A stretch of DNA of 49,237 nt from Guillardia theta CCMP2712 (GCF_000315625.1 NW_005434644.1:1-49237), one strand, 5' to 3'; positions 1-49,237 are shown, counted from the first letter of the stretch. Translations and numbers: made by a program. Notes: a model not told the origin generated them from the sequence alone.

Positions 1-3000
1 GCGATAGGTCGTACATTGCGTAGCAAGGAGAATTGGAGTTTCGGGAGTTGCCTCCATAAGGCTTGGAAGTTCGTCCAGCCCTGTGGTCTGTTACAGTCGT
101 TCAAGTTTGCCACCATATCCTCCATCCTATGAAGGAGGGAGATGCTTCCAGGTAGGTGACCTGCTTCTATATGGGCCCAGCTGATCCTCGTGTTTAGTTT
201 TTCCGCCAGCCAGACTGCTAAAGCTTCGGGTCCCCGCACCACATCCCGCTCCATAGTTCGAAAATTCATTTCTCTTTGGAGCTCGAGCATTGTTTGACAC
301 CCCCATTTTACGCACGAGTTTCTGAGTTTAGATATCAGTCTATCTTGGATGTCTCCACCATGCTTACTATTCACTTCTCGTTCGATGTATCGTAACGCTG
401 CTCTCCCTAGGATTGGGGCAGGATGAGGGACCTGCAGCCCTCCATTCTCTGTTGGCAGGTAGAATATACCATTCCCTGTACTTTTGCTTAGGCCTAACGC
501 TTTTTTAAAAGCTCGTATCCACAGTTGATCTAATTCTTGTAGGTCTCGCCAAGTCCATCCAGTCATGACTGCGGAGTAGCGAAAGACGTTGAGAATTCCA
601 ACTTTCACCAGGTAAAATTTTTGCGCAGGAGTATAACTCGACGAGCTGATATTGTTGATCAGTTCTTTGGGTTTTTCAAAGACGTATGCTCGTTCTCCCC
701 AAGTGAAAGGGCAGCCCTTTATTCTTCGTCTTTCTTCCTTTCACAGAGAGATGCGATAGCCGAGATATTTGACCGTTTAGTAGCCGGTAGGGCTTCGACA
801 GGNNNNNNNNNNNNNNNNNNNNNNNNNNNNNNNNNNNNNNNNNNNNNNNNNNNNNNNNNNNNNNNNNNNNNNNNNNNNNNNNNNNNNNNNNNNNNNNNNN
901 NNGTTCGCACCAGGAACCTCTCCCTTGCGAGCATAGTCGAAGCTGGTTATCTCTGATTTCTTATTGTTGATTTGCAGTCCTGACCATTTGCAGAAGGAAT
1001 CCACCACTGCTACCAACTCTCGCATTTCTTTCATCGTGTGTGCGATGAGTACCATGTCATCGGCGAAGGACAGGTTGTTTGTTGTTCCTGTGCTGCACTT
1101 GTCCAATTGCCTAGAGAGGATGCATAGCACCAAGTTGGCCAGTTGTGGGCTACTTGCTCCACCTTGTGGCAGCCCGATCATTAGAGGTATTTTCCCTGTG
1201 TTGAACTCGTTTGTTTGTATTTGCAGTTCGACTCCACTGTTGCAGGCTATCACAGTTCTAATGTCTTCAGGATGGAAGCCTAGGCTGTTCATTGCCTGCT
1301 CGACCACCTCGATCGCCACATTGTTAAAGAAGTTCGCAAAGTCCAGGTACAAGAGAATGAGGGACGTTTTGGCCTCTTCTGCTTCTTCTACGATCGAGAT
1401 CAGTCGATGAGCCTGCCGACTTGTGCTTCTGCCTGGACGGAACCCCTCCTGGAAGTTTGTGGGGACGTTATTTGCTTCTACTGTCTTACTCAGACGATGC
1501 GCCAGGATTGCCTGAACCAGCCGAGTAAGCGTTGACATGACGCATATTGGCCGCATGTTTTCGAGAATGTGACAGAATTGATTTTTTGGCAGGAGGCGTA
1601 CTCTCGCTGTCTTGTTGAGAACCTCAGCTTTGCCTTCTAGGGCTGCATTGACTAACTTACCAACTTCCTCTCGGCATGCTGGTGGCAGCGCCCGCAGCAC
1701 TTCGTTCGAAATGAGGTCAAGTCCTGCAGCCTTTCGTCTCGGCGCCGAGGCGAGCCAGACATCAATCTCTCCCGGTGCCAGGGGTCTGGTGATTTCCTGT
1801 TGTTGTCTCCTTGAAAGCTGCACCCCCTCAGGCGGTGTGATCCGTCTTGGGGCCACGGTTGTGAACGACTTACATTTTGTGCAGTACGGGGTCATCCCTC
1901 CCCCTCCGATGGTCTCGTCGCTTGAGTCAGCCAAGGGGAGCATACATCCGATGTTTGAGCATTTTGAGCAGGTCCCTTGTTTCGTGCATGCGTTGACGCT
2001 GAAGAAGAATCGTGTATGGTCCGCGTCCTCTAGCTCTCTAACCTTCTGCATTGGGAGATGATCCGTGAGATCACGGTATCCTGCTATCTCCCATGTTGTT
2101 TTATCCGATTCTTCTAGTGCTACAATTGCTTTCGTGATTGTGTTTGCAGGTAGCAGTGATAGAAAGATCCAGTCATCTGTCCCCTCTCGCTCGATCCCAA
2201 TCATCAGTTGCTGGTTTGCACTCCAAAATGCTCTAACGCCCCTCGTGTCTTCGCTAGATAGGGTTGCTTCGATTTGGTTGATGAGCTCGTCGGCATTGTC
2301 GACTATCTTGCCGAGCAGTCGAAGAGCCAAGCCTTTGTGGCAACGAAGGGAGTTAGGGTGTTTTTTCTTGATGTCTTGACTTATCATCGGTTCTTTGGGA
2401 ATGAAATCATTCTTGCGTCCCATTGCATTCTGGGATTCACGGCTGCCTACCGTGCCTAGCCGTGTTTGCTGCTGTTGGCAGATCTCTTGGAAAACTTCGT
2501 TGTTTTGTTCTTCACATATCGTTCTGAACCTCTCGATCTTAGTTCGCAATTCTCTTTGTAATGTAGCTTCCGTAGGTACTCCAGTCGCTGGGCTTTGCTG
2601 TGATGCTTCCCTAAGTTTAGTCCGCAAGTTGCGGATCGATCTCTTCAAATCCATTTGTTCTTTGTTCGAATGTCGCCTTCCTCCCTTTCTGATTTTCACC
2701 TCCTTTAGTGGTAGAGAGTTGGCGAGCATCTCACAAATGTTACATTCTTGCGCCTTAGCTCGCATGTCTCGTATGTTTGCATCTAGTTGTTGCGCCCATT
2801 CGATCTTCTTCTCCTCCCACGAATCGCGATCCAGCACCCATCTGCTTTTAGGGGTTTCCCCCTTCTTCTGTCGTGAATTCATCTGATGCACTTCTACTCG
2901 TGGGATTAGCTGCGTCTCCTCGGACGTGAACTTGGTGTGTACTTGCACCACCAGGGCTCTGTGATCAACTGCTCCCCCTATCACACAGCCGTCGACCGTC

Positions 3001-3853
3001 CACGATTGAAGGGAGATGTTTGGAAAGTTGTCCTCGTCACTTGGGGGGTGAATAGCGAGAACTGCGTCGAGTTTGGCTTCTATCAGTTCTTGTTTGTACC
3101 ATGTTGAGAAGGTAAATGTTGTCCCAGTCTCGCTGATCTGTTCATATGAGAGTGTACGGTGTGCGGAAAGGTCTGCCAGGAATTTCTCGAATCTCTCATC
3201 TGCTTTTGCGGTGATAGATGAGGGGGAATATCCTCTCCGCATTGGTGTTGTTGTGTTGGTTCTTGCTGCATTAAAGTCTCCGGCTATGATGTGTGTCTCT
3301 CTCGTTCCCAGAGCGAGGTGTAGCAGCTCTGCCCACAGTTCCCCTTGCTCTCGAATCGCATTTTCCGCAGGTACCTGATGGAGGTTTGTGACTAAGAAAG
3401 AGTTTTTCCCTGTTCCGACTTTGATCGAAAACACTCGGTTTCGATATTTCTTTTCTTTGTTGCACGCCTGGTGAGCGGCAGGGGAGGGTGACGGCGACAG
3501 GGCCGCATGTACCAGCGTTACCAACCTCAGGTCTCCTTTCCCCTTCTTCGCATTGATCTTTGCAGGCCCCAGGAAGATTCTGTAGCAGGCCCAGTTCTCC
3601 TTGATCATCTTCCTCAATTTGTTCTCGTCGCGGGCCGAGACCCTTACCTCTTGTAGTAGCACAACCCCAGGTTGGAAGGACTGGATTAAGTATGCGAGGA
3701 TGTGCTTGAGAACAAAGTGATTGCAACCATTCACATTTTGTGAGATGAGGAAACCTGGGTCTGAACTTTTTCGATGCATCTGCGCCCAATCATTGCCCCT
3801 TTGCTCCTCCTGCCTTTCCCCCCTCCGCTCCTTCCCTCTCTGGGAGGTTTTCT
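1..3853 (-). mobile_element. Non-LTR retrotransposon (APE endonuclease + reverse transcriptase), 5' end abutting a telomeric tract, running off the left edge of the window
   Basis: ORF 777..3779 has APE motifs (SQNVNG, LLQEV, IAGDFNA, TFTF...KLDAVL, VDHRAL) and RT motifs (KAAGLD, MRPICV, QEGFRPGRST, YLDFANFFNNV, GLPQGGASSP, SFADDM). Past the N-gap, VKYLGY (about 750-775) and FYLPTENGGLQVP (about 425-470) continue the RT thumb/C-terminal region, with stops/frameshifts near 650-745. The frame stays open from 3779 up to the telomeric tract at 3854. Confidence 0.93.
903..3853 (-). CDS. Retrotransposon ORF2-like polyprotein (APE-EN, long linker with Cys cluster, RT); interrupted by the assembly gap at 803-902
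   Basis: About 980 uninterrupted codons containing the EN catalytic residues and RT motifs through FADD. Confidence 0.9.
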
Positions 3854-3990
3854 CCCTAAACCCTAAACCCTAAACCCTAAACCCTAAACCCTAAACCCTA
3901 AACCCTAAACCCTAAACCCTAAACCCTAAACCCTAAACCCTAAACCCTAAACCCTAAACCCTAAACCCTAAACCCTAAACCCTAAACCCT
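3854..3990 (+). repeat. Telomeric repeat tract (CCCTAAA)19 + CCCT (TTTAGGG type)
   Basis: Perfect heptamer array read directly. Confidence 0.98.
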
Positions 3991-4647
3991 ATTATTATTA
4001 TTATTATTATGTGAGTTTATTATAATGCTAGAATGTTGCTCGGCCTCGTTGTGGGCTTATGCAAATTGATCCTAGTCTAAAGAGGCGCTCGAGCACTGGG
4101 AGTACACGGCCTACAATGCGAACCCTGCTTCTGAGGCGTCTTTCTACTCTGTACTTCTGCTGTCTTCTCTTGGCTTCCTCAGCCTCAGTCAGGAGAGTTG
4201 CCTCTCCTCACCTTGGCCTTCGGTCACCACCTACTCCTCCTCCATTCAGCTTCCTCAGCCTCAGTCAGGAGAGTTGCCTCTCCTCACCTTGGCTTTCGGT
4301 CGCCTCCTACCTTCTCTCCTTACCTTGAGCTCAGCTCAAGCTCGGTACGGGCTCGCCCCGTCTTCTTCCTCGGCGCCCTCGCCTTGCTCTTCCTCCATGT
4401 CTTCCTCTTCTTCGTCATCTTCCCTCATCTCCACTCGCAGTCGGTCCTTCTTGTCCACCTTCAGCGAGCAGGCCAGCACATGCATCTCTGCGAATTTACT
4501 CAGTGCTATGAACAGGAAGCTAAGAGATCGACGCTCTATGTCGTCGCTCTCCGCCTCCTGCTCAAGCTCAGCAGCTGCCGTTGCCCGTGGCGAGAACGCG
4601 CTGCCCCTCCTTGCCTTCTTGCTCTCTCCTTGCACGCGACATGAACT
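3991..4647 (-). mobile_element. Probable 3' fragment of a 5'-truncated non-LTR element with a (TAA)n tail
   Basis: Flanked on both sides by telomeric repeats. The minus strand carries an acidic ORF end (stop at 4336), AATAAA at about 4016-4021, and an (AAT)n tail at 3991-4010 directly joined to AGGGTTTAGGG. An internal direct repeat of about 48 bp lies at 4174-4222 and 4250-4299. Confidence 0.65.
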
Positions 4648-4679
4648 CCCTAAACCCTAAACCCTAAACCCTAAACCCT
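4648..4679 (+). repeat. Interstitial telomeric tract (CCCTAAA)4 + CCCT
   Basis: Read directly. Confidence 0.95.
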
Positions 4680-5138
4680 GGCATGGTATCCATGCGTAAT
4701 GTATTCGTGATGAAGCGGTGAAAGCGGGTGGATTGATACATTATTGTGACTTGATGTCCCCTTTTGACTCTCATTTGTGTGCCTTCCTCGAGGGAAGGAG
4801 TAAGCCAGTTGCGATCGTATGTGCTCGAATTATACTGCATTTCCCATTGATTTTCATTCCTCCTCCTGACGTCATCGCTTGTTGTTGAAAGACATATCCT
4901 ATTCGCATGGATCTGTTTTTCCTGCTTTGGATAATGTCTCCCTCAATAGCGGCAGCTGTGAAATGCCTTCCGCCGTTAGGAATGTGTGCCTGACCAGTAT
5001 GCATAACTCCTCTAAAGTTTTCATCAGGCAACGGTTCCCTGTTCGCCAAAAGTTTGCTGCGCGCGGAGTAAGCTATCTGTGCGCCTAAGTTTCGGGATCC
5101 GGCTGACTGATGATCAAGTTCAAACCCTTCTGGTATCT
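4680..5138 (-). mobile_element. Probable internal retrotransposon fragment (degenerate, possibly RNase H-like) between telomeric tracts
   Basis: The minus frame is open from the telomeric junction at 5138 to 4771. GGGMKINGKCSIIRAHTIA loosely resembles the RNase H 'G.QT..RAEL.A' segment. No tail. Confidence 0.45.
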
Positions 5139-5167
5139 CCTAAACCCTAAACCCTAAACCCTAAACC
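5139..5167 (+). repeat. Interstitial telomeric tract (about 4 units); a further 1.5 units at 5269-5279
   Basis: CCTAAACCCTAAACCCTAAACCCTAAACC read directly. Confidence 0.93.
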
Positions 5168-5872
5168 ACTAATCTTGAAAGATCGATCGTGCACGATGCT
5201 CACATGTACAGCTGTGAACTTGCGACCATCGATCATGAAGCCGGCGGCCCAACTGTGACCCGGGCCGGCTAAACCCTAACTTCCATGACTTACAGTTTAC
5301 CGAGTCAGTGTACTTGAATATTGCTATACTACTAAAAGTTGAACTGCGCCCGCCGGGATGCGTACCGTGGCACTGACAGTATTGAACAATTATTATGTCT
5401 TGTCCCGAGTCCGCCTCTCACCATTCCGAAGTTCATTTTTTCTTCTGAGTCACATACAACTTAATTATAAACAATAATCCAGTACTGATTTGTACCAGGT
5501 TTCAAAGTTTGGAAAACACTCATCATGATTTGTACTGTCTTCAAGTGTTCCTGGTACCAATATTTGTAACAAAATCTTTAGTCAATATGAGCACTCACCA
5601 CTTCCTTCAAGGACCCACAGCGACATGACGAAGTTTTCAGACAGGAGTAAAGGAGCTCGGTTTTACTACGAACATGCACGACATATCCTTGATGACACCA
5701 CCCCACCCCCTTGGGAAATGTATCCACAAGATGGGCAGTAAACTCGGGTCCACCTATAGGTTGGCAGTGACTTGGACGGGTGACAGTACCCACCATGCAC
5801 CGTCACCATGCACACGCTTTTACTTGATCTCGTGATCGCCATTCACCTTGCAAGGCCCTCATTTTTCTCCCC

Positions 5873-6001
5873 CATCCTCGCATCTCATCCTCGCATCTCA
5901 TCCTCGCATCTCATCCTCGCATCTCATCCTCGCATCTCATCCTCGCATCTCATCCTCGCATCTCATCCTCGCATCTCGTCCTCGCATCTCATCCTCGCAT
6001 C
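5873..6001. repeat. 13-bp minisatellite (CATCCTCGCATCT), about 10 copies
   Basis: Read directly. Confidence 0.9.
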
Positions 6002-6079
6002 CCCTTGCGGTTTGTCTTGCTTCACCCAGTTCCACCGATACTTCCACATTCCAAATCCTAGAGATTTGAATCCTCTTCC

Positions 6080-6529
6080 ATGACGAAATCGACATCTGGT
6101 CATCACCGCCCACCAGCTTTAGATTGTGCTGCTGTGACGAGCACTGCCGAGAGCTTCCAAGGCGAGGCCGCTAGCAACAATCAGACCGAAGAAAGGGCTT
6201 GGCGAGACTTCCATGACCTCCATTCATACTGTGCACGGAGACACAGCGAAGTCTTGATGACATGCGGGAGGTCGCAGTCCTGGATCGCGCAGAGAACATA
6301 TGCCACAGAAGCGTTAGTGTCGGACAGCAATGAGGATCAAACAACTGCAGTTGATTCCCCCAATTCAAAAACCATAGATTCAGCAGGGAATTTGCTCAAG
6401 AACAGAAGAGGAAGTTATGCCACTGTTATAGATGCAGTTACCCTCAGTCCGCATAATGGATCCATTGATCAGGACGGTAACTTCTCCGGCAGGACGAAAG
6501 AAAAACTTATTTTTGGGGAAATGGAATAA
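6080..6529 (+). CDS. Hypothetical protein (possibly a terminal exon)
   Basis: 149-aa ATG ORF convergent with the ankyrin gene; no recognisable motif. Confidence 0.3.
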   Translation: MTKSTSGHHRPPALDCAAVTSTAESFQGEAASNNQTEERAWRDFHDLHSYCARRHSEVLMTCGRSQSWIAQRTYATEALVSDSNEDQTTAVDSPNSKTIDSAGNLLKNRRGSYATVIDAVTLSPHNGSIDQDGNFSGRTKEKLIFGEME

Positions 6530-6766
6530 GTACATCATCTCATTCGTATGTTCTTAATCATTTTGGTATTACCATTCGTGATACAATAAACAAAACTGAA
6601 TTCGAGATTCATCATAAGAAAACGTGACTCCAGGCACGGTTTTGGCTGCTTGCTCAAGAAACGCAGCAAACACTGACTGCTAGTCTGTTTGGGTCTGACG
6701 AACTGACCAATTCGAATTCCTGTCAAGACCAATCAATGCAACCCTTGCAACTCATCAAGCAACTTT

Positions 6767-9448
6767 TCACCTGAGATGTTGTACCATCCTTGCGGAAATT
6801 TTGCAACCGTTCTGCAAGTTCAATTGTCGCATACTGCATGGGAGTGTAGCCAATGCTGTCTTGAATGTGTGCAAGAGCCGGAGGATCAGACTGAAATCTT
6901 TCGATGACTCAATGATCATACACAACTGAGTTCTTACCTGCATCAAAATTCGAATGATTTCCATGTGCCCGTTTCCAAATGCAAAATGCAAAGGGGTCTG
7001 CAAGCAATATTTATGTCAAAGTGCAGGCAATGTTTACATCAAAGTGCAAGCAATATTTATATGAAGTGATCCACCTCCCCGTCTTGGTTTTGGGCATTGA
7101 TATTTGCTCCAGATTCCAGCAACAAATTTACGACTGCTTGCTGCCCAAAACAGCACGCATAATGTAATGGCCTCCTGCCAAAGGAAACATTCATTGGCAG
7201 GGGGTGACCAACCAAAAGAAGACAGAACCATCCAGAAGCATCTGATACATCGACATTCATCCCATGCAAAAGGAGCAATCTGACAACGTTCATTTTTCCA
7301 TGTTTTGATGCTGTGTGGAGGCCAGTGGATCCGTCTACGCTGTACCTGTTCAGATCTACGCCCTGGAATGTGTTGTTAAGAACGGTAAAGTCATAACAGT
7401 GATTCGTGACTGCAGAGTTATAGAAGAAGCATACACACGAACCTGAGAGATCAAAAAGATTACAAACTCTTCTTGGTCATACTCGCAAGCATATTTCAGT
7501 AGCTCATGGGCTGCTTCTGAATTGGGATTGAAGTGAGCGCCACCAACTATATCGGAAATCGTTGAAATTCTGAGCGTTTCAAAATCAAAGGCATTCCACG
7601 CAATATCACGGGTTTACATGTTGAAATGACGCTCGCAAGATACATTTTTTGGAGGCTCGAGAGGTTCCTGCGTGTACAAGAGGTTTTGCCCCTGCGATAG
7701 AAGGGGAAAATTCAATTGAAACAATTCCCAATCATTTAGTCCGTCGTTTTACCTGCAGCACCATTCGAGGTCCTTCGGAAACGCTGTCATGCCTGCCGTT
7801 GGCTGCAATCAAGAACTCGGTGACCTATATACATCGATTTAGTAGCAAAAGGACCCTCAGGGAGACTCGACCTTCGAGTAATGATCCCTGTGCAATAGAA
7901 AGAGCCAGGACCCGCCCTCATTGTCGCGGATGTCAATGTCACAACCATAAGAAATAAGTGCTTGAATAGCTTCTAGGTTCCCGACTTCCGCTGCAACATG
8001 AAGAGCGCTGTAGCCCTTGTTGTTTCTTGCCTGTAGATGTGCTCCTCGTGATGCGAGCTTGTTCATAACCTTTGCGTATCAAAGTCAAATTCAAAGTGTA
8101 GCTTTTGGAAAACAATGTAGACATGGGATCCTGGATATCGAATGGAGTAGTGCAGCATGCTGTCTCCGTTGTTGTCTCTCGCCTCCACATTAATCCCTGA
8201 AAGCTAAATGTGACATCTTGTGCTGTCCTATGTGTGTATTTCGTTACCGTGTTGTAAAAGAATGTCAAGGACATCAAGCTTCCCATACAAAAGTGCTGAA
8301 ATCGATTCAAAACAGGACATATCCAACCATGCCTCACCGAGATGCCCGGCACTCTCTCCAAGAAATGTTTTCGAGTCCACTTGAACGTCGTAAGTGAGCA
8401 GATGTTGGACAATAGGCAAGAGACCATGTCGAACTGGATGTGATCAGCACGATATGTATCATGAACCTTATGTCAAAATGTAGCATACCAGCTACATGAA
8501 GAGCAGTGTAGCCAAAATGATCTTTCGCCTCTCGGTCACTTCCAGCTGATATGAGGTAAGACACAATCGAATCCTGCAGAACATATGATTGGAGAAGACC
8601 CAAAAAGAATCAACTTGTTCAAATCGTGCAGCAACATGTAAAGGAGTCCACTTCTCACTCGTTAAGGGCTCCTTCGTCTTTGTTGAAATCCCCCTGAGAA
8701 AGAGCGTTTTGGTTATGAGTTTCAAACGAACTGAGAGCAGCAAATCATAAGGTGCGCACCGACGTTGGTCTTGTTCGTACTTTGCTCGATAGTTTCTTTC
8801 AAGAACTTCTAGGAGATCTTGGAATCCAAATCTATGGTGGGATTTAGGTCCAGAAACGTAGAGATAGCCTGTTGCCCACCGACAAGCATAATGGATCGGA
8901 GACCAATTGTCATTGTCATTGATTGATGGATCAGCATCAAGGGATTCCATTAGAAAGATTGCGGCTCGAACACTCCCATACATCGCACAAACTGATCAAA
9001 AGCACTTATCCATCTATGCTTACGAACTTGCAAGGATTTTTTACCATGAAGAGGAGTTTCTCCGAGAAGGCCTTGCGCGTTTGGATCAAGCTTGTGGTGT
9101 GCGCAGATCAACTTCATCACCCGTTCATGGTCATGTTGAGCAGCCACATGGAGAAGATTCCAGCTGAAGCACCAGGATCAGCAGCGTTGATACACCAAGG
9201 TTGTGGCATCACCCGGAGGGCGAGACAGATTTCAAAGTCTCTTCGTCTTGTATCAATACCGATAATGTCTCCAAATCAGCTCTAGCTGCAGCATTGTGTG
9301 CAGACTGTGCATTCATGGACATGCCGTTTGAAACTTGAGAGACCACAGTCACTGACAATGTCGAAAAGCATGCTGCATGACAAACGGGTTTACCAGCTTT
9401 GCATGTTTCTCGACTCAATCCGTTATGCAGCATCTTCTCCCACAACAA
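6767..9448 (-). CDS. Multi-exon ankyrin-repeat protein (ends approximate)
   Basis: Successive exons give ankyrin motifs: WNLLHVAAQHDH, GETPLH, WSPIHYAC, WTPLHVAARF, GYTALHVA, GYSALHVAAEVGN, RRPLHYACCFG, TPLHFAFGNGH. They are separated by short GT-AG introns. Confidence 0.88.
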
Positions 9449-9723
9449 TTGTCTTCCTTGACTTCATTCTCTGCTTTCCCATCCCTGTCCTGCTTGAGCA
9501 GTCATCCTCCCGTTCGTCCTGTCGAGCTTTCCTGCGCTGATTACACTCACACGGTCACCAGTCAAACGAGGAGAAACACTACAAACCCGCCTCAACAAAA
9601 TACTAGGAAACAGAGGAGGCAGCAAAAAGCGCTACTCTCACCACTCAATCAAACAATTCTGCACTCTAAGATCGTTACGGCAGTTACAATGTGAACAAAG
9701 GGGGCCAAGCCAGGGGCCAATCA

Positions 9724-11586
9724 ATGCCGGAGCGCGCAAGGCACGAGAGCGGAGGAGGCGATGGCGAGAGGCGATGGCGAGTGGAAGTGTGGCAAGGGAT
9801 TCCGCAAGATGCAGATGTAGAGATTGAAGTCAGCGAGGGTAGATGGCAGGACGTCGGCTGTGTGGCCGCGCAGGGTGACGGTAAACAAGTTGTTGTGGGT
9901 GGTCCGCGTTGGGCCGGCGTCGGACCAGACGAAGAGGAAGTGAGAGGAGAGATTGTAAAGATCTCGTCAGGTGAATCAAACTCATCTCAAGGTTGGGCGA
10001 CGATGATTGGAGAATCCTGTGGAAGCCTTGATTTTGACTTGTGCTGTGTGCGGTATGGTTTTGAAGTCAAGGAAGGTGCGAGAGTAAAGGCCATCAGGAA
10101 AAAGAGAAGTATGGTAACAGGTGCCAACAGTCGAGGCAAGAAAGGAAATGCAGCAAACGACGACGCATCGCTCTTACGACAAAGTGTTCGCTTTGTGTCC
10201 GGCTTGAAGTTCTCGCCCCTGGAGTCCGAGGAACAGCTTCTCCAGAAGTCGGTTCTTTCAGTCCTCAAACATCTGGATGGTGCCGCGTGCAAATCTGTTG
10301 CTCTCCCGGTCTTGGGATCACAACAATGGGGATTCCCTCCTGACATCAGCGCTTCTCTCATCATTGATTCTTGTGTGCTCTTCCTAAAACAAGCAACAGC
10401 TCTTCAACGTATTGTGTTTATCAGCAACGATATAAAAGTCGTTACCGAGCTACTGAATAAGTTTCGGCGAGTCTTTGGAACAGAAAGTATCTTACAGGAT
10501 GCAGTGAAGGCCGAGGTCAACTTGTTGTTTTCCTACCTTCCTCTTATTTCTCAATCCTACAACCAGGAGAGTAAAACGTTCAAGAATGCACAAGGAGTGG
10601 AAACCCGAGGCCCTTCGTTGATCGACGTGGATAGGTGAGGTCGAAAAGAGCCTCTGCTTAATTCGTCTGATTTGCTGCACAGTGCAGGCCAGGTCATTCC
10701 TTTCGTTTGTTCATCAACTCGTGATAAACTGTTGGTCGAAGATTGTTTCCAAACGTCCGTGTCCGAGAACGACTCCAACAACAGTGCAAGATTTGAAGCG
10801 AGATGGGTATCAATTTCACAGCTCGTAAGTTCTAGGATGTATTTGTATTCACCAGATCACGCCAATCTCCTCTTCACAGCGGAGCCTTCAGAAACAACTG
10901 GGTGCGCGGTGTTGATCCTCCGAATCAAGAAACAGCAAGAACTTTTGACCCTCGGGGGGACTGGAGAGGCGGCAGCTATGGAACAAAAGCATCGGTCGAA
11001 TGCATCGTTTCATTCTATTTGCCCTTACATGATGCAATCTAATCTCCAGGTACCAGGAATAGATCTTGAGGAGCAATCGAGTCAAAACAAGAAGAAGAAG
11101 AAGAAAAAGAAGAATGCTCAAAACTCAGGTTTTTATCGGTGTGGCTTATTATAAATGCGAATTTATTCATCTGACGGCAGGTACGATTGAATACTCCTCT
11201 GAGGAGGTGGAAGAATCAAAAGAGGAGATAAATAAGCAGCTTGACGACAAGCTTGACCCTGTTCGTGACGAAGGCCCCAAGGAGTACAAGTCCCTTGAAG
11301 AGGTTCCTTTGTTTGTTTATTCTCGCTATGGTTTTCTCTGATGTAGGAGGATTTTGGATGCAGGTCAACAAACGGATCAAAGCTGTTACGAAAAAGCTGA
11401 AGCAGGCTCAGCAAATATCCGCTGACATGCAAAACGGCACTCAGGTCAACGATGATCAGAGGCGGAAGGTAATATAAGCTATGCTCATACAGCTCATGAC
11501 AGATGAATTGCCAGGTTGAATCAATTCCTCTCATGGAAGCAGAATTGAATGAACTCCAAGACAAACTGCAGACTCTGAATGTTTGA
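9724..11586 (+). CDS. Multi-exon protein with a divergent macro domain and a C-terminal PYM/eIF2A-tail-like coiled-coil motif
   Basis: KSVALPVLGSQQWGFPPDISASLII...LQRIVFI matches the macro-domain C-terminal half. The last exons encode KRIKAVTKKLKQAQQI...DDQRRK.ESIPLMEAELNELQDKL, with a stop at 11584-11586. Confidence 0.65.
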
Positions 11587-11742
11587 GATAAGGAAGATTT
11601 GACTCCTTTCATTAAATCCAAACGTGTTAGTTATTATTATCGACTGCTTGTTTTCAATCGGCATCCAAATCAGGATGTCGTGAATGATGTCGGAATTGAA
11701 TGCATGCACAATATGCAAACAAATGTTGCCATGCGACGTAGT

Positions 11743-12951
11743 TCAAGAGTCAGCATTCTTGACACATTTTGACTTCTGCAGCGTGCAATCTTCATCTGAC
11801 CATCCTTCATAATCACCCTGTCCTGCCCGGCAGTCGTATAAGGAAAATTCTTCACAATTCACCTCTCTAGGTGGGGAATCAGCTTTCGGGGTTGCAACTT
11901 CTTCAGAATGAATAGTGCGATCTTGGGAGTTCTGTGCATGTGGGGCACCTTCCTCCAGGTTCAATTTCTTTGCCTTCTTTTTCTTGCTTGCCTTGGCTCC
12001 CTGCAGCCCATCTTCCTGAAGTCTGTTTGCAGCTTTGCCCTCAGGCGCTGACGCATCATGTTTGCTGGAAGAAGCTGACTTTTCTATCTTGAGCGCTTCA
12101 TCCACAGGCTTGCTTTCCTTGATTGTTACCTTTCGCAGATTTTCTGGCTTATCGTTGGCATCCTTGACTATCTGGAGAGCATCCAGACTCTGCACGCTTG
12201 AATTGGAACTGCCATGAGACAAGAATCTATTGATGTTTCCAGCGATCCGCACAAAGAGGTCAGTGAGGACTTTGGACAAAGAATTCCATGCTTCCAACAA
12301 ATATTCCAGGGTGGGGACTTTTTTGACAAGAGATTCACTTGCACGTCCACCAATCAGCTCAACCATACCCTTGTCGCTATGCAAAACAACAGTAACCACA
12401 ACTCCACCGATCATAAGTAAACATATCAGTTTGACAAGGGTAGCACAGATTGAACCCCCTTTGCTGCCATGAGACTCACGCTCTTCAGGTCCACCAATAG
12501 GCTTATCAGGAGATTTGGATACACCTTGTGCAGGCGCAGGCGCGTCATTTCGCTTTCTATTTCTGAGTTCAGCTACTCTGGGAGAAGATGGAGAGTTTCG
12601 AATTGGCAACGATGCTGTCGGAGATGGTCGTGCTGGAGCAGTTCTAGATTGATCTTCCATCCTGGGATATTGCTGCGGAGGCGGAGGAGTTGTTACTTGC
12701 TGCGGGTGCTCGTCAACGTACTTCTTTTGCATCAGCTGAGCATAATACTCCTGCATCCAAGTATCGTCATCCCACTGATCCGATTGTGGTCGTGGAGTCC
12801 ATCCTAGTCTGTTTGTCATGACATTGAGGATTGTTTTCTTGTTCACTTGACTACTAGATTTGAGCTTTTTCGGCAGCTTATCATTGATAGGTAAGCCGGT
12901 CAAAGGGCAAGCAGTCAACAAGGCTGGTTCAGTAGCCTTCCTCTTCGACAT
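11743..12951 (-). CDS. Hypothetical single-pass membrane protein (single exon)
   Basis: About 400-aa ORF with one hydrophobic segment (ICATLVKLICLLMIGGVVVTVVL), a Pro-rich N-terminal half and a C-terminal 4-Cys cluster. Confidence 0.7.
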   Translation of the reverse strand: MSKRKATEPALLTACPLTGLPINDKLPKKLKSSSQVNKKTILNVMTNRLGWTPRPQSDQWDDDTWMQEYYAQLMQKKYVDEHPQQVTTPPPPQQYPRMEDQSRTAPARPSPTASLPIRNSPSSPRVAELRNRKRNDAPAPAQGVSKSPDKPIGGPEERESHGSKGGSICATLVKLICLLMIGGVVVTVVLHSDKGMVELIGGRASESLVKKVPTLEYLLEAWNSLSKVLTDLFVRIAGNINRFLSHGSSNSSVQSLDALQIVKDANDKPENLRKVTIKESKPVDEALKIEKSASSSKHDASAPEGKAANRLQEDGLQGAKASKKKKAKKLNLEEGAPHAQNSQDRTIHSEEVATPKADSPPREVNCEEFSLYDCRAGQGDYEGWSDEDCTLQKSKCVKNADS

Positions 12952-14658
12952 TTTCCTCCGCAATCAAGAGCTCTGTACAGCTTCAGAAGTCCGTGAGAAG
13001 GCCAGACAGAAGTGCACTCTAAACCTCGGAAATACCTGAAAAGCAATCTAGAATCAGGGCGCTGAAAATCTAATCAAGTACGCGCTCGGATCTCTTGTGT
13101 ACATTAGGGAAAATGGGAGCTATCTAACCAAACATACCCTATCGGAAAGAAACCTTCATGAAAGCTTACTACGATCACTATTTGATGTACATCGTCGTGG
13201 AAAATCGCCTTGAGAAGAGGAAAATCTCCTTCGACCTCGGAGAACGGAACACTCGAGATACCTACTCCAATCTGCACTTCACCTTATACGATCTCAAATT
13301 TCATGGACAACATGATATAGCAGTACTTGATCGCTATCTTTCAGTTTACAGTCGTGATTATTGTTTCTCTTCCATTCTTCTTTTCTGTTGTCTCCTAGCT
13401 CAGTTTTCAAATTTTGTCTTCACAGTCTTTGTTTCGTCCTGATACTGTTATTCTAGACTGTTCCAGTCCGCTGCTATAAGACCACATCATATCATCATTT
13501 GAAATTCATCATCGCCGCATCTCAGTCATGCTCTCTCGCTCTAAAAAAACACTTCTTCCCCATCACATTGCCTCGGCCATCGTTCACGCGCCCGCGGCTT
13601 CCCGTCGACGAAACGACTACCCCCAGACCGGTTCCTCTCCATGCTCCAGGTACTACCCTACCCCGTTTACTACCACCCCTATTTGACCTTTTCCGAAGAC
13701 GCAGCACCCCATTTCAACCCCAACGCTGCTCTGACCACCCTTATCCCTCCCTCTACCCCTACCCACTAGAGGTAGCCATGTGAACGACCCCACACATGTA
13801 GTAGGTTTTCCGTCGTCCACCCACCCTCCTTTTCCTTGGGGATCAAGTCGATTTTCGACCCTCTTGTCTCGCTCTGAGTCTCCCGAGTCAATACACTAAA
13901 AGTACCCCTCATATTCAGTCCGAATGATGGGGTTATAATACCCTGACCCAGGGTGGTGTAACGGCAGAAGCCTGTAGAGAGCATAGCTAGACGGAAGACC
14001 CGGTGTGCCACGGTCGGCCGCTCTTCAAGCCAACCCGGGGCCCGGCGGCCCGGCGGCCGCGCGCGACCATCGTCACTGCCGCGCGGCTGTCGTAGGCTAG
14101 TAGTGCCGTTTTGAGTAAAGCAGGCCAGTGTACTGATCCAAGTTAAAAGTTCCCTTCGATGACCCCTCAGGGCCACCCCTGACCGTCTGCGCCACGTAGG
14201 ACCCCCAGGCTAACCGTTGAATGGTAGTGACAGTGAACTCAAAGATACCCCAATGGTACCCTACCTCGGAGTCCTCACGAACTTATCTAATAGTACCCCA
14301 CCCCTTTCTGTAGTACCCCGTCTTATCGAGTCATCGTACCCTACACCGATTTTTCACCCCTCGCCCTTCAATTTCAACCACCCCCCTCAATTAGAACCAT
14401 CCGGTTTAGTCCATAGGGCGGGGAGAGGATGGCATGCCAGGAGACGAGAGGTATGGCGGCGGACTCGGGAACTACATCCAACTGACGTGAGGCGATGAGG
14501 AGGGGGGCGGAGAAATAAGCACAACTGTCTCACAAGCACAAAGCATCACAAGCACAAAGCATGATAGGCATCTGATGTCACTGGGACAACGTTGCTGCGA
14601 TCTTCGATAGACACTGAGAAAGTATATCATGGATAATGTAGAGACTAACAATTAGAAG

Positions 14659-17636
14659 ATGGAGGATTCCTGTAGCTTCAACGCAAAGACGTTTAGTTCG
14701 TGTAAAAATTGATATGTTTTACAAAGTCAAGAATGGATTATAAACTTGTCCTTGATCAAACTGATACAGTTTTCGTCAGGCAAATCTGCAGGATTGATGA
14801 TTGAATGCAAGAACACCTGCTACTTTTCAAGTTAGGAGGGATGGATCCCGCAGTGAATGGATCTTCTTCCAATGACGATGAGGTATCTGCTTCATCTCCC
14901 TAAATCGGCTGACTGACTCTTCAAGGATCCATTGCAATGGTGGAGATCATTCCTTCCTGTCCAAATCTTCCCGAAGAATGGTGAGAGGTCATTATGGAAG
15001 ACTTCCAATGCAGCAGCGTCTGCCGGGGTTGCGTCGGATGAAAGAAATGGAACAAACAAGGACGAAGCCTGGTTGATGCAGGTGATCTCGAGCATTTATT
15101 TTATATAAGCAATGTCTTGATGAGAATCGCTGCAGAACTTACGGCGACTTCTAGAGCCTGAGAACCAAGTAGAGTCACATTTCTTTCACTAGCAAAAAAC
15201 CAAATGCTGAAGCATGCTGTTTTACAGAAGCCACCGTCTTCGGCAACACAAAGCACCAAGTTATTTAACGTTGGGCTGCAGCTGCAAAGAGGCGAAACGG
15301 GAGCAATCATTATCCAAGACATCCTGCGGGGCGGATCTGCATTCAAGTGCGGAATGCTGCGGAAAGGGGACGAGATCGCACAAGTCGACTCTGTCGATGT
15401 AGAGAAGCGGTCGCTGAACTTTGTCAACGGAATGCTGCTCGGCGAGTGTGGCACAGCTGTAGATCTGACGGTCTATCGGCGGTCAAAAGGCCACCTGATC
15501 AAGGTGTCGCTCCTCCGCTCTCATGGCGAACACGACGCACACTTCTACCATCAAAGTCCAAGCAGACGCCCTCCTGACTTCCCTGCAAGCCTCTCCTCCT
15601 TCGACAGCCTGGGTACTGATAACCTTATCCGAGCGACAAAGATAGCTTGCGAAGGAGATGTCGACTCGTTTGCGAGGCTGGAGGAGCTTGTGCTTGCCGG
15701 TAGTGATTGAGCATCCTTCCATCCGTAGTGATTTATTGCGTGCAGGCTGCGACGTGAACGAAGTAGATCATGCTGGAAATTGTGCTTTACACTACGCGGC
15801 TATTGATGTCAATGTGCTGAACCTTCTTGTCAATCATGCAGCAGATGTAAATATGACAAACAAAGTGGGTGCTACTGCGCTTCATGAAGCTGCGGAGAAG
15901 GAATGTATTGAAGCATGTAAAGTTCTGTTGTGCTGCGAATGTCATGCAGATATCAGAGACAAGATGGGGATGACAGCTGAAGATCGGTGCAGAAGCATGT
16001 CCAAGATGAAAGCATTTCACCTACTCCGCTGCTTCCGGGAGCTGAGCGACAGAGGGTTTACACCTCAGGATGCCATCCGACAGATAGAGCTTGATCAAGA
16101 GCTGCACGATTCTCTCCATGCCTTGGGAGTGGATCAAAACGTCTCCTTGGTGGTGCAGCTGTTAGAGAATGGCGCCAACGTGAACGTGTTGAACCTCGAA
16201 AGCAATCTCCGTCCGTTGCATGTCGCAGTGACTAAGAACTCTTGGGCTGCGGTCCATGTACTGCTGGAATATGGAGCTGCCACTAACCTCACGCAAGCTG
16301 GAGAAAACAAGATGAACGCTGTAAGCTTGGCGTTGGTCAAGAGAAACTACGAGGAAGGTTGTACAGTCGATTTGCGTATCACAAACCCGCACGTTTTGAG
16401 TTGTTTGCTGATGCATGAAGTGGATGTTTGCGCAGAAATTTTCTTTTTGAAGGGCATGTCAACGCTCCTACACATTGCTGTGCTAAACAATGATCCATTA
16501 GCTGTCAAGCTTCTGCTAGCTGCGGGAGCTGATCCAGACCAACAAGATAAGGATGGCAGATCGGCGCTGGAATATGCTCAAGGGTAAGTAGTACCTGCGT
16601 ATGCGTGTTCACTAATGACTTGTCCAACAGAAAAACTCACCTTTGCCAGGAGCCCATGTCTGATATGGTCGAGGTCTTCGCCAAGCACAAGCTGGATCTG
16701 GCGAGGGTGGAAGAAAAGAAAAACTCTTTCCTGCCTACAAGAGAATGGACGATAGATTTTCACGGACAGACGTACCTGGATGAACTGCTGGGCGAGGCTG
16801 CGATGAACGGAGACTGCTACGTTGCAATAGATCTCTGCAACCTTGGAGCGAACCCGAACGCACAGCTCGCGAGTTGGGAGCATGTTTACGCATTTGTGGA
16901 GACACCACTCAGCATGTGAGAGATCACCTACCTGCTTTCGTCCTTGACGTCCTGACAGAGCAGCTGCGAGGGGAAGCGAACGATTTGCCTCGCTTCTAAT
17001 CAGGAGCTTTGAAGCTGATGTCTCCCTGCCAGGGTCTGAATGGGGCTGGGCGCCCATTCACGTAGCAGCATTTCATGGCAACGGTGAGGATAGCTGATGT
17101 GTGGGTTGTCGACTGATAGTGACAAAGTGAACATTCTACGCCTGCTCCTGCGGCATGGAGCACACGTAAATGCTCGGGTGTGCCGATCTAAGAGTGGAAG
17201 GACGGTTCCATACCTCGGATACACGTACAGGGGAAGTTGATGCTGCTCTCCGTTTGATAAGCTTCCGCAGGGCTGTAATGTTGGCAGCTGCATCGGAAGA
17301 AGTCTGGGCATTGGAGGTAACGCAAGTCAACGGTTCTCTTCTCTCCTGTCCTCAAACTGGGCAGGAACTTGTCCTCCAAGGTGCTGACCTGCGACTGCTG
17401 GGGGAGGACGGGAAAACTGTGAGCGACGTTGTGACGGAGCAGGTGAAAAATCCCCGTTCTCCTGCTTTTAGTGCTGACGCGGAAATCAGAAATCAGCCAA
17501 CGTACAGCAGATGCGGAAGGTATGAGGCCCCCTGATATTGATCCTCTGCGTTGCTTTCCCCTCCTACCACCGTCCGGGCTCATAGATGGCCGCAGATGCT
17601 GCTAGGGGCACCAGTAACCTTCAAGATGTGAAGTGA
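14659..17636 (+). CDS. PDZ + ankyrin-repeat protein, multi-exon (start uncertain)
   Basis: PDZ at about 15270-15510 (VGLQLQR...IIIQDILRGGSAFKCGMLRKGDEIAQVD...LLGECGTAVDLTV). Ankyrin repeats include GNCALHYAA, GATALHEAA, LRPLHVAV, TLLHIAV and WAPIHVAAFHG. The last exon 17586-17636 ends in TGA. Confidence 0.85.
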
Positions 17637-17861
17637 TCTCAAGAGTGGTTCATGATCCGTGAAGTCATTGTACAGTAAATCTGATCATTCAAACAATGCC
17701 AAAGCAAGCCCAGGAGCGAGCGAACTTGAAGCAAATCTCCGATATTAACACTTTAATGATGCATCTTTCGTACCTCGTTTTGTCATGATTATCTACTCAA
17801 CCTTGTCACTGTTGTTGGTCCACAAAGCTTGGCATCCCACGTATGTTCTTTGATGACTTAC

Positions 17862-18620
17862 TCACACTTGTACAGCTTGTAACAACTCGCGCAATTTTGT
17901 TCTGTCTATGTAATGGTTGTCCTTCTGCACAGTGATGTAAGACACAAAAGCGGTGCAAGTGGAGCCAACCTGGATGGAAGTTGCGACGAAGAAGCAGTCA
18001 ACGTTGTCAACAAAGCTCTTGATGTTCTCGGCGCTCACACCAGACCCAAGGCAAAGAGGTGTCTCTCCGCAACCTGCCCGCATCTGAAGCACCTTGTCCA
18101 TGTTCGGAGCGACACCGGACTCCGCACCGCTTGTAGTCACAACGTCCATGTAGGGGCTGGCGTATGCAGCCACATCCTTGAAATGTTCGGGAGGAACGGG
18201 TTTGCACAGCTTTGCGTGGTTCTTGGGGTTCTTGAACGCAGTGCCTCCGAAGTAGAGCCCGTCCCAACCGGAGCTCTGCCTCACCTGGTTGATCGCAGTT
18301 GCCTGCGGCTGGTCTGCTCGGTCGTGCTCGATGCACGCGTTGTCGGCCCAGTACGCGTCTATCTTAATGCCTTCACGGGAAAGACGACCAAGGATGGGAA
18401 AGGCGTCAGCTCCGTTGAGCGTGTGAAAGTTGACGCCGAGGAAGATGTTAGGGAATTGTCCTCGCACCTGCCTCACAATCGGCAGCATCTCTGGGTAGTC
18501 AAAGTCGTGATTGACAAGAAAGACGCCGGTAGCTCCCTCGTCGAGCACCAGCTGAATGTTTTCCGTCACTTGTTCTTTCGTGAGAGCATGCACCACAACA
18601 AAGACAATGGGCGAACTCAT
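17862..18620 (-). CDS. BtpA/SgcQ-family TIM-barrel protein; probable upstream exons to about 19170 and a probable in-frame 45-nt intron near the 3' end
   Basis: VVVH...GATGVFLVNH...LGVNF...DVVTTSGAESGVAP...LGSGVSAENI...FFVATS matches the BtpA/SgcQ phosphate-binding barrel pattern. Strong codon bias. Confidence 0.75.
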   Translation of the reverse strand: MSSPIVFVVVHALTKEQVTENIQLVLDEGATGVFLVNHDFDYPEMLPIVRQVRGQFPNIFLGVNFHTLNGADAFPILGRLSREGIKIDAYWADNACIEHDRADQPQATAINQVRQSSGWDGLYFGGTAFKNPKNHAKLCKPVPPEHFKDVAAYASPYMDVVTTSGAESGVAPNMDKVLQMRAGCGETPLCLGSGVSAENIKSFVDNVDCFFVATSIQVGSTCTAFVSYITVQKDNHYIDRTKLRELLQAVQV

Positions 18621-19326
18621 TGCCGTATGCCCTGAGTTCCTGCACGCTGCACATCACAAACCAAGTGAATCGTGCGCAGCTCTCACTTGAGGCGCGATGC
18701 TATGTATTCCTTGAATGACGTTCTTGTCAGCTTTGCTCTCCTGCCGTTCATCATCAGACTCGTCATCAACCACTGAGCTCCAAGGCAGCGGCTCACTGCG
18801 ACGCGGCGCTGTTAGCAATGGCAGCGACGTCACTCATGGCTTGGAAGAGAGCAGCATTTCGCAGCGAATCATCTGTTCTTCCCTCCGACAGTGTTCGCGT
18901 TTCACCCGTTGCTGCTTTGAATCCACACAACTAGAACCCCAAGATTCAAACTTAACGATGAGAGACGGACAGCAGGAGACAAGAACAAGACCACACCAGG
19001 AAATCGTAACTCGATCACACAAGCTACGAGCACACAACAAGCGTGGATCAATCAGGCAATGCGCTGGTTTGCCCTCACCTCGGTGATGTTTTCATCGTGA
19101 TCCATGTCACCGCCGGCATCAAGACCTTCCAATCTCCGATCAACTTCTGCCATCCTCAATGTCTGCACATCCATGTGAGAATCAGATAGAACAAGGCAAC
19201 AGTGGTATGATCAAGGTTCAGTTCTTGTCTCTCACATGACCATCTAAGCTGCTGCACATATCGAGCTCGCTACTTCACAACGTGACAACGAGCAGACAAG
19301 AGAGTAAAAGGTGCAGAAAGAAAAAT

Positions 19327-19480
19327 CAGAGAATCACTTGTATGTTATAACCGCTGAACAAAACCCAGAGAATCACTTGTATGTTATAACCGCTGAACAA
19401 AACCCAGAGAATCACTTGTATGTTATAACCGCTGAACAAAACCCAGAGAATCACTTGTATGTTATAACCGCTGAACAAAA
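19327..19480. repeat. 39-bp tandem repeat, 4 copies (CAGAGAATCACTTGTATGTTATAACCGCTGAACAAAACC)
   Basis: Head-to-tail copies with no spacers; the last copy diverges at its 3' end. Confidence 0.95.
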
Positions 19481-21218
19481 GCAAAAAGCATATGACAAGC
19501 CCTCCTTCTGATCGACTGATATGGTGTCTAAATCGAACGACACATCCCCTGCATGCGATAGATTGCTCAAACATCTCTGCTCTGAACTCATCGTTAGGTC
19601 GCCAACGAAGCTATGTGCCGCCCGCGAAAACGTCTAGGCAACTTTTTTGGTCGTGAATGTATCGCACACTGTTTCATGTTCCCCCAACACCATGACTTTG
19701 CAGTCCCGGCAAGGGAGCAAACACCCTTTGCATTACACCCTCCCCCTCGCAGTCATGATCCCATACGCTTCCAAAGCTTCCCTTCAATTCCCTTGATCTC
19801 TCACCAACTTGATCTCCCTTGTAACCGAATTACTCGATTCAACTTTGGGCCCTCCGCCCTTGCTATTCCACTTCACACCCATGCTTTCACAAGCATTCCC
19901 CCATCCTCACTATCATCCTCACTCTATCCTTGACCATAAATCAACATCATTTCAAGCTTCGCGTCCTTGATCTCTCGCGATGCTCATCCACTTTCCCTCC
20001 TCTCCTGCAATCGTCACCCCTGCACTCCTCACACTTCTTCTCAACCTTGTCTTCCTGCATCTGTCTTCTCAACCTTGTCTTCCTGCATCTTTCTTCCAAT
20101 CTTGTCTCATGTGAACCTGTGTCTTGTCTTTTGTCATCTTCGTCTCCTCTCAACCATGTTGCTACCTTCCCACCTTCGCCTCGCCTACTCTTTCCTTGCC
20201 CGCACACATGGAGCCGTACACAGCCGCTGCTTAGGACGGGTATGGGATCTCTCCATAGCAGGTGGGTGTAGTACACTGTTTGAAACACATTTTGCAAATG
20301 GTCCTGAGTAAATTATTTTATTCATCTATACATTTCAAATTATATTTCAAATATCCGACATCAGAACACTCCCGTTGGACATGTAATTGACCCACCCCGG
20401 TCTCAGCCACCCCTTCAAATTAGAGGCTGAGCAGGGATTGGAGGAGGTAGGGTGATCATGCTGACATGGCTCAGTACCCGTACATTCAACTAGGGTACGG
20501 GGGGGTACATGAAAGGCAGAGGTTTGAGGTGGAGCTAGAGGGGTAGCACCAATTCCAAAGGGCCAGATGTGCAGCGGACGGGTGGGGTGGTATGAAATCA
20601 CCAAGGTAAGAGGATCTGCGTTTCGACTGTTGTCTGACTTATGAAAACAGCTCTCTACAGCACTACCCTCACCCCACTGCCCCCATCACATTCGGTGGAC
20701 GTCCCGACTGCCGGGATAATGAGCAAAGGGAGGGAAGAGGAATGGGAGTTTTCGGAGTGGAGGAGAGGAGAGCAGGAGTGGGCAGCAGAAGGAGAAAGAA
20801 GGAAAGGATGCGATGATGTCGAGGAGATGATACGGTGATGTCGAGGAGAAAATATGATGATGTCGAGGAGAGACTGGCAAGATTTAGAATCCAAACCAAT
20901 AGCGGATGAAAGACATGTACGATAAGGTCAGAGACGATGCCTGTCAATTCCGCTCGAAGGTTGAGAAGATGAAGATGCGGGTCTGAAATAGTCCGAGAAG
21001 CATTCGATGAAGCAGACTGACAACGAGATCACACAGACAGAAATTCTATTTGAGGGTGGAAAATGAGGGAAGGAGGGAGGAAGAAGGGCGACCTGGTCCA
21101 TGTGAACCAGCTCGTGTGCCAGTCCCCTGATGTTCTGACGAGCAACTTTGGAGCAGGAGGAGTGGAACGGATGTCGAACTTCCTTGGCCTGAGCTGAGCC
21201 ACCGCTATAAGGTTTGTG

Positions 21219-21689
21219 ATGGAAGTAGCGATCAGGAGCGAAGAGGAGGGGCAGAGGGAAGAGAATGAAGTGCGAATTACGACTTCCGGCAAGGTTCACA
21301 ACTATTTGCGGTATGCAACAACGCTGTTGAATGAGAAGAAGATCAATACGATCAAGCTATCAGCTGCTGGAAGCGCCATCAATAAGTGCATCTCTGTTGT
21401 CGAGATCCTCAAGCGCCAAGTCCCACAGCTCCATCAATGGAACTTGGTCGACTCGCGAGAGGTGGCAAGGAAGAAAGTTGAGAGGAGGTGACCGATGGTG
21501 TTCAGGTCCCCAGCAACAAGAACGGACTGTATGGAACAAGCAGCAGGCATGTCTCTTGTCTCTCCGTCGTTCTTTCCAGATCCTCAAACATTTACCCGCA
21601 AACCGACGAGCACGGCTATCAGGCTCCCCAGAGCCAGTAGCTCCTTCTTCTCCTCCTCTCGATCCTTATCCTTCTCCTCTTGTTGTTGA
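21219..21689 (+). CDS. Alba/Rpp25-like nucleic-acid-binding protein (ends approximate)
   Basis: ENEVRITTSGKVHNYLRYATTLL...IKLSAAGSAINKCISVVEILKR..PQLHQ. A downstream exon carries the DEHGYQAP motif typical of Rpp25/Alba. Confidence 0.85.
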
Positions 21690-21903
21690 TCCTGAACCTC
21701 TCACCCCTCCTACTGCTCGTCATCGAAGCGACTACACAAGCGTGTCTTGTGCGAGCTCGAACACTTGGGGGGAAGGTTTCAACCCTGCCGCATGTGAGTG
21801 AGGCAGTCGCTGTCTCTTGTTCGCTTACCGTAAGTCCGCGAGACGGTTGAAGTAATTCTTTCTAGAGCCTGAAGAGCTGGTAGGAATGTGAGATTCTTCT
21901 TCT

Positions 21904-24740
21904 TCACCTCTCCATCGTGGCTGCTACTATCCCCCTTCCTCCTTCCTCCCCCCCTCCCCATCCTTCTCCCCGTTCGATTACCTGATGCGCTTCCAAACTG
22001 TCGCAATAGAGTTTCGAGCCTGAGACTTTGACTTCAGACATACCCCAGCTATGGCTCAACTCAACTCGCCTCTTGTTCATCATGTTGGCTCCTTGAAGTT
22101 GACCCTCCAGCTCCTGCACCCGCTTGTAGAGCGCCATCAGCTTCGCTGCGCCTGCGGTTGGCTGTAGTGAGCGCAAGGCGGTCCTCCTGTCCAACCCGAT
22201 CCAAACTCCTCCTTTCTCGGTCTACATTCCTCCTCTCCCTTCTTGATCAGTTTGTCTTGCTCACATCAGGGCTCTACCTGCTCCGCTCTCCGAAGAGACT
22301 TGCATCATCGCCTCCTCCACGATGCCCGCGGCAGTGAGCGTAGCCCTCTCCTGCTCCTCGAAAGCATCCTCCAGCTTCTTCAACCGCCCAAGGAGGAGCT
22401 GCTTCTCTCCGAGGCTCTGAGACAGCTGGCTCTGAGATAGCGTGTGAGAAGACGAGCAGGTGGGTGGACAAGACCTCGAGGACGGCGACTCGATTGCTCA
22501 GCACAAGGTTGCTCTCCTTGCTGTCCTTGAGCTCTCTTCGCACTTCAGCAAGCATCTCATGCTTGACGTTCATCTGCCCTGCTGTCAAAGTCGTGACGTC
22601 ATCGACCAGCACCGGGTCACCTCCTCCACCAGGCTCTCATGCTTGCTCTCCTACATGCAACTCGCGTCACTTCTCTGCCTCGTCCCTCCTCCAGCCCTCA
22701 CGTTCACGATCTTCTTCCACATCCTCAAAAATCGCCCGCGCCGCAATGCGACGATCTTCTTGACGCACCTTGACAGTTGTGAAAACTAGAGCGACGCCCC
22801 TTGGACTCACCTCAGCGATCGCTTCAGAGACAGCAGGTGCCTCGCATACCCCACCGACCAGCGTTCGAAAGCTTCGAAGACGACGCTCCTCAGATGCCGA
22901 AACGCCAGCGCTCTGCAAGTTTGTGACATGCAAGGACAAAGAGTGTGACTCGGGACCTGACAGAGCCAAACTTGTATCGGCAGTGATACCACTGACCCAT
23001 GATCGCCTTCAGCTTCGTTCTCTCAGCTCTGATCTGATCTCAAAACAAGTCACTTTGATCCCCACACCCACAGCATCGACTTGTAACTTCGTCCCCTTCC
23101 GCAGCCGAAATCTGGATGACTTGTCATGGCAGTCGCACATGATAGACTTACTTGGCCAGTCGGCAGTTGCCACTCCAACGCCGAAACATCTTGTGAAACC
23201 GACCCTTGTCTGCAGAGAAAATAAAGAGCCTGCGAGGTTCATCATGACGATTGAACAACGTCCAAGATTCTCAGACTTGATGTGCTGACGTCGCTTGATA
23301 AAAAGCTTCCACTCGTGAAAGTATGCTTCACTGAATTGCTTGAATATTCCGCTGAAAATGTACTAGAGCAGCGTCAGAGGACTTCAAGGAAGTTGGTGCT
23401 GATAGACCCGAAATTTCGACAGCAAATTTCTGCGGGAGAACATTAGAATTTCATCTGAGGTTTGCTCTCTTGCCTGTTGTGTGTTGGAACCATCCTCCAT
23501 TGCACCAGGACTTTTCTCAGGAACTTGTCTGTGGGCAAGTCAGCAAGAAGCAGAGGCGGCGCTTCGAGGCACAGCTCGACCACGCTAGTCGTGTTAGTCT
23601 CACTCGGGCGATGCGAGAGGGCCTTGGCATGCTTCCTCGCCTTCAGTCTCGCCTGGCTGGTAGAGACACGCCAGCGCTTGAAGGCGACGAGCTTGACGAG
23701 GACGACATGCTTCAAGTAGATCCTCTCATAGCAGCGAGCGAGGACGCGCCTCCGACGAGCCAACCTCGTCCATGCATGCAAGCAGGTCTGCAGAATGAGC
23801 TTCGTGCGAACACGGAAATCTACTTCCATCAAGGACGTGAGCTTGTTCCGTAATTTGCTCTTCATCTCGATCACGTATCGACCATGCTGTAGCACGTGTT
23901 GCCCCCTGTCGAGCTGCTCGCCGAAGAGAATGCTCTCAGGCGAGATGTCATGCAGGTTTTGTCCGGTCAGACGAGCGACAACGATAAGAGCCTGATTCAT
24001 GTAGCTCTCCGATTTGAGACGAAGCTCCGTCTCCGCCCTGACCTGGTCCACCAGCTTGTCCCTGCCACCATGTCAAGAACATGCGCGCCCGTCCAAGTCG
24101 ACCTTCTCTCTGTGATCTGACGGATCTGCATGGAGCTCTGGAGCTGAGCGAACAGACGTCAGGACGTACTCTACGGGTCGGGTCTTGACTTGCCTGAAGT
24201 CGCTCGTACTGGTCGCAGAGCTCGTTCAGCTGACCTCGCGCCGCGTTCAGTGCCTCCTCGTAGTTGCTGCGCACCTTGTTCAACTCTTCCTCAAAGTTCT
24301 CTTTCAGCATCTGATAACTTGACGTGTCCACTGCCGCGCTCCTCGCGGGCATGCCACTTCCCTGCATGGTCTCCTGCGCACTGACATCTGGACCTCGCAC
24401 GTCCAAGAAAGCAAGAGCTGTGTCCACATTGCGCTTGGCGTCATCAGCGACGCGATGATACTGCTGGAGGATCTCTGCTGTCCTCTGCTGCCTCTGCCTC
24501 GACTCCTCGGAGAGGCCTTGCGCCTCTGTGACTGCAGCGTGCATGCCCCGCGCTATCCCTGGACCTCTGTCCTCTGTGAATCTCTTCAACCCTTCCCAAC
24601 TCTTCACTTCCTGCTGCTGCTGCTGTACATCCTCCTCCTCCTGCCCGTGCTCGCGTCCTTGCACGTACCCCCTAGCTAGAGCCAGAGAGAGTCGAGCCCG
24701 GGTCTCCTCGCTTTTGACGCCGGAGGTTTGACAAGTTCAC
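21904..24740 (-). CDS. Large multi-exon coiled-coil protein with Sfi1-like [F/L]xxW repeats (ends approximate)
   Basis: Coiled-coil exons plus repeated motifs CLHAWTR, AFKRWR, VLVQWR, YFHEWK, MFRRWS, IMGQWY, AFERWS and FLRMWK. Confidence 0.6.
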
Positions 24741-24799
24741 TGCAACGGCTAAAAACCGGCGGAAGAGAAAGGAAGGAGGTAAACCAGGACAAGTATAAG

Positions 24800-25190
24800 T
24801 GCGAAGGAGAGAAGAGAGGGATGAAGAAGAAGGAGAGAAGAGAGGGATGAGGAAGAAGGAGAGAAGAGAGGGATGAAGAAGAAGGAGAGAAGAGAGGGAT
24901 GAAGAAGAAGGAGAGAAGAGAGGGATGAAGAAGAAGGAGAGAAGAGAGGGATGAAGAAGAAGGAGAGAAGAGAGGGATGAAGAAGAAGGAGAGAAGAGAG
25001 GGATGAGGAAGAAGGAGAGAAGAGAGGGATGAAGGAGGAGGAGAGAAGAGAGGGATGAAGAAGAAGGACAGAAGAGAGGGATGAAGAAGAAGGACAGAAG
25101 AGAGGGATGAAGAAGAAGGAGAGAAGAGAGGGATGAAGAAGGAGAGAAGAGAGGGATGTAGAAGAAGGAGAGAAGAGAGGGATGAAGGAG
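24800..25190. repeat. 26-bp polypurine minisatellite (GAAGAAGAAGGAGAGAAGAGAGGGAT), about 15 copies
   Basis: Read directly. Confidence 0.92.
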
Positions 25191-25749
25191 ATCAACTTGA
25201 GTGTAAGAAGATGAGAATCACGCTAGGAGAGACAAGGTCAGTAGAAAGTGAGGCAGCTCAAAGCTTTAGATCGAGACAGAATTATATGTAGCAATCTGTA
25301 TTCTTTGTGTAAGATAGTGAGGTACAGTTTGAAGAATTTTACTTGCAGCATCGTTTGTTGCCTAATGCACAAGATGTAGTCAGTTTGGAGTTGTTACTTG
25401 TCATTCCAATGCTAGAGGAAGATCCTGACTTTGATGGTTTCCTGTAATACGTGACATCCTTATTCAAATATCTACCTGTCATAGAATACTGAAATTTGCT
25501 CCGGTTTGTCCTTCTTTTTCAGTCAATGAAATTTCCACTTGTGATGATATACTACAATTTCTCTGTTATAGAACACCTATATTTCTGATGATGAAACATA
25601 CGTAAAATGTGATGTCTTTATACAGAATTCTGCAGATCACGACATATTTACATTTCTATTGGTGATACAAGACTTAGATTTCTATTAGCAATAACGGACT
25701 TCAAATTTCATTTCAGCCAAGTTGACCAAGTAGTCCCCGCAGTCTACCA

Positions 25750-27298
25750 TTACCTTCCGATTTTCTTGCGGAACTTGATGGCAGCCAAGGAGGATGCGGT
25801 TGCTACAGTGAACGAAGTCTTCTTGCGCTGAGAGGACGCTGGGAGCGTCCTGCGCGACTGAGTCCTCGCCATCCTAGACCCTTTTGATCTCGATCGAAAC
25901 ACTTCCAGCAGCTCCCTCACAAGCCCCGACCGCAGCCCCCGAAAGAGCAGCAGCCGCATCCTCGACCTCTTCACGCGTCGCAGATCACGCAGCACATCTG
26001 CCTCCTCCTTGTTGTAGTCAGACGCGTCGATCGCTGACTTCTTCTCGTCCCACAAGAGCTCGTCCGCAGCTTGCACTGTTCGCAGAGCGAGAGAGGAGCG
26101 GGGCTGTCCCGTCCACTCCTCGATCGTCTCCATGCCGAGGGAGAGGGTCTGAAGGAGTGAGTCCCAGTCAGATCCCAGCGAGAGGATGTAGGAGAGCATC
26201 TCGTTGGAAAAGGCAGCCGGTTGAGCGAGCATCATCAAGCCGCGACGAAACGTGAGTGTGAGCTGCTGGTCGACGTGCTGGGGAATGCTTCCCCACCGCA
26301 CTTGTCGGGAGGTCTTGACTTTATCAAGGAGAGCGTGGGTCAGGCGATCGATCTCGTGCTTCCACGTTATCTGGTCGGCGTTGAACTTCTTTTTTATTCT
26401 GATGGCCTTGAGCTACAAGGCTCGGGTTAGCACAACCTCTCGTTTGCCAAACACCACAGCCCTCACCTCTGACTCCATCTGCGCGATCTGCTCGTTCAAC
26501 TTTACAAGCTCGTTCGATCGCGCCAGCATTCCTCGAACTTGGATGAACTGCCTTGTCGGGAACACAACCCTCACAATGCTGTCCGGATCCTCGAACTCAT
26601 CTCCCCACTCGTCTACCTCTTGTTTGGTTTTCTCTGTGTCCTGTGCAGTCTTGGCAGGAGGCTCCACGTGTGTCTCGCTCGGCTGACTCTCTGCATGTTC
26701 ATGACTGTGAGATTGTGAGAAGAATTTCAGAGGAGACGCCACGGACGGGTCTGGAGTCAAGGGAGATTCCAAGTCCGACAGGTCCTGCGGGAAGGCAGCG
26801 CTATCTCCGAGACATCGCATCTTCTCCTTAATCTCCTCCTTGACCTTCTCATAGTTTGGAACAATGTTGCTGATGATGGACAGATGACTCAGCGTACTCT
26901 TCAGCGCCGCCATTTTCTGTGATAATATCACAATCATCATCGGCCCGAAGTTGACAAAAAATAGAACAGCTCACCTCCGCGTTGACGTTCATACTTTGAT
27001 ATTTGATAACACGTATGGACAGGCAAACTTTATTCTCGTTTGCTGTTTACCCGCCAACTACTGCCAGGGGGGTCTTTGCGCGTTATCAGGCCCCATGTTA
27101 GCCCTCTCTCCTCTCTCAACTTTCAGTTTGATATCTGAATGTTTCAGGCGCTTGTCTTACGGTCCTCTCTCCTCTCTCAACTTTCAGTTTGATATCTGAA
27201 TGTTTCAGGCGCTTGTCTGTGTCGTCTTGGTCTTTGTCTTTGTTTTCGTCTTCCTCCTCCCTTGTACGCGCGCGCAGGCTCGGATGCACCTGATCCAC
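25750..27298 (-). CDS. Hypothetical multi-exon protein (may continue through 25.2-25.7 kb)
   Basis: Protein-like exons 26413-26915 and 25750-26250 with GT/AG boundaries and biased codons; no recognised domain. Confidence 0.55.
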
Positions 27299-28088
27299 CC
27301 TGGCGGTCGGACCATGAACAACGGCCGGGCTAGCGGAAGTTCGACCCGGAGTCGGCCCGCCTGGCAGGTCTCCGGTTTAGTGATACCGGACTTCCGACCT
27401 AAAGTATTCCCGCCAACATTTTTTAGTGACCCCTACCTGCATCGACCACCAACCTTGCATACCCCACCTCCTGTTTGACCTCTATCTGTGGTAGCCTCTG
27501 GGGGTACCTTATACCCACCCCACCCCCGTCAGTCCTCTTCTGTTGGTGCGGCCCCTCTTGTTGTGGGTCGTGACTCAGTTGAAAGCGCGCCGGCGGGAAA
27601 AACACGGGGAGGGTGACTAGGGGTGGGGTGGTGGGTTGATGGACGGGTACGTCCCTGACAGATCGGTACCGGTAGTGTTGTAGAAGGGGGTAGGTCATGG
27701 TCGAATAGGGTGGGGGAGGGAAAAAAGGGGTGGGGGCAAAGTCGGAAGTGCTACAAAAAGCAAGAGAGCGCGAGAAAGCGCGAGGAGAACGCGGGAGTAA
27801 GACGATCAAGAAAGAGACGCTGATAGCAAATCAATACCAGCGACACTTGTTTCTCCATCAGAGTAGAGAGCATGAGAACCAAGACCTGTCCTTGTGTGAA
27901 ATCGATAGCGAAACTTGCAGATAATCGATTTGAGAGCACGTTGATAATGAAAGAGAAGCAAAAACCTTGTAAGTAGAAGACAAGATAGCCACAAAGAGAG
28001 CTTCAAACTATCAACTCATGCATACTAAGATCAGAAATTGCCAAGCATACCTTTGAATCGACCGATGAATTGACATTCTTCCTTGCAG

Positions 28089-28541
28089 ATGTCGGTTGTA
28101 AACTACGAAGATCCCGATCTTTCCTTCCTTGCATTCGAAGACTCCCATGTTTTTGGCCTGCCAATCCTTGAGTCTCTTGAGAGAGATGACAGCCAGACAG
28201 AGTTGGAATGCTCGCCGCAAGATTTCGATTGGGGATGCACAGCAAGGGCATCGGACAAAGACCCCCGGGAGAACAACCGGGTATCATCCGAGCAAGGCTA
28301 CAAATACATCGAGACATATGCTTCAATCTTCTCCGCTGTTTCCTCATGCAAGGATGATTGCGAATCGATTTCGCTGGGAATGCCAACCTTTTCCTTGCCG
28401 CCACCGCCATCGCCGTCTCCAGCGAAGAAGCGAGGTAGGATGGTGAAGCTTTCTAGCGGCATCACACGGATCTGTGGAAACAAAATCTTGGAGCACATCT
28501 CGCCGGATGAAGCGAAGAAGAGGAAGCTAAACTGCTTCTAG
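28089..28541 (+). CDS. Small hypothetical protein with basic NLS-like motifs
   Basis: 150-aa ORF containing PAKKRGR and ending AKKRKLNCF. Confidence 0.5.
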   Translation: MSVVNYEDPDLSFLAFEDSHVFGLPILESLERDDSQTELECSPQDFDWGCTARASDKDPRENNRVSSEQGYKYIETYASIFSAVSSCKDDCESISLGMPTFSLPPPPSPSPAKKRGRMVKLSSGITRICGNKILEHISPDEAKKRKLNCF

Positions 28542-28952
28542 AGATCTACAAAGCGAGCTGAATGTGCTGCTTTAAGACAATTTTCAGTAAACATTTCTTG
28601 ATCGCTGTTGTAATTTGTATTGACACTGTGGCCAGTGATCCACATGAATTCATGACCATCTCCTGATAATCGCCAATATTTTCATCTTCTTTCTCTCCAT
28701 CAGTCATCATCATCACCACCACCACCACCATCACCACTGGCATCGTCGTCGTCTGATCCTTCGCCTGGCCCGGTTTCAACACTGTCGGCGTCACGAGTCC
28801 TTGCAGTGCACTGCCGCAAGTTTCACAGCGGCCGAAAATATTGACTGAAACATTTGGAGGACAGCGATAATCTTATACTTTAAAGGCCATTTGCATCACC
28901 ATATGGGTACAAAGGCAGCAAAACCGGTTTGACCAGGCCCAACGGGTATCAA

Positions 28953-31160
28953 ATGGTCAAGGTTGCAATCAGGAAGCCCGAGGAGGAGGAGAAGGAGGAG
29001 GCCGAGAAAGCGAGGGGAAGGAGGAGGAAGATGATGTGGATGTTGGTTTACTGTCTCTTCCTCTCTTTGATCACTTCAAGCTCTCTCCTCCTCTACCCCA
29101 TCGAGGAATATCGGGACCAACTGGCTCTCACTCGCCTCACCGTCGACCAGGAGCCGACGCCTCTCCTTCCCTTCCATCACGACCTGCTCAACATCTCCTC
29201 GGTGGACGATATGTGGCGTTGGTTCATCAGCGTTCTCCCTCATCTCATCAACATTCCCTCCTTGAACTCCACCGTCGCTCTTGCCAAGCCCTCCAGGCTC
29301 ATGCTCCAGAGCCCGCGGCTGCGACAAGTGAGGGTAGCCAAGCAAGCATGCGACGTTCCTAGTAGGATGTCTGAGCATGCGACTGCTCCCGACGTTGCCG
29401 TGAATGTCCAAGCGAAAGAGGACGAATGCATAGGTGACGTCGCAGGCGGAGCTGTCGACAGGTCCCCGTGGAGGGGAGTTAGCTGGAATGGCTCCCACGT
29501 GCAAGAACAAGTCCTGCTGTACAGATCAGCATCCGAGCTCCTCACGCACTCCTTCACTTCCATGCAGTCATCGTCCTCCACCTCGTATGAGGGCGGAGGG
29601 TTCGTGATCGACTTGCCTAGGGAGCAAACGGAGAAGGTCGTCACGTCTGTGTTGACTGGGCTGCGAGAGATCGGATGGGTGGACGATAAGTCCAAGGCGA
29701 TCTTTCTGAGCTGGACTGTCTACGATATGCTGGAAAATGTCGCCTCCTCCAACCTCATCCTCTTCGAGCTGAGGGAGAGCGGGAGCGTCCGGGTCGTCAC
29801 GTCCTACCGAAGCACCAAGGTCATAGGGCTGTCATCCTTCATCACAAGAGAAGTGGCTGTGCTGACGATGAGAGACCGTGCGGCTGTCGTTGTTGACCTC
29901 CTTCTCCTCCTGGTCACGCTTGTGTCCCTCCTTTCCCTATCTGTGTGGATGTTGAGATCTGCGGGAAGAGAGACTGTTTCCAAGCACGGCATCGACGTCG
30001 TCATCGTTTTTCTTCTCATCACGATGTTGGGATTCAAGATTGCAAAGTGGATCTCATGTGAGAGATTGCTGAGTGGCAAACAGGACTGGATGGACTTTGA
30101 ATATCTTGGTTGGGTTGACAAACAGATCAGAAACTTCTTAAGCTTGGTTGTAATCTTTTCGTGGTTGAGAGGGCTGGAGTACCTCAAAGAATTCAGCAGT
30201 CACATCGATTACATCTCCAATGCCTTTATCTTGTGCAAGTCAAACATGATCTCCATGAGTATCTTGCTCCTGATCCTGCTCTTTGGGTTTGCCACGGCAT
30301 TTCACGTGTCTTTCGGGACCATCGCCCCCGAGTACAAGCACATCTTCGATTCCTTTACCACCGCCTTCAAGAGCTTGCTTACCGGCGTCAGCTTCGACGA
30401 TGTGGTCAGAAACAACCCAGTCTTAGGCAGCATCCTGGCTCTCTTGTACACAATCACGTGCGTTGTCATAATCTTGACGGTGTTCACCACCATCATTGCG
30501 GATGCGTACGATCAGACATCGAGGAGGGACACCCGCAACTTGACTCCGATGCAACGGCAGCTCCTGTCCTTGTTCATAACCTTACATGCGCGAGTCAGAC
30601 AACGTCCCGGCAGATCGGATGGCGAACCTCAAAGGCTCGTAGTGCTGAGTATCGACGACGAAAATTTGCATTTCGATGCTCCTCCGATGGGCACGAAGGA
30701 GCTTGAGGAGAGCTCGGGCAAGCAGCTGCAGGAGCATTTTCACCTGCTCGATGAGCAAGAAGCTCAAAACTTACGCTCTCGGCTAATTGCAAGAAGGGAG
30801 TTCAAAGAGAAATTGCAGCTTCTTGCAATCCAGGTGATGTTTCCTCCTGCTCCCGCTGCTCCGTCCGCTTTTCCAATTTCCCCCTGTCCCTGTACCTGCT
30901 CCTCACTGTGCACATGGGGTATGCTTCGCAGGAGCTGGAAGACTGGACGTCGGCAGAGCTAGCGCAAGGTCCCCTTCCTGTTCACTTGCAGTCCGCGTCG
31001 GAGAAGATGGCGAGTATGACGAGGGATGCGAGCAAGGTGGAGAAGGTGAGGGTTTGAGGATTTGGTGCTGTTGAGAACAGCTGACGGTGCTCGAGCAGGC
31101 GACAAAGGAGCTGATGATGTACCTGAAGCGCATCGAGAGAGTTCTCGTTCCTACTCCGTG
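28953..31160 (+). CDS. Polycystin-2 (PKD2/TRPP)-family cation channel (3' end approximate)
   Basis: TM1 followed by polycystin-domain motifs PRLRQVRV...C and YEGGGFVIDLP...L..IGWVDDKSKAIFLSWTVYD..N. Five further TMs, a pore segment (FHVSFG..PEYKHIFDSFTTAFKSLL) and an S6 ending IIADAYD. Coiled-coil exons follow the donor at about 30834. Confidence 0.9.
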
Positions 31161-31359
31161 AATGGTGGGACGAGGGAAAGATGTTTCGATGTGATGGTCA
31201 GATCTTGCCTCACAACCGCCAACGACATTACAAGACACTCGTTGATGTATTTTACAAATTGTATGTATTATTGATCTAATCCAAAGCTCTGTCTCTATCT
31301 TCTCTTCCCCTCTCCACAATTCGACACCTCTATCGTATCTAACCTTCGCTTTCATCCCT

Positions 31360-31811
31360 TACTATTCCTATTCCTTGTCTTCGTTCACTTCCTTTCCTAC
31401 CAAATACAGGTACTCATCCCCCATCGTCATTCTCCTTTCTTCTCTGTCTCTTCATCGTCCTCCTCCTCCTCCTCCTCCTCCTCCTCCTCATCATCATCAT
31501 CATCATCATCATCGTCATCCTCGTCATCATCACCGTCTCAACGAAAGTTGAGAGAGTTGTGCTCTCTCTGGCGAGTCTGATGGAAATTTCTACTGCTGAC
31601 AAAATCTTTCTGCCTTACTATCTCTATTCCTTGTCTTCGTTCGCTTCCTTTCCTACCAATACAGGTACTCATCCCCCATCGTCATTCTCCTTTCTTCTCT
31701 GTCTCTTCATCATCATCATCGTCCTTCTCCTCCTCATCGTCGTCGTCGTCGTCGTCGTCATCATCATCATCGTCATCATCGTCATCATCGTCATCATCGT
31801 CATCGTCATCA

Positions 31812-31844
<33 letters not shown>

Positions 31845-31862
31845 TCACCATCACCATCATCC
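31360..31862. repeat. Direct duplication of about 100 bp (31360-31457 and 31615-31712), each copy followed by TCR/TCC trinucleotide runs
   Basis: Near-identical sequence CTATTCCTTGTCTTCGTTC.CTTCCTTTCCTACCAA(A)TACAGGTACTCATCCCCCATCGTCATTCTCC... occurs twice. Confidence 0.85.
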
Positions 31863-32337
31863 ANNNNNNNNNNNNNNNNNNNNNNNNNNNNNNNNNNNNN
31901 NNNNNNNNNNNNNNNNNNNNNNNNNNNNNNNNNNNNNNNNNNNNNNNNNNNNNNNNNNNNNNNNNNNNNNNNNNNNNNNNNNNNNNNNNNNNNNNNNNNN
32001 NNNNNNNNNNNNNNNNNNNNNNNNNNNNNNNNNNNNNNNNNNNNNNNNNNNNNNNNNNNNNNNNNNNNNNNNNNNNNNNNNNNNNNNNNNNNNNNNNNNN
32101 NNNNNNNNNNNNNNNNNNNNNNNNNNNNNNNNNNNNNNNNNNNNNNNNNNNNNNNNNNNNNNNNNNNNNNNNNNNNNNNNNNNNNNNNNNNNNNNNNNNN
32201 NNNNNNNNNNNNNNNNNNNNNNNNNNNNNNNNNNNNNNNNNNNNNNNNNNNNNNNNNNNNNNNNNNNNNNNNNNNNNNNNNNNNNNNNNNNNNNNNNNNN
32301 NNNNNNNNNNNNNNNNNNNNNNNNNNNNNNNNNNNNN

Positions 32338-32610
32338 CTAGTCCTCTTTTCTCAGTCTTCACAACCCCTAGTCCCTCCCTTCTCAGTCTTCACAACCCCT
32401 AGTCCCTCCCTTCTCAGTCTTCACAACCCCTATTCCCTTCCTTCCTCCCTCCTCCCCTTCCTTCCTCCCTCCTCCCTCCTCCCTCCTCCCTCCTCCCTCC
32501 TCCCTCCTCCTTCCTCCCTCCCTCCTCCCCCTCCCTCCTCCCTCCTCCCTCCTCCCTCCTCCCCTCCCCTCCCTCCCTCTCCCTCTCCCTCTCCTTCTTC
32601 TCTTCTCTGC
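32338..32610. repeat. 31-bp repeat (3 copies) followed by a polypyrimidine (CCTC)n-like tract
   Basis: CTAGTCCCTCCCTTCTCAGTCTTCACAACCC units read directly. Confidence 0.8.
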
Positions 32611-34766
32611 TTCTCCTCATGGCAAACTTTAGGCGGGCGGGTGCACAACGACAAGGTTGAAAGCTTCTTGGAAAAAACATCTCTCCCTGCTTCAAAGAGG
32701 TTGTTGCCACACGGGTCTTGAGCAACGTTGATTTTGCACTTATCGAAATAGCTTCTACCTCTTCTTCTTGCAAACTCGTTTGTGGTTGGAGTGGCGACGT
32801 TCTCAGACGACTTCAAGTATTATCACCATCTTCATCAGACTTGTCGCCCTTGCTAAAACTCTGAGCAGAGTCCCGTCAACGTATCTTGCAGGGGAGCACC
32901 TTGTTCGCCGGCACTTCGAGCACTTCTTTGGCAAGAGGGTAAGATGTCCACACTTATCTGATGCTTCTTATGCTACCCTGTAAGTTCACGGAAGAGATTC
33001 CGATCGTTGCAGCGTTTCCGGATGTTTACCAGACAGAGAGCAACTACAGGTGAGCGAACCTTGATGCTAATGCCCAGACGCTCAACGTCTTTCCCTCAGA
33101 GCCATCGGACTCGATCGTCCCATGCCGCACAACAAGGAGCATCATCTTGGCTTGCTCTGTGCTACCTTGCTCCTCTCGCCCCTCCTCCAGCTTATCTGAC
33201 TGCAGGTTCGCGATGGAATCTACGTCCGCAGGAGGTGCGGGTGGTATGCACGGCTGCGCATGGTCGGGTGAATTTCAGTACAGGTCGTTCTGATCGATGA
33301 TGACTACTCCAACGTGGACGCGGCGATCCGCCATGGCTACAACGCTATCTTCGTTAGGTAGCATCGCGAGCTGACTTGGACGCAAGGCGTGACTTGTTTG
33401 GTCCTGCTAGGGAGAGGACCGGGCTGCGAGCAGCTGACATTCTCGAGTCAGAGCTAGGCCGCAGGTGAGATGCCAGTGAAGTGAAGGGAGAAAGACTCGC
33501 AAGTCACCTTCCCCTTTCAGTTGAGCAGCCTCGGCCTGCTGTATAGCAGTAGTGTCCGTCCGATCTGAGATGCGACTGCGTGCATCTGTCGGGACCCACC
33601 GGGTAAGGGGCAGCCACTGGCGCTGATCGGATGTCTCTGGGGGTGCCGTACGGTAGCCAGCACAGGGCCGTGCGCAACTTGGTCATCACCGTTCTCGGAG
33701 CTTCCGAAGTTCGAGGCCCGCTGGAAAGGCTCTTTCCGCCGATCTGCCCGGGCACCGCGGGCCGTCCCACAGTGAACAGCACAGTCCGGTCAGGCCCGCT
33801 GACGTTAGGTAGACCCCATGGACTATCAGTACCGTGCCTCCGTTCGGCCCGTGGCAGTCACAGTGCCGCTAGTCTGGCAAACTTAGCCCCGGGCCGCGCC
33901 CGGCGGCCCGGGCCCCGGCTGACGCGGCGCGGGCCCGACTCGGTACTCGGAAAACGTGATAGCTGATCGAACGGTAGTTTCAAGTAAACTAAATGGCATA
34001 GTTACTGAGTCGCCAGTGTGTGAGTGAGCAACTATTCCCCTCCCCCCCCCCAGGGCCCCGGTCACCCGGATCACCGTCCGACGGTCACAAGTACCGTACG
34101 GCCCGGCCGTCCGGGCCGCCGCTGCCGCTGTGCCGGGCCCCGGGCCCGGTCCCCGACCCCATCATTATGGCATCGGACTCCGGGAGCGAGAGGTTCTTTG
34201 AGAGGGGTTGGGGGGCGGAATGCACGAGAGGCAGGTGCGGAAGGGAACATGAAGAGAAGAAGGAGAGGGACAAGTAGGGAAGAGAAGAAGAGAAGAAATG
34301 AGGAGGAAGAGGACGAGAAGAGGAGAAGCAGGAGAAGAAGAGAAGAATAGGAGGAGGAGGAGGAGGAGGAGGAGATGAGAAGCAGGAGAAGAATAGGAGG
34401 AGGAGGAGGAGAAGAAGAAGAAGGAGAAAGAGAAAAGAATAGGAGGAGGAGGAGAGGGAAGGAGGAGGAAAAGAAGAAGNNNNNNNNNNNNNNNNNNNNN
34501 NNNNNNNNNNNNNNNNNNNNNNNNNNNNNNNNNNNNNNNNNNNNNNNNNNNNNNNNNNNNNNNNNNNNNNNNNNNNNNNGTATATGTTGTAATGGATCCG
34601 CAACAAGGCTATCAATTCGTGGTTGTCATTCATTTAAAAGCAAAGAGACACCCAATCAAAGTTTTCAATTCTGCCCAGTGGATAAAAAATTCCCAGCTTT
34701 AGTCAGTTCTAAGTGGCCTTCTAAGATGTTTAGAATAGCTATCTCGTTGGTACTTGTATAGTTATG

Positions 34767-34768
<2 letters not shown>

Positions 34769-34820
<52 letters not shown>
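34769..34820. repeat. (GA)n microsatellite
   Basis: Read directly. Confidence 0.95.
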
Positions 34821-34823
<3 letters not shown>

Positions 34824-35490
34824 ATAGGAGGAGAAGCGAAGCAGAGGAAGTAGGGGATATCAGTAGGAGGCAGCATAGCAGAAGCAAGTATTGGATATGA
34901 AAATGCACGTAACTTGGAGAAAAGGATCAGGAGTGAAGCCTGTTCTTTATTTCCATGTGTCAATCGTAGGACCGAGTTGATATCAAGAACATGTAGTGAA
35001 GGAATGAAGTTTGTCGAGGGTAGAGTGTAAACGAATGGTGACCTGTACACCAATTGTTTTGAACAACATTCAATCACCAGGTTTTGGCATCCTGTCGAGT
35101 CCTGTCTTCCTCAAAAGAAGATATTTGTGCTTCATTTGGCAAGGAAAAATCGCTGTGTGAGTACATTCATTCTTTACTTCGTGTACTACGGAGCCCTTCA
35201 CAATATTTCTTTGCACAAGTTGCATCGAAGTACTTTTTGGGCAATCCAAGATTCTGGAAGTCTTAACAGATGTGTGATTTGTATCATTACATCCTTTCAA
35301 CCTTCCAAGACCGTTGAGTGCAACGCATATCTTATTTCCTTCTGACCGTTATCTTGCAGTTCCTTGGGATTCGTTTATCCATCATCAATCATCGTGTCAC
35401 GCCTCTTTTCGCTCATTTTTTTCAGTAAATCGTGTATGACTACTGAAAACATCTGACATCACTCCTCTACATCTTTCTTCACCTATTCAC

Positions 35491-35560
35491 ATCTCACATC
35501 ATCTCACATCATCTCACATCATCTCACATCATCTCACATCATCTCACATCATCTCACATC
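35491..35560. repeat. 10-bp repeat (ATCTCACATC), 7 copies
   Basis: Read directly. Confidence 0.92.
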
Positions 35561-37711
35561 ACTTCTCTACATCTTTCTTCATCTCTCCGCATATCACATC
35601 TTTGAGCTGAAACAACAGATGCAGCGTCTGGTCCGTTTCGAGTTTCATGTTCGCATGATCCGGCAAATCTAATTTATTTCATCCGATTGTGTCAAAAAAA
35701 AAATAATAAACACTAATGACCCACAAGGGTCCTAGGAAGTCCTATGACAATACATAGTCTATAATGGATCATAGGCCAAAAGGTACCGGTATGGGCCTAT
35801 CATGGTACTAGGAAAAGTAGGCCCTTGTTTACATGATATGTCCTAGGGAGATAGCTACTCTGGTCCGAGGAAGGTCCTAGACACTTACATTTCCATAGGA
35901 GCACTTGGACTCTCGGGTCCTAGCGAATGCCACATCACCCCTACGAACAACCCCTCTACCCCAATTGAAACATACCCCTACCCCCTTCTTAGATCAATAC
36001 CAAGGACCCTCACCCCCTAGTTTTGTGAATCTGATGAGATGTACCATTCAATCGGCTACACTCATTGAAAGACTACCGGTACTTGGTCTACCACCATTTT
36101 ATCCAACATGACTAAAGGATTTGTACAAGTTTAGAACCCCTATTTTCCATCAAAGCATGGCTGTATGGACCCACCCTCTTGTACCCTACCCACCAATGTG
36201 TGTCCTTATCATGCTTTATACCGGTGTATTAGTACCCTGACCTCCTCAAACACATTACTACAATTGACCGGACCGGTATGTACCACCCCCTACCTCGTCT
36301 TTGAAATCACCCCCACCCTCATCCACAATGAGCTTTGCTCCCATGCAGCATCAGCAGCAACAGAGTCGCACAAACGAGAAAAGACAGGCCATGCAGACAA
36401 TCATCATCTCCTCCATCGCATCGCAACTCTTCTTCTTCTCTTTCTGAACCTTTATCTTCACATCTTCCATCCTCACTTGATCTTGATTCTCTTTCTAAAC
36501 TTCTATCGTCACATCTTCCATGCTTACCTGATCTTAAGGCCTCTGTTTATCTTCCACGTCTGCCTGCTGGCCATCTGTGATGTTTGCCTTATGGTTGCTG
36601 TAACCGCTAACCTCCTTGCTTGGCATGCTTGGTTGCTGTAACCGCTAACCTTCTTGATTGGCATGCTTGACATTGCTGCCTCTCTTGCTTTGCATCTCCC
36701 TGCGATACAGCCAGCCTCTCATTCCTATGCTGCTTGCTGATGCTTCCTCGTTGTTCACCTTTCTCATCGTGCTGCCTCACCCTTGCGGTTATTTTCTCGT
36801 GCATGCGGTATCTTTATCACTATCACGTTATCTGCGGTATCTTCATCTCTATCTCCTATCTGTTGTCGGGTCAAATTATGTTTTTCTCTCCTCTGGCCAA
36901 CGTGTGCGGGCATGGTGTCTCCGGTGCTCGTCCTCATGAATGCAAGGGATGAAGTATTTGGTCGATGAAGCAGCTTCGGCTTGCTGCCGCTCCTGCATGC
37001 ATTCAACAGCTGCTGCTGCCTTCTTCATCCTTCACTTGCTGCTTCTAGCTTGACTCATCGACCTCTTCTGCTTCCTCCTTGCCCTCAGCCCTCGTCTCAT
37101 CCTCGAGTTTACAATCGCATGCATGGCTGCAACCTGAACCTGTATACTCAAGCTTGCTTGCCGCATCCTCTATATCCCTCCAAGTTCTCTTCACTCCCGT
37201 AGTTCACCAGCCGTTCAATCTGTTTTGTTCCTCCATGAACCTGCTTGTTTTTCTTTCAAGGGCTCTCCAGTGAGGTCCGATGATTGTTAATTAGGGTTTC
37301 TTACTGTTTCTGAAAGCTTTGATTGCTCTTTTCTTTCTCTTCTCAATCCTCCATGACATTTCGTCTAAGCTGAACCCTATTTAGGATGTTTTGCACTAGC
37401 TGAACCTGGGAAATGCTCTTACTACTTCTGCCCTCTGCTCCCTCTCCTGCTGCCTCCCCTATTCAGCTCCCTTTCTCTTCACGCTCTCGCCTCATTCGTT
37501 TGCGTTTACATTTTCTTCAGTGATTCAACGTAGTATCTGTTGTAACCTGTCGGCCATCTCCGTCTACTGATGCTTCGCATGTCCTTACATGCTACGCATG
37601 ATCACTGATTGTCTTCGTGATTCGTTTTATTGTCTGATCATAAGGAAGCGAAAGCAATTTGCTGCATTTGAAGTCCATTGGGAGTGATGCGGGTGTGGCA
37701 GGTCTGACAGC

Positions 37712-38627
<916 letters not shown>

Positions 38628-38829
38628 GCGAGAGGAGGAGGAGAGACAAGAAGGTCTGGTGGAGCTTTAATATAGTTGATGACTCGTGCCCTCCCCCCCT
38701 CTCTCCCTCCCTCCCTCCCTCCCTTCTTGTCTCCCTCCTTGTCTTCCCCCTTCTCCCGCCTCCCTCCTCCTCTGTTTTCTTCCATCCCTTGCTCGTCTCT
38801 CCCCACTCTGCCCAGCTCTTGATCTGCTG

Positions 38830-41800
38830 CCCCATGACCCAACCTCATCAAGTACAGCTGAAGGGGAGAGGGAGTGAACGACGAGCACGAGCGGGTCCAC
38901 GTAGTAGATGAATGTCTGCTCGCAGTAGCCAAGAAGGGACAAAGACAAACTGAGGAGGCGGAGGAGTGAAGAGGAAGAGGCGAGCGAGGATGTTGCGTAA
39001 GAAGGGATCAGGAGCAACGTTCATAAAAGAATAGCAGCAGCAGCAGCAGCAGGTCGTCTCATCCTTTCTCCTGCAGCAGCAGCGGCAGGTTTGGTCGCAC
39101 CACCTGCATGTACCAGGACGGAAACTTCCGGTTGCGCAGCGTCGACGCCGCCTGAGCAGCAACGGGGAAACGAGTCTCGAGCTCAGCGAGTTTCTCGCGA
39201 GCCAGGTCCCCGTCGGGCTTGCGACTGATAGCAGGTAAGGAAGAAAAAGAGAAGAGGAGCGACAGGTGACGAGAGTAGAGCATGCAAGGAGGGTGAGGAC
39301 AAGCAGGATCAGGAGCAAGAGGGAGAAGGAGCAGAAGCAGGAGGGAGGAGCCAGAGAAGGTGGGAGAAAGAGCAGGGAGGAAGAGCAGGGGGGAGGAAAA
39401 CGGAGCAGGAGGGAGCAGGAGGAGGGCCGAGGAAGAAGGAGGAGGGAGGAGGGAGGACGAAGAAAAGAGGACGAAGGAAGCAGGACGAAGGGAGCAGGAT
39501 GGAGGAAGCAGGATGGAGGAGGGTTGAGGGTTCCGCACCTCTTGTTATTGATGGTCATCTTCTCCATCATCCCCGCGTATGTCTCTGTCACGTCCTGTAA
39601 AATCTTCAGCCGCCACCTGCCAACATGGTGAGACTGAGCTGGGAGGCAGCTGGAGGAGGAGACATGCTGGGCTGGAGGCCTTTCTTGGGCGTCAGGTTGG
39701 CGGTGCAGCTTCGCAGGAGACCCTCAGCGACGACGAAGTCGCCAGTCTCAACTCTGATCTGAAGGAGGAACCAGTGAGAGCGAGGAGAGGAGAGGAGAGG
39801 AGAGGAGAGGAGAGGAGAGGAGAGGAGAGGAGAGGAGAGGAGAGGAGAGGAGAGGAGAGGAGAGGAGAGGAGAGGAGAGGAGAGGAGAGGAGAGGAGAGG
39901 AGAGGAGGATAAACGACAGGACAGGACAGGACAGGACAGGACAGGACAGGACAGGAAACTATCGTGACGAGAGGAGGAGGGTGTTCAACCTTGGCAATGA
40001 CAAGCAAACTGACGTCAACGGCATCTGCAATGGAGTCATGTCGAGCAAGCAAGTTGGATAGTCAGCTGGGGATATACCGAGCAAGTTTGAAGTCTCTGCG
40101 ATGTTGAGAGCCTCTGCTGCCGTGTCGTCCGCGAGTTTGAGCTCCTTCAGAAATGTGAGAGGTAGAAGGAAGGGAGGAAGGAGGAAAGAGGAAGGGAGAA
40201 GCAGGAAGGGAGGAAGCAGAACCAAGGGAAGGAGGGGAGCAACGGGAGGGGAGGGAGGAGGGGAGTACAAGTGGACGAGGAACCACCTTCTTCTCAAGGT
40301 AATAAAGACAGAGTAGATGCAGCCCTGAAGAAATTATTCTCAACATCAACGACCGGACAAGTGAAACGACAAGACAGACATCCAACGAACAGACAAAACA
40401 CATGAATGTTGAATTGAAGCAGCCACAAAGTTAGACAGACCTGCGATCTTTACAGCTGCTTCTCCAACCATCGCCGGCCGATCGATCTTGCTCATTGCTG
40501 CGTCCCAGTGCGACTTGGCGACATCAACTGCATCGAAACCTCAGCCTCTCACTTGCCCTCCCTTCTCCTCCCTCCTTCTCCTCCTCCCTTCTCCTCGTGC
40601 TCGTGCTCATGCTCGTGCTCGTGCTCGTGCTCCTCCTCCTAAGCCCTCCCACCTCCTTTCACCTGCTCCAGACTGCTGCTGAGCCAACCCAAGGAAGACA
40701 TGCGCGCACGCTCCAAGCACAGGAATCTGATTGCCGTCCTTGTCTAGCGATTGACACTGCCCAGTAGCGACATGAGACGAGGAGAAAGAGTGGGTGGGTG
40801 GAGGAGAGCAAGAAACAATGACAAGAGAGGAAAACACTACAGGACATTCAACTGGGGCAGATGAGAGAGGAGAAAGGATACGGGAGGAGAACAGGAGAGG
40901 AGCAAGAGAGGAGCAGAATTGATGTCACCAGGTCCGTCAAGAAGGCTTCAGCATCGTCTGCAGTGGACGAAGGATGGGAACCGTCGAGCATTGCAAGAGC
41001 CTCTGTAATGTCGCATGCTCTCTGTAGCGATGGCCCGTCCTTGCCCAGCCTCTGCTTCCCTCGGTCAGAGCAGAACCGACATACTCCACATCCTCTCTCA
41101 CCACCGCCATGCTCTTCGCCTGGTGGATCATGCTGACATTAAGCAAGCCGATCTTGACGTCCGTCAAGCAGGAGCTGGAGGAAAAGTAAGACTGAGGCAT
41201 GAGAATACACTCGGCATTCTATTCCAGACAAGACAGGAAAAGACAACAGACAGGATAAGACAACACGGAACATGACAGGACGGAATAGCACAGGACAGGA
41301 CAGGACAGGACAGGACAACAACCTATGAACTGCCTCGAAGGCGAGGTAATCGGAGTGAAATCCAGGTTTTGTTTCCTGTGGGGAAACGATCAAACTTTTA
41401 CCGCAATCCACCACTGTTGTTGCAAATGGTACTACTGGTATTACTGGTACACTGTAATCTGCCGGTGCTACTGGAATCTGCTGGTACTACAAGTGTCTAC
41501 TGGCACTTGCATGTCGTTCCGGTACAACTAATTGTTCTTACATCTCACTAATGGTACTACCAGTTAGACCTTTATCTCACTGCTGGTGCAGATCTTTGTA
41601 CTCATACGTCCCTCTGGTGCTACTCGATCTTCTCTCATCACTACTGCTTCAACTTGCTGCACTTGAAGGTGTTGCTTACCTGCAAATCAAGCCCTGCCTG
41701 CACGCATTTCGCACGATAACTCGCCTCCTGGAGAGCATGTGAGCCGAAGAAGAGGGGAATGAAACCGAGGAGACGATGAGAAGGAGGAAGGGATACCTTG

Positions 41801-42671
41801 GAGAAATCTCCCGAGAGAGCGTACAGGTGGGCAAGAGAGTCAACAGCAAAGAGGTTCAGCTCAGGCATCCCAGCAGACTGACAGATCTCTTCCGTCCTGC
41901 TCTTCCGCTCAAGAGACATGGCGGGAGGAACGAGCTCTACCTGACTAGGCGGTTGATAGCAAGGTTGAACTTCCCGGACTCGTAGTACTCTCTCGCCTCC
42001 TGGACCTGCACGAGCTCGTGAGTGCTATTCCATCTCTCATCCTCATCCTGTTCTACGTATCCTCCTCCCTCCGCTCCCCCCCCGCCGGTTACCTCCGGCA
42101 TCTGCAGAAGTTCGGAGAGGATGGACATGGAGCTGCTAGGGAGTGGAGTGGAGTTGCGCAGGAGGCCGTAAGACCGCAGGCCCAGAGGAATGGGAGGCCG
42201 GGGAACTCCTTGCCATGGCATAGCATTACGTGAGCAGAGCACTGGAGAGAGAGGAGAGCGCGATGACGAGAAGCTGTAGACCCTGCGAGGGGATATGCCG
42301 GGAATGAGCGGCTCCGGGATCACAGAGGATCCAGCGTGTTTGCTTCCATCGACTGTATCGAATGTGAAGGGAGAGGGGAAGGACGTCCTGGCAAGATTCG
42401 GAAAGTTTGAGGAGATGATCAGAGAGCATGAAGGAGAGCAAACGTGACAACTGTGCAGTGCTGACGAGGAGGAGGCTGTGGAGAACTGGGTTCGCGTGTT
42501 CGATGCTCGAAAGTGAGGAGGATTGGAGCAGACATGCTGAGGTTGGGGGAGAGAAGCGGAGAGACAATGCAGGGAAGGAATGGAGGACGAGGAAGAACGA
42601 GGATTGAGGAGGGGGAGGGAGGCGAGGCGAGGTTGTCGCTTCCTCGCATGTAGACTACGGGCGACTAGCAT
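38830..42671 (-). CDS. Multi-exon helical-repeat (TPR-like) protein with a possible mitochondrial presequence (ends approximate)
   Basis: Arg/Ser-rich, acid-free N-terminus. Exons such as QEAREYYESGKFNLAINRL, AVDSLAHLYALSGDF and ETGDFVVAEGLLRSC are separated by microsatellite-filled introns. Confidence 0.5.
39782..39955. repeat. (GAGAG)n followed by (ACAGG)n pentamer microsatellites, intronic
   Basis: Read directly. Confidence 0.92.
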
Positions 42672-43047
42672 GGCCGGTCCAAAAGAACGAATGAGGGGTG
42701 GGGACTGATGATGGTGGGGGTACATACCCCTACCCACATATGTGAACCAAAAACAGGTAGTCTGGAGGGGTGAAATATCTTGGGGGCATAGTCAGGGAAT
42801 GGCGTCTCAGTACCCCCTCAATGCCTGAGATCAGGGGTGGGGTGATGCACCCTATTGAAGATCGCGAAAAGAGCTCGAAGCGGACTGGTAGGGTAGGGTA
42901 CCCTAGGCTGCACCCTGAGAATTTATGTGGAACCGGTGTAGATGATAGACTTTAGTACCGGTACCTGAGGCTCAATTCACTACCCTCACCCTACACAAGA
43001 AATGGGTTTGCTTCATCTTCATTCCTTTGCGCTACTCTGTGTCCATA

Positions 43048-43216
43048 ACCCCCACCCTCTCTATAAGAGTACAAATGACCGGTGAGAATACATATGTATC
43101 ACCCCCACCCTCTCAATTACAGTACAAATCACCCGTGAGGACACATATGTATCACCCCCACCCTCTCAATTACAGAACAAATGACCCGTGAGAACCAATA
43201 TGTATCACCCCACCCA
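43048..43216. repeat. About 53-bp imperfect tandem repeat (3.3 copies), each starting ACCCCCACCC
   Basis: Units of the form ACCCCCACCCTCTC.AT.A.AG.ACAAAT.ACC.GTGAG...ATATGTATC. Confidence 0.85.
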
Positions 43217-43606
43217 CACATATGACTCCGAGGCCCCCAGCGTCCGAGTCGGAGTCACCTCGACGTCAGTGCCGCACGTCGGGTGACTGACCGTGTCCGG
43301 CATCGACTTCAAGTTGCCTTGCCAGGCTCTGCGTGTCGTTGGTGTGAGACAAACTGAGGAACAAAGAGAAAGATCGTGAGCAGTTTGCAGTAGCGAATGA
43401 GTGGATCTCTCCTTTGGCACCTGCCGTAACCCCTGTCAGTGTCGGAACAACTCGAGTCAGATGATCGCATCAGGGACTGAATTGACACACAAGACAGAGA
43501 CACAATCATACTGGTACACATGATGATGACCCGCCAAGGATGACAGGCAAGACATTGAAGCGATGTTGGGCACACTCAAGTCACACAAGGTGCAGTGCGA
43601 CTTTGC

Positions 43607-45154
43607 TTACTTACCCCCCTGGAAGTGGATGCTCTTCAGGTCACTCCACTCCTGCTCTCCTCCTTGAGATCGTCTCAGTTGTTGTGCTCGCAGAGCTGGA
43701 AACGCCTTGAAACGAAATCCAGCTTCCCGATGCCCATGCCGGTGATCGAACCCGTACTCCTTGATGTCACAAAGTCTCCTAGCCTGGTGCTCGTCTGACT
43801 TCCAACAGTCCAGCGACGGGACCCCCCACTCTCTCCCCAGCTTGCGGTCAGCCTGACTGACGTAGAGGTACCACAGAGTCATGTCGCATACGTAGGGAGC
43901 TTTCTCTTTTTTCATGGTCAGGAGCTCAACCCCCTTTGGGTACTTGTAGATCGTGATCGCAAAGTTCATGTAATCATAAAGGATTGGGCGCGAAAGCAAG
44001 CCCGTTCCTGCCCAGGCCACCCAGTCCAAGGTTGAAAAGTTCTTGTGGAAGGGAGTGGCCGGCAGGCTGAGAGCAGAGTCGCAGTGGCGGTAGATCTTGA
44101 GGTCGTTGAGGCGGGTCAGCAGGAGCACATCAGAGTCCGTGTAGAAGACGTCGGTCCAGTCTCGCTGCAGCATCAGGGCGTACATGAAGAAGAACCTTTC
44201 GCTGTTCTGACGCTCATACGGCTCCGAGCTGCCCCAGGGCTTGTAGACCCCTCGAAATTCTTCCAACTTTGATTTCACCTTCGGCTCAGCGTCCATGATT
44301 GCATTCATGTCCACGAAATGCACATATTGATGTCTTTGATGAGATCGAGCAGTTTGAGAATCTGTGAGCAAGAATACCGTATTTCCCTTCAAGAAAGATG
44401 CAAACATTGAACTCCAAATGTATTCACCAGAGTGTAACACATTGTTAAAGATGTGAAAGAAGATATGCGGAATTGAGCGTTTCTTCTGCCTCGTTCGCAT
44501 CCTTCTTGCTTTTGCACTCCTCGAATCATTACGTCGCATACCATCGAGTGTTGGTCTGGTGCCGTTCGAGGCGTTGAAGAGGGAAAGTGAAGCATTCTTA
44601 AAGTGTGAAATATTTCGAGATTCTGACACGTTCTGAGAGTGTGGGATGTCACGATAGTCTGAAATATTCTCGGAGCTCGCAGAAATTTGGGAGGTTGCAA
44701 TCTTCTCAGAGTATGAAACATTTTGAGGGTTCGAGATGTTCTCAGAGTTGGAAATAGTCGGGGAGGTCGAATTTTCATGAGAGGGGACTGGTTGTGAACT
44801 CAGAGCAGAGAGGGGCCTCTTGCCGGAGCTGTTGCCTTCATCGGGAGCCCCGGGTTTCATGGAGTCCCTCAGTCCTCCCATCAAGTCAACACCCTTGCCA
44901 TGCTGTTCCACGGATGACACGATCTCCCGATCTTTCAGTGGTTTGTGTCTCATCTTACTCGGAGACGCCTTCGGTGTTGCTGTATCTCCCGTCACACCTA
45001 CCAAGTGCTCAGCCAAGGTCAGCTGCTTCGCTTGCCATGCCGCAGGTAGAAGGGCAAGGTCGTAGAGGGCCTTTAAGCTCTCGGTTCGCGTCGTTATCAA
45101 TGCGATGACCCCGCAAGCGAGCAACGCAGTCACAGCCAGCAGCTGCGTCCTCAT
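43607..45154 (-). CDS. Putative type II membrane GT-A-fold glycosyltransferase (a short 3' exon may follow)
   Basis: N-terminal signal-anchor, Ser/Asn-rich stem, and motifs ERFF...VFYTDSDVLL (DxD), VCDMTLW, FDH and IHFQG. Confidence 0.65.
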   Translation of the reverse strand: MRTQLLAVTALLACGVIALITTRTESLKALYDLALLPAAWQAKQLTLAEHLVGVTGDTATPKASPSKMRHKPLKDREIVSSVEQHGKGVDLMGGLRDSMKPGAPDEGNSSGKRPLSALSSQPVPSHENSTSPTISNSENISNPQNVSYSEKIATSQISASSENISDYRDIPHSQNVSESRNISHFKNASLSLFNASNGTRPTLDGMRRNDSRSAKARRMRTRQKKRSIPHIFFHIFNNVLHSGEYIWSSMFASFLKGNTVFLLTDSQTARSHQRHQYVHFVDMNAIMDAEPKVKSKLEEFRGVYKPWGSSEPYERQNSERFFFMYALMLQRDWTDVFYTDSDVLLLTRLNDLKIYRHCDSALSLPATPFHKNFSTLDWVAWAGTGLLSRPILYDYMNFAITIYKYPKGVELLTMKKEKAPYVCDMTLWYLYVSQADRKLGREWGVPSLDCWKSDEHQARRLCDIKEYGFDHRHGHREAGFRFKAFPALRAQQLRRSQGGEQEWSDLKSIHFQGGK

Positions 45155-45294
45155 CTTCTGAGCGGCTGATCTAGCGAGTTTCTAGTCACTGGTCCTCACC
45201 ATCACATGATACTTCAAGCCAGGCGGCGAGGAGAGCCTTCCAAGACCAAGAGGAGGATTTAGACTCTGAACAGACGAGGATCTTGAAGAGGTGA

Positions 45295-45370
45295 GGAGGG
45301 CAGGAGGGCAGGAGGGCAGGAGGGCAGGAGGGCAGGAGGGCAGGAGGGCAGGAGGGCAGGAGGGCAGGAG
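45295..45370. repeat. (GAGGGCAG)n octamer repeat, about 9 copies
   Basis: Read directly. Confidence 0.92.
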
Positions 45371-46712
45371 GGGAACAAGTAGTGGTACTGCTGCAAGGAC
45401 GCCCGGTTGTTTACTCGGAAAGTTAAGTTAAAAATCGGTACGAGGACCGTTGAACGGCATCCGATGATCATCCCGGGGTCCGATCGGCGGCGGCCGGGCA
45501 CTGATCGATCGCCGGGATGGCATCCGCCGCCGGCGCCGCGGCCGGGGAGACCGTCGGCGCGGCGCGGCCCGGGCCCGCCGCCCGGGGACCGCGGAGCGGC
45601 TTCAGCTGAATCCCGGAGAGTCCATTGAATCCAGTTGCCACCGTCACAGGCTCCCGGCCAGGCGGAGCCTCGGAGCGGCTGACCGACTCGGATGCGACGG
45701 TTGCCGCTGCGGGGCCCGGGGCTTCGAAAGGCTCCAGCCGGGCCCCGCGGGGAATACTCTCCGAGGCTCCGGCGAGGCTCCGGGCCCGGCGCGGCGGCTG
45801 AGTACGGGGAGTCCGACCTGACAGTGTCGCGGCGGTTAGTAGAAAAAACTGGGCGTGACCGTACTGAGCGAGAAACGGCCAACCCTCATGCGCAGTGCGG
45901 CAGTGCGTGCGCCATCATCAAAGCAGCAATTTACTTTCAAGTTTACATGCAGTGCTCGGCGGCTTGAAAGCGAAGTTGCCGCTGGGGACACTCAGTGACT
46001 GAGCGGCGCCGGGCAGCCCGGGCGGCGGCCACGCAGTGCCGGGCGTCAGACGCGGGCGGCGGGCCCGGCCCGGCCCGTGCCGCCCTCCGACTGACGGTCA
46101 CCGGGTGTCGGCGGATCGGACAGGCCGGGCTTTGGCACTGCCGGGCCCGACCGAGCCCACCTCAATTCTGTTGAGGGACCGTGATTTCAAGTTTGAACGA
46201 TCCACGCCTGTTTGAAATAGAGAACCCTACCCCCCTCCTCCACCCGTACTGCAATAGAGGAAGGGGGTCCTCTGGCATGCACCTCACCCCCGTGTTCGAA
46301 TGGCAACATGGAGAAAGACGAGGGAGGGAGGGAGGGAGGGAGGGAGGGAGGGAGGGAGGGAGGGAGGGATATGCAGATGGTAGACCAAGAATATCAAGTG
46401 AAGGGAAGAGTAAGAGAGAACATGTCGGAGGAGGCAGCATAGACACACCTGACGTGACGAACAGTGACAGGGCAGCAATGTGACCTTGATTCAACACCAT
46501 CATTGTACAATGAGGACGAACCAGAGTTGTAGTAAACAGATTCCGTAGTTCACAATGATGTCTGCATCCCCTTCTGACCTCCCATCTCCTTACATCGCGT
46601 TGATTCATCTTCATGCTTGATTCATCAGCAAACATGCACTTCGGTTCTTCTGCTGATTCCAGTTTGAACCTGAAGGCATTGCTGCAGGTCGAACAGAACA
46701 AATCGAATCAGC

Positions 46713-47767
46713 ATGGGAGGGACAGACTCTCCGAGCACGGGGACTCCGAGCAAGACAGGAGCAACTCCACGGAAGTACACACCGCTGAGAAACAGGACAC
46801 CCAACACGCCGAGCAGAGACAGCCTGGTCAAAGTGACCTTCAGCGTAAAGCATGAGATGCAGGTTGAGGACGCGAGCATGTTCGTAATCGGATCTCTCCC
46901 CTCCCTGGGGTCATGGGATCCCCGTCGAGCGAGGAAGATGAGCCAGGCAGAGGACGGGACTTGGATGATCGCCATCTACCTCCCTGAGAAGGTTGAGTTC
47001 CTGTACCAGTACTGCCTGATCCAGGAGGAGGAGGATTCTGCCCGCCAGCCCCTTATAGTCTGGCAAGGGAACATCGAGAGGAAGTGCAAGGTCGACAACG
47101 CCTCGGACACGCCTGGCAAGCAGCTCATCCTCGAGGACAACACGGCAGCCGACGGAGGGCGCGGCGAAGGGGAGCGGCAGCAGCAGGAGCTGAAAATCGA
47201 CCCGCTGGTACCAGTGGGAGCGAACTCGATGCAGCAGAAGCTGGAGGTGAAGCAGATCGAGATTGACCAGCTGCTGGAGGAGAGAGAGCGATGCCAGAAC
47301 GAGTTGCAGAAGCTCAAGGACATCATCGGTTACGCCGACAACCCCGACGACTACAAGAAGCGTCAATCCTACCTCCCTGACTTCAGCTCCCTCCTCTATG
47401 ACACCGTTCGAGAGGTCTCTCCTCCCTCCATCCCTCCTCTACTCTCCTCCCTCCTCTTTCTCCCTTCACCCCCCCTCCCCTTCTCCCTTCCCTCCTCTTT
47501 CTTCCTCCCTCCCTCCCTCCTCTTCTCTTTTCCTTCATTCCTTGCTGTTCTCGTCTTCCTGTTGCTCAGCCTTGCTCTATGTTGACTTCCCGTCACTCGC
47601 TGCCTCCTCTCTCTCCTTCCTTCTCGCTCTCTCCTCTCCTCGCTTGCCCTAAGCTTCTCTTCTCCCCAGCTGCAATCGTCCGTGCAGAGCAAGTTGCGCA
47701 AGACCTGCTCCTCCATCGCCGAGGATCATGCGTTCGAGGGAGGAAGCAGCGAAGACGTCAAGGTCTC

Positions 47768-47798
<31 letters not shown>

Positions 47799-49153
47799 CT
47801 CTCCTGAATCATTTTCAGTTGGCGTTGCAAGAGGCAGAGACGAAAGTCAACGACCTCAGAATGGTATGCTGACCCCTTGCACAGCGCTCCTCCTCCTCCT
47901 CCTCCTCCATCTTCTCCTCCTCATTATCTCCTCCTCCTCTCCCTCTTCTGGTTCTCATTTCCTCATTTCTGGACTTGCAGCGGCTGGAGCAGGCTGAGCT
48001 TCAACTGGGCGAGGCGACGGTGAGACGAGGAGGAGAAAGAGGAAAGAAAGGGGGGGGGGGCGGGGAGAGAGGTGGAGGAGAGAGGAAGGAGAGGGAGGAG
48101 GATGTTCACTGGCAGTCAGGCCCTGCATGAGGTGGAGAAGAAAGAGCTGCAGGAATACTACGAGAAGGTACTGTTCTTCCCTCCCCTCCGCTCTCTTCTT
48201 CCTTTCTCCGCTCTCTCCCACTGTGCTTCCTTCATTCCTTCCGTTCTCACTTGCTCTGTCTCAGGCTCTGGGAAAGATGGACTGCAAGGATCAAGAGGTA
48301 AAGATTTCTTCGCTCCCCCGCCTCCTCCCTCATCTCCTCCTTCTCCACTTCTCCTCACTGCTGTCAACCGCTCAGGATGCGATGAAGAGGATGAAGGTGG
48401 AGGAGAGTCGAACAATGCTGGAGGTGAGACACCGATGCCTTCCTGCCCCTCCTTCCTGCCGTCATCGAACCCCCGCCCCCTCCTCCCTCCTCCCTCCTCC
48501 CCTTCCTCCCTCCTCCCTTCCTCCCGCCTTTCTCCTCCCTCCTCCCTCCTCCCTCCTCCCTCCTCTCAGTCTTCAGCCTTCTCTTCGTCTCCCCCTCCCC
48601 TTCTTGTCCCTTCTCTCCCTCTCCACTCCCCTGATTCTTCTCCTAGAGCTCCATCCGCGTTGTGGCCGGGGAGCTCTTCGACGTCAGGCAGCAGCACGAC
48701 AAGCTGAAGGAGGAGGCGAGAAGCTTGCAGGCCCTGCTGCTGGGAGAGGAGATGAAGCAGCTGGAGCAGGCCATTGTAAGGGAGCGAGGACGAGGAGGAG
48801 CGAGGGAGGAGGAGAGGGGAAGGGGAGGGAGGAGGGGCAGAGGAGGGGCTGATTGCGAGTTGGCAGTGCGGGCAAATCGGCAGCCTCTGCGGGAGGATGG
48901 AAGAGGAGAAGGAGGAGGCGTCAGAGCGATTGAAGAAGGTCGAGAGAAGACGAGGAGGAGAAGAGATGAAGAAAATGAGCAGGAAATCACGGAGAGGAGA
49001 AGACTGCACAATCTCGTACAGGAGGTTACTCCTCCTCCTCCTCCTCCTCCTCCTCCTTCCCTGTTTGCTGTCCTCCTCCCTCATCCTCAGCTACTATTTC
49101 TCTCTCTCCTCACACTTCCTACAGCTGCGTGGAAACATTCGAGTCTTCTGCAG
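46713..49153 (+). CDS. CBM20 starch-binding domain + coiled coil + kinesin-14 neck/motor start (partial; continues past the window)
   Basis: CBM20 at about 46827-47087 (VTFSV...MFVIGSLPSLGSWDPRRARKM...TW...FLYQY...VWQ). Exons 46713-47414, 47670-47762, 47819-47863, 47981-48019, 48120-48167, 48265-48297, 48376-48423, 48647-48775, 48867-48938, 48983-49024 and 49125-49153 splice in frame to ...ERRRLHNLVQELRGNIRVFCR, the kinesin-14 neck signature. Confidence 0.85.
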
Positions 49154-49237
49154 GTGCGGAGGGAAAGAGAGAAGAGGGGGATGCAAGGGGGGTGGGGACA
49201 AGGAGGAGCGAGGAGGAGCAAAGGGGGTGGGGTGGGG

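Follow-up and report, generated by a model that had tools for sequence, protein, structure and literature searches.

Does a starch-binding module take the cargo position of a microtubule motor in a cryptophyte alga, and if so, what would it hold? The question is raised by GUITHDRAFT_107592, a gene of Guillardia theta CCMP2712 that runs from position 46713 onward in a 49,237-nt stretch of genomic DNA (NW_005434644.1:1-49237; the window) and has EKX46389.1 as its annotated product. A sequence-only reading had proposed that a CBM20 exon is joined here to a C-terminal-motor kinesin-14 that moves alpha-glucan granules, and had made part of its interest depend on a cryptophyte host; the host is a cryptophyte, the G. 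theta protein EKX46389.1 being identical to our gene model over aa 1-379.

One gene extends from the CBM20 exon to the kinesin-14 neck

The gene model comprises 11 exons (46713-49153; Table 1) and 426 codons without a stop, and its ten introns are all GT-AG and all in phase 0. It ends with the kinesin-14 neck and the first strand of the motor; an eleventh intron begins at 49154 and extends past the end of the window, and the motor core lies beyond it. The proposed joining of the CBM20 exon to the neck through ten GT-AG introns, free of stops and frameshifts, was thus upheld.

RNA mapping covered the stretch 46300-48440 and used four runs that were only guessed to be RNA, but whose contigs were spliced. 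These contigs back seven of the ten introns (introns 1-7). The GT-AG joints of introns 1, 4, 5 and 6 are each present in one contig of run X1 (2,842 nt) and one of run X2 (2,240 nt), which come from two studies, while introns 2 and 3 are backed by length only, the 50 record letters between 47756 and 47980 corresponding to the end of exon 2 plus exon 3. Intron 7 is backed by the loose letters at the 3' end of the X1 and X2 contigs, which are identical to the opening 30 bases of exon 8. A third run, X3, covers exon 1 in part only, and a fourth, X13, gave no mapped reads. The X1 and X2 contigs continue for 1,797 and 1,200 letters beyond exon 7, of which exons 8-11 would account for 272, leaving 1,525 and 928 letters past the last modelled exon. 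The X1 contig therefore leaves room for a motor, although a contig spanning two genes would not prove a single transcript.

Introns 8-10 rest on splice-model scoring, in which 95,228 GT-AG combinations yielded 9,982 models open to the motor start that were compared with seven homologs. The introns as first proposed scored highest (1154, versus 1078 for the next model and 655 for an unspliced read-through of exons 8-10); even if nothing is spliced out, the frame stays open from exon 8 as far as the neck. Exons 9-11 match the coil ahead of the neck in register with the relatives, exons 10-11 align to the start of the relatives' PF16796 region, and the spacing from the conserved stalk block to the neck is 74 aa, compared with 70-73 in eight of the ten relatives in which it could be measured and 104 in the other two. 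The earlier assignment of a kinesin-14 neck, with CBM20 at the N-terminal tail, agrees with this alignment; its reading of these exons as one gene was supported by spliced RNA for introns 1-7 and by the homolog-scored model for the remaining three.

Table 1. Features of GUITHDRAFT_107592 and of its surroundings, in window coordinates.
Feature	Position	Strand	Details
ORF, 692 aa	28884-30962	+	polycystin and PKD-channel domains
Tandem repeat	43048-43215		53-nt unit x3.2
ORF, 515 aa, single	43607-45154	-	divergent from the kinesin gene; hydrophobic N-terminus; no Pfam match at E 0.001
Tandem repeat	45294-45372		8-nt unit x9.9
Tandem repeat	46320-46369		4-nt unit x12.5
Spliced-leader trans-splice acceptor (CAG)	46685..46687	+	X1 and X3 contigs start at 46686 with leader letters
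5' UTR, 25 nt, ATG-free	46688-46712	+	between trans-splice acceptor and ATG
Exon 1	46713..47414	+	aa 1-234: leader, CBM20, linker, first coiled-coil segment; RNA joint of intron 1 in X1 and X2; identical to EKX46389.1
Basic non-hydrophobic leader, aa 1-38	46713..46826	+	four S/T-P-x-K/R sites
CBM20	46827..47102	+	aa 39-130; W68 and W117 correspond to A. niger W543 and W590; Q99 (47007-47009) in place of K578
Exon 2 (stalk)	47670..47762	+	model and RNA; in reference model
Exon 3 (stalk)	47819..47863	+	model; RNA by record length only; in reference model
Exon 4 (stalk)	47981..48019	+	model and RNA; in reference model
Exon 5 (stalk)	48120..48167	+	model and RNA; in reference model
Exon 6 (stalk)	48265..48297	+	model and RNA; in reference model
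Exon 7 (stalk)	48376..48423	+	model and RNA; in reference model
Exon 8 (conserved stalk block)	48647..48775	+	its opening 30 bases are the loose letters at the 3' end of the X1 and X2 contigs
Exon 9 (coiled coil ahead of neck)	48867..48938	+	top-scoring of the 9,982 open models compared with homologs
Exon 10 (kinesin-14 neck, first part)	48983..49024	+	homolog alignment and splice-model scoring
Exon 11 (neck end, first strand of motor)	49125..49153	+	splice-model scoring against homologs

The reference annotation tells a different story. EKX46389.1, a 381-aa product annotated as a CBM20-domain protein, ends two residues after exon 8 and short of the motor; its model appears to join exon 8 to an acceptor at 48924, followed by a stop (48776-48933). 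Two adjacent genes are thereby implied, one for a CBM20 coiled-coil protein and a separate one for a downstream kinesin, and the small size (44 nt) and purine-rich composition of intron 9, like the derivation of introns 8-10 from a homolog-scored model, are in keeping with such a split. Yet relatives derived from transcripts are fused, exons 9-11 stand in register with the pre-neck coil of those relatives, and under the short model some 1,660 nt of the X1 contig would have to be 3' UTR, so that we consider two genes highly improbable. That CBM20 and the kinesin-14 neck belong to one transcribed gene is confirmed; the reference annotation splits this gene early and hides the fusion, with the consequence that domain-architecture surveys miss it. 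A similar early split was seen in Baffinella, where KAJ1491054.1 contains the motor half alone, although transcripts show the protein as fused (P0211 versus P0212).

Relatives carry a complete, mostly internal motor

The initial homolog search returned seven proteins, six of which combine PF00686, PF16796 and PF00225, the seventh being cut after PF16796. CBM20 and the motor share one chain in the transcript-derived proteins P0003 (Hanusia phi), P0208 and P0212 (MMETSP), and at the genomic loci L004-L006 CBM20 is followed by motor exons in order on one strand. Among 12 long relatives, the P-loop is present in all 12, switch I in ten and switch II in nine, the rest being truncated. A whole motor is therefore fused to the same type of CBM20 in the relatives. 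One of nine loci, L009, was dropped as a chance match (bacterial-looking, 33% GC, E 3e-5).

The motor was compared with solved structures for the relative P0208 only; among the 135 solved kinesins that it matched, human KIFC3 was closest (5wde; E 2.6e-93, 317 bits versus 270 for KCBP), followed by Kar3 and Ncd. KIFC3, a kinesin-14B, likewise has its neck before the motor; to our knowledge it lacks a carbohydrate-binding module. By analogy with its relatives, GUITHDRAFT_107592 is likely to continue into a KIFC3-like motor. The C-terminal position originally assigned to that motor was not borne out by the relatives: the Pfam motor ends at residue 799 of 1042, 774 of 1125 and 734 of 1092 in three of them (774 of 819 in P0208), and most of the long ones have an internal motor with 240-360 more residues behind it. 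Between the CBM20 and the motor lie about 280 residues of predicted helix. A single-sequence model places long helices at aa 170-380 with pLDDT of 43-72 (mean pLDDT of 46 for the 381-aa EKX46389.1), and helix also appears in the AlphaFold2 model.

All named members of the family are cryptophytes, namely H. phi (P0003), Baffinella frigidus (the P0209 cluster and P0085) and Rhodomonas salina (the P0114 cluster), the last with a family-type CBM20 and no motor seen. A tree of 39 CBM20 rows has at least three subgroups, several of its forks being weak, and the H. phi protein, which is 44% identical to GUITHDRAFT_107592 and falls in a different group, is likely to be its paralog. The deep branching of the motor tree (12 rows, one outgroup) was not resolved. 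Word-filtered or cryptophyte-trained searches gave no red-algal or rhizarian homolog, which is no evidence of absence; no relative was found among 281 pattern matches in IMG/VR, and the ESM Atlas returned kinesin-only or CBM20-only clusters and no fusion.

Two further observations concern individual relatives. The three divergent members P0008, P0009 and P0209/P0212 have long tails that cannot be aligned, yet all close with GGWR, which might be a binding motif. P0047 (MGB1592764.1), filed under a Promethearchaeia archaeon metagenome-assembled genome, shares a 90% cluster with P0008, a kinesin of cryptophyte type, a sign that the assembly may be contaminated with eukaryotic sequence.

The CBM20 domain is conserved with an altered binding site

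PF00686 matches aa 39-130 with an E value of 6.9e-13 and 48.7 bits, against a curated cut-off of 23.3 (Pfam). An AlphaFold2 model of aa 35-234 resembles the CBM20 domains of beta-amylase, CGTase, human GDE5 and STBD1; the predicted beta-sandwich has pLDDT mostly of 81-90, and its top Foldseek matches are CBM20-bearing structures (E about 2e-7). Profile and predicted fold thus agree with the CBM20 first proposed for exon 1.

In A. niger glucoamylase numbering, W68 and W117 correspond to W543 and W590, and Q99 stands where K578 would be. The two site-1 tryptophans are named as critical and K578 was identified by NMR as a key site-1 contact (PMC9069913). Both tryptophans are kept in every family row that covers them (35 of 35 and 30 of 30), whereas among 37 family rows, picked by eye, the K578 column holds Gln in 35 and Lys in two. 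The other CBM20 domains retrieved, 199 in 107 proteins, have Lys in this column in 123 cases and Gln in 14, with 26 gapped; about ten of the 14 look like further fragments of the family. Since the 37 rows are related, the change from Lys to Gln represents one inherited change rather than 35 events; in the tree, the Gln-type family is set apart from Lys-type CBM20s including P0009 (91/80, not starred). The site-2 tyrosines Y527 and Y556 are unmatched in alignments to 1ac0 and 6frv. The Gln at position 99 makes a canonical starch binder less likely and leaves CBM20 membership, which rests on profile and fold, untouched. Judged by its sequence, the domain is conserved and undecayed, but is not a canonical starch binder. 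P0009 (1125 aa, from a JGI contig) is a CBM20-kinesin-14 with the canonical site-1 lysine that branches outside the Gln-type group, and offers a natural binding control.

Such a pattern could arise if the domain had been repurposed: an ancestral glucan binder, dating from when starch or glycogen was cytosolic, would have become part of a mitotic kinesin-14B (in spindle focusing, nuclear migration or organelle positioning) and would now have a protein or a different glycan as its ligand, with the Lys-to-Gln change as the mark of that switch. The family-wide substitution and the separation from Lys-type CBM20s in the tree speak for this account. Against it, at least three divergent subgroups all retain both site-1 tryptophans without change, as continued stacking on sugar would predict, and Gln is also able to hydrogen-bond sugar hydroxyls. 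We treat re-use of the domain as a possibility to be taken seriously, close behind the tether preferred below.

The 5' end and the leader point to the cytosol or nucleus

A 17-nt spliced leader has been published for G. theta and Hanusia phi (PMC5619915). The X1 and X3 contigs, which start at 46686, open with loose letters (10 and 9 of them, respectively) that equal its 3' part; these letters have no copy in the nearby genome, their sole match in the window searched being at 37920. With no ATG in either the spliced leader or the 25-nt UTR, the first available start codon is at 46713 and the isoform has no upstream targeting exon; an upstream cis-exon encoding a signal peptide was accordingly ruled out, the loose letters being spliced leader, and the four mapped runs show no RNA depth upstream of 46686. 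Trans-splicing here is in keeping with a report that about one in five G. theta genes undergo it (PMC5619915).

The N-terminus is not hydrophobic, the best 11-residue hydropathy of the leader being -0.74, and only two of 24 other N-termini exceed 1.8, one of them at the first strand of CBM20. By spliced-leader site and hydropathy, no periplastid-type signal peptide followed by a transit-peptide-like sequence was found. The absence of a signal peptide noted at the outset is strengthened by the trans-splice site, and from this 5' end and N-terminus the protein probably stays in the host cytosol or nucleus.

This bears directly on the idea of a motor imported into the periplastid space, where it would move starch grains along microtubules of nucleomorph tubulin. 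Starch and nucleomorph alpha-tubulin mRNA both occur in that compartment (PMC5443833), and the red-algal counterpart CMT097C (below) lives with cytosolic starch. The joining of the spliced leader 25 nt ahead of the start codon, with no other ATG in that interval, the lack of RNA depth further upstream and the low hydropathy both here (maximum -0.74) and in all but two of the 24 other N-termini argue against import, and we judge it very unlikely.

The leader contains four S/T-P-x-K/R sites against 0.33 expected, a number reached in none of 2000 shuffles. A comparable excess (p<0.01) was found in seven of 23 leaders, including those of GUITHDRAFT_107592 and the distant P0009 and P0208, and seven of the 23 tested lack a full site. 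We take this motif to be the CDK consensus; in other kinesin-14 tails, microtubule binding or nuclear entry is switched at mitosis. The four sites thus suggest cell-cycle (CDK) control of the protein.

Further upstream lies a very GC-rich non-coding stretch (about 45500-46160). At the related loci L001 (1270-2625, minus strand) and L002, an alpha-tubulin gene whose N-terminus is divergent stands head-to-head about 485 nt from the start of the ortholog, and at L003 a protein kinase gene takes its place. Conserved synteny with alpha-tubulin was rejected, as the arrangement is confined to L001 and L002 (one species, 99.7% identical) and is absent from L003 and the window.

Glucan within reach, and comparable proteins

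Cryptophyte starch is located in the periplastid space (PMC5756292, PMC5443833). Because G. theta starch thus lies behind two membranes from a protein that is likely cytosolic, hauling of starch granules by GUITHDRAFT_107592 is unlikely, and the granule motor of the sequence-only reading was not supported for G. theta starch. According to Table 2 of PMC6260743, G. theta is without GT3 and GH133, both of which the plastid-less Goniomonas has, so no cytosolic glycogen is on record; the loss also fits a repurposed domain. The same table gives nine of 17 G. theta CBM20 proteins as not predicted to be secreted. In red algae, cytosol-facing polyglucan rings form on dividing plastids and mitochondria, and the mitochondrial ring of Cyanidioschyzon merolae has MDR1 homologs in various eukaryotes (PMC6424925). 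G. theta is reported to have no orthologs of known chloroplast division proteins (PMC5443833).

The architecture was already on record. C. merolae CMT097C was listed in 2010 as a kinesin-14B of 1160 aa with the order PLAT-CBM_20-KISc (supplement of PMC2867816), and a table row elsewhere gives it as an internal-motor kinesin-14 with an LH2 domain (PMC1434745). The fusion is mentioned in the supplements of PMC2867816 and not in its main text, and CMT097C is absent from the main text of PMC2646357. We found no functional study of CMT097C, whose identifier occurs as a table row, nor of any CBM20-kinesin fusion in the literature covered, most subscription journals being outside that coverage. The expectation that no protein of this architecture had been characterised therefore stands, although the architecture had already been tabulated, unremarked. 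The G. theta case is distinct from the tabulated kind in that it is separated from the starch of the cell and has an altered binding site.

CMT097C resembles the G. theta protein in having CBM20 ahead of an internal kinesin-14B motor, and differs in a weak PLAT call that has no equivalent in GUITHDRAFT_107592 (CMT097C being compared by its table entries). Red algae keep their starch in the cytosol, so that CMT097C, unlike the cryptophyte protein, can reach it. The plant kinesins MDKIN1/2 share an N-terminal module of carbohydrate-binding type, a coiled coil and a central kinesin-14 motor, with a role proposed in division and an unknown ligand (PMC7094084); they occur in land plants and carry malectin instead of CBM20. 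With a Pfam CBM20 and no malectin, GUITHDRAFT_107592 has an MDKIN-like layout and is not an MDKIN. The glycophagy receptor STBD1 likewise uses a CBM20 without a catalytic domain to tie glucan to cell machinery (fold match 8x8k), but keeps the site-1 Lys and links glycogen to autophagy rather than to a motor (PMC12785236).

A possible tether between cytosolic glucan and microtubules

Our preferred reading, held tentatively, is a cell-cycle-regulated minus-end kinesin-14 whose CBM20 tethers cytosol-exposed alpha-glucan to microtubules. The stalk would dimerise the protein, the neck ahead of the motor would set minus-end direction, and the basic leader with its four putative CDK sites may switch microtubule binding or nuclear entry at mitosis. 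The Trp-Trp platform could still stack on glucan, at an affinity that the Lys-to-Gln exchange would lower or shift. A multivalent glucan might then gather weakly processive motors into a working team; a moss homolog of the malectin kinesins dimerises but showed no processivity, and clustering aids poorly processive plant kinesin-14s (PMC7094084). The ligand is likely not periplastid starch, and candidates would be small cytosolic glucan particles or an organelle-surface polyglucan such as the mitochondrial division ring of red algae.

Several findings count against such a tether: the Gln at K578 in 35 of 37 rows, the unmatched site-2 tyrosines, the lack of any cytosolic alpha-glucan on record in G. 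theta, its lack of orthologs of known chloroplast division proteins, the non-processive moss homolog and the seven of 23 leaders without a full CDK site. A mitotic role for a motor with a repurposed CBM20 would fit the leader with its CDK sites, the forward movement of the G. theta nucleus in M phase (PMC5443833) and the work of plant malectin kinesins in division with no carbohydrate cargo shown (PMC7094084).

The domain might instead act as a sugar sensor, binding soluble malto-oligosaccharides and tuning the motor, for example by relieving auto-inhibition, so that carbon status is passed on to division rather than a cargo being carried. The tryptophan platform is kept though no cytosolic granule is known, and there is a precedent in the CBM48 of AMPK, which senses glycogen; the roughly 280 residues of predicted helix that part domain and motor speak against such tuning, and we think it quite unlikely.

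A broader version of the tether would make CBM20-kinesin-14B an ancient eukaryotic family, in red algae, cryptophytes and Rhizaria, that couples glucan to division microtubules. In cryptophytes, whose starch moved behind two membranes, the family would have persisted, grown into three or more paralog groups and had its site retuned from Lys to Gln because it grips a hidden cytosol-facing polyglucan (for instance an organelle division ring), which would physically link the spindle to organelle fission or inheritance. We regard this scenario as unlikely as it stands.

Our literature searches turned up no motor for which direct binding of a storage or structural glucan had been shown. The red-algal CMT097C provides a knock-out system for the family. 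Should the CBM20 prove not to bind glucan, it would exemplify a starch-binding fold put to use on another ligand, a change that could be traced to a single substitution. If it does bind, the family would provide a direct route, open to testing, for the placement or inheritance of sugar polymers on microtubules; and since the cryptophyte motor and the known starch lie in different compartments, positive binding would indicate an unrecognised cytosolic glucan.
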